64,000 nucleotides of DNA, from assembly GCF_009914755.1 (NCBI RefSeq), contig NC_060936.1, one strand, 5' to 3'. Within the stretch, counting starts at the first letter, position 1, and each line of letters begins with the position of its first letter. The translations under genes and the position numbers were made by a program. This stretch comes from the human T2T-CHM13v2.0 reference genome, Homo sapiens. Below, piece after piece: positions 1-64,000 of the stretch. Below the pieces are notes generated by a model, which worked only from the letters and a program-made list of their open reading frames with translations, searched no databases and was not told where the DNA came from.

Positions 1-186
1 GTTCCCCTTTTCCTTTTCATATCCACTAGTCAGTCCTGGAAAAACAAGTATTCTGTTCTCCTCAGTAATGCAGCCTAGTTACATCTTCATAGTAACAAAT
101 GCAAAATTCACATTTTGTTTCTGTTGCTAACCAGGACCTCCCAACTTATTTATCATCATCATCTTTTTTTTAAAATAAAATTTGAT

Positions 187-558
187 GCTATGGGTTGAAC
201 TATATCCCCCAAAATTAATATATTGAAGCCCCAGTCCCCAACATGACAGTATTTGGATATGTGGCCTTTGGGAGATAATTAGGCTTAGATGAAGGCATGA
301 GGGTGGGACTCTCATGATGGGATTAGTTCCCTCATAGAAAGACACCAGAGCATGCTTGCTCTCTCACTTTCTTGCCCTCCACCATGTGAAGACAAAGGAA
401 GAAAGCATCCATTTGCAAGCTCAGAACAGGGCCCTCAGCAGAACCTGAACACGCTAACATCTCTATCTCATATTTCCAGCCTCCAGAATTGTAACAAATA
501 AATTTCTGTCATTTAAGCCACCCAGTCTCTGGTTATCTTGTTATGACAGACTAAAGAT
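187..558 (+). mobile_element. MaLR solo LTR (MLT1A/MST-like)
   Basis: tgctatgggttgaa start; aataaatttctg...ttaagccacccagt...agactaa end. Confidence 0.8.
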
Positions 559-724
559 ACTTGGGCCAAGCTGAGATACTTGGTTTCTGTCTATCAATTC
601 TGTTATTTAACAATTTATCTAATAACCTTTTCAGAGATACAGATATCTTAATTCCTCAGTAATTTCCATTTTGGATGAAATTGTTTTATTGATTTCATCT
701 GTTCTGGACACTGTACAAAGTAAT

Positions 725-1074
725 TGTCTTAGTTCGGGCTGTTATATAAAATATGCCAGAAACTGTGTAGCTTAAATCTCAAAGTTCTGGAGCCTCAGAA
801 GTCTAAGATCAAGCTACTAGCATATCTGGTGTCTGGTAAGGGTGTACTTCCTGGTTTGCAGATGTCTGTCTTCTCATTTTATTCTTAAATGGTGGAGAGT
901 AGAGACAGGAAGAAGCCTCTCAAGTATCTTCTTATAAGGGCACAATCCCATTCATGAGGGTTTCAGCCTTATAACCTAATTTCCTCCGAAAGACTCCACC
1001 TTCAAATATCATCCCACTGGGGAATAGGCTTCAACACATGAATTTTGGGGGTATATAAACATTTAGACCATAGC
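725..1074 (-). mobile_element. MaLR solo LTR (MLT1/MST-like), opposite orientation
   Basis: tgtcttagttcgggctg...ttcaacacatgaattttgggg...atttagaccatagca. Confidence 0.8.
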
Positions 1075-1863
1075 ATTGCTTTGCATACATTAATACATTT
1101 TAACTTTACTACAGCCCTAAGAAGCAGACATTCATATTTGAGTTTTATAGCTGAGAAAATGAGGACCAGGATGCTTATATAGTTTGCCTGAGATGATGCA
1201 GTTTATAAGCTGCAACACTGGGGTGTTAACTAATTTTTTAGGCTCCATAACACACTTTTAACCCCACTACACTTTACTACTTCGCTGTTTTCTTAGTTCT
1301 CGCTCTCTTTTTTTTTCTTTCTCCAAGGCTGACAGTGCCAAGTTTCTTGTATTGCTTCTATAACATTCTCCATATTTTGACCTTTGTCCCTTTAATTGGT
1401 GGGGGTGTAGGGGGACAACGTGGGACAAATGACAGCACAGCCAGCAACAGAAAAAAATGGAAAGTTACTGCCTAAAGGAAGAGGAAGGCCTGTTTTCCTG
1501 CTTTACTTGTGAACTGTGGGTGATGATCAACTGGTAAAACATTGGTTCCTAATAAGGAACTCTAGGACTGAGTTGGCAAAGTTGAGATTTTCAGATATAT
1601 ATAAGAAAGTAATTCCTCAGTATTGTAATTGGCTACATTGGGACATCTTAGCTTAGAAAAAATTAGGCATTCTACAGTTTCTTCAAGGGCAAAAGTTAGA
1701 TGCCTGGTAGTTGGGGGGCAAGCTATATATGGTTGATGTGTGATGCCTCTCTCTTATTTCTCTGTATTTTCTTTATTTAAACCTGGAAATGGTACATCTC
1801 CTAGAAGACATACTAGAGGAATAATTCTTATACTTTTTAGTCTCAAGACTGCTTTATACTCTT

Positions 1864-2198
1864 TTATTACTTTTTTTGCAACAGGAAGTGGTCATTTAAT
1901 AAATAACCATGTGGAAGAGGGGGTGCTACCATTCAAAACACCCCGACGGGTCACAGAATGTTCCAGAGCAGAAAGGCACTGGGGACGCCCTGGCTGTCTG
2001 CCACCTCTAGCAGCACACCACCGTTCCAATCATTCAGCCCTTTGTGTCCCTACTAGTCCCTGAAATCGCCTCAGCTGAGTGATACTGGGGGTGGGTGGTG
2101 AGAGGGGAATGCTGGGAGGGAGTGACACTTGGGGATCCAAGACAGAGGTATCAGGACCCAAAATAAATAAATCATGTTGAATGCCCTATGAAAACAGT
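1864..2198 (-). pseudogene. Retroposed 5'-truncated mRNA 3'-end fragment, source gene unknown
   Basis: GC-rich insert splitting the Charlie1 end; minus-strand ATTAAA 17 nt before an A-tail; about 17-bp degenerate TSD. Confidence 0.7.
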
Positions 2199-2590
2199 GA
2201 CCCCTTTATATTCTTAAAAAATATTTAGGAGCTTTTGTGCATGTGAGTTATTTCTATCATTATTTACTTTATTAAGAATTAAAGCTGAAATGATACTAAA
2301 CCTATTACATGTTAACATAAATTTTTATGAAAAATAATTATGTTTTAAAGAAAAAATTATTTTACGTTTTCCAAATGTAAATGTCTTGAATGTCTGGCTT
2401 AATAGGAGACAGCTGGATTCTCATATCTTTTGTCTTCATTCTGTTGTGATTTTTTTTGGGTTGACACATAACGATGAAAATCTGGCTTCATAAAGACATG
2501 TAGTTGAAAGGCAGAATTATATTAATGGCCTTTTTAGATAATAATGGTGGATATTCTTCTTTGATACTATACCAAACGGTACACTTTCTT

Positions 2591-2887
2591 TTTTTGTTTG
2601 TCTTCTTGAGACGGAGTCTCGCTCTGTCACCCTGGCTGGAGTGCCGTGGCGTGATCTCGGCTCACTGTAAACTCCGCCTCCTGGATTCATGCCATTCTCC
2701 TGCCTCAGCCTCTTGAGTAGCTGGGACTACTGGCGCCTGCCACCACGCCCGGCTAATTTTTTGTATTTTCAGTAGAGACGGGGTTTCACCCCGTTAGCCA
2801 GGATGGTCTCGATCTCCTGACCTCGTGATCTGCCCGCCTCTGCCTCCCAAAGTGTTGGAATTACTGCGTGAGCCACCACACCCTGCC
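2591..2887 (-). mobile_element. Alu (Y/Sc-like)
   Basis: full dimer; TSD acactttctt. Confidence 0.9.
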
Positions 2888-3430
2888 GACACTTTCTTAC
2901 AGGTCTAGGATCTGAAACGTTTTTATACTGTGTTACAGTAAAATTCATTTCATTGGTCTTACATTTCAAATGGATCTTTTAGTCATGCATGATTTTGTAA
3001 CATCATGTATTTTAGTTGTGTAGATATTCCAAATGTTATCACTTCCTGCAAATATTACATTTGTTAATATCACCACCATATATCAGAAGAGTCTTAGGTT
3101 ATAGGGTAGATACAAGTTTTTTTAAATTCTGATTTTTGTTTGAAAGCTCAAATTTTATTATTGGCAACAAACACTGTCAGTTGTTTACCCTAAAGTGACA
3201 GGCGTACTTTGTTTATTTTTGAGAAACTGTTTGTACAGTATATACAAATGTAAATAATCATGATTTACTGTTTGCTTTTTCAGTTAAAATGTTATTCCAC
3301 AGGGTAAAAAGACTAGCTCAGTTCACAGCTATGCTTTTCTTCCAACAATGATGGTACTTTGATACACAGTAAAAACGCTTCATGTGTACTTCCTGTTTTG
3401 TCACAAGGAACATTAAAAAGGCATGTACTT

Positions 3431-4101
<671 letters not shown>

Positions 4102-4452
4102 TAAGTAAAACCATTTTTGTTTTTTAAAATCATACGTGGCAGTGAAGAATCCAATGACACTAGTACAGTTTGGGGTTACTGCCTTGATTTCTGCTAAGGC
4201 ACCAGCCATTTGGCCCACGTGCATTGAAAATGGCAAATAATATATTATTATGAAAATAAGTCTGAAATTGCAGACCACCTGAAATGGTCTCAGGGACTCC
4301 TAAGGGGCCCAGGGACCACACTTTGGGAATGACTACCCTAGAGAATTATGTGCTTCCCAGTATTCACCAGGTTATCTCACTCTATCAGGTAGTTCAAGGG
4401 TGAAGATAATTAATCTTTAAAGGTTCTGTTAATACATCTAGAGTGACTAGAG

Positions 4453-4542
4453 GAAATTAGAATTTCTCACTCATTAGGTATATTAGAATTTATCACTCAT
4501 TAGAATTTAGAAATTAGAATTTCTCACTCATTAGGTATATTA
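4453..4542. repeat. Local tandem duplication, 33-bp unit gaaattagaatttctcactcattaggtatatta
   Basis: copies at 4453-4485 and 4510-4542 with a partial copy between. Confidence 0.85.
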
Positions 4543-4687
4543 ATAGCTACTATACTATATTATTTTCCCTTTCTGTCATCCAAGGTAGGTGCTTTTCTGC
4601 TCTCTGAATCACTTAGGATGTGTACCCACATATTCCTTAAACAAGTACCCTTAAGGAATTTATGAAACTTAATTATAAGGGGCTAGT

Positions 4688-4979
4688 GGCTGGGTGTGGT
4701 GGCTCACGCCTATAATCCCAGCACTTTGGAAGGCCAAGGCGGGTGGATCACTTGAGGTCAGGAGTCCGAGACCATCCTGACCAACATGGCGAAACCCCAT
4801 CTCTACTAAAAATACAAAAATTAACTGGGCATGGTGGCTTGTAATCCCACCTTCTCAGGAGGCTAAGGCACAAGAATCACTTGAACCCAGGAGGTGGAGG
4901 TTGCAGTGAGCCAAGACTGAGCCACTGTACTTCAGCCTGGGCAACAGAGTGAAACTGTCTCAAAAGAGAAAAAAAAAAG
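4688..4979 (+). mobile_element. AluS
   Basis: dimer with A-tail. Confidence 0.9.
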
Positions 4980-7291
4980 AGGCTAGCATATCTCTTTTCT
5001 GCCCTTGACTTACTGTTTTTAGAAAGGAATCAATGAGGCTAAATTGCCTTGTCCAAACTAATTTTCTACTTCTTCACAGACATTTCTCTAACAAAAGATC
5101 TCATCACTACCAAATCTATTAGCTCCAAGGTTGTTAACTCTGACAAGCTCCTGACAAATAGACTCCTACATGAATGTGCTACCAGATTTTCTTCATTGTC
5201 TGCCAAGTCAACTCTTACATACAGGATTCTTTAATAGATATCTATGTGATATTGAGATTAGAATGTCTACCTCAGTAACTTTGATTCATCTTAAGCCATC
5301 AGATGTCTCTTGACGTTTAGATAATAATCTACTACCAAAGTACTACAGGAGTTCAAAAACATTCATCACCCTTCATGTTGGTATAGTGGAGTTTATGACA
5401 TATCTGGGTCACAAAAATTGGATTTACACCATAAGTGCTAATCTTAATACCTGTTTCCTTATAAGTGCAGCCACTTGGGGGAAAGTCTTAACAGATTCAT
5501 AGTAGGTTTTCTCCATTGAGGCCCTTGTTCAGTGTTCAGTGCTCTCAACACTAGTTCTCTGCTCAAACTTTCACACTTGACAAGAAGAAACAAAAGGAGA
5601 ACAAGGTTCTAGACTTCAGGAGAGAGCCTCTCTTTTTTACCCAAATCATAAGATTTTAGTGGTTCCAGTATAAATTGATAAATAATTGGTTTGTGTTATA
5701 GTCATTGTGTCATAGAGAAAAAATGATATGCTTTCAAGGCAAGTTTTATAATGTTATTCCTTCGGCTGTAATATACTTGATGTTTCTGAGATCCTTTGTA
5801 TTCTTGCCTCAAAGCTTAGCTGATGAACCTTAAATTCATTCACACACACTTATATGCCACTTATGCCACTTGTAAAGCTGATATTGCACTTGTTGAAGGG
5901 CTTACTAATATTCAAACCCTCCAGTAGATAGAGCTGTTGTCCAATGAGTCACTAGCATGGGTCTTTCTTTCTCAGTTCTTCCTCTAAAGAGGTGTCATTT
6001 TGTTTAGAAAAAATAATGCCCTATTCATTTGCATGGCACTTTGTCATGTTTAGGGGATGTTTTTATTCTTACATTTTTCTCATTTGATTTCCCAGAAAGA
6101 TGTAGATATTTTCATCCTTTATTTATAAGAAAGGCAACCATGCTTGTCCTTACGCACAAGGTTGCTGGATAAAGAAGTTGAGCCACCTGACTCCTGATCT
6201 AGTTCCTTTAAACTAAGCTTTATCATGTTTAGGACAATGACAAGCCTCTGCATATACTTACCCAGTCATTAGCAGTCTAAATGATAATGTTGTTTTTAGT
6301 TATTCCTCCTACTGTGTCATTATGATTATGTCCTTTTTTTAAGCATCCAGTTAAAGATACTGAAAGGCATTAGAAAATACTAGCAGCTAAGACTTTGCAC
6401 TAAAAGCCTGAGGGCTACTATATTTCCCCAAATTTCTTGTCTCACATTATGGTTCACTCATTTTGAGATACCCCAGCTAAAACATCCAATAACTTGCTGT
6501 ACCTAGTAGCAAGAATCAGTTTGGCCTAATAATCACCATGTCAGCTTAATTTTTACCTCCCAGAGGTCCTGCTGTATTGTCAATTAATAAGTAACAAAAA
6601 CAATCCATTTACCTTTGGATGAACGGGATAGCTTTTGTTTGTTCATTCAGTTATCAGACATGTAATGATTAATGCCTTGGGTGTGCCTTGAACATTATTT
6701 ATTTATAAAGAGCTTGCTGAGAAATGGTCTATATTAGCAACAACAGTAATGATAATTAATACTTAATTAGCAGTACAGGCCCTGTTCTAATAGTTATATA
6801 CTTTACATCTGTCAACTGCTATAGGTTCCTCCTTATTTTTCTACTATAAAATTTATACTAAGCACCCTTTGGCTTGCCTCTTTGTTTCTTTAGTAGCAAA
6901 AGAAAGTATGGAAAAAACTGCTCTGAAGAGTAGAACGTGCATCCTGTCAGCAGTTTATGTGGTACATGCTGTCTGGCAGTTTTTAGAAATGGAGATGGCA
7001 TGATGGTATTATCTGCTTTCTAAAGAGCAAGGATAAAGGATTAACCGTATTAGCAGATTACTAATGTTTTCAGGTATATATTTAGAGAAACACTGTGATT
7101 ATTTTTACTGTTAATGTTTCCATGTATAACTACATTTCCTTTCTCTGTTTCTCCACTCCCCATTAAGAGTTTGATTTCTAATCTAAAAGATTTTATTGGT
7201 TTGTCCATAGCACTAAGTTAAGAATAAGAACACAGTCTATAATTCTTCTCTTTGATTCAAAGAAATAGTATTAAAAATCATATATTTTTAG

Positions 7292-7416
7292 GTAACTGAA
7301 TGTGAGATATTTCTGTCACTTCTGGTGAAATTTCTGGATGCAGATAAACCACAGTGGCTACGAGCTGTTGCGGTGGAATCAATACACAGATTCTGTGTGC
7401 AGCCTCAACTATTAAG
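7292..7416 (+). CDS. MON2: MON2 coding exon (VTECEIFL...QPQLLR), 125 nt
   Basis: tttttag|GTAACT acceptor, AAG|gtaaaa donor; translation recognised as MON2; phase 0 to 2 fits next exon. Confidence 0.95.
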
Positions 7417-7860
7417 GTAAAACCTCAGCAATAGTTTGTTAAATAGATAGGTTAATGTTTATTAACCTGTAAACTAACCTATAATAGGTTAATAAACTAG
7501 TCAGAAGACTTTTGGTATTTATTCCCAATATTAGTGATTTCTAAACAAAGAAAATAGGGTATTGTATCTATAAGGACGGGTAGGGCGTGTAGATGTGGAA
7601 AAGAACTGTGAGGTAAACACATGTGGTGAGTGATAGACATCAGTCTGAATTTACTGATTTAATATAGCCAAAATAATTTTTTTAGAACTGTGACCTCTAT
7701 CTGAACCTTTGTCCTAAATTGGTAAAATTACTGAGTTGTAATGAAGAATGTTTTAGTATAGTTTGGTAACTCTTATAGTAATATCACTTGCTATAAAAAG
7801 GTTTACAGTTTTTAATATATTCAAATGTTTTTCCCAAAAACCTTTTAAATTATTTTACAG

Positions 7861-7997
7861 GTCATTTTGTCAGTCCTATGATATGAAACAGCATTCTACC
7901 AAGGTTTTTCGTGATATTGTAAATGCACTGGGATCTTTTATACAGTCCTTGTTTCTTGTCCCCCCTACTGGAAATCCTGCAACAAGCAACCAAGCTG
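7861..7997 (+). CDS. MON2: MON2 coding exon ([10 protein letters not shown]...TSNQA), 137 nt
   Basis: ttttacag acceptor, CTG|gtaaaa donor; inside ORF 7763..8053. Confidence 0.95.
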
Positions 7998-8722
7998 GTA
8001 AAAACATATTCATAATTTTGTTTCTTATATTCTGCCGTAAGTTACAGTATTGACTGTTCTGAGAGGATATTATGAAATTCTGTGACTAGAGAAATTTGGG
8101 TTACCTAAACATGTTGGTAGTAAAGAATTGCACTGAAAGAATAATCTGATCTCAATGAAGCAGTTGTGTTTCTTTTTTCCAGAATAGATTTTCTTCTCTG
8201 ACATACTTTCAGTTTCTCTGATCACATAAGAACAAAAGTTTAGATGCTAATCTTCATTTTAAAAGAACCTTTATTTGATGACTCCCTTTGAAGAGTCTAG
8301 ATGGTTACCACCTTAGGAAGACTTAGTCCCTCTCTTAAAGGGGTTAACATGGTTGGAGTTTGGGAATCTGTATGGTTTGTTGTTTCCCTTTACCTTCTTT
8401 CTCTTCCACTTTGTACTGAGTGATGGTTTTGTATACCTTATTCCCATTTCTGATAAAAAGTGGTCTAATGAAAGGCTAAACATTTATCAGTATTTTTACT
8501 TCCCCTAGCAGCTTTTATTTTAAAAAGGGAAATGGTATTTTAGGGAAATAGGAACATTCTCTGATAGACAAAGTAGTACTGATAAATTTCATTTATTTCT
8601 GCAATACCCATTCTGATAGCACAGAAATTTTTTTTAAAGATTGGCCAGGTGTTTGACTATTACTGATTTGTAGTCAAGTAGTAAATTAGTGTCTTTTCTT
8701 TTTTTCCCTTCTTCTCTAACAG

Positions 8723-8876
8723 GAAACAATAATTTAGGTGGCTCAGTCTCAGCACCAGCTAACTCAGGAATGGTGGGGATTGGTGGAGGTGTTACTTTGC
8801 TACCAGCATTTGAATATAGGGGAACCTGGATACCTATTCTGACAATCACAGTTCAAGGCAGTGCTAAAGCCACCTA
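8723..8876 (+). CDS. MON2: MON2 coding exon (GNNNLGG...GSAKAT), 154 nt
   Basis: pyrimidine tract + ctaacag acceptor, CTA|gtaagt donor; ORF 8689..8877. Confidence 0.95.
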
Positions 8877-9618
8877 GTAAGTAGTAGCAGCATTATTTTA
8901 TAAGGAATGATGTTGTTGGGGGTGATATTTAACCTAAAATTCTTCTCTATTGTATTTTAAATTTTAGACCCACTACTTCTAAGGTATTTTAGAGCTCATT
9001 TTCTTTCGTCATATTTTGAAAATTGTATCTAGGACTGGATTTTATTTGTTTTCTTTTGTGCTGTTTGTAGACTAACAGCATTATAAAACAAAATGTGATT
9101 TCTTTACATATGGACCTATTAGCTCTCCTATACAGCTTTTTGGTTTAAGTATATGAATTAGTTTCAGACCACTTGGGCTTAGGTCTTCTAATATTAGCTG
9201 AGTTACTGTCAGCAAATTAATCTTTTTTTCTTTTTTTTAAACCTCATTTCTCTCATCTATACAATGGGAGTAGTGATATATCTAATTTTCAGAATTCTAT
9301 ATGTAAGAAAAGTTGTTTTAAGTGCTTATCTAATCATATTGTTAGGGTTAAACACATGAAAATTTTAGTTTTTAATTAATTAAAAAGTGTTTAATGGATT
9401 CCATATCTGTTATTTTTAAATTGTTTGTCATTAGCCATTTCAATTTAACAAATGCATACTCAATAATGTATTACTGATTTTTTCTTAAGTCTTAATGAGA
9501 TACAGTACTTACAGAAATAAGGCAATCAATACTACATGGATTTAACATTGCTATAGTTACTATGAGGCAGTTATAGATATATTTTGAGTAATTGGTATGT
9601 ATAATTAAAACTATCCTT

Positions 9619-10040
<422 letters not shown>

Positions 10041-11622
10041 TAGAAATGAAACAGAATCTTCGGCTAGTTAAAATCATCAGTTTCTCTGGTGTGTCAGTCT
10101 GCATTGTATCATCCTAGGTATATTTTACCTTACAGCTTTATTTTGCATAAAATTATAAAAGTATAGAGTCATAGAAGACTGAAATATTTTAAGTTCATTG
10201 TTATTTTTAGTCATTTATATTCAAATCACTTAGTATTTTATAGGCTTTGCCTTGTACAAAAGGTAATGACTCAAGTATACTAGAGAATTAAGTTGTAAAA
10301 GAATCAGATATCTAGCACTAAAGGAGACATTAATTATCTAGTTCACCTTCCCACCTCATTTTATAACCTGAACATAAACCAACACAGAAGAAAATTTTTG
10401 CCTTCATAGAGCTTACACTTTAGCGAGTGAGATAGTAAATAAATAAATATACAAGTAAATATATAATATAACCTTGGGTAGTGGTTAATTTGAAGAAAAA
10501 GCAAGTTAAGGCCATAGAGAATGACCAAGGTGAAGATGGGGACAGAAAGGGTCTCCCTGAGGAAATAATACTGAGCAGACACATAAAGGGAGGGAGTGAA
10601 GATGTGTACTTGAGGAAGGAAAAAAAAAAAAAGAAACAAGCCACAAAATAATAAATACTTGTCTGGGTTGTAGATCTCCTTTTTAAAATTTATTAGTAAA
10701 AGCCTACCAACACTGTTTATTGATACTGGATTTTAACTAGTTCTGCTACTAAATACTGTGATTTTGAGTATAGCACTTGATTTCACTTGATCTTAATTTT
10801 CTCTTCTTTAAGACAAGATTAGGACTGAATCTCTAAAGGAACATATGTGTAGATTTTTTTTTAGTGCTATACATACTGAAATTGCTTAATTCTGAAATAA
10901 TAAATGGCCAGAAAATATTGGGTGTTCTTTTGTACATGGGTTAGTATGTTCACACTGGAGCTTAACTGTTGAATTGGCATCTTTTATTCAATTCATTGTG
11001 AGGTTCAATATAAAATGATTTCACTATTTTCTTTGAAGGCATATGTATACATCTTGATTGTGCATTCTGTTCTTTTATTGACTGCTTGAGTATAATTTGA
11101 AAACTTAAGTGATATATAGATAGAAGTAGTTTGGACGTAAGTATTGGTGGCATATTCTTTTATATTTATTACACTACAGCTCCCTTCAAAGTTGGACTTG
11201 TGACAGTTTTTGCAATTTGACCTTAAGTTTAAAATGTTTAAACAGATACATTACATTTTATCTCAAAGTGGAATTTATGCAGTAATTCTAATAAAGTAGC
11301 ACTGAAACAGTGAGTTAAGAAAGTATGTGTTTTCTTTTAGGTTTATGGTATAAATAAAAAGTATAAATTACCCTTTCTCTTAACTATTCTAGTGCTTAAA
11401 GTCTGTGCCATAGAATTGGAGAATTGGAGTTTCTGATGTTTTGGATTATTTTATGTTTTAGATACATTTTCCCAATAGATCACATATTCTTTGAGAATAG
11501 GAATTTGTCTAATGAGATGCTTAACACTGATTTATTTACGATGTGGCTCTCAAAGGCTAATTGGCCTGGGAAAGATTAAAGCCGTAAACAGATATTTATC
11601 TCCCCATTTGAGCTTAAGTTTC

Positions 11623-11927
11623 TTTCTGTTTTTCACTTTCCTTTTATGTTTGGGGGTACATGTGAAGGTTTGTTAAATAGGTAAACATGTGTCATGGGGA
11701 TTTGTTGTATGTATTATTTCATCACCCAGATGTTAACCCCAGTACCCAATAGTTACCTTTTCTGCTCCTCTTTCTCCTCCCACCCTCCCGCCTCAAGTAC
11801 ACCCCAGTGTCTGGTATTTCCTTCTTTGTGTTCATAAGTTCTTACCATTTAGCCCCATTTATAAGTGAGAACGTGCAGTATTTGGTTTTCTGTTCCGGCG
11901 TTAGTTTGCTAATAGCCTCCAGCTCTA
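11623..11927 (-). mobile_element. L1P (older L1PA/L1PB) 3' end
   Basis: gggggtacatgtg...cccaatagtta...ataagtgagaac; degenerate TSD ga(g/a)cttaa(g/a)tttc. Confidence 0.8.
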
Positions 11928-12321
11928 GAACTTAAATTTCATAATCAACAATGTAAACATATTTCTAATGATTACATAAATTTTTAAAAGCTCAAGAGTT
12001 GACACATTAGTGGTAGGCTTTAGTGTCAGTCAGACTTGATTTTAAAAACTTCTCATTAATAACTGTAATATTAGTCCTCAGTTTTATTTCTGTGTCTCTT
12101 AGGGTTTTTGTGAGGAGTTAAATGAGATAATACATATTAAAAAAGTAGAGTCCCAGGCTAAGAGTATTTGCTCAGTGAATGATCACTATATATAGATGTT
12201 CTTATTATGTTTTTTTTAATTTAGCATTTCTTTATTAATTACCTACCTTGATGATTCAGAAACTTTAAGATTTTGAGGTAGGACATTTTCTTAGCTTTTT
12301 TATTGTAATCTTTAGTAATTT

Positions 12322-14235
<1,914 letters not shown>

Positions 14236-14520
14236 TCTTTGTCAATTGAATTACTCTTTTTTCTAGGAATTATTTTGCCAGATGTCAATTTTAAGAGGTT
14301 TAGAACCATAGTTCACTACCTGCCATGATTTAAAACAGATTTATTGTCCTTCCTTCTGAAAACTTTCTCCTAACTATGGGGTAAAAAATTGCTCCGCAGT
14401 TTGAACTTGACACACTGATGCTCTTATTCTCACCTTGTTGGCAGATTGTATTTGAAATGATAGGTGAGCTGGGCATCTCACAGCATGAAAAGCATCTTCC
14501 TCTTCATAGGAGTGATTTGA

Positions 14521-14842
<322 letters not shown>

Positions 14843-15211
14843 AATGGCATCTTATTTTTAAGGCACAAGTCAGAGTTTAAGAAGTTTTATCTCATTGTAT
14901 TTTGCATGTCAGTCTTAATTTTTCTAATATCTAATATTTAATGAAAACATTGGCACAACTCAGGGGAGAATGAGAAGTAAATTATTAAAATAATTAGTTA
15001 TGGCAGTGGTCAGGCCTTAATTTTTCTAATCAGGTTTTTAGAATACCATGAAGAGATCTCTTCCCTAAATGAAAGAAATTTGGTAATGTCCCTTTATTTT
15101 TTGCTATTCTGTTAATCTTAATTTCTATAGTCTGTAAATTGTAGAAAATAGTTTTATGTATTTTTTTTGTTGTGGCTTCTCATTAGTATTCTATATTTTT
15201 CATAATTTCAG

Positions 15212-15444
15212 CTTAGAAATGTTGGACAAAGTTGAGCCTCCAACTATACCTGAAGGTTACGCCATGTCTGTGGCATTCCATTGTTTGCTAGACCTTGTTC
15301 GTGGAATCACAAGTATGATTGAAGGAGAGCTAGGAGAGCTTGAAACAGAATGTCAAACCACCACTGAAGAAGGTTCTTCACCAACACAGTCGACAGAACA
15401 GCAGGATTTACAGTCAACATCAGACCAAATGGATAAGGAAATTG
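15212..15444 (+). CDS. MON2: MON2 coding exon ([11 protein letters not shown]...MDKEI), 233 nt
   Basis: tttcag acceptor, TTG|gtatga donor; ORF 15156..15464. Confidence 0.95.
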
Positions 15445-15454
15445 GTATGAGTCT

Positions 15455-16760
15455 GTATTTTTAATTTTTATTGGAAATAATTTGAAATTTACAATTTGCA
15501 AAAATTGTAGTCTTTATAAATCTTTCACCCTGACTTCTCAAGTGTTAACCACTTTCCCACATTTACCTTACCATTTTCTTGAATTATATACATGTGACTA
15601 TACTTTTTTCTGACCTATTTATAGAAAAAGTTGCAGACATGATGCCGTATTACTACCCTTTAATGCATCAGTGTGTATTTTTTCAAAATAAGGTTAGTCT
15701 CCTGTGTATCATAGTACAATCACCATCAGAAATTTAACATCAATACAATATTATCATCTAACTCCACGTCTCATTCAAATTTTGCCAGTTGCCCTAGTGA
15801 TGTCCTTTTATGTGTTGAATTTAGTTGCCATGTCTCAACTTGGAAGTTTCTTAGTTTTTCCTTGTTTTATATGACCTTACTTTTTTGAGTACAAGTCAGT
15901 CAGTTTGAGTTTGTGTTGTGTTCCTTCATAATTACATTCAGCTTATTCATTTTTGACAGGACTGGCACAGAAATGTTGCTGTGCTGTACTTACTGTATCA
16001 TTACATTAGGAAGCATACTACAGTATCAATTTGTGTCATTATTGGAGATGCTCACTTCTATGAGTTGGTTAATACAATGTCAGCCTGGTTTCTTCAGTGT
16101 ACAGTTAATTATTAACTTTTTGTGGAAAAATACTTTCAGATTGCTACTACAAAAGAGTGCTTTCCCTTCTGCATTTTTTTATTTTTTAAAAATTATTCAC
16201 TTATATTAGTGTAGATTCATGGATTCCTATTTTATTCAGAGGATTATAGTCTTTATTATTATTTGGTTTGATGCTCAGATTGTTCCCAACATGGCCAATG
16301 GGACCTCTTTCAAGATGACCCGTGTGTCCTTTGGACATGTCCCATGCCCTTTTGACATTCTCTGAGCACTTCCTATTTGATAGAACAAGATGTTCCAGGC
16401 TGATCTTGGATGATTCTTGTCCATCCCAGGTGTCAGTCATTTCTCCAGGAAGTCCTGGTTCCTTTTAGTGGAGAATAGTATTGAAACGAACACAGGTATA
16501 CTAGGTATGCTTTTCACCACTTGGATAGGAAATACATACCCACATACACACACCCCCACACACAAGCACACGTCTCTGTACATTTCTAAAATGTCTGTTT
16601 CTCTATATTGAATTACCATGACATCACACTAGTTTCTTCAGTTCCAGTTCAGTACCACAAGGTTTATTTTTAACTTTCTGTATTTGTAATTCCCTTCTCC
16701 AACAGTGTTGGAACCTGCTCACATTTTGCTCAGTGTATTTACTTATTTGCTTGATTCTCA
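15455..16760 (-). mobile_element. Old L1MC/ME-like 3' fragment
   Basis: typical antisense L1M text (catggattcctattttattca, gctcagattgttccca). Confidence 0.6.
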
Positions 16761-16883
16761 GTGTATGTAATCAGTCTCCTGGCTGAGCCAGTTTGTTACA
16801 CTGCGCCCTGCCCTCACTCCAACTGGTCACACAGGCTGAGAAAGTTTGGGTTGATGAAGGCAAAGGGAAAGGAAAGGATATCA

Positions 16884-17411
<528 letters not shown>

Positions 17412-17670
17412 AATTTAACGTGTACAGAAAGATCTTACCATAGATATTTTACAACAACTTATTTTTAAGACTTCTTCAAGCCTGAAACTATAGTACGGCT
17501 TCTGAGTTTTCGTTCTTTTAGATTTTTAAATACTGAATATTAGATTTAATAATTAAGTTGTTAATGGAATATTTGACATATTGTCTGGGAAAATTTTAGA
17601 ATTTCACATATTAATACATATTGTGCTATCTATAATTAAAATTAAATATTGTATGTTTTTTTCCTTTAAG

Positions 17671-17752
17671 TTAGTAGGGCTGTTTGGGAAGAAATGGTGA
17701 ATGCCTGCTGGTGTGGTCTTCTTGCTGCACTCTCACTCCTTCTTGATGCCAG
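17671..17752 (+). CDS. MON2: MON2 coding exon (VSRAVWEEM...LLLDAS), 82 nt
   Basis: ttcctttaag acceptor, CAG|gtatta donor; phases fit. Confidence 0.95.
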
Positions 17753-18349
17753 GTATTAAGTCTTTGTAAGTTTTATATTGAACTGTGTCAGTTAAAAAAA
17801 CACATTAAAATGGTTTACTTACATTTGTCCCTAGAATTATTTTCTAATATTAGTTTTTTATATGTGTGAAACATTATTCTTTTTCCCTCATCCCCCTTCC
17901 TCATTCTGTCCTTGCCCTGCCCCAAGCCACCAGAATTGTCATGATGTTTTAATGGAAAATACAGTCCTAAAATTACAGAATGCCTTTTTCATTTCAAGAC
18001 TTACAACTACTTTTGCAATTATGATTATATTTAATTTCTTTGTTCTTTTTCTTTAGGATTTAAAAATTTACTGGTTTCAAAATGCTTGATATTTTAAGCT
18101 AAATCTTTATGTTCTTGGTCATTTTCTTCAGTAATAAATACATGTATTATTATTCATTGCTTTTACCCAGTTCAAATTTTTGAGGTTATGTTAATAGATT
18201 AAAATTCCTTCTTAAGTATATTGGTAATATTTTGACAATATTTTTGTATAGATTTTCTTAAAATGTCACTGAATACTTAATTCCACATCATGCTTTACAA
18301 TGTAATTAAAAATAAGTTAATCAGATTAAATAAAATACTTTCTTTTCAG

Positions 18350-18534
18350 CACAGATGAAGCTGCCACTGAGAATATTTTAAAAGCTGAACTGACTATGGC
18401 TGCTCTTTGTGGAAGACTGGGCCTTGTAACTTCAAGAGATGCCTTTATAACTGCAATATGCAAAGGTTCCCTGCCTCCCCATTATGCTCTTACTGTATTG
18501 AATACCACCACTGCAGCTACACTTTCCAACAAAT
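18350..18534 (+). CDS. MON2: MON2 coding exon ([10 protein letters not shown]...TLSNK), 185 nt
   Basis: tcttttcag acceptor, AAT|gtaaga donor. Confidence 0.95.
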
Positions 18535-18687
18535 GTAAGACAGGCTTACTCAAAATTCTCTCTATGTAGTGGGATGATATGGTGTAGACAGAAGATTATA
18601 AACATCTGAGTTTAAGTCTCTGCTTTTTCACATACTGACTGTGTGACCTTGGGGAAATTAATGTCCCTGAGAGCTCTTTAAAAATAT

Positions 18688-18709
18688 GGGGTGGGGGGTG
18701 GGGGGTGGG
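18688..18709 (+). other. G-quadruplex-forming G-run (G4-T-G6-T-G6-T-G3)
   Basis: four G-tracts with 1-nt loops. Confidence 0.8.
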
Positions 18710-18711
18710 CA

Positions 18712-18956
18712 TGGGATATCCAAAAATCCAGAATCTAAAATGCTGCAAAATCTAAAACTTGTTGAGCACCAACATGACAAAGGAAAGGCTCATTGGATAA
18801 GTATATAATGTGAATAGGTATATAATGCAAACATAAGTATTTACAAATATATTATGCAAATAAATGCATAAGTATATATAATATAAATATTCAAAAATCT
18901 GAAATCGGAAACAGTTGTGATCCTAAGCATTTCGGATAAGGGATACTCAACTTGTA
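18712..18956. mobile_element. Tigger4/MER46-like fossil
   Basis: terminus taagcatttcggataagggatactcaacttgta. Confidence 0.75.
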
Positions 18957-19504
18957 ATACCAATTTTAAACAATAATTGTGAGAGGAAAATAAGATAAAT
19001 CTGGAAGTCCTTTGTAAACTATGAGATACCATTGAAATGGTGATTGTTATTTTTTTTTAATGGAACTAGTAGAACAGTAATGTTTGTAACCACTTAGGTT
19101 AAACTTACATTCAAAAATTTATTTTCTTGTTGAATTCTTTAAGAATACTTGTTTGTTACATGTAATATAAATTTCAGTGTAATATTTAGGGTTTTTTTGT
19201 TTATACTTTTTTAATGAGACAGGATCTCGCTATATTGCCCAGGCTGATCTTGAACTGGGCTAAAGCAGTCCGGCCTCAGCCTCCCAAGTAGTTGTTATTA
19301 CATGCTAATACTCAGTTTTCAAACTGAAAATGTATTGCTCTCTAAATTAAAAAACATACCAGGGATACATGTTTAAAATACTTAGAATGTGTTCGAGTTC
19401 TGTATTGCTTATGAAGAAATCTACCAAAGTTATATAATTTTATGTTGTATAGAAAATTACTTAATATTTGCTTAACTTGTCTTGGTTTTTGTACCTCATG
19501 AAGT

Positions 19505-19814
19505 TTTTGTGTTTTTTTGTTTTTTTTTTTTTGAGACAGAGTCACTCTGTCGCTCAGCCTAGAGTGCAGTGACCCAGATCTTGGCTCACTGCAACCACCG
19601 CCTCCTGAATTCAAGCAATTCTCCTGCCTCAGCCTCCTGAGTAGCTGAGACTACAGAAGTGCATCGACATACCTGGCTAATTTTTGTATTTTTAGAAGAG
19701 TCAGGACTTCACCATGTTGGCCAGGCTGGCCTTGAACTCCTGACCTCAAATGATCTGCCTGCCTCAGCCTCCCAAAATGGCTGGGATTACAGGTGTGAGC
19801 CACTGTGCCCAGCC
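19505..19814 (-). mobile_element. AluS (a short antisense monomer fragment also at about 19205-19300)
   Basis: dimer; TSD cctcatga(a)gttttt. Confidence 0.9.
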
Positions 19815-19975
19815 CCTCATGAGTTTTTTAAATGTTTTGATACAGATATTAGGTATTACTGATATTTAAATAAGTGTATGGCTAAACTTGGTTTAATCAA
19901 ACTTTAAATATAACATTACTTTAAATGCAATATAAAAATATATTTTAATTATTTAGGCTTTCCTTTGTGTTCTAG

Positions 19976-20088
19976 CATATTCCGTTCAGGGCCAAAGTGT
20001 TATGATGATAAGTCCATCAAGTGAATCTCACCAACAAGTTGTGGCAGTGGGTCAACCTTTAGCAGTCCAGCCTCAAGGGACAGTAATG
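19976..20088 (+). CDS. MON2: MON2 coding exon (SYSVQGQS...QGTVM), 113 nt
   Basis: tgttctag acceptor, ATG|gtaatg donor; ORF 20002..20199. Confidence 0.93.
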
Positions 20089-20426
20089 GTAATGTACTTG
20101 TATTTTTCTTGGTTATCAATTAGCTATCAAGGAAACTTGTTGTACCTATCTTTGTGTTTGCCAAAATGTGTCATACATTTATTTACTTTCTTTTACTAGA
20201 ACTACTTTCTTAAACTAGAAGAAACTAGTTTATGCAGTTGACATTACTGTAACCAATATGATAATACAACTTTTAATCAAATGAATTGTTCCTTATAAAA
20301 CCTTCCAAATCTTTTTCTTAATTTTTTCTTTAAAAAAATCTTTTAACACATTAATGCTACTTTATAAGCTTTTAATTTTTAAGAATACATAACAATTATT
20401 GAAAATGTATCCTTTTTAAAATATAG

Positions 20427-20531
20427 CTGACTTCCAAAAATATCCAGTGTATGAGGACTTTACTTAACTTGGCGCATTGCCATGGGGCTGTTCTTGGAAC
20501 ATCATGGCAACTTGTCTTGGCAACTCTTCAG
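20427..20531 (+). CDS. MON2: MON2 coding exon ([10 protein letters not shown]...LATLQ), 105 nt
   Basis: atatag acceptor, CAG|gtatgt donor; phase 0-0. Confidence 0.95.
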
Positions 20532-20920
20532 GTATGTAAAAGTGTCTAGGTCAGAGATTAGTGTTGTTTTTATATATAATTGCTAACAGTTAGACTAAGC
20601 AATGTATTTTGATGTTTTGGACAGGCCTAAAAAATAGATAGTAAGTATGAAAAAAGAGAAGTTAGAAAGGGAAAAAGATGTGACTCATATTGTAGGAAGT
20701 GGTGGAATGCTTCTCATAATGGCCTAAGCTCTGCTGCATATGTTCGATATCATTAATTATTTTATATGAATGTTAATTAGTGATTTTAGTTTTAGGTTTT
20801 AAAAACCTACTACTGATTTTAATTTTGGTTGCTAGAAGTTACTACTGATTTTAATTTTAGTTATTGGACCTTTTATACTTTTGTAAAGTTATTTGTTTTG
20901 ATTTTTTTTTAATTTTACAG

Positions 20921-21001
20921 CATCTTGTGTGGATTCTGGGATTAAAGCCTAGTAGTGGCGGTGCCTTGAAACCTGGGAGAGCTGTAGAAGGACCCAGTAC
21001 A
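20921..21001 (+). CDS. MON2: MON2 coding exon (HLVWILG...EGPST), 81 nt
   Basis: ttttacag acceptor, ACA|gtaagc donor. Confidence 0.95.
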
Positions 21002-21076
21002 GTAAGCTCTAGTCTTTCTTACCCAATTAGTGCATCCCAAAGTGTCATATATTACATTTAATTTTATTCTTCTCAG

Positions 21077-21150
21077 GTTCTAACAACAGCAGTGATGACA
21101 GATTTACCAGTGATTTCCAATATACTTTCAAGATTGTTTGAAAGCTCACA
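21077..21150 (+). CDS. MON2: MON2 coding exon (VLTTAVMTD...FESSQ), 74 nt
   Basis: ttctcag acceptor, ACA|gtaaga donor. Confidence 0.95.
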
Positions 21151-21239
21151 GTAAGAGTCAGTTTTTTTAATTGATAAAAACATTGTTATTTGTTATATAT
21201 TTTAGATCAAGATGTCTTATTTCTTCATTTCCTTTTTAG

Positions 21240-21330
21240 GTATCTTGATGATGTATCACTGCATCATTTAATAAATGCACTTTGCTCCTTGTCTCTAGAA
21301 GCAATGGATATGGCCTATGGAAATAATAAG
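21240..21330 (+). CDS. MON2: MON2 coding exon (YLDDVSLHH...YGNNK), 91 nt
   Basis: cctttttag acceptor, AAG|gtgtga donor. Confidence 0.95.
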
Positions 21331-22097
21331 GTGTGATATTCTACCTTTCTGTTTTAGATATGATACATTAGTTATATAAGATGTACATCCATTATGATCT
21401 TAGTGTTTTACTAGTAGAACTAACACTCAGATTGTATGGTAACCATACTCTGTTGGGTTTTTACCACTTACCGTTATTTGTCGAAGGAGTAAAAAGGACA
21501 TGATTTGGCTTGTGATATGTCTAAATATGTCATATGATTTTAAGTTGTGTTCATTTCTCTTATATACTGAACATTTTAAAAATATTTTTATAAAATAATA
21601 TAATACAGTTTTATAGGTTATATAAAATGTCATGATAATACTTGTAATTACAATTTATGATTGGGGTAATATAAGATTTAAATTAAAGAATGTTTGTCTC
21701 AGTTTCCTTTGCTTTCATTGGGATGGAAAGTAAGGAGCTAATCATTTCTTTCTAAAGGTAATGATTCTCCTTATCTTGAAAATTTAAATTTTTATTTGTT
21801 CATTGATTAAATGAATAAAACGGTACTTTTGAATATTAACATTCAAGAACATTTCTTTCTATACTACTAAAAATATCACTTTCTGTTATACTTGGAAAGC
21901 ACAGGAACAGTTGTGTTTATTTATATGTTAGAAATAATTAAACAAAATACTTTCCACATTTTAAAATCAATAAATATAGTTTGACTATTTACAAATAAGT
22001 GAAAATAACCCAAAATATGATTTAAAAGCTAAAATTTATATAATTTAAAGCTATAACATGTAACTGTAGCATTCAAAATTATGTTGTCTGCCTAGTC

Positions 22098-22391
22098 TTT
22101 TTTTTTTTTTGAAACGGAGTCTCGCCTTGTCGCCCAGGCTAGAGTGCAGTGGCGCAATCTCGGGTCACTGCTCTGCCTCCCAGGTTCATGCCATTCTCCT
22201 GCCTCAGCCTCCCAAGTAGCTGGGACTACAGGTGCCCGCCACCACGCCCGGCTAATTTTTTTATTGTATTTTCAGTAGAGACAAGGTTTCACTGTGTTAG
22301 CCAGGATGGTGTCGATCTCCTGACCTTGTGATCCGCCCGCCTCAGCCTCCCAAAGTGCTGGGATTACAGGCATGAGCCACCGCGCCCGGCC
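22098..22391 (-). mobile_element. AluY-like
   Basis: TSD tctgcctagtc. Confidence 0.9.
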
Positions 22392-22559
22392 ATCTGCCTA
22401 GTCCTTAAGTGTAATTTTGGGTACTGTGGCTTGTTATCTTGGCTCTTATGACTCATTTAAAGATTGGTGAAGAAAGTCTCATTAGAGCATAGTTTCATAT
22501 ATTATAGTACCTAGCTAGATAATTATATAAACATGCAGGTGTTTGAAAGTATGTATTAT

Positions 22560-22806
22560 GGCTGGGCATGGTGGCTTACGCCTGTAATCCCAGCACTGCA
22601 GGAGGCCGAGGCAGGCAGATCACTTGTGGTCAGGAGTTCGAGACCAGCCTGGCCAACATGGTGAAACCCCGTCTCTACTAAAAATACAAAAATTAGCTGG
22701 ACATGCTCAGTTGAACCCAGGAGGCGGAGGTTGCTGTGAGTCGAGATTGTGCCACTGCGCTCCAGCCTGGGCGACAGAGCAAGACTCTGTCTCAAGAAAA
22801 AAAGAA
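22560..22806 (+). mobile_element. AluS with internal right-arm deletion
   Basis: aattagctggacatg joined to ttgaacccagg. Confidence 0.85.
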
Positions 22807-23797
22807 AATATATATTATAGTTTGTTCTAAATCAGGGCAAGGATAATATATAATGAAGTAATTAATTTTTTGATACCTTTAATAATTCTACATATTTGAG
22901 ATTCTTAACACAAAACTATAATATTTTTAATAAAGTACCTTAATGAAATCTAAGCAAGTTTATATGGTAATGTTTTCAGAATCTATGTATTTATTCAATA
23001 AGCACAGTAGGCTTACTGTGTACATGACGATCTGCTCAGAGACATTAAGAAATAAGAGGTTTCTACTTTCAAAGAGTATATAAGCTACTTGGTTCATAGT
23101 TAGTGACAATTACTATGGTATGAGAGTCTCAATAAATAATACAGATATTAAATGACATGAGACTTACTCTCTGAATTTTTAGTTCCTTGTTATATAAGAT
23201 GTTATTGGTATATGTTTCTATTAAGATGAATTAAGATTAATCAAGATGAACTAGTGTGATTGGAGATGTATATTGAAAGATTGGTAGGATTTAGGTAGGA
23301 AAGGGCAGGTTAATGTAAATCAAAAGAAAAATATTGTAGGAAATCATGACCTATAAGAAAAAAATAGGAGATTTGATGATTAATCATTTATTTTTAACTT
23401 TCAGTAGTGCAATTTCAGAGAGTGGTAGCAACAGATACGATTTTTAAGGAAGGCTTGGGAAGAACAGTTGTGGAGAAAATGGATACGCTGAGTAAAATAG
23501 AGATAATTTCTTTGAAAATGGATTTACATGTCTCCCTTTTAGGATTTAATTTTGTAAAGTGAAGTAAATATGGAATGGAAATTAAAACTTTATAAAAATA
23601 TTCAAGTATAAATTTTAGAAAAGTATTCAACATAAACCTTATATTTTTAGATGGAGGCTATAAAAAGTTTATTCAGTTATGCCATCTATAAAAGTTATTA
23701 TAAATATGCAGATATTAAAATTAGTGGGAAAGTTTCTATATTATTGAAAAAAGAATGTTCATCTAAATCGACTGTTCTGAGTGAGTTAAATATTCTA

Positions 23798-24217
<420 letters not shown>

Positions 24218-25921
24218 GATAAAGCTTGCAAATTCTTTCTTAGAAGAGGATGATACTTTTATAGTTACATTAACAAGCACAGTATAACAACAACAAAAAT
24301 ATTAAAGCAGCTGTTGTTCACTGTTTACTGTATGCCAAGCACTAACTTATTTTATCATTTAAAACAACTCTGTGAGATTTAGTGGTAATATACCCTTTTA
24401 CAGATGAAAATATGAAAAATAGCTTAAGTGACCTGCCTGAGGTTATGTACTTACTTATTGGAAGAGCTTGGATTTGAATTCACTTATGTCTCATTCCAAA
24501 GCTCTGTTCTTAAATACTTTGCTGACTTTTGGTGTGCATCAGAAACAGCTGTGTAGTTTTTTAAAAAGTGCAAATGCGAGGGCCACATTCTAGGTTTTTG
24601 AGTAAGAATCTTCAGGTGTGAGCTTTGGATACCTATACATATTCTTTTACATGATTCCTGAGTATATCCTAGTTAAAATAAGTAAGAGGAAGAGGAGGAA
24701 TAAAGAAGTAATATTAGGCAACATTGTGGGAGAACTTATATGCCAGGCACTTTCTAACATTAGATAGTTTTCTATATTATTATTATCTTCATTTTTTAGG
24801 TTTAAAAAATAAAAACTTTCAGAAGAGGTACATAGGTTACCCAAGGTTATATAGCTATTAAGTAGTAGAGTTGAGATGAGATCCCAGTTAAAACTTCATA
24901 GACATCATCTTAACTACTATACCATATTCTCCCTAGAATCATGAATTTTCCTACCACCCAAATTTTTAGGGTGCTTTCCACATTAGCGCATGCGGGAAGG
25001 GTCAACCTGACCATATTTGTCTTAAAACCCCAATATACTTGGTTCACTGGCTTCTGCTAGAAAGGAAGATATTATCACACATTTCCCTGTTAGATTTTTA
25101 TTAGCACTGTAAAAATGTTAAGAATATAGACTCATAAAAAATCTTTCTCTTTAAAAATTATTCTCCTAAATTGGCTTTTTTATTCAGTTGTCTTGTCTTT
25201 TTTCTAAGACAATGTCTCTGTTTGAAATACCACGCCATCCACTCAAAAATACTCATGGCTTTCATCAGCTGAATTTGCATTTAAACATGTTTATCACTTT
25301 CATTAATATTGGATTAGAGATAACTGCCCTTTGATCTTTTCTGAAACCATTCTTGTGACACATGGACCAGGTACTCTAATTTAGCCATGTATAATGTACC
25401 CTGGTTCCCTTTCTGATTATTGATATGTCAGGGACTATAGAAAACTGTTTTGTCTTCGTGTCCTCTGCTGTTCTGTTAGTGTCTGGACTGACAGCCCTGA
25501 TCTCTGCTATAGTCTTGATTTCATTTTCCTTTTCCTTTATCTCTGTTGTCTCTTTTTCCCTACTTCTTGACATTCACACATAAAACCTGGTCATTTTAAG
25601 ACTGCTGATAAGAATGCTTCTTTCCTTCTGGTTGGAAGACTAGCCATTCTATGTGTCTAGTATCATTTTTGGATTTTCATCCCTCCACTATTAAAGCATT
25701 CTCTTCCTAACCAAATTTTCTAATTAGGAGCTATTTTGGATACTTAAGGTTGACAGGAAGCCTTGTCTTTGATAACTGAGGTTTTGTTATAAATATAACT
25801 TTATACTAACCACTCAATTTTAATTTCAGTCATGCTCTTCAGAGTATTCTCAGTTTTATTCATAGTCTAATTACTCAGAATTCTCCTTATACTATCAAAA
25901 TACAATGTATTTTCTCCCTAG

Positions 25922-26023
25922 GAACCATCTCTTTTTGCTGTTGCCAAATTGTTAGAAACTGGTTTAGTTAATATGCACCGAATAGAAATTCTGTGGAGAC
26001 CTCTGACTGGCCATCTACTTGAG
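25922..26023 (+). CDS. MON2: MON2 coding exon (EPSLFAVAK...GHLLE), 102 nt
   Basis: tttctccctag acceptor, GAG|gtaaat donor. Confidence 0.95.
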
Positions 26024-26382
26024 GTAAATTCTCTTTCTTAAATATATTTAATTTTTTAATAAACATTTGCACACTGAGCTAATGATTCTAAATAGCCATT
26101 TGAAAAATCAGCATTAACTTTTTTTCCCCCTTTCCTGACTGTGTACTTACTTATGTTTGTACATTTTATCAAGGACTAAAGTTGTTTTGTAATTTATTTC
26201 ATGAAGGAATTGGTTGCTTTTATTGGCTGAAAATGGGTGACATTTTAAAGTGAGAAATATCAGTGAAGTCAGCTGTTACCTTGAGATGCCTTTCTTTTAT
26301 CATACAGTCTCTTGATCCACCTCACCTCAGTTTCAGATAGTTCTGAAACTTCAAGGCAGTTGGGGCATAGAGTTAATAGTAA

Positions 26383-26733
<351 letters not shown>

Positions 26734-26987
26734 TTGATTATGAGATAGCTTTCTGTGAAGGGGAAAACCTGTTTGGTAACACTAACTATAGATAGTGCTG
26801 GAGAATTTTACCTGGATTTACATTGTCTTACATTCAGGTTGAGGTAATTCTTAATAAATAGTTCCTGCTTAAAAACAAGCTGCTTCTGCCAGTATGTGTG
26901 TTTGTGTACAGTTTAGGTTTAGGTTACCATAGTTCTTTTGTGTTATTTAGAAACCTAGGAAAGGTATTATTCTTAGTAAGAAAAACA

Positions 26988-27300
<313 letters not shown>

Positions 27301-27590
27301 AAAACAGATGTACATGAGCTTTCCCCCCATTTTATTGGAATTACTTTTATGAATGATTAAAGGCTATGTGCAGATGCCTTCATTAATGGATGGTCTCATC
27401 AAAGGGCAACTCTGTGACATATTATTTGATTAATGAGGGTAAACTTAATTAAGAACCTTGGTATTAGCTTGCTTCTTTTGTTTACCCTGATATATAATTT
27501 ACTGTTATGAAATCCTTTCTTCTCTGTGAATTGTTTTAGTTTCATCTTTTTTCTTCTGTCTCTCTATTGCTTGCTCTTGCCCTTATTCAG

Positions 27591-27593
27591 AAG
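27591..27593 (+). CDS. MON2: Candidate 3-nt alternative microexon AAG (Lys)
   Basis: long pyrimidine tract with three TGC motifs, ttcag|AAG|gtaagc; phase-0 intron so frame-preserving. Confidence 0.75.
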
Positions 27594-27722
27594 GTAAGCT
27601 AACTTACATTTTGGGTGTAATTTTTCTTCCAACCCTTATTGAACATTTGATATAAAATGTAAAATTGATGTGTGATTCATAGCTTAAGTATACAAATTAA
27701 ACTTAATTTTATATACCTTCAG

Positions 27723-27833
27723 GTCTGCCAGCATCCAAACTCTCGAATGAGAGAATGGGGAGCAGAAGCTTTAACTTCTCTTATTAAAGCAGGATTAACA
27801 TTTAACCATGATCCTCCACTCTCACAAAACCAG
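27723..27833 (+). CDS. MON2: MON2 coding exon (VCQHPNSRM...LSQNQ), 111 nt
   Basis: ccttcag acceptor, CAG|gtaata donor; ORF 27672..27896. Confidence 0.95.
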
Positions 27834-28384
27834 GTAATAAAAACCTTACTTTTTAAAAAGAATACTCAATATAAAATTATCCTCCTCCATATGTGATTTT
27901 TTTCTTATCAGGTAGATCATATTCTAAGAGTAGGGTTTTTAACTTAATATTCTATTTTATATGTAGGCCCTGAATCTCTTACATAAGGTAAGAGATTTTT
28001 AGGGCTGTTTTCATAAAAAATTTTAAACATCTTGTGGATGACACTAACCTAAGTTAAATTACCTGGAATTGGTCTCACGTTCATAAGTTTTCCTCTTCAT
28101 GCAGTGCTAAAGTGTTGTTTTGGAGCCTCTTTTGCTTTGGTCTTCACATGTCCCTGGATTTTTTTTTTTTCTCACTACCCTTACATGGGGAGAAAATAAG
28201 TGGCAGAAGAAACAAGCACAATGAAATAGATTTTTTATTTTAAAATAATTTTAAATTATGTTTTACTTCCAGAGTTTACTTTTGTCATGAATTCTTTGTC
28301 CTGACTCTCTATTATTTGTACCCACTTTTTAAAAAGTCTACCAAAGTTTTATTGTTTCATGACTGAGTAGGAATGAGGCATTTA

Positions 28385-28504
28385 TTTATTTTTTAATTTT
28401 TTAAATAAAAATATGGAGTACATCATGAATTTGCACGTCATCCTTGCCCGGGGGCTGTGCTCATCTCTGTATCATTTCATTATATGTGCTACTGAAGCAA
28501 GCAC
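28385..28504 (-). pseudogene. U6 snRNA retropseudogene with poly(A) remnant
   Basis: reverse complement reads GTGCTTGCTTCAGTAGCACATAT...ACAGAGA...CAAGGATGACGTGCAAATTCATGA...CCATATTTTT; TSD gaatgaggcattta at 28371-28384 and 28506-28519. Confidence 0.93.
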
Positions 28505-29294
28505 AGAATGAGGCATTTAATAACCATTCCAATTGCCCTCATCATCTTATTGTATTGTAATTGTACTCTAGAAATTGATTTAACACATAATTATTGAATA
28601 CCCCACCTGGAATAAGATGATGAACAAGACAGAAAAGATATTATAAAGCTTATAGAGCTTACATTTAATGATTTCATATGTTCTTCTGCAACAATTTGAA
28701 TTTTTTTTGAAAAAATAATACCCTTTTCCATTTATTTTGATATCCTCAATGTCCAGCTTAATACTTAGTGCATAGTGAAAGCTTAGAAATGTTTATTCAG
28801 TGAATGAACCAAATAAATGAATCCCCTAGAGAGAAGAAAGTTAAGAATGAAGGGTTTTCAGATGCTGAAAGGGATAGACAGAGTGCTTTTTTTAAGTCTC
28901 CAACAAATTTCGTGGTTTTATGTCATCTTTGTTAATATCTGCTACATTTATTCATTTTTTATAAGTATTATAGCTTCTATTACTACATCACACTTGAGAA
29001 TTTTACATTTAAATACATATGATATACATTAATAAAGTAAATGAAAGGTCATTTTAGAGATTGGGAATTGATTACCTCTCTCCAAATATATCTAGAGATA
29101 TATTTCCTTTAGTGAAATTTATTTCTATTATTTATCAGATCTATAATTAGTATCTTTAAAGTAAGATAACTACCCATTTATCTAAAATCTAACATCTTGA
29201 AAGTTGATTTTTTCTCTTATTTAAAAATATAGATTTGTCTTTAATAATTACTGTTAGATAAATGATATTTGATGTTTATTTAGGTAGAAAAATT

Positions 29295-29600
29295 CCAAAC
29301 GGGCATGGTGGCTCACACCTGTAATCCCAGCACCTTGGGAGGTCAAGGTGGGCGGATCACCTGAGGTCAGGAGTTCAAGACCAGCCTGACCAACATGGTG
29401 AAACCCCATCTCTACTAAAAATACAAAGATTAGCCGGGCATGGTGGTGCATGCCTGTAATCCCAGCTACTCAGGAGACTGAAGCAGGAGGATCACTTGAA
29501 CCAAGGAGACGGAGGTTGCAGTGAGTCAAGATTGTGCCACTGCACTCCTGCCTCCTGGGTGACAGGACGAGACTCCATTTCAAAAAAAATAAATAAAACA
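29295..29600 (+). mobile_element. AluS
   Basis: dimer. Confidence 0.88.
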
Positions 29601-29721
29601 TAAAAATATCTATTTCCCATAGTAGTCTGAATGGCGATGAATTTAAACTTGAAAAGCAACAGTAAAGCCTTCTTGTCTTTTTGGACTTCTCTTCCTAATT
29701 AGTTTCTTGCCCCCTTTTCAG

Positions 29722-29897
29722 AGGCTGCAGTTGCTTTTATTGAACCCGTTAAAGGAGATGTCCAATATTAATCATCCAGATATTCGACTCAAGCAGTTAG
29801 AATGCGTGTTGCAGATTCTGCAGAGTCAGGGAGACAGTCTTGGGCCTGGATGGCCATTAGTGCTTGGAGTCATGGGAGCAATCAGAAATGATCAAGG
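29722..29897 (+). CDS. MON2: MON2 coding exon (RLQLLLLNP...RNDQG), 176 nt
   Basis: ccttttcag acceptor, AGG|gtaagt donor; ORF 29707..29901. Confidence 0.95.
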
Positions 29898-30470
29898 GTA
29901 AGTATTTAAAATTATTTGAGAAAAAATATGTATGAAAAATAAAATATAAATAAAATAAAATTAACATCAAAAAAGTGATAGAGGTAGAGAAGGACTCCAT
30001 CCTAAAATCTTGAAATAGTGGTTATTTTTTTCATGTATGCGCTTCCTGCTTAAGGCTAAGATCTGTAATAGTTTTTCTTAACTCTACCCCTAAGTGGCTA
30101 CAGGCAATTTTTAGGGATCACCTTTGGTTTGGAAAGATGGAAAAATTGCTCTTTATTTAACATTCATGCAAGAATACATGATTCTTACTTATAAGATACT
30201 TGAAACAATTAACAAATTTTATAACACATCCAAAGATTGGGCTGTTGTGTTTTGTTAAATTATTTGATAAGATGTGAATTAGCATTTAGGGCTTGACCTC
30301 CCTATATATATTAGGCAGTCAGAAATTGCTTTAAAGTAACTTTTTCATTACTTTTTAATTTATTAAACATTTATTCTGTGCAGAGTGTATTTCAAATACT
30401 ATACATGGTAGTTATTCTGATTACACAGGTAAATAGCTCCTGCCCTAGACATAGAATCCTAGTGAGAAAG

Positions 30471-30815
30471 TATAGTTATACGCTGCCTAACGTTTCAGTC
30501 AACAACAGACCACATATATGATGGAGGTCCCATAAGATTTTAATACTCTGTTTTTACTGTACGTTTTCTATGTTTAGATATGTTTCGGTACATAAATACT
30601 TATATTATGTTACAATTGCTTACAGTATTCAGGACAGTAGCAAGCTGTACAGGTTTGTAGCCCAGGAGCAATAATATACCATATAGCCCCGGTGTGTAGT
30701 AGGTTATATCATCTAGGTTTGTGTCAGTAAACTCTGTGATGTTCATACAGCAACAGAATCGCCGAATGACACATTTCTCAGATCATATCCTCATCAGTAA
30801 GCAACACATGACTGT
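30471..30815 (+). mobile_element. Tigger3-like fossil (another fragment at about 53300-53445)
   Basis: cgtttcagtcaacaacagaccacatat...gtcccataagatt; terminus cacatgactgta. Confidence 0.8.
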
Positions 30816-32149
30816 AGTTTGTTATGCCACAAAATAAGAAACCTTCAGCAGGAGGAGGACAGAGGCAAAATTATGAAGGAGATCTTATATGGTTATATAA
30901 ATGATTTGAATTTATCCAAAATTCATGTGGGAGACATTTTGGGATTTTAAGCAGAGGAATGACTTAATCACATATGAATTTTATAGATATCACTGTGACA
31001 GCAGCATGGAAGGGAAGGTAGGAAATGAGAATGGCTACAAGTGCTCACTAGAAATAAGAGATGGATTTGAGCTACTTAACGGATTGACTGTAGCGAGGCA
31101 TAGGGGAAAATAGCAATCAGGAGTGACTTCTAGATTTCTGACTTAGGCAGTTTAGTGGGGGATGGTAGTATCATTAACTAAATAGGGAAAAGACAAGGAA
31201 GAGCAAATTTGGAGGGGACATATGGACTTGTTTAACTTTTGGGGTAGGAGATTGCAGTGGAGAGATTAAGCAGACAGACATTGGATAGATTTTTCTGTAA
31301 TTCTGCAGTATCACACTTTTGTTTTGATGACTAGTTCGGAAGTTGTAGACGACCAAGATGCTTGAGAATATTATGGAAAGTTAATTTTTCTTAAATATTT
31401 ATAGTAATAAAATTCTTTACTACAAAATATTGAGATGCTTAAATTGAAGAATCAGCTTAGATCAAGCTTAAGTGTCTTCTCCCAACCTATAATGTGGTGT
31501 ACTAAATAGGGCATTGTAGTAAGGGTATAATGAATTAATGGGTGTAAAACAGTTAGAAAGTATGTGACATACTAAGCACTCAGAGTATTAGCAATTATAC
31601 TTATCATTTTCATTACTATTTTTTACCACCAGGATTTTTCTCCAAAACTAAATACTTCTTATTATCTTTATTTGAAATTCAAAATTTACTCTTTTCTCAC
31701 TGACTGGATGTGGGTTTTTATATTTCTTTGGAGATTTAAATAAGATACAGTACGGATATAAAAGAATGAGGAGCTCTTTTTCAGTAAATTGTGTGTATTT
31801 ACATGTACTGGACACTGTACTAGATATCAGGGATACAGTGAGGAGAAAAATAACTGTAGCAAACTTGCCATTCTCATTTATTGTCTAAGTTTTCTTTGGT
31901 TAGTTGGTATGAAATACAAATAGAAGTAATATGATGTTAATACTTTATTTTTAAATTTGTTTTTATTTCTTATTGCCTGTAAGCTTCTTTCTTTGTTTTT
32001 GTTAATTTGTTTAAGTAAGCATGTCTTTTTTACATTTATGTAAATGTTAAAATACTTTATGATCAATATTAGGAGTTTCTTGTTTAAATTCTGAAATAAA
32101 ATTTTACTTCAAATTATTGTAAGATATGTATTTTTACACATTTCTTTTA

Positions 32150-32460
<311 letters not shown>

Positions 32461-32492
32461 AGTGCATCTGTATACATTTCTTTTGTTTTCAG

Positions 32493-32655
32493 AGAATCCT
32501 TGATACGAACTGCATTCCAGTGTCTTCAGTTGGTTGTGACAGATTTTCTACCAACAATGCCTTGTACTTGCCTGCAAATAGTTGTAGATGTTGCAGGTAG
32601 CTTTGGCCTCCATAACCAAGAACTCAATATTAGTTTAACTTCAATAGGTTTATTG
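32493..32655 (+). CDS. MON2: MON2 coding exon (ESLIRTAFQ...SIGLL), 163 nt
   Basis: gttttcag acceptor, TTG|gtaagt donor; ORF 32500..32682. Confidence 0.95.
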
Positions 32656-32929
32656 GTAAGTATCATTGTCCTTAGAATATAATATAATTTAGAAATCATT
32701 GTTATTCAGTTGGGAGTGAATGCTAAGCAAATATACTTTTAGCTCTTTGCAAATTGTTTATATGGCTTTTAAATTTCAAACTTACGTCTGGGTGAAGGAT
32801 TAAATAACATCACTTAAATATTAATAACAAAATGTTTGAAATAATTTTCATACATTGAGCTGAAGTTTGGGTTTTACAGGGTTTGTCATGAAAGGGTTTA
32901 GTAAACAATAGTATATACAAGGGAAATCT

Positions 32930-34546
<1,617 letters not shown>

Positions 34547-34739
34547 TAATGAAATCTTAGAGAATTGTTAACATTACATGAAATAAACATGCACAGAATT
34601 GTTTTCAACATATATTTTAAGGCAATTATTTAGAATCTTTTAAATGTATATTAAAACTCAGAAGTTTTATAAATTTGAACTTTAAATTTTCCTCACAAGC
34701 TAGATAAGTTACTACATTCATCTCTTCCTACGTTCAGCT

Positions 34740-35065
34740 CTTAATATTTGTGGCTTCTGCATCTGTAGATTCAACCAACTATAAATAGAAAATTTTTTTT
34801 TAAAACAAGATAGTTGTATCTGTACTGAACATGTACAGGCTTTCTTGTCAATATTACCTAAATACAGTATAACTAGTTACATAGCATTTACCTTATGTTA
34901 GGTATTAAAAGTTACCTAGTATTATTCAAAGTATACAGGAGGATGTGTGTAGATTATATTCAAATACTACACCATTTTATATAACAGACTTGAGGATTTG
35001 TGGATTTGGGTATGCGGTGGGAGGTCCTGAAACCAATCCCCCACGGATACCGAGGGACAACTGTA
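34740..35065 (-). mobile_element. MER2-like (Tigger family) fossil
   Basis: terminus ccaatcccccacggataccgagggacaactgta. Confidence 0.8.
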
Positions 35066-35705
35066 TTTTACTATTACTATTATTTTTCCCATTTTTACAT
35101 GGGAAAAAATGTAAGCATGTTGCATATATGATTGCAAGTGGGTGGCTAGTGCAACATTGCTTAAATTACTGCTGGATAGCACCTCCTTTATTTTACATTT
35201 ATGTTCACAGTACTGGATTCTCTACATTTTAACCATTGGCATAATTATCATTAATATAAGATATGTTTGGAAACAGTAATTGCTCGTGTATGAAATTACA
35301 AACTTATTAAACAATATTAAGGAATTGTTAACATTGTTAGGGTGATAATGATATTATAGTTTTTTTTTATAGTTAACAGTTGTTATATTTAGGTGGTAGA
35401 TACATCAATATGTTCAAGTTCCTTATACTATTCTTGGTTTTTTGTATGTTCTTGACATTTTTTATAATAAAAAAGTAAAAAAAAAAAAGTTGGCTCAAGA
35501 TTGTTTCCCCACTTTCTCCTGAAATAATGTAGAGACACTGACAGAAGAAGAGATGTTTTCATTGAATCTATTCTACTAGGAAAGAGATTTTTGAAGTAAT
35601 GTTTTTAAAGTTTTACTCTGAAAGGTAAAACAGCCACATGTTGCATATTTATGTGTTTAAAACAAAACCTTGGATGAACTAATATTTTTCTACTTTGCTT
35701 TTTAG

Positions 35706-35999
35706 TGGAATATTTCAGATTATTTTTTCCAAAGAGGGGAAACTATTGAAAAAGAACTAAATAAGGAAGAGGCAGCACAGCAAAAGCAGGCAGAAGAGAA
35801 AGGAGTTGTTTTAAATCGGCCATTCCACCCTGCACCGCCATTTGATTGCTTGTGGTTATGTCTTTATGCAAAATTGGGTGAACTATGTGTGGATCCCCGT
35901 CCTGCTGTCAGGAAGAGTGCAGGGCAAACTCTGTTTTCTACAATTGGTGCGCATGGAACTTTATTACAGCATTCAACCTGGCACACTGTTATCTGGAAG
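35706..35999 (+). CDS. MON2: MON2 coding exon (WNISDYFFQ...HTVIWK), 294 nt
   Basis: tttttag acceptor, AAG|gtattg donor; open frame. Confidence 0.95.
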
Positions 36000-36726
36000 G
36001 TATTGTAAAATAGATTGGACTATCAGCTTTTAATGAGTCATGCTTATATATTAATACTTTTTCAGTTAAACTTATTTCTTTTAATTTTTAAAGAATTTCC
36101 ATGCATTTGTGTATTTGACAAAACAGGAAATAACTGTGTCATATTGTAAATTGTACCTCATAAAGAGCAAATTAAATATTAACAGCCTTATCTCTGTTTC
36201 TGTCTTCATCTCTTATTATTATATCTCTCGTGATTTCTGCCTTTGCCTTTCTGTCTCCTTTTTTTCCCCCAGTTTTCCCAAATGGTAAAAACCAGGAGTT
36301 ACTAAACAACAAAGGGTAATCAATCCCTTACCATAGAGTAGAAAGCTTTTGGGGTTTTTGTTTGTTTTACTTTTGAGGTCTACTTATAGATATGTAATTT
36401 AAATATAATCAAAAGAGAATTTTATTAACAGATGAATATCAATAGCAATGAAGTTTATTTGTAGACTCACCAAACAAAAGTAACCTCCAAATGGTATATT
36501 GTACATGTAATGTTTATTCATTAAATTACAATTTCATTTTTTTCTTCTTTTGAAACTTTCTAATAAAATCAGCAGTTTATTAGTGATCATTCCCTCTTTG
36601 CTAAAAGTCTCATCTTTTTTGTTCCATCTGTTCCATTATAATAAAATTCTGTTTATAATCCTTTCACTTGCTTTTGTGAGTTTTTCAAATTAATAGACCC
36701 CAAAATGTCTTCTTAAAAAATTAATG

Positions 36727-38660
<1,934 letters not shown>

Positions 38661-38817
38661 TTACTCTATTGGTCAGTTTCCTCCAATATATAGGGATTGA
38701 TAAGACTGTCAAGTATATTTTTTGTAACAATTTGTAGATTCTTATGCTGTTGCTCCTATGCTATTACTTAAGCTATATTATCAATGCATTTTAAATGACA
38801 TTTTAATAAATATTTAG

Positions 38818-39016
38818 GTACTCTTTCATCTACTGGACAGAGTTCGAGAGTCCTCTACCACTGCAGACAAAGAAAAGATTGAGTCTGGAGGTGGCAATAT
38901 TCTCATTCATCATTCAAGGGACACCGCCGAGAAGCAATGGGCTGAGACGTGGGTATTAACATTGGCTGGAGTAGCAAGGATCTTCAACACTAGAAGATAT
39001 TTGCTGCAGCCTTTAG
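38818..39016 (+). CDS. MON2: MON2 coding exon (VLFHLLDRV...LLQPL), 199 nt
   Basis: tatttag acceptor (weak, A-rich tract), TAG|gtatac donor; includes [12 protein letters not shown] motif. Confidence 0.95.
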
Positions 39017-39616
39017 GTATACGTACATTTTTTTCTGATTATACAAGTAATTAATGTTAAAAGAAATTTGGAAAATACAGACGATTCTTTTAGAGTCTAT
39101 CTTAACTTAGTCTTTATGTGTGGTGTGTGTGTAAGCATCTGTGTTTTCATTCGTTTGTACCTACTGTGGGCTAGCCTCTAGAGGATACAATGAAAGGCAA
39201 AATACACGTCATTCTTGCTATCATGGGCATGAGGAAGTACCCATAATTACATAAATAAAGGCGAAATTTCTACAATGATGTGTTACAAGGAGTGGTACTT
39301 TGTGAGCTTCGGTAAGTATTTGACCTGGCCAGTGAATTCCAGATGGACTTTCCTGAGAAAGCAATAGTTTTCCTGAGATCTGTAGGGTAAGTAGGAGTTC
39401 ATCAGGCAAGAGTAAGACGAAGTGTGGAGAGCCTTATAGTCAATGAGAGAATGTAAAAGAGACAGGAGAAGATTGAGGAAAAGAGATGGTGGATGCTAGC
39501 ATGTTTAAAGGTCTAGAATGAGGAGAATAAGAAAGAGTTTGATTATCAAAGAGATTGAGAGGTAGTGAAAGGCCAGATCATCCAGATCATGTAGAATGTG
39601 TTAGGAGAAAGTTAGG

Positions 39617-39925
39617 AGGCTGGGCATGGTGGCTCATGCCTATAATCTCAACACTTCGGAAGGCTGAGGCAACAGGATAGCTTGAGCCCAGGAGTTTGAA
39701 ACCAGCCTGAGAAATATAATGAGATCTCATCTCTACAAAAATTTTTTTAAAATAAAAAATCATCCAAATGTGGTGGTGCACACCTGCAATCCCAGCTACT
39801 TGGGAGGCTGAGTTGCAAGGCTTGCTTGAGCCTGGGATGTGGAGGTTGCTGCAGTTAGCCAAGATCGTGCCACTGCACTCAAGTCTGCGTGACAGAGTGA
39901 GACCCTGTCTCGAAAAAAAAAAAAG
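39617..39925 (+). mobile_element. AluJ-like within L2-like purine-rich sequence
   Basis: diverged dimer. Confidence 0.85.
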
Positions 39926-40109
39926 GATTTCATCCTAAGAGCAATGAAAAAAACTACTGATAGATTTTAATTCATGATTTGACATGATCAAATATGCACT
40001 TCAAAAAGATCACAAAGTGCATGTCTTAGTGTATATGTAGAATGGAATGGCAACAAGGAAGGATGACAGGATGTTGTTGGACTGGTTAGGAAGCTGTTGG
40101 TTGTGTATA

Positions 40110-40325
40110 TCAGTGGTTCTCAAACAGGGCCTATTATACTCCCATAAGACATTTGGCAATTTTGGAGACATTTTTAGTTGTCATAACTGGGGAAGGTTGA
40201 GCATTACTGCTATCTGGGGAGGGTAGAGGCAAGGGTTGATGCTACACATCTTACAATGCAGCCTCCTATAACAAAGAATTATACAACCAGAAATGTCAAT
40301 GGACTAAGACTGAGAAACCTGGTTG
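40110..40325. mobile_element. MER20-like hAT fossil
   Basis: cagtggttctcaa...aaagaattat...tgagaaacctg. Confidence 0.75.
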
Positions 40326-40739
40326 CCGATTATACTACTTTCAATTCTGGTGGTAATGCTGGTGGTGGTAGAAAAAGGTGAACAGAGATACTTTTGTACA
40401 TAGTTATGAGCATGTTGTACATATTATCTATTTTATTATTTCGTGTTTGGCATTTTTTAAACTAATTTATGTTAAAGCACAAGCATATTTACTCATTCCA
40501 TAAGCATTTTTGTATATTGTTCTTTATGTGCACTTTTTTCTCCTTTTTTCCAAAAACTATTTATGGTGTCTGATCCATTTAGCATGTTAGGGCTTGGTAT
40601 ATGTATTTTTAAATATTGGGATTTTTTCATATAAAATTTACGTACAGTGAAATGCACAAATTTTCACTGTACATTTGCTAAGTTTTGACAAAATGAGCAT
40701 CATTTTTAGTACCTTCATGATATTTCTCTTAAAAGCTGA

Positions 40740-41106
<367 letters not shown>

Positions 41107-41518
41107 TAGATTTAGATTTTTTTTAAATGAAGACATAAGACAGTTAATGTCTTTGATAATTTTTTATAACTTTAAGAAATGATATTTGTTATTTTAGAAT
41201 AAGTTTTATATTTTTAACATAACCACGTGCAATATATAATTATATCTACTCTTTTAAAGGGACCCCTTCTCTGACATAAAATATGTTAATAGAGAAATTG
41301 CAGGAGTTTTTCTCCCTAAATGGCACGGGATATTCTAAATCTGATATTAGGTCACCATTCTGATTGGCAAATATAGTGATTCATGAGACTTTTAAACTTT
41401 GATGGCAACAGGTAGAAGTGTTTTAATTGTTTGACATTTTAAAATGTAATTTGTCAAAACTCTTTTAAACAGTTTACTTAAAATTCTGTGTTTTTATTGT
41501 ATGTAAATTATACCTCAA

Positions 41519-41826
41519 TTTTTTTTTTTTTTTTTGAGATGGAGTTTTGGAGTTTCACTCTTGTTGCCCAGGCTGGAGTGCAGTGGTGTGATCTCGGCTC
41601 ACTGAAACCTCTGCCTCCTAGGTTCAAGCGATTCTCTTGCCTCGGCCTCTGAGTAGCTGGGATTACAGGTGCCCACCACCATGCCCAGCTAATTTTTTGT
41701 ATTTTTAGTCGAGACAGGGTTTCATCATGTTGGCCAGGCTGGTCCCGAACTCCTGACCTCTGGTGATCCACCCGCCTTGGCCTTCCAAAGTGCAGGGATT
41801 ACAGATGTGAGGCACTGGGCCCAGCC
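41519..41826 (-). mobile_element. AluS
   Basis: TSD cctcaattttt. Confidence 0.9.
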
Positions 41827-42202
41827 CTCAATTTTTAATAAAAAGAATATGGAGGGGAAAGATGCATATAACTAGGCAGGTGTTACAGTTTGTCCAGAGT
41901 AGGCAGATAGTACCTATTGTTTTATACCAGACCTACTTCAAGCTTTTCTATTAACCGACTGCTTTCCCAGGAATTTGGGGTTTATCCCTTTTTTAAAAAA
42001 ATCTGGTCATTTATCAGCTTTCCAAAATGAAAGTCCTTAAACCTTGATTATTTATTTTACATGTTTCATAGCCTACTTATGTTGTACTGCTTTGGAAAAT
42101 ATCAACTTTCCTAATTTTTTACATCATTTTAATGTAGGTATGTGGATAATAATCCATGTTATTAACAAAGCCAGTAGGCTTGTTTGCTGTAGGGAAAAGA
42201 TC

Positions 42203-42622
42203 TGGCTGGACATGGTGGCTCATGGCTGTAATCCCAGCCCTTTGGAAGACTGAGGCAGGAGGATTGCTTGAGCCCAGCATGGGCAACATGGTGAAACCCT
42301 ATCTCTACAAAAAATACAAAAATTAGCCAAGTGTGGTGGTGTGCATCTGTAGTCCCAGCTACTCAGGAAGCTGAGGTAGGAGGATCGCTTGAGCCCAGGA
42401 GTTCAAGACCAGACTGGACAACATAGCAAGATCCCATCACTACAAAAAATAATTTAAAAATAAATTAGCCAGGCATGGTGGCATGTGCCTGTGATCCCAG
42501 CCACACTTGGGAGGCTGAGGTGGGAGAATCACTTGAGCTCAGTGAGCCATGATCATACCACATGACACTCTAGCCTGGGTAACAGAGTGTGATACCATCT
42601 CTTAAAAAAAAAAAAAGAAAAA
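42203..42622 (+). mobile_element. Three-monomer AluJ-like composite
   Basis: two A-rich linkers (about 42305 and 42440) and one terminal tail. Confidence 0.8.
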
Positions 42623-42944
42623 AATTCTGCAGCTCTAAAATAATTTAAATATGAAAACTAAAGTATAAAGTTAAGATTTATGAATGTGACATAGTTTATC
42701 TTAAATATTTAGGCCAATAAAAAAACATGTATTATACTGTCCTAAGTTACGACTTTTCCAATGATTCTCTGGTTAAGAACGAGAACTTCTTACTTAATCA
42801 TTAATAAAGGTGGGTAGACTGAAGATGTTACTGAAATGCTTTTGTTTCAACCTCGTTGATTTAATTTTCTGTTATCCTTTGGCAGAAGTTCTGGGAAATG
42901 GTATAAATATGTATAAGTACATACATATTTTGGGGTTTTTAATT

Positions 42945-43045
42945 TTTTTTATTTCAGTAGCTTTTGGGGTACAAGTGGTTATTGGTTACATGGATGAATT
43001 GTATAGTGGTGAAGTCTGAGATTTTAGTGCACTCGTCACCTACCT
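42945..43045 (-). mobile_element. Short L1PB/L1MA-like 3' end
   Basis: ttttggggtacaagtggtt...ggatgaattgtatagtggtgaagtctgagatttt. Confidence 0.7.
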
Positions 43046-43319
43046 GAGTTTTGTTTTTAAGATTGAAACATTATTTGATATATCCATCATCCTCCTCTTG
43101 GTGCCCTTTGTTCCTATATCTGAAAAATTTTTTTACTGAATTTCTAGGTTGTGATAATTTTAATTCCCATTGTTAGTACCTTAGTACCTAGTCATATATT
43201 TTCCAGTTCTGTAGGATTTTAAGCAGAAAAATTAAGCAAATATGCTTTCAAGTGTCTAATATGAAGAGAAAATTTGATCGCTTTTATGATAATAGTTTTT
43301 TTTTCTCTTCCTAATATAG

Positions 43320-43942
43320 GAGATTTTTCAAGAGCTTGGGATGTTCTTCTTGACCATATACAGTCAGCAGCACTCAGCAAAAACAATGAAGTATCTCTGG
43401 CTGCTCTGAAAAGCTTCCAGGAAATTTTACAGATTGTGTCCCCTGTCAGAGACTCAGATAAGCCTGAGACACCACCTGTAGTTAATGTACCTGTGCCTGT
43501 TCTTATAGGGCCCATATCAGGCATGAGCAGGCCATTTGTAAGAACAGATTCCATTGGAGAAAAACTAGGAAGATATAGTAGCTCTGAGCCACCCATTGTT
43601 ACTGATGAGCTTGAAGATTTGAATCTATGGTGGGCTGCGTGGAATACCTGGTATAGAATTGGATCTGAAAGTACTAAGCCTCCTATTACTTTTGATAAAC
43701 TAACTTTTATTCCTAGCCAGCCTTTTCTTACAGCTTTAATTCAGATATTTCCAGCTCTCTACCAACACATAAAAACTGGTTTCAATATGGATGACTTGCA
43801 AAAGTTGGGAGTCATATTGCACAGTGCTATTTCAGTCCCAATAAGTTCAGATGCATCCCCTTTTATTCTTCCATCTTATACCGAAGCAGTTTTGACAAGT
43901 TTACAGGAAGCTGTACTTACAGCTTTAGATGTTCTCCAAAAG
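43320..43942 (+). CDS. MON2: MON2 large coding exon (GDFSRAWD...DVLQK), 623 nt
   Basis: atatag acceptor, AAG|gtaata donor; ORF 43274..43951. Confidence 0.96.
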
Positions 43943-46900
43943 GTAATATAATTTTAGTGGCTAAGTAATACTGCATATAGTTCTCTGAAATTTTTTTTAT
44001 TTTGCTATATATTTGCGGGGATAAATTTTAGATCATCAAGATTGTTTTATATGTATACTTTGGGATAAACTGAGGATTGTCAAGATCTAGGTATTTTGAA
44101 AACTTGTGGATTTCTGTTGCATTTTGAAAGGTAATTCATGTATGTTTTGAATCTTAAAGAAGCTGCCTGCATCCTAATGTTTCACTTCACCAGGATTTTT
44201 GGTTTGTCCACGCAAGTCTTCACAAGAGGATATAATATTTGGAATAAAAGTTTTAGTAAAGTACTTTTATAATTAGAAAATTAATAAGCAGTGGGATTAT
44301 ATTTTTTTAATCTGTGCTTAAATTTAGTTCTGAAATTATTGAAAGCCTATATTAAAAAAAGAAATTTATAAAAAGTATTTTTCCTCATGGTTTTTAAAGA
44401 GATTTATTTTTACTGTGTGTATTTTGTTATTGCAAAAAAAATACTATTCAGATAAACAGATCTAAAATTATGGAGCAAATTCAGATTAGCAAGCAAGGCT
44501 AGATCAAATTCAAAGTGTTTTTTAGACTAGCAAGAAAAATTGATAGCACAATTCACAGTCATCAAAATGCTAAGCTTTAAAAAAATGCCAACTGAGTAGC
44601 CAGCCATTCCAACAAAGTAAAAACATTCTAATAAGATTGGAGTAGATCTAGATTCTGATCACACATGTTATCAGTAACCATTTGTGTAGTGTAAATTAGA
44701 TTTCTGATTAACTGCATCTTACCCAACTGGAATGATAAAAATTTTCACAGTAAGAATTTCTACTGTATGATGATACCTCTTAATTACCTCTGGAAGAAGT
44801 TTAGCTGAGCAGTAGTTCTTGAACTGTTGAACCCTAGTTGTGTTGTGCAGGAAAAAAGAATCTGGCATTTAAAAAAATTCAGTGTAGGGGTATTAGTTTT
44901 CTACAATTGAACTCAAAATACCCATCTTTATTTTCAATGGGGAAGAAAAGTAATTACCCACCCTGTCCATTGGACATGCAAATAAGTTGCTTATAGACTT
45001 CAGGGGATGGAAGAGTTATCCTATCAGAAAAGAAAATAAGACATAGGCCCTTTGAGATGCCCGTAATCTGGTACTCTGATTCAGATCTTTGATTCAGGTT
45101 TTTATATATGTGTACAGGATAAACAAGAAACTTTTTTTTTTTTTCAGAAAAAAATGTAAGTTTTATTTTTAAAAAACTCTGCTTTAGCAGTGAGAGGAAA
45201 AGTGGAATCATTTATCCCAACTACTAGTAATTTGTTCAGAGCTTTTAATAGCTTTGAAAACAGTCTGAAACTTTGGAAGGGTTATTGTTGTTAATTTATA
45301 TTATTTTAAAATTATTATTAATGTTCACACTAGCCATTGTTGTGTTGTATGATTACCTAAATGATGTTTCATAGACCTTGAATGTGAGATTTTTAATGGG
45401 TTTCTAGTATCTCCTAACAGAAAAATGTATATTTTATTATCAGAGTGTTTTTATATTTTTTTCCACAGATGTAAGAAAATTTTTGCACAAGCCAAATTTA
45501 CTTGCTTTTGGACTTTATCCTTAAACTAATAGTTATCGAGCAAAACACTTTATTGATAGAAAGCTATTTTCTTTCCTAAGAGATAAACTGATTTCTGATA
45601 TCATGTTTTCTTTCTAAAGGGGAGCATTTATGTTGTTCTTCCTCAGTGCTTTTATATTGTTTAGGACTTCAAGTTCTCAGTCTTCTCTTTGTTCTCAAAC
45701 CACCAGTTCCCAGCCAAGTTGACTTAGTTATATGTGCTAATTTATTTATTTATGTATTGCCAAGTTATTTTAGCATACATAGAGGAACTGGGAATTTAAT
45801 TATCTGCTTTCTGTATGTGCTTTACTGTAAGTCCTGAAGTCAGGAAACTGCATCTGTCTTATTTTTTGCTAAACTTCTTAGTCAGATGGCTGGATACCAT
45901 ATCTGCATTAATCACCGGGGCTGCCGGAGTTGCACTCCAGGAGACAGCATCACATTGTATGTGAATGATGCCCTTGGAGTTGTGTAACAAAGCCCTGTCT
46001 TCTAAATAACATGGGCAAGTTTCTTAATCTTTCTATACTTCAGCCTCCTCATCTATAAAGTAAAAATAATAAGTCTACAACTTTTTGCTTGTTATGTGGG
46101 ATATTTGTAAGGCACTTAGTGCCTGGCATGAGTTAAACATCCAGTAAATGTTAGCTGTTGTTATTTTCATCATCAAGTTCTCTAGCAAAGACCTTAGTAC
46201 GTGCCAGGCACTGAAAAGATTATTATTAAATGAGTTAGTAAGTGAAACCTTAAACAATATAAGAAATCAGGTGTTCAATATTTTTTCTTGTCTTCAAATA
46301 GACAGCTTTCAAGGACTAATAGGAAATATTATCTAGATTGCTTATCAGTTCTTAGCTTTTGGACTAAAATTTGTTATCAGGTTTATTCTATAGATTTTTC
46401 TGATATTCAGACTTCAGAATACTGAAGAAAAGCCCATAAAAACTTTTTCTTAGATGGAGTTTGTTGTTAAAAAATTGTGGGTTCCAAATTATGCATTTTA
46501 AAGTCCCCAAATTGCTCTATATATCAACTATAACACTATTAGTATGTTTTCTTATCATAAAGGACCATTGAAAATCAAAATGCATAGTTAAGTCATTAAT
46601 TTGTGTTAAGATTCTTACAAAGAAATTATAATACTTAGTTTTCTCAGGTACCCACATAGGTTTTTTGTTGTTGTTAGACATTGAAAATAAAACAATTCAC
46701 TTAGAGTAATTCAGTCTCTTTTTCCACAGTAATTACTACTTGTTTACTTCTAAGAGTTAAGATCCAGCAAGAGGTTAATGAGGAAGAAAGTAGAACTATT
46801 ACAAGCAGTCAGTAAAGAGAATTTTTAGAGTGTATAAATTTTACTATTCAAATTCTTCATTATTTCTGAGAAAAAAATATTGAGACATGGTATTAGATGT

Positions 46901-48065
46901 CTTTTTACTACTTTCTTACATTATAATTATAGGACAATCACACTTGGGTATGGGGAGCACTTGCATATCTACTTTATATCTCAGTGCAGTTTTATCTAAA
47001 AGTTCCGTTATAGCTAAATGGCTACATCTCCTCTGAGGGAAAATAAAACTAATGTGTTATCTAATAAGCTAAAAGCCATGGAGTGCATAAAATAAATTTT
47101 GTACATACTGTTTTTAAAGAAACTTTTTAAAAAAGTTAAATGGTTTGAATTTTGGTTTAAGATTTTAAGAGTACCTACCCTCTCAGGCATAAAGTGATCA
47201 TCCTTTTTGTCTTATAAAGCACAAGTATATTTTAGACACTTCATAAATAATATCATTAAATGTTTTTCTCATGGAGAAAAATGAAGACTTAAACAAGAAA
47301 ATACGAAAAGAAAAATTTGTGGCTAGAAAAAAAAACCCAATTTAAGTATTTTCAACACATTTGAAATAATTAAAATCTGCAGTATCATGATATGCATTTT
47401 ATTCTTTCTTCCTATCAAATTATTTGAAGTAAGAAACCTAGAGAAACTAGTTACTATTTATTAAAATGTTTTCTTATATTAAAATATTTTATTTTAAATC
47501 AAATCGATATATTTAGATACATTTCACATTAAATATACACAGCCCTGTCAAAAATTAATCCATACATTTCTTTTAGAAACAAATTTTCGTAGATGACTTA
47601 TTTTCCCAACTGTAACACACATGATTATTTGTTTAAGTTGGTGGACCAGGCATGGTGCAGAAATCAGATGTCATTTCAATGAACTGATATCACAGAATTT
47701 GAAGTCAGTGTCATCGTGGTCAGTCACACATTCTTAATGGCCTAATGGCTGTATTACTGAACAAATGATCAGATTGTAGAACCTGAGGACTGCCTGGGAC
47801 TTCACTTTGTTGGCCCTTTTTCTATTCTTTTAAGAAATAAATCACACTGTAAAAAAGAACATTTTTTAGCTGATTAACAGTTTCAGCCTATACTTTATTC
47901 TATAACAGTTTAAAATAGTTTGTGTCCTTTAGGGCTCAGAAAAGATGGTATAATACATAAAATAAGACAGTTTTTAAGATTCTGTGGTTAAACAAATATA
48001 TACACAGTAAAGAACTTAATGGAGTTCAGATTATGCATTCTAATGTTCTTATTTTGCTTTTATAG

Positions 48066-48209
48066 GCCATTTGTGTAGGACCAGAAAACATGCAGATAAT
48101 GTATCCAGCTATATTTGACCAGTTGTTGGCATTTGTAGAATTTTCCTGTAAACCTCCACAGTATGGACAGCTGGAAACAAAGCACATTGCAAATGCAAAA
48201 TATAATCAG
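48066..48209 (+). CDS. MON2: MON2 coding exon (AICVGPENM...AKYNQ), 144 nt
   Basis: ttttatag acceptor, CAG|gtaatt donor; ORF 48090..48278. Confidence 0.95.
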
Positions 48210-48842
48210 GTAATTTACTGTAAATTTTATTTACTTTGTAAGATTTCATGGCTTATAAATACAGATAGTTCCACTTAAGATGGACTTTGATTATCTCGGA
48301 AAAGGATACTTTTCACTCACAAATATATTTATACATGTCTGTTAGCAGTTTAAGCTGAACAGAAATATTGTTTGGGAAACTAGTTCTGTGTTCTTTTTCT
48401 CCTCATTTATGACTTTCCTCTTCCAACTGATTCTTCAGAAAGTTTGGCCTTTCATATTACTCTCCAGTACATCTTTCTTGAAAAATATAAGTTCCTTTGT
48501 ACCTCTTTCTTGGTTGCCCCATCCCAATACAAAACAGCTTCTAAATCCCTAAGTCTAATCTTACTTAAAACAGATACCTGCCATGCAAGATGAAGAAACT
48601 GTTTGTACTAAATAAGAAGTTGTACACTACTGGTGTGAAGTTTAGTTGGATTTTATATAAAATATTTTTATAGCCATAGTTGGCAAATTTTAACTTTGTT
48701 TAAGTAAATTTCTGAATGCATGCCCATGCTGATTTTGTTCACTCAACATAAAAATTATAATTTTATATCGTCCGAAAGTAGTTTAAATATGTATTAACTT
48801 TTCTCATTCTATTTGTCTTGCAACACAATGGAATCACAATAG

Positions 48843-48860
48843 ATCCAACTATTTGCACCG
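48843..48860 (+). CDS. MON2: MON2 18-nt microexon (IQLFAP), probably alternative
   Basis: caatag|ATCCAACTATTTGCACCG|gtgagt; phase 0-0; peptide matches my recollection of the MON2 long form. Confidence 0.88.
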
Positions 48861-49150
48861 GTGAGTTAAATTTCCTAAAATTGTCCTAACCTCTTGGCAA
48901 CAAATAAAGTACATCTTTCCCGGTTCTTGGTAGAATGCTGTATGTGCTTTTTCCAATAGTTTTAATTTTTGCCTGGCTGAAAATTATTTTTTTCATGAAG
49001 TACATATCTCTTTGAAAACTTTGCATGTAATATAATCTGACCTAAAACCAAGGCCTGAACTTTAAGACAAAGATGCTTTCTCTTTGAAAACAATATGATT
49101 AATTTAATCTCAGTTTATTTTTAACTGCATGTGAAAATATTACTTTCTAG

Positions 49151-49279
49151 GCGGAATGGGTAGCCTTGAATTATGTGCCGTTTGCTGAAAGGTCTTTAGA
49201 AGTAGTTGTGGATTTATACCAAAAAACAGCGTGTCACAAAGCAGTGGTGAATGAGAAAGTGCTCCAGAATATTATTAAG
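49151..49279 (+). CDS. MON2: MON2 coding exon (AEWVALNYV...QNIIK), 129 nt
   Basis: ctttctag acceptor, AAG|gtatct donor. Confidence 0.95.
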
Positions 49280-49514
49280 GTATCTTTTTTTCATTTCTAC
49301 ACTTTCATTAGATGGTGTGAACATTATTGAAATTATTCCTTAGGTAATACATTATCATTATATTGGGATAAATAGAAAATACAATTTGTAGTATTATTTG
49401 TAATGACTTTTCTCCAATATTCATGAATTGTATTTAGCAAGCCATTTTTCTAAAAGTTCTTTTTAGTGAAAAATATTTTAACATAAATATGCATTAAATT
49501 TGTTACAGTTCTTA

Positions 49515-49720
49515 ATGAGAACACATGGACACAGGAAGGGGAGCATCACACACCGGGGCCTGTTGTGGGGTGGGGGGAGGGGGAGGGATAGCATTAGGAG
49601 AGATACCTAATGTAAATGATGAGTTAATGGGTGCAGCACACCAACATGGCACATGTATACATATGTAACAAACCTGCATGTTGTGCACATGTACCCTAAA
49701 ACTTAAAGTATAATTAAAAA
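49515..49720 (+). mobile_element. Young 5'-truncated L1PA 3' end (about 205 bp)
   Basis: gagaacacatggacacagg...acttaaagtataatt-A; perfect 19-bp TSD aaatttgttacagttctta (49496-49514, 49721-49739). Confidence 0.93.
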
Positions 49721-51169
49721 AAATTTGTTACAGTTCTTACATTTTCCCACATAACCCAGTGAGGGGGTTTCTTAGGACAATATTCCTCAAGGTTCAAGAT
49801 TGATGAGCATTCAGAGAGAAATTCACAATGCAGCCCATACACTTAACTGAACATGCATGCTGACTTTTTTAAAGCCACTTTTTTAGTATATGGACAGCCA
49901 TTTAAAAGATTCTTGTTGATTGTGTTCCATTCCTCTAAGGCTTATTTCTTGTTTTTCCCTCTGTTTTGAAGGACTAGCCCTAAACCTTGTTCTTCCTCTA
50001 GCATGTGGATGTACCTTATATTGATTGTATAAATACCAGACCAACTTGAGCTGTCTTCTCTAAAGACTCATCTATCCCAACCTTTCTTCATTGGTGATTA
50101 TTTTCATTTTTCTTTCAGCCATCTCATACAAGGATTCTTAAGCCTTGGATACTACAAGAATTTTCTCTCAACTGTACTTACTACTCAAATTGTCATCCTC
50201 TTTCAGCTTTCCTTTATTTCCATATCCCTTAAACAGTTTGTGGCCTTCACCTAGTCACCACTCACTCTTTGCCTGTTGTGTGTTGGCTTACGTCCATATT
50301 GCTCCACAGAAACTGCTTTCTTAAACTTACAAAAGACCAAATCTTCACATCCTCAGTCCTTCTCTAATGATTTATCTTCCCTATAGCATGGTACTGGCCT
50401 TCTGAAACCTGAGCCTTCTGAAAGCTCTTTCTTCCCTTGACTTTCACGATACTTTTCTCTCCTCACTGCTTACCTCACCAAAACTATCCTCTCACTTTAT
50501 TTATTGAGCATATTTTTGAAGCATCTTTCTACAAGGTGCTAGCAATTTTAAAATGAATAAAATGATTCTTAGATTTAATAATTCAATATGGAGAATAAAG
50601 AAAGGCAAACAAGTAATACTACAGTATGTTAAGTGCTAGGTAAAGACCATAGTGGAGGCTTTGCATTCAGATAGCCTGACTTCGAATAGTCCACTGTTAC
50701 TGGCTTACTGCTTTATGACTTTTGGCAAATAGACCTATCTGAGCATGTTTCTCGTCTTTAAAAGAAGGATAATACCAATACTACTTACATGTCTTACCTA
50801 TAATGAGAGAATCCATTGAGATACAGCATTTAATGATGCTTGCCAAGTAGTCAGTGCTGAATAAAAATTGAGTTCCTCTGAAAGACAAAAAACTAAGTCA
50901 ACTGCTGAGGGGATTTGGGCAAGAATTAATAGAGATGACACTTGAAAAAGTTAAGAGTTAGGTTAAAAAGGGGGAGGCAGGTATTATAGGTAAATTAAGC
51001 CGTGTTAAAGATCATGGTATATTTTTAAGAAATGTTGAGAAATTTAGTTCAGAACCTGGGATATGTCTGAAAACATAACTGTTGGTCTTCTAAGCCATCA
51101 TAAGATCAGACTTTATTCTTTAACCATTGAAGGATTAAACACTACAAAGTAATATGAATCAGTTTGTGT

Positions 51170-51780
51170 ATTTTTATTTTTTTTAGAGACAGAGTTTTAT
51201 TCTGTCACCCAGGCAGGAGTGGAGTGGCATAATTATAGCTTATTGCGGCCTCAAGCTCCTGATCTCATGTGATCTTCCTGCCTCAGCCTCCCAAGTCGCT
51301 GGGACTACAGGTGGGCACCACCACCCCCAGCTGATTTTTAAATTTTTTATAGAGACTGGATCTTGCTTTGTTGCCCAGGCTGGTCTCAAACTCCTGGCCT
51401 CAGGCAGTCCTCTAACCTCCTTCTCCCAAAGCACTAGGATTGTAGGTGTGAGCCACTGTGCCTGGCCTCAGTTTATATATATGTATACATCTTTTTTCTT
51501 TTTTTTGAGACAGACTCTTGCTCTATTGCCTGGGCTGGAGTGCAGTGGCTCAGTCACTGCAGTCTCCACCTCCCGGGTTCAAGCAGTTCTCCTGCCTCAG
51601 CCCCCTGAGTAGCTGGGAATACAGGCACACACCACCACGCATGGCTAATTTTTGTATTTTTAGTAGAGACGGGGTTTCACCTTGTTGGCTAGGCAGGTTT
51701 TGAACTCTTGCCCTCAAGTGATCCGCTCACCTCAGCCTCCCAAAGTGCTGGGATTAAAGGCATGAAACACCATGCCGAGC
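51170..51780 (-). mobile_element. Two tandem antisense Alus (J-like 51170-51467; S-like 51492-51780)
   Basis: direct reading. Confidence 0.88.
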
Positions 51781-52109
51781 CACTCAGTTTGTATTTTTAA
51801 AGGAGTTAAATGATCTCTTTTCTATAATCCCATTTCATTGATGCCACTTACCACATTGTTTTGTGGTTAATTGGACAAGGCTCTTTCTCCAAAATTGTGA
51901 ACCTTGTGGTGACAGGCAATTACTGAGCACATACTGTATACCACTTCCTGTTTAGATGTGTAAACATTTTTAAAAATAAAATATATAAATTGAATGGATC
52001 TGCTATGCTTAATGTTTTTCTTGATTTTAATAAAATATCAATTGCAGTAGCAAACCATACTTTTCTTTTATCTTAGCTTGAGTTATAAAATGTAAACTCA
52101 AAATGGCCC

Positions 52110-52640
52110 TATATCACTTAGTATTCTTTTGGTTGCAAATGACATACACTCAGGCTCTGACTAGCTTTAACAATAAAGGGAACTTTTGGGCATGCTTAAT
52201 TGGAAAATTCAAAGATAGAGGAAGGCCATTATGACTGGCTGATCCAGTGGTTCAGCAGTATCATCAAAAACCACATTTCTTTCTCCAGAAAGTTCTGCTA
52301 AGAATTGACCATATCGTTTCTCTTCATAGCTGTAGGCCAGTAACAAGATTATATGTCCAATAGGAAGAGAGAGAGGAAGAGAGAGAGTGTGTATGTTCCT
52401 GCATACACACATTCACACACTTCTATTCTTCTTCTTAAGTTCCTAAAATTAATTTTTAGTGGATCAACTTTGGTCCCATACCCACTCTTGAACCAATGAT
52501 TATGGCCAGGGAAATTGATTGGATTCATTGGCTTAATCAACTCATCATCTCTTTGCCTGAATTCCCAAACTGGAAGTAGGGACAGTTCCTCCCAAAGCAC
52601 ATGGATTATATGGAGGTGGAAGGAGGGGAAGGGGATAAAT
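52110..52640 (-). mobile_element. Old MLT1 (K/L-like) LTR
   Basis: ttcttttggttgcaaatgaca...cccactcttgaaccaat...attgattgg. Confidence 0.55.
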
Positions 52641-53540
52641 AGATTCTGGGTGTGCTAATTATCTGTTAATGAAGGCACATTTCAAGCTAATATGTAATGG
52701 TTAATATGTATATTGTATGAGTATTCAGTAATAATTTGTGTGGAAGATGATGATATTTGGTTTTATGTCCTTGAAATATGAAAATTTTTCTACTTTTAGA
52801 CCCAAATTTTTACGTAACAGCAGAATTTTTACTCTAATGCAAATTGCCTGACAGTATGCCAAAACTGTTTGTCAGTGGTGCTGTGTGTTAGTTCATTATG
52901 ATGTTTTGGTTAATCTAGTGTTCTAATTGCAAGATAGAACTGTGATCAGAGAAATTCATTCTGAACCACCAAATTAGTTCTTTTAATAAATAAAAGCCAC
53001 CTGTCTCAAAAGTTGATCAGTTGAAAAGAGAAGTCACTATACTTAGTCACTATATATCTAGTCACTGTACATGACTCAAACGCTCTACTCCTGTACCCCT
53101 CAATGGTCAAATCTTAAATTATCAGTTTTACTGAACTATTTGGAGAAGGAAAAAAGTACACAAAAATAGAAGTAAAAAAGTACACAAAAATATTAGAGTA
53201 GGATATAAAATTCAAATAATTTTACAGATAGAACATACAACTTCAAAGTATTGACATTTTATGTTGTGTTTACTCTTCCCTCACCATTAGTGGGAAAATA
53301 CAGTCATGTACTGCTTAAGGACCGAGATACGTTCTGAGAGATGCATCATTAGGCCGTTTCATCGTTGTCTGAACATCATAGTGTACTTACACAAACCTAG
53401 ATGATATAGCCTACTTCACACCTATGCTATATGGTCTAACCTATATATGTGGCAGATGACTGCATAAGCAATATTGACCCTTTGCATATGGGATATCCAC
53501 ATCAGCCAAATTATTTTTTGCTGGAATAACTATGGCAGAA

Positions 53541-53857
53541 TTTTCTTTTTCTTTTTTTTTTTTTTTTTTTTTTTTTTTTGAGACAGAGTCTCACTCTGTT
53601 GCCGGGCTGGAGTACAGTGGTGTGATCTCGGCTCACTGCAACCTCTGCCTCCCGGGTTCAAGCGATTCTCTGCCTCAGCCTCCTGAGTAGCTGGGACTAT
53701 AGGCACGTGCCACCACACCCAGCTCATTTTTGTATTTTTAGTAGAGATGAGGTTTCACCATGTTGGCCCAGATGGTCTTGATCTCTTGACCTCGTGATCC
53801 ACCCACCTTGGCCTCCCAAAGTGCTGCGATTACAGGCGTGAGCCACCACGCTTGGCC
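53541..53857 (-). mobile_element. AluS (Sc-like)
   Basis: TSD cagaattttc. Confidence 0.9.
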
Positions 53858-54219
53858 AGAATTTTCTAATCCATAACATCGGGTTAAGAAAAGGTACAGA
53901 ATTGTGTTTCCTTCTCTTAACTTTTCAGATAATATCCCTATTATTTATGATGAAAAACTGAGGTTCAAAAATGTTATTTATGTAGGCTCATTGTTTATAA
54001 GATAGAGATAGGATTTAAAAGTATATCTTTCCAGGCAGTATTTGAGGACTACGTCTGAGAATTGGCCTTTCTGCGAAATAACATCCTTTTTAAATGAAAA
54101 TACCATCCTTTTTAAGATGAAAATACCTATGCTATTTTTTCTCTGCTGTAGTTTTTCTTAATTAAAATTGTGTGTGTATGTTTTAATTAATGCTTATATT
54201 AAACTGTCTTTATTTTCAG

Positions 54220-54410
54220 ACTCTTAGGGTTCCTCTCAGTTTGAAGTATTCCTGCCCTTCTGAAAGCACATGGAAACTAGCAGTATCCTCTCTCCTCAGA
54301 GTTCTTTCTATTGGGCTACCTGTTGCCCGGCAGCATGCTTCTTCTGGAAAATTTGACAGTATGTGGCCAGAACTAGCCAATACTTTTGAAGATTTTCTCT
54401 TTACTAAAAG
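54220..54410 (+). CDS. MON2: MON2 coding exon (TLRVPLSLK...FLFTKS), 191 nt
   Basis: attttcag acceptor, AAG|gtcagc donor; ORF 54190..54504. Confidence 0.95.
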
Positions 54411-54964
54411 GTCAGCTCATTCATTTTTAAAATTAAGACAAGAAGTGGCACATTATATCTTCAGTTGCTCTAAAAACAGTTGTCTTTATTCATTAACAAA
54501 GTAATTGATTATAAAGGTTGCTAGATTGTATTAAAAACACACCTGAATTAGCCATTTATCCATTGGGTACATTATCCATGAACAATGGAGATTTTTGCTT
54601 TTTGTATTTTTGCTTATAAGACAGGAATATTATATATAAAACAATACAAATGCATCATATTTAAGAATTTTAACTTAATAAAACTAAGAAGATTCAGTTT
54701 TTAATTTGATGCCCATTGGGCATTGCAAGAGAAAAACAATGTTAGAAAATCAGTGTATTACCAGAATAAATAGGATGAGTGGCAATATAATGATCAGCTC
54801 TTTAAGATGTTTAGATTTGTCAAAGATTAACAATTTTCATTGTATGGTATCTAATTTAAAGCTTGTATTTAGGATGCTATTTCAACCCCTCACTGAACTA
54901 CTTACTGTAGGATGATTGGAACACAGACTACATTTTTTGAATGAAGAATTTGCTGAGGTCCATC

Positions 54965-58012
<3,048 letters not shown>

Positions 58013-58759
58013 TCATGGACAGCTTATACTGGATAAAGCCAGTTTAGTTTTTGTTTCATAGTTCAAAAATACTTTAAGGCTCAAATTGAAAGCTTTTATT
58101 GGTCAGTTGATACTAAAAGTGCAGTGTTAAGAGAACTTAAAAACCATGCACATTTTCAGTTTCATAACAGGTTTTCTCTTTGTTTTTATTTTCTAAATAA
58201 TTGATAACTTTGGAGGTCATAAACTTTTAGATTTTAAACCTTACTTAATGCCACATATGTACTATGTTCTATAGCTGAAGTTTATCAGTAGTGTTTGAAC
58301 AGTAGGAAGATTGTTTTGGAAAGTTGCTTGGAATAGCAAGACTTAATGAATTTAAATAAGACTAATACTTGATTATTTTTTATATTGGTACCTTTATAAA
58401 TCCTTTAACCTAATTAATACATACTCTAAGACTTTAAGAATAAACATATCTCTGTCTGTAATATTCCCCAAACTTTTTGATCTGCAAGATGCTTTGGCAA
58501 GGGAATACAATAACACAGAAAATACAAATAAAATGAACTAGCAGAAAAGAAAGCCTTTGCATGTCGTTGAGGGCTATAAGTAAACAGTTTAAGAGAAAGA
58601 AAAAGACAAAGTTGAAAAACACAAGGACTGCAATTTGGTAGACACTTGAAGTCTATTAGAAATTCATTTAGCCAACTTTGAGTACCAAAACATGGTAGTT
58701 ATAAAGGAGACACAATGGGTGAGTGGGAAGTTACACAATCTGTGGACCTTACATTAAAA

Positions 58760-59320
58760 ATCACAAAGTACTGTGCAAAAGAATTGAAAACACATGTTTA
58801 CACAAAAACTTGTACACTAATGTTCATAGCAGTGTTATTCATAGTAGCAAAAAAGTGAAATTGAATGTAATATATTCAATATTCAATATATTGAATGTAA
58901 TATAGTAGCAAAAAAGACAAATTGAATGTAATGTATTCATACAGTGGAACATTATTCAGCCATAAAAAAGAATGAAGTGCTAATGCATGCTCAAACATGG
59001 ATGAACATTTACAACATAATGCTAAGCGGAAGAAACTAGACACAAAAGGCTATATATTGTATGATCTTGTTTATGGGATATATCCAGAGTAACAAATCCA
59101 TAGAGACAAAGTAGATTTATGGTTCCCAGGAGTTGAGGGGAAGGGAGATGAGGGAGAGTGACTGCTAATGGGTACAGATCTTTTTGGGGGGGTGATCAAA
59201 ATGTTCTGGAATTAGAAATGGTGATGGTTGTACAACTTTATGAATATACTAAGGAACACTAAATTGTATATTTTAAAAGGGTGAATTTTATAATATATAG
59301 ATTATATTGCAACAAAAATT
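58760..59320 (+). mobile_element. L1MB-like 3' end
   Basis: cacaaaaacttgtac...attattcagccataaaaaagaatgaag...gtgatggttgtacaac. Confidence 0.8.
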
Positions 59321-59760
59321 TTAATATGTCATACAGAGAGAACTGACAAAATACAAATAACACTTTATAAGTTTGAAGGCTCTTTTTTATTTTAAATAAA
59401 GATTCATGAAAATAAATTTTTAAAGATTACTGTAGTTTTCAAATTTAAGGAATTTAAGATCTTACATGGCTTATTTGTAACCTGCAGTATTGACCATTGC
59501 CCCTTATAATTTATAGGTAAATTCTGTTAATCAGCATTTTTAAAAGCTCAATCGATGTTTTTGATATGTTTGCTAGTTATAAATTAAATAACTATTAGTT
59601 ATCCAGTTTTTAGTTTTGTATGCTACTCTCTTCCCTCATCATATGATATTTTAAAAATCTAGTTCAGTGTTTCTGATATATGATCCAAATAGTATTAATA
59701 TTATTAATGTGTTGAAATAAACACACTAATACACCTTAGCACACAGTATACACACTAAAA

Positions 59761-59835
59761 GTATTAATATTGTTAGTGTGTATATTTCTATAAACACTAA
59801 TAATATAGAAATATACACACTAATAATATTAATAT
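59761..59835. repeat. 32-bp inverted repeat with 11-nt loop
   Basis: arms 59761-59792 and 59804-59835; 30/32 Watson-Crick plus 2 G-T. Confidence 0.92.
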
Positions 59836-61272
59836 TATTTTATTATTTTTGCCTCTTCATTTTTTGTTGATCATCAACTCATCCTTAGTTACCTCCACCA
59901 TCATCACAAATCTTTTAATATTACTAAACCCTTACCTTCCTTGGTTATAAATTAAAATTAAACACAACTTTTGTCTCTAGAGATGCAGATATAGTCTGTG
60001 AAGCTGCTTTGATGGCAGTGATTGTGAAATTCCTCTGATTGGTTCAGGTTTGGGTAAATTTCTTTCAGTTTTTTTACTCTAGTTCCTACTACCAATTTAT
60101 AGTTAGCTTAGGACTTGGACACCAGAATCTAAGTTCTATGAGAAATGGACTGAGTCTGTCCTGTTCACAGCTAGATCTTGAACACCCAAGAATATAATAC
60201 CTGATGCAAAGTAGTTGGTACTCAGTAGATATTTGTTGAATGAAAAATGTCCAAATCAAAGAAACCACAGTCTGATGCCCATATATTCCTATATACAAAA
60301 TTGTACATTATACTTAATATACAGAAGTGTATATTAAACCTAAATGTTCTAATACTATTTTTACATCTACAACATAAAAAAGAATAATGTAGGCTCAAAT
60401 ATCAGATAAATCTAGGTTGAGATTGTGGCCTCATCATTTACTTAAAGTGTGTTCTTGGGCATATTAGTAGGCATTCTAAGTTTCAGTTCCCTCTTCTCTT
60501 GATTATATAATAATTACTACATGGAATTGCTATGGGAGATTAATACAAATAAAGCTCATAGTACTGTGGCTGTCTAACTTTTTAGCTGTCATTATTCTAA
60601 CAGTTATTACTATCCTATTCTCAACTGTTTTTAAATAGTATCTTGCTGTTTTTTAACTTTATGTCCATTTTACTGTTCACTCTTATGAGCCACAGAGTCT
60701 GGAATCCACCTTGGTTCTCTCAGAACTATTGATTTTCTTTGTTCTTGTTGGAACAATTTTCTGCTTTAGAAAATCTGCATCAGTCTTCTTCTTTACAGAT
60801 TTTCCCTCTTTATTGTAAAGATCTTTAATCCATTGTATTTATTACAAATTAATGATTAATGGACTGTCTCTGAGTGAATAATTCAGCAGCTGAACTAAGG
60901 CTGTCTTAAATAACCACCAATATAAGTGAATTCAGGTAACACCACAATGGTAACTTTTGCTCTGCTGCAGATGATAGCTCTTTACCTTTCGTTGTTTTTT
61001 CATTCATAATATTGAAATAAGTTTAGTTCTACAGATTTTATTTAGTTCAAGATTGGACCTAGTGTTTTTGTAGTTAGAGTATCATGTTTGTAATTAGCTT
61101 AGTCATTTAAACTAATGACTTTAATTTACAACATTACTCTTTTAAATAAATAATAATGCCCCAACCTGGGTTGGAAGACATAATTTTTTGACATTTGAAT
61201 ACTGTTTTTCTATTTTGTTTGTATTTGCAGGGAATATTTTATCTTTAAAAATCAAGTGTTTTTTTTTTTTAG

Positions 61273-61333
61273 CATACCTCCAGATAATCTCTCTATTCAA
61301 GAGTTTCAAAGAAATGAAAATATTGATGTCGAG
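61273..61333 (+). CDS. MON2: MON2 coding exon (IPPDNLSIQ...NIDVE), 61 nt
   Basis: T12-ag acceptor, GAG|gtaagg donor; phases fit. Confidence 0.93.
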
Positions 61334-61781
61334 GTAAGGAGGCTATTTAAAATGTTTTCCTGTGACCATTTTTGAAACCAAATAGTAAAAATGTTTGAAC
61401 TATACAGTTGCTGAAAGAATAAAGTAATAGGTTAAGATTAAAACTGAAAGCATTAAAACTCTTACAGGTTAAACGTTGATGTTTAAAGGACTGGCATTTT
61501 AAAAGTGACTTCCTTAGATTTGTTACAGTCTTGTGCTTTGTGCGTGTTGTCCCAATACTTAGTTGTGTTCATTTAATAAGTTTAAAAAGAGTTTATTCGA
61601 TGAAATAAATCCATCAGTCAGGAGGCATATATTTGAGAGCTTACTCTGCAGTTTGACATACCAGATGTTTCTGGTTCAAATTAATCAGAAAGTTGCTTGA
61701 ATTTTTCAGTTTTTAATCAGCTGTATATACAGCCTATGGAATTCTTAAAGCAAATAGTGTTTTTTAAAGAATATATTTTGA

Positions 61782-62679
<898 letters not shown>

Positions 62680-63124
62680 CTACATGTTAGAGATAAACTA
62701 TTTGACAAAAATGAATATAACTTTAATTTCTCTTACAGCTGATAGTTTTTGGTTATAAAAAGTGATTTAAATGTTATTCTTAATCCTATTTTGAATATTT
62801 TAATTCTAACATGGGTAAATTTCATATGCTATTTTTCTCTAGAGCCCTATTTGCAGTTATCATGCTGAAGATCAACATTTGTCCAAATGGTTGGCATAGT
62901 AAACAGTTATGGTACTGACTATTTTGTATTAAAGTTACTAGGACAGATGAGAGAAACAGATTAGTAGTCATTCTGTATGTTAACATTAAAATGTTTGTGT
63001 ACTTCTTTAAAGGAGAGTTCTTTAACTGATTTTCATTTAAAGTAAAATTTAAATTTTACTCTAGAAATTATTTTAGTCTCTTTCAAAGAAAACAATACAT
63101 TTGCATTTGCCTCTTTTGTTTTAG

Positions 63125-63248
63125 GTAGTTCAACTTATCAGCAATGAGATACTACCTTATGCCAATTTTATTCCTAAGGAATTTGTTGGTCAAATAATGA
63201 CAATGCTTAACAAGGGCTCAATACATTCTCAGTCATCTTCATTTACAG
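63125..63248 (+). CDS. MON2: MON2 coding exon (VVQLISNEI...SSSFT), 124 nt
   Basis: gttttag acceptor, CAG|gtatgt donor. Confidence 0.95.
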
Positions 63249-64000
63249 GTATGTTAATTTTTTTAAGTATTAAAAAGTATTGAAGTACTTTTGAAGAAAC
63301 TGTCAGTAGAAATGTTTAATCCTATGATTTTGGTAATGTAAACTGGAGAATGGTAAGGTGATTTTTAGGATTGTAATATAGAACTAAGCTTTATGAGGAG
63401 AAATGTTATGACATGACTATTCTGTGGAATAGAATGTTTTTATTCCATGTTTCTATTCTGTGAAATACTGTGTTTCTGATCATATATCAGAAACACTGAA
63501 CTAAATTTTTTAAATATCATAACTGCAAACTGTGAAGAATTAAATTGCAAAGCACTTTATGGAATCCATGGATGTCACTGCAGGCTGACAGAAGTTACCA
63601 GTTTTGTGAAGTCATAGATTGGAAAGGAATATAAAAATATGAATGTATATTCTGCCACTTAGCAGTCAATTAACTTTTGAGTCTCAGTTTTGTAATCTTT
63701 AAAATGGAGATATTAATACCATCTTCTCAGGACTATAAATTACAGAGTTCATTTAAAAAAATAAGATGCCTCAACATTTTTTAAGGGAATTAACATTTAC
63801 TCAGTGCCAACTATGTACAAGATACTATGCTAGAATGTTATATTATTTCTCACAACATTTCTGTGAGGATAGGTAAGACCATATTACAGGAAAGAAAATT
63901 GATTTAGAAAGGTTGAAAAAATTGCTCACAATCTTAGGGCTAGAGGCCAAATTCATGCTTAAAAAGAACTACATGCTTCTTTTCATTATATCATGCTGCC

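What the first reader, a model, noticed from the sequence alone, without database searches (positions are those of the whole stretch)
27530..27605. Hidden 3-nt microexon (AAG = Lys) with an SRRM4-type acceptor
Seen: a pyrimidine tract of about 50 nt, three TGC motifs packed just before the AG (tattgc ttgc tcttgc), then ttcag|AAG|gtaagc with a strong donor. It sits in a phase-0 intron, 129 nt before the next exon, so inclusion changes HLLE-VCQH to HLLE-K-VCQH. Established: UGC motifs between the tract and the AG are the SRRM3/SRRM4 (nSR100) neural-microexon signature, and standard aligners often miss 3-nt exons. Inference: a neuron-specific one-residue insertion in a MON2 HEAT-repeat region. 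It may already be catalogued; I cannot check.
Basis: partly seen in the sequence, partly recalled or inferred. Interest (0 to 1): 0.8.

Follow-up and report, generated by a model that had tools for sequence, protein, structure and literature searches.

The report
Known SRRM4-dependent 3-nt MON2 microexon
The three-base exon is real and adds one lysine to the trafficking protein MON2 when the neuronal splicing factor SRRM4 is present, but it is already annotated and catalogued, so it is not a new find.

Summary
AAG at 27591-27593 is flanked by ttcag and gtaagc. It follows a 49-nt AG-free, about 82-85% pyrimidine stretch with three TGC at -23, -19 and -13. It lies in a phase-0 intron 129 nt before the next exon. 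It is the only one of 361 AG-NNN-GT sites in the window that passes a simple splice-signal filter.

- It is the RefSeq alternative exon 27591-27593 in the hub table.
- It is VastDB event HsaEX0039778, with identical intron geometry.
- Its inclusion goes from PSI 0 to 95.9 when SRRM4 is overexpressed in HEK293 cells (Head 2021 S4 Data).
- The mouse orthologue MmuEX0029412 is classed eMIC (Srrm3/4)-dependent (Torres-Mendez 2022).
- Protein models with HLLE-K-VCQH exist in mammals (19 of 120 hits) and ray-finned fishes (7 of 119).
- Non-vertebrate homologues lack the extra residue.

In an AlphaFold model the lysine falls in the last turn of a helix of a HEAT/ARM-like hairpin just before the HDS domain. 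I found no study of what the insertion does to the protein.

Verdict: already known; low interest.

The parts
25922..26023 (+). upstream constitutive MON2 exon, ends ...HLLE in phase 0
   Evidence: hub gene table; frame and splice sites checked
27541..27545 (+). candidate branch point (ttcat, A at 27544, 46 nt before the acceptor G). Inferred only.
   Evidence: read. It sits just after the last upstream AG. The distance fits the median of 45 nt predicted for human neural microexons (passages of PMC12871342).
27540..27588 (+). extended polypyrimidine tract / AG-exclusion zone (49 nt without AG, 82-85% pyrimidine), including a ctctct run at 27560-27565
27568..27580 (+). cluster of three UGC motifs (27568, 27572, 27578) between the tract and the AG: the SRRM4-type intronic enhancer
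   Evidence: Rarity. UGC dependence of SRRM4 as stated in passages of PMC13174390 and PMC12871342.
27589..27590 (+). acceptor AG (ttcAG)
27591..27593 (+). 3-nt microexon AAG = Lys (K823 of the 1718-aa human isoform)
   Evidence: RefSeq 'exons of other transcripts 27591-27593' (hub table). VastDB HsaEX0039778.
27594..27599 (+). donor gtaagc; with the exon it gives AAG|GTAAGC, 7 of 9 consensus positions
27594..27722 (+). short downstream intron, 129 nt
   Evidence: The same 130-nt offset appears in hg19.
27723..27833 (+). downstream constitutive exon, starts VCQH... in phase 0
   Evidence: hub table

Best explanation
This is the known alternative 3-nt cassette microexon of MON2 (VastDB HsaEX0039778; the RefSeq alternative exon), and it is switched on by SRRM4/SRRM3.

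How it most likely works:
- In cells without these factors the exon is skipped. A 3-nt exon cannot be defined across the exon, and its acceptor sits about 46 nt or more from the likely branch point.
- In neurons, SRRM4 (and SRRM3) engage the three UGC motifs that lie between the long pyrimidine tract and the AG. They promote early recognition of this 3' splice site.
- The upstream 1567-nt intron is then removed, and the near-consensus donor AAG|GTAAGC is used to remove the 129-nt downstream intron.
- The mRNA gains one in-frame AAG, and the protein gains one lysine between E822 and V823.
- That lysine sits in the last turn of the first helix of a HEAT/ARM-like hairpin, immediately N-terminal to the HDS domain of MON2.

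Shown: the sequence anatomy, the reading frame, the SRRM4 gain-of-function response, the mouse loss-of-function class, annotated K isoforms in mammals and fishes, and the position in a confident model.

Inferred: the branch point, direct SRRM4 binding to these particular UGCs, the order of intron removal at this exon, and any effect of the lysine on MON2 function.
For: Anatomy and frame. See the observation check; 1 of 361 AG-NNN-GT sites passes the filter.

Identity with the catalogued event: Tapial 2017 Supplemental Table S4 (PMC5630039, passages and header of file 7) lists MON2 HsaEX0039778. It is 3 nt, type MIC, with hg19 flanks at -1568 and +130, the same as 26023/27591 and 27593/27723 here. 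Values: N_samples 92, PercAS 14, AvPSI 9.27, MIN 0, MAX 98.34, classes SwitchAS and LFAS.

SRRM4 sufficiency: Head 2021 S4 Data (PMC7935315, file 7; passages, header, legend) gives PSI GFP 0, PSI SRRM4 95.855. The hg38 distance to the 18-nt MON2 exon is 21248, against 21252 in the window.

Srrm3/4 dependence in mouse: Torres-Mendez 2022 supplement (PMC8797185) lists Mon2 MmuEX0029412, 3 nt, MIC, 'eMICdep'. The definition rests on Srrm3+Srrm4 knock-down in N2A cells and Srrm4 knockout hippocampus and cortex (Methods passage).

A 2026 preprint (PMC13174390, passages) names Mon2 among genes with well-characterised SRRM4-dependent microexons.

Conservation: 19 of 120 listed mammalian hits carry HLLE-K-VCQH (607 hits in all, best 120 listed). 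So do 7 of 119 fish-side hits: paddlefish, Gambusia, Xiphophorus, Pygocentrus and two Cyprinodon species (904 hits, best 120 listed).

The lysine cannot come from the flanking splice sites. Shifting the upstream donor by 3 nt would add GTA, and there is no AG 3 nt before the downstream acceptor.

Structure: the AF2 model of a 473-aa deer fragment has mean pLDDT 88.4, and 99 over residues 251-260. It has helices 241-259 and 264-283, with the junction at E257|V258. Pfam HEAT matches 820-845 at 22.8 bits, under the 23.5 cut-off; HDS matches 852-931. The best fold match is Sec7, 8ucq, followed by armadillo repeats.
Against: I saw no tissue labels. The tables show switch-like use, but not that the high-PSI samples are neural.

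No orthologous DNA could be fetched, so conservation of the UGC cluster and of the AG-AAG-GT core rests on protein models only. Most K-bearing rows whose names I saw are 'isoform X' or 'PREDICTED' models; a few carry other names and one (P0099) has no name. I recall that such models can be guided by other species' proteins.

Most listed proteins lack the lysine (94 of 120; 112 of 119). This is expected for an alternative exon but does not measure its use.

Searches that found nothing: the MicroExonator supplement had 0 matches for Mon2 (file 6 not read), and the zebrafish microexon paper's supplement had 0 matches.

The preprint does not say which Mon2 microexon it means; the 18-nt exon is also SRRM4-responsive.

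The RNA fold of 27500-27730 is no more stable than shuffles (z -0.11), so there is no evidence for a structural element.
Confidence: 0.93

Rival explanations
1. The exon is real but is controlled mainly by other factors, with SRRM4 only one contributor. Candidates are relief of PTBP1 repression on the CU-rich tract, or RBFOX or NOVA.
For: The tract holds ctctct and tcttc runs. I recall these as PTBP1-type motifs; this was not tested. PMC12871342 lists PTBP1, SRSF11, RNPS1 and NOVA1 as linked to microexon regulation (passage).
Against: SRRM4 alone takes the exon from PSI 0 to 95.9 in HEK293. The mouse exon falls in the eMIC-dependent class. Co-regulation is compatible with the main reading rather than a replacement for it.
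Confidence: 0.25
2. The insertion is a conserved but functionally neutral by-product of the microexon programme. The lysine makes no difference to MON2.
For: I found no functional study. The full-text search for MON2 plus microexon gave 2 papers, of which 1 was listed, and MON2 plus micro-exon gave none. The residue sits at a helix end next to a turn, where one extra residue may be tolerated. Homologues outside vertebrates do without it: 59 of 62 rows in the alignment have a gap there.
Against: The same single lysine at the same junction is annotated from primates to paddlefish and teleosts. The exon reaches PSI 98 in some human samples. Such switch-like use and retention are unlikely for a neutral event, though that is an inference.
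Confidence: 0.3
3. The three extra bases are an alignment or annotation artefact, for example a shifted splice site, and not a separate exon.
For: Exons of 3 nt are hard to align. One macaque model (P0110) shows Q instead of K at the junction.
Against: Neither flanking splice site can give AAG by a 3-nt shift. The intron holds exactly one AG|AAG|GT, and it has strong signals. RefSeq and VastDB place the exon at the same base (hub table). SRRM4 switches it from 0 to 96.
Confidence: 0.02

Closest known systems
VastDB event HsaEX0039778 (MON2, 3 nt) and its mouse orthologue MmuEX0029412
   Same: It is the same exon: same length, same distances to the flanking exons (1568 and 130 nt), same gene. 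It is SRRM4-responsive and eMIC-dependent in mouse.
   Different: Nothing differs. The window is the T2T-CHM13 copy, while the tables use hg19, hg38, mm9 and mm10.
SRRM3/SRRM4 (eMIC)-dependent neural microexon programme (3-27 nt exons)
   Same: Very short in-frame exon, UGC motifs between an extended pyrimidine tract and the AG, a distal branch-point region, a strong donor, a short downstream intron and vertebrate conservation.
   Different: It sits at the lower size limit of 3 nt. It carries three UGC in 13 nt, where the passages I read speak of at least one.
The 18-nt MON2 microexon in the same window (48843-48860; HsaEX0039780, MmuEX0029413)
   Same: Same gene. It is also raised by SRRM4 (PSI 57.5 to 98.0) and is eMIC-dependent in mouse.
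   Different: It is broadly alternative (PanAS, mean PSI 60) rather than switch-like. It has one TGC at -24 and a weaker tract (0.60 pyrimidine), and it is part of the selected RefSeq transcript.

Membership tests
SRRM3/4 (eMIC)-dependent neural microexon | Cassette exon of 3-27 nt that keeps the reading frame | tested here: met
   3 nt, with phase 0 on both sides
SRRM3/4 (eMIC)-dependent neural microexon | UGC motif(s) between the polypyrimidine tract and the 3' splice site | tested here: met
   Three TGC at -23, -19 and -13. At least 3 TGC within 35 nt occurs at about 1% of AGs in the window. The motif's role is as stated in PMC13174390 and PMC12871342.
SRRM3/4 (eMIC)-dependent neural microexon | Extended branch-point-to-3'-splice-site region | tested here: inconclusive
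   There is a 49-nt AG-free pyrimidine-rich stretch and a candidate branch-point A at 27544. No branch-point predictor or mapping data were available. The published median for neural microexons is 45 nt.
SRRM3/4 (eMIC)-dependent neural microexon | Inclusion rises when SRRM4 is expressed | tested here: met
   By look-up of published data, not by my own experiment: PSI 0 (GFP) to 95.855 (SRRM4) in HEK293, Head 2021 S4 Data.
SRRM3/4 (eMIC)-dependent neural microexon | Inclusion falls when Srrm3/4 are depleted | tested here: met
   By look-up, for the mouse orthologue only: class eMICdep in the Torres-Mendez 2022 supplement, with the definition. The underlying PSI values were not seen.
SRRM3/4 (eMIC)-dependent neural microexon | Neural-enriched inclusion across tissues | tested here: inconclusive
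   Switch-like profile: min 0, max 98.34, mean 9.27, 92 samples. The sample identities are not in the table I read.
SRRM3/4 (eMIC)-dependent neural microexon | Conservation across vertebrates | tested here: met
   At the level of annotated proteins only: K at the same junction in 19 of 120 mammalian and 7 of 119 fish-side hits, and absent from non-vertebrate representatives. DNA-level conservation could not be tested, because no vertebrate genomes are held.
HEAT repeat (Pfam PF02985) | Pfam match at or above the curated cut-off | tested here: not met
   Residues 820-845 of P0097 score 22.8 bits against a cut-off of 23.5. The model nonetheless shows a helix-turn-helix hairpin in an ARM/HEAT-like solenoid, so 'helical-repeat region' is fair.

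The most novel reading that the evidence does not exclude
The neuron-specific lysine lies at the end of a helix next to the HDS domain. Together with the other SRRM4-responsive MON2 exons (18 nt and 81 nt) and the SRRM4-responsive 30-nt exon of its partner DOPEY1, it might retune the MON2-DOPEY-ATP9A recycling complex in neurons. In that case one added residue would change partner or membrane binding.
Probability: 0.2. Interest if true: 0.45.

Novelty: already known. Interest (0 to 1): 0.1.

Why it matters
As a discovery it does not matter, because the exon is in RefSeq, in VastDB and in published SRRM4 target lists. It does show that reading raw sequence can recover a genuine 3-nt exon from its splice signals. 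The open question is what one extra lysine does to MON2 in neurons.

Tried and rejected
- Irimia 2014 (PMC4390143) is not held.
I therefore could not see which Mon2 microexon it amplified.
- Supplements were also closed for the CHyMErA-seq paper PMC12868881. I could not see whether a Mon2 microexon was deleted there.
- The MicroExonator supplement gave 0 matches for Mon2, with file 6 unread. The zebrafish eLife supplement gave 0 matches.
- In Head 2021, files 13-18 were not searched. In Tapial 2017, file 1 was not searched.
- A 37-aa exon was too short for the protein search, so I used the next exon instead.
- RNA folding of 27500-27730 gave z -0.11, so I dropped a structure-based reading.
- The MON2 cell-biology paper PMC10511057 holds no domain mapping or isoform information in the passages found.
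- No K-bearing protein of 1200 aa or less was at hand, so I made no +K model.
- DNA-level conservation could not be tested, because no vertebrate genome collection is offered.

Full report
**1. Observation**

The window reads ...ctctctattgcttgctcttgcccttattcag|AAG|gtaagc, with AAG at 27591-27593.

A script measured the signals:
- TGC sits at 27568, 27572 and 27578, that is -23, -19 and -13 from the exon.
- The pyrimidine fraction is 0.85 over 40 nt and 0.82 over 50 nt.
- The previous AG is at 27538-39, so 49 nt are free of AG.
- The donor AAG|GTAAGC matches 7 of 9 positions of the recalled consensus.

Joining the annotated coding exons gives one open frame. Exon 25922-26023 ends in phase 0 and exon 27723-27833 starts in phase 0. 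The exon therefore adds exactly one Lys between HLLE and VCQH. The downstream intron is 129 nt.

**2. Chance**

- The window has 361 AG-NNN-GT sites (199 on +, 162 on -). One passes a simple filter of donor >=7/9, >=75% pyrimidine over 40 nt, YAG and 30 nt AG-free, and it is this site.
- Three or more TGC in the 35 nt before an AG occur at 41 of 4049 AGs on + and 27 of 4247 on -.
- Among 26 annotated acceptors in the window, this one alone has 3 TGC; the others have 0-2. It also has the highest pyrimidine fraction.
- The 1699-nt intron holds 7 AG-NNN-GT sites and only one AG|AAG|GT.
- A 3-nt shift of either flanking splice site cannot give AAG.

**3. What it is**

The hub's RefSeq table already lists 27591-27593 among exons of other transcripts, so the exon is not hidden. 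Three published tables identify it further.

- *Tapial et al. 2017* (PMC5630039, Supplemental Table S4; passages and header read). MON2 HsaEX0039778 is 3 nt, type MIC. Its hg19 flanks are 1568 nt upstream and 130 nt downstream, exactly the offsets 26023 to 27591 and 27593 to 27723 here. Over 92 samples, 14% have intermediate PSI, the mean PSI is 9.27, the minimum is 0 and the maximum is 98.34. The classes are SwitchAS and LFAS. Mouse MmuEX0029412 is similar: 127 samples, minimum 0, maximum 90.05.
- *Head et al. 2021* (PMC7935315, S4 Data: 314 exons with a PSI change of at least 25 on SRRM4 overexpression in HEK293; passages, header and legend read). The same event has PSI 0 with GFP and 95.855 with SRRM4. 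In hg38 it lies 21248 nt before the 18-nt MON2 exon, against 21252 nt in the window.
- *Torres-Mendez et al. 2022* (PMC8797185, supplement passage). Mouse Mon2 MmuEX0029412 is 3 nt with introns of 821 and 141 nt, and its class is 'eMICdep'. The Methods define that class from Srrm3+Srrm4 knock-down in N2A cells and Srrm4 knockout hippocampus and cortex.

A 2026 preprint (PMC13174390, passages) uses Mon2 as one of four genes with well-characterised SRRM4-dependent microexons.

**4. Conservation**

No vertebrate DNA collection is offered, so I used proteins.

A search with the next exon (58 aa, longer proteins) gave 607 hits, of which the best 120 were listed. Among these 120:
- 19 carry HLLE-K-VCQH. 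The rows whose names I saw are human (1718 aa, K823), gorilla, gibbon, Old World monkeys, tarsier, rat, jerboa and ground squirrel; one row (P0099) has no name.
- 94 lack the residue.
- 1 macaque model has Q.
- 6 do not span the junction.

A second search from a sturgeon protein gave 904 hits, of which 120 were listed. Of the 119 other than the query, 7 carry the K (paddlefish, Gambusia, Xiphophorus, Pygocentrus and two Cyprinodon species) and 112 do not.

A profile-free search of representatives gave 2052 relatives. I aligned 62 sequences:
- the 473-aa query;
- four vertebrate picks;
- 57 of the 150 listed representatives, chosen by eye as spanning the junction.

59 rows have a gap at the lysine column. 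Only the two K isoforms and one ambiguously aligned distant row have a residue there. The K-less length is therefore ancestral, and the insertion is a vertebrate addition.

Caveat: most K-bearing rows whose names I saw are predicted isoform models.

**5. Mechanism**

The anatomy is that of an SRRM4-type microexon: a long pyrimidine tract, UGC motifs next to the AG, a distal branch-point region, a strong donor and a short downstream intron.
- Passages read say that SRRM4 binds between the tract and the 3' splice site and needs UGC.
- They also say that neural microexons have predicted branch points at a median of 45 nt.
- Here the best candidate is the A of ttcat at 27544, 46 nt from the AG. 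This is an inference.
[quoted passage not shown] That would fit here but was not shown for this exon in what I read.
- Folding 27500-27730 gives no excess stability (z -0.11).

**6. Protein context**

- Pfam on the 1718-aa isoform gives DCB 10-184, HUS 212-385, HDS 852-931 and Mon2_C 935-1709. A HEAT match at 820-845 scores 22.8 bits, just under the 23.5 cut-off.
- By sequence, the only related solved structures are Sec7 (8ucq, aligned to 725-931) and BIG1 N-terminal fragments.
- The AlphaFold2 model is of a 473-aa deer fragment and was built with the 62-row alignment. It has mean pLDDT 88.4 and pTM 0.80.
- In that model the junction E257|V258 falls in the last turn of helix 241-259, followed by a four-residue turn and helix 264-283. 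pLDDT is 99 over residues 251-260.
- Foldseek finds Sec7 first (E 8e-9), then armadillo-repeat proteins and importins.

The lysine therefore lengthens the end of a helix at an inter-helix turn of an ARM/HEAT-like solenoid, next to the HDS domain. No +K model was made, because no K-bearing protein of 1200 aa or less was at hand.

**7. What is not known**

Full-text searches gave little:
- MON2 with microexon(s): 2 papers, 1 listed.
- MON2 with micro-exon: none.
- MON2 with SRRM4: 7 papers, 6 listed, of which only the preprint is relevant by title.

I saw no study of the +K isoform's function. Tables that I could not open may hold more.

**8. Verdict**

The feature is already known, so interest is low.

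Noticed in passing
window 48843-48860 (+): A second MON2 microexon, 18 nt (IQLFAP), is part of the selected transcript. It has one TGC at -24, a weak tract (0.60 pyrimidine) and a 59-nt AG-free stretch. Published tables give PSI 57.5 to 98.0 with SRRM4, PanAS with mean PSI 60, and the mouse orthologue as eMIC-dependent. The 1711-aa and 1717-aa isoforms differ by 6 residues, which would fit its skipping, but I did not check this.
   Followed up: partly
window 28407-28504 (-): A full-length U6 snRNA match (Rfam RF00026, 66.1 bits, E 1e-15) lies in the next intron. It agrees with the annotated pseudogene RNU6-399P.
   Followed up: yes
window 27594-27607 and 27553-27593 (+): In both the minimum-energy and the centroid fold, the microexon donor GUAAG pairs with CUUAC just downstream (5 bp, 4-nt loop). 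The acceptor plus exon (CAGAAG) pairs with CUUCUG in the tract. The whole region folds no better than shuffles (z -0.11), so this may be chance. Covariation could not be tested.
   Followed up: partly
protein P0110 (Macaca fascicularis model), residue 823: One gene model has Q instead of K at the same junction. No splice-site shift in the human sequence would give CAG through a canonical AG, so it is probably a modelling artefact.
   Followed up: no
Head 2021 S4 Data; outside the window: MON2 has a third SRRM4-responsive exon, 81 nt, PSI 0 to 32.9, about 54.7 kb upstream of the 3-nt exon. Its partner DOPEY1 has a 30-nt exon going from 0 to 71.2. Both members of the MON2-DOPEY complex therefore carry SRRM4-responsive exons.
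   Followed up: no
proteins P0056, P0051, P0082: One rabbit model joins HLLE directly to RLQLL, which skips the in-frame 111-nt exon 27723-27833. Two other models have VCQH but lack the text of the upstream exon.
   Followed up: no
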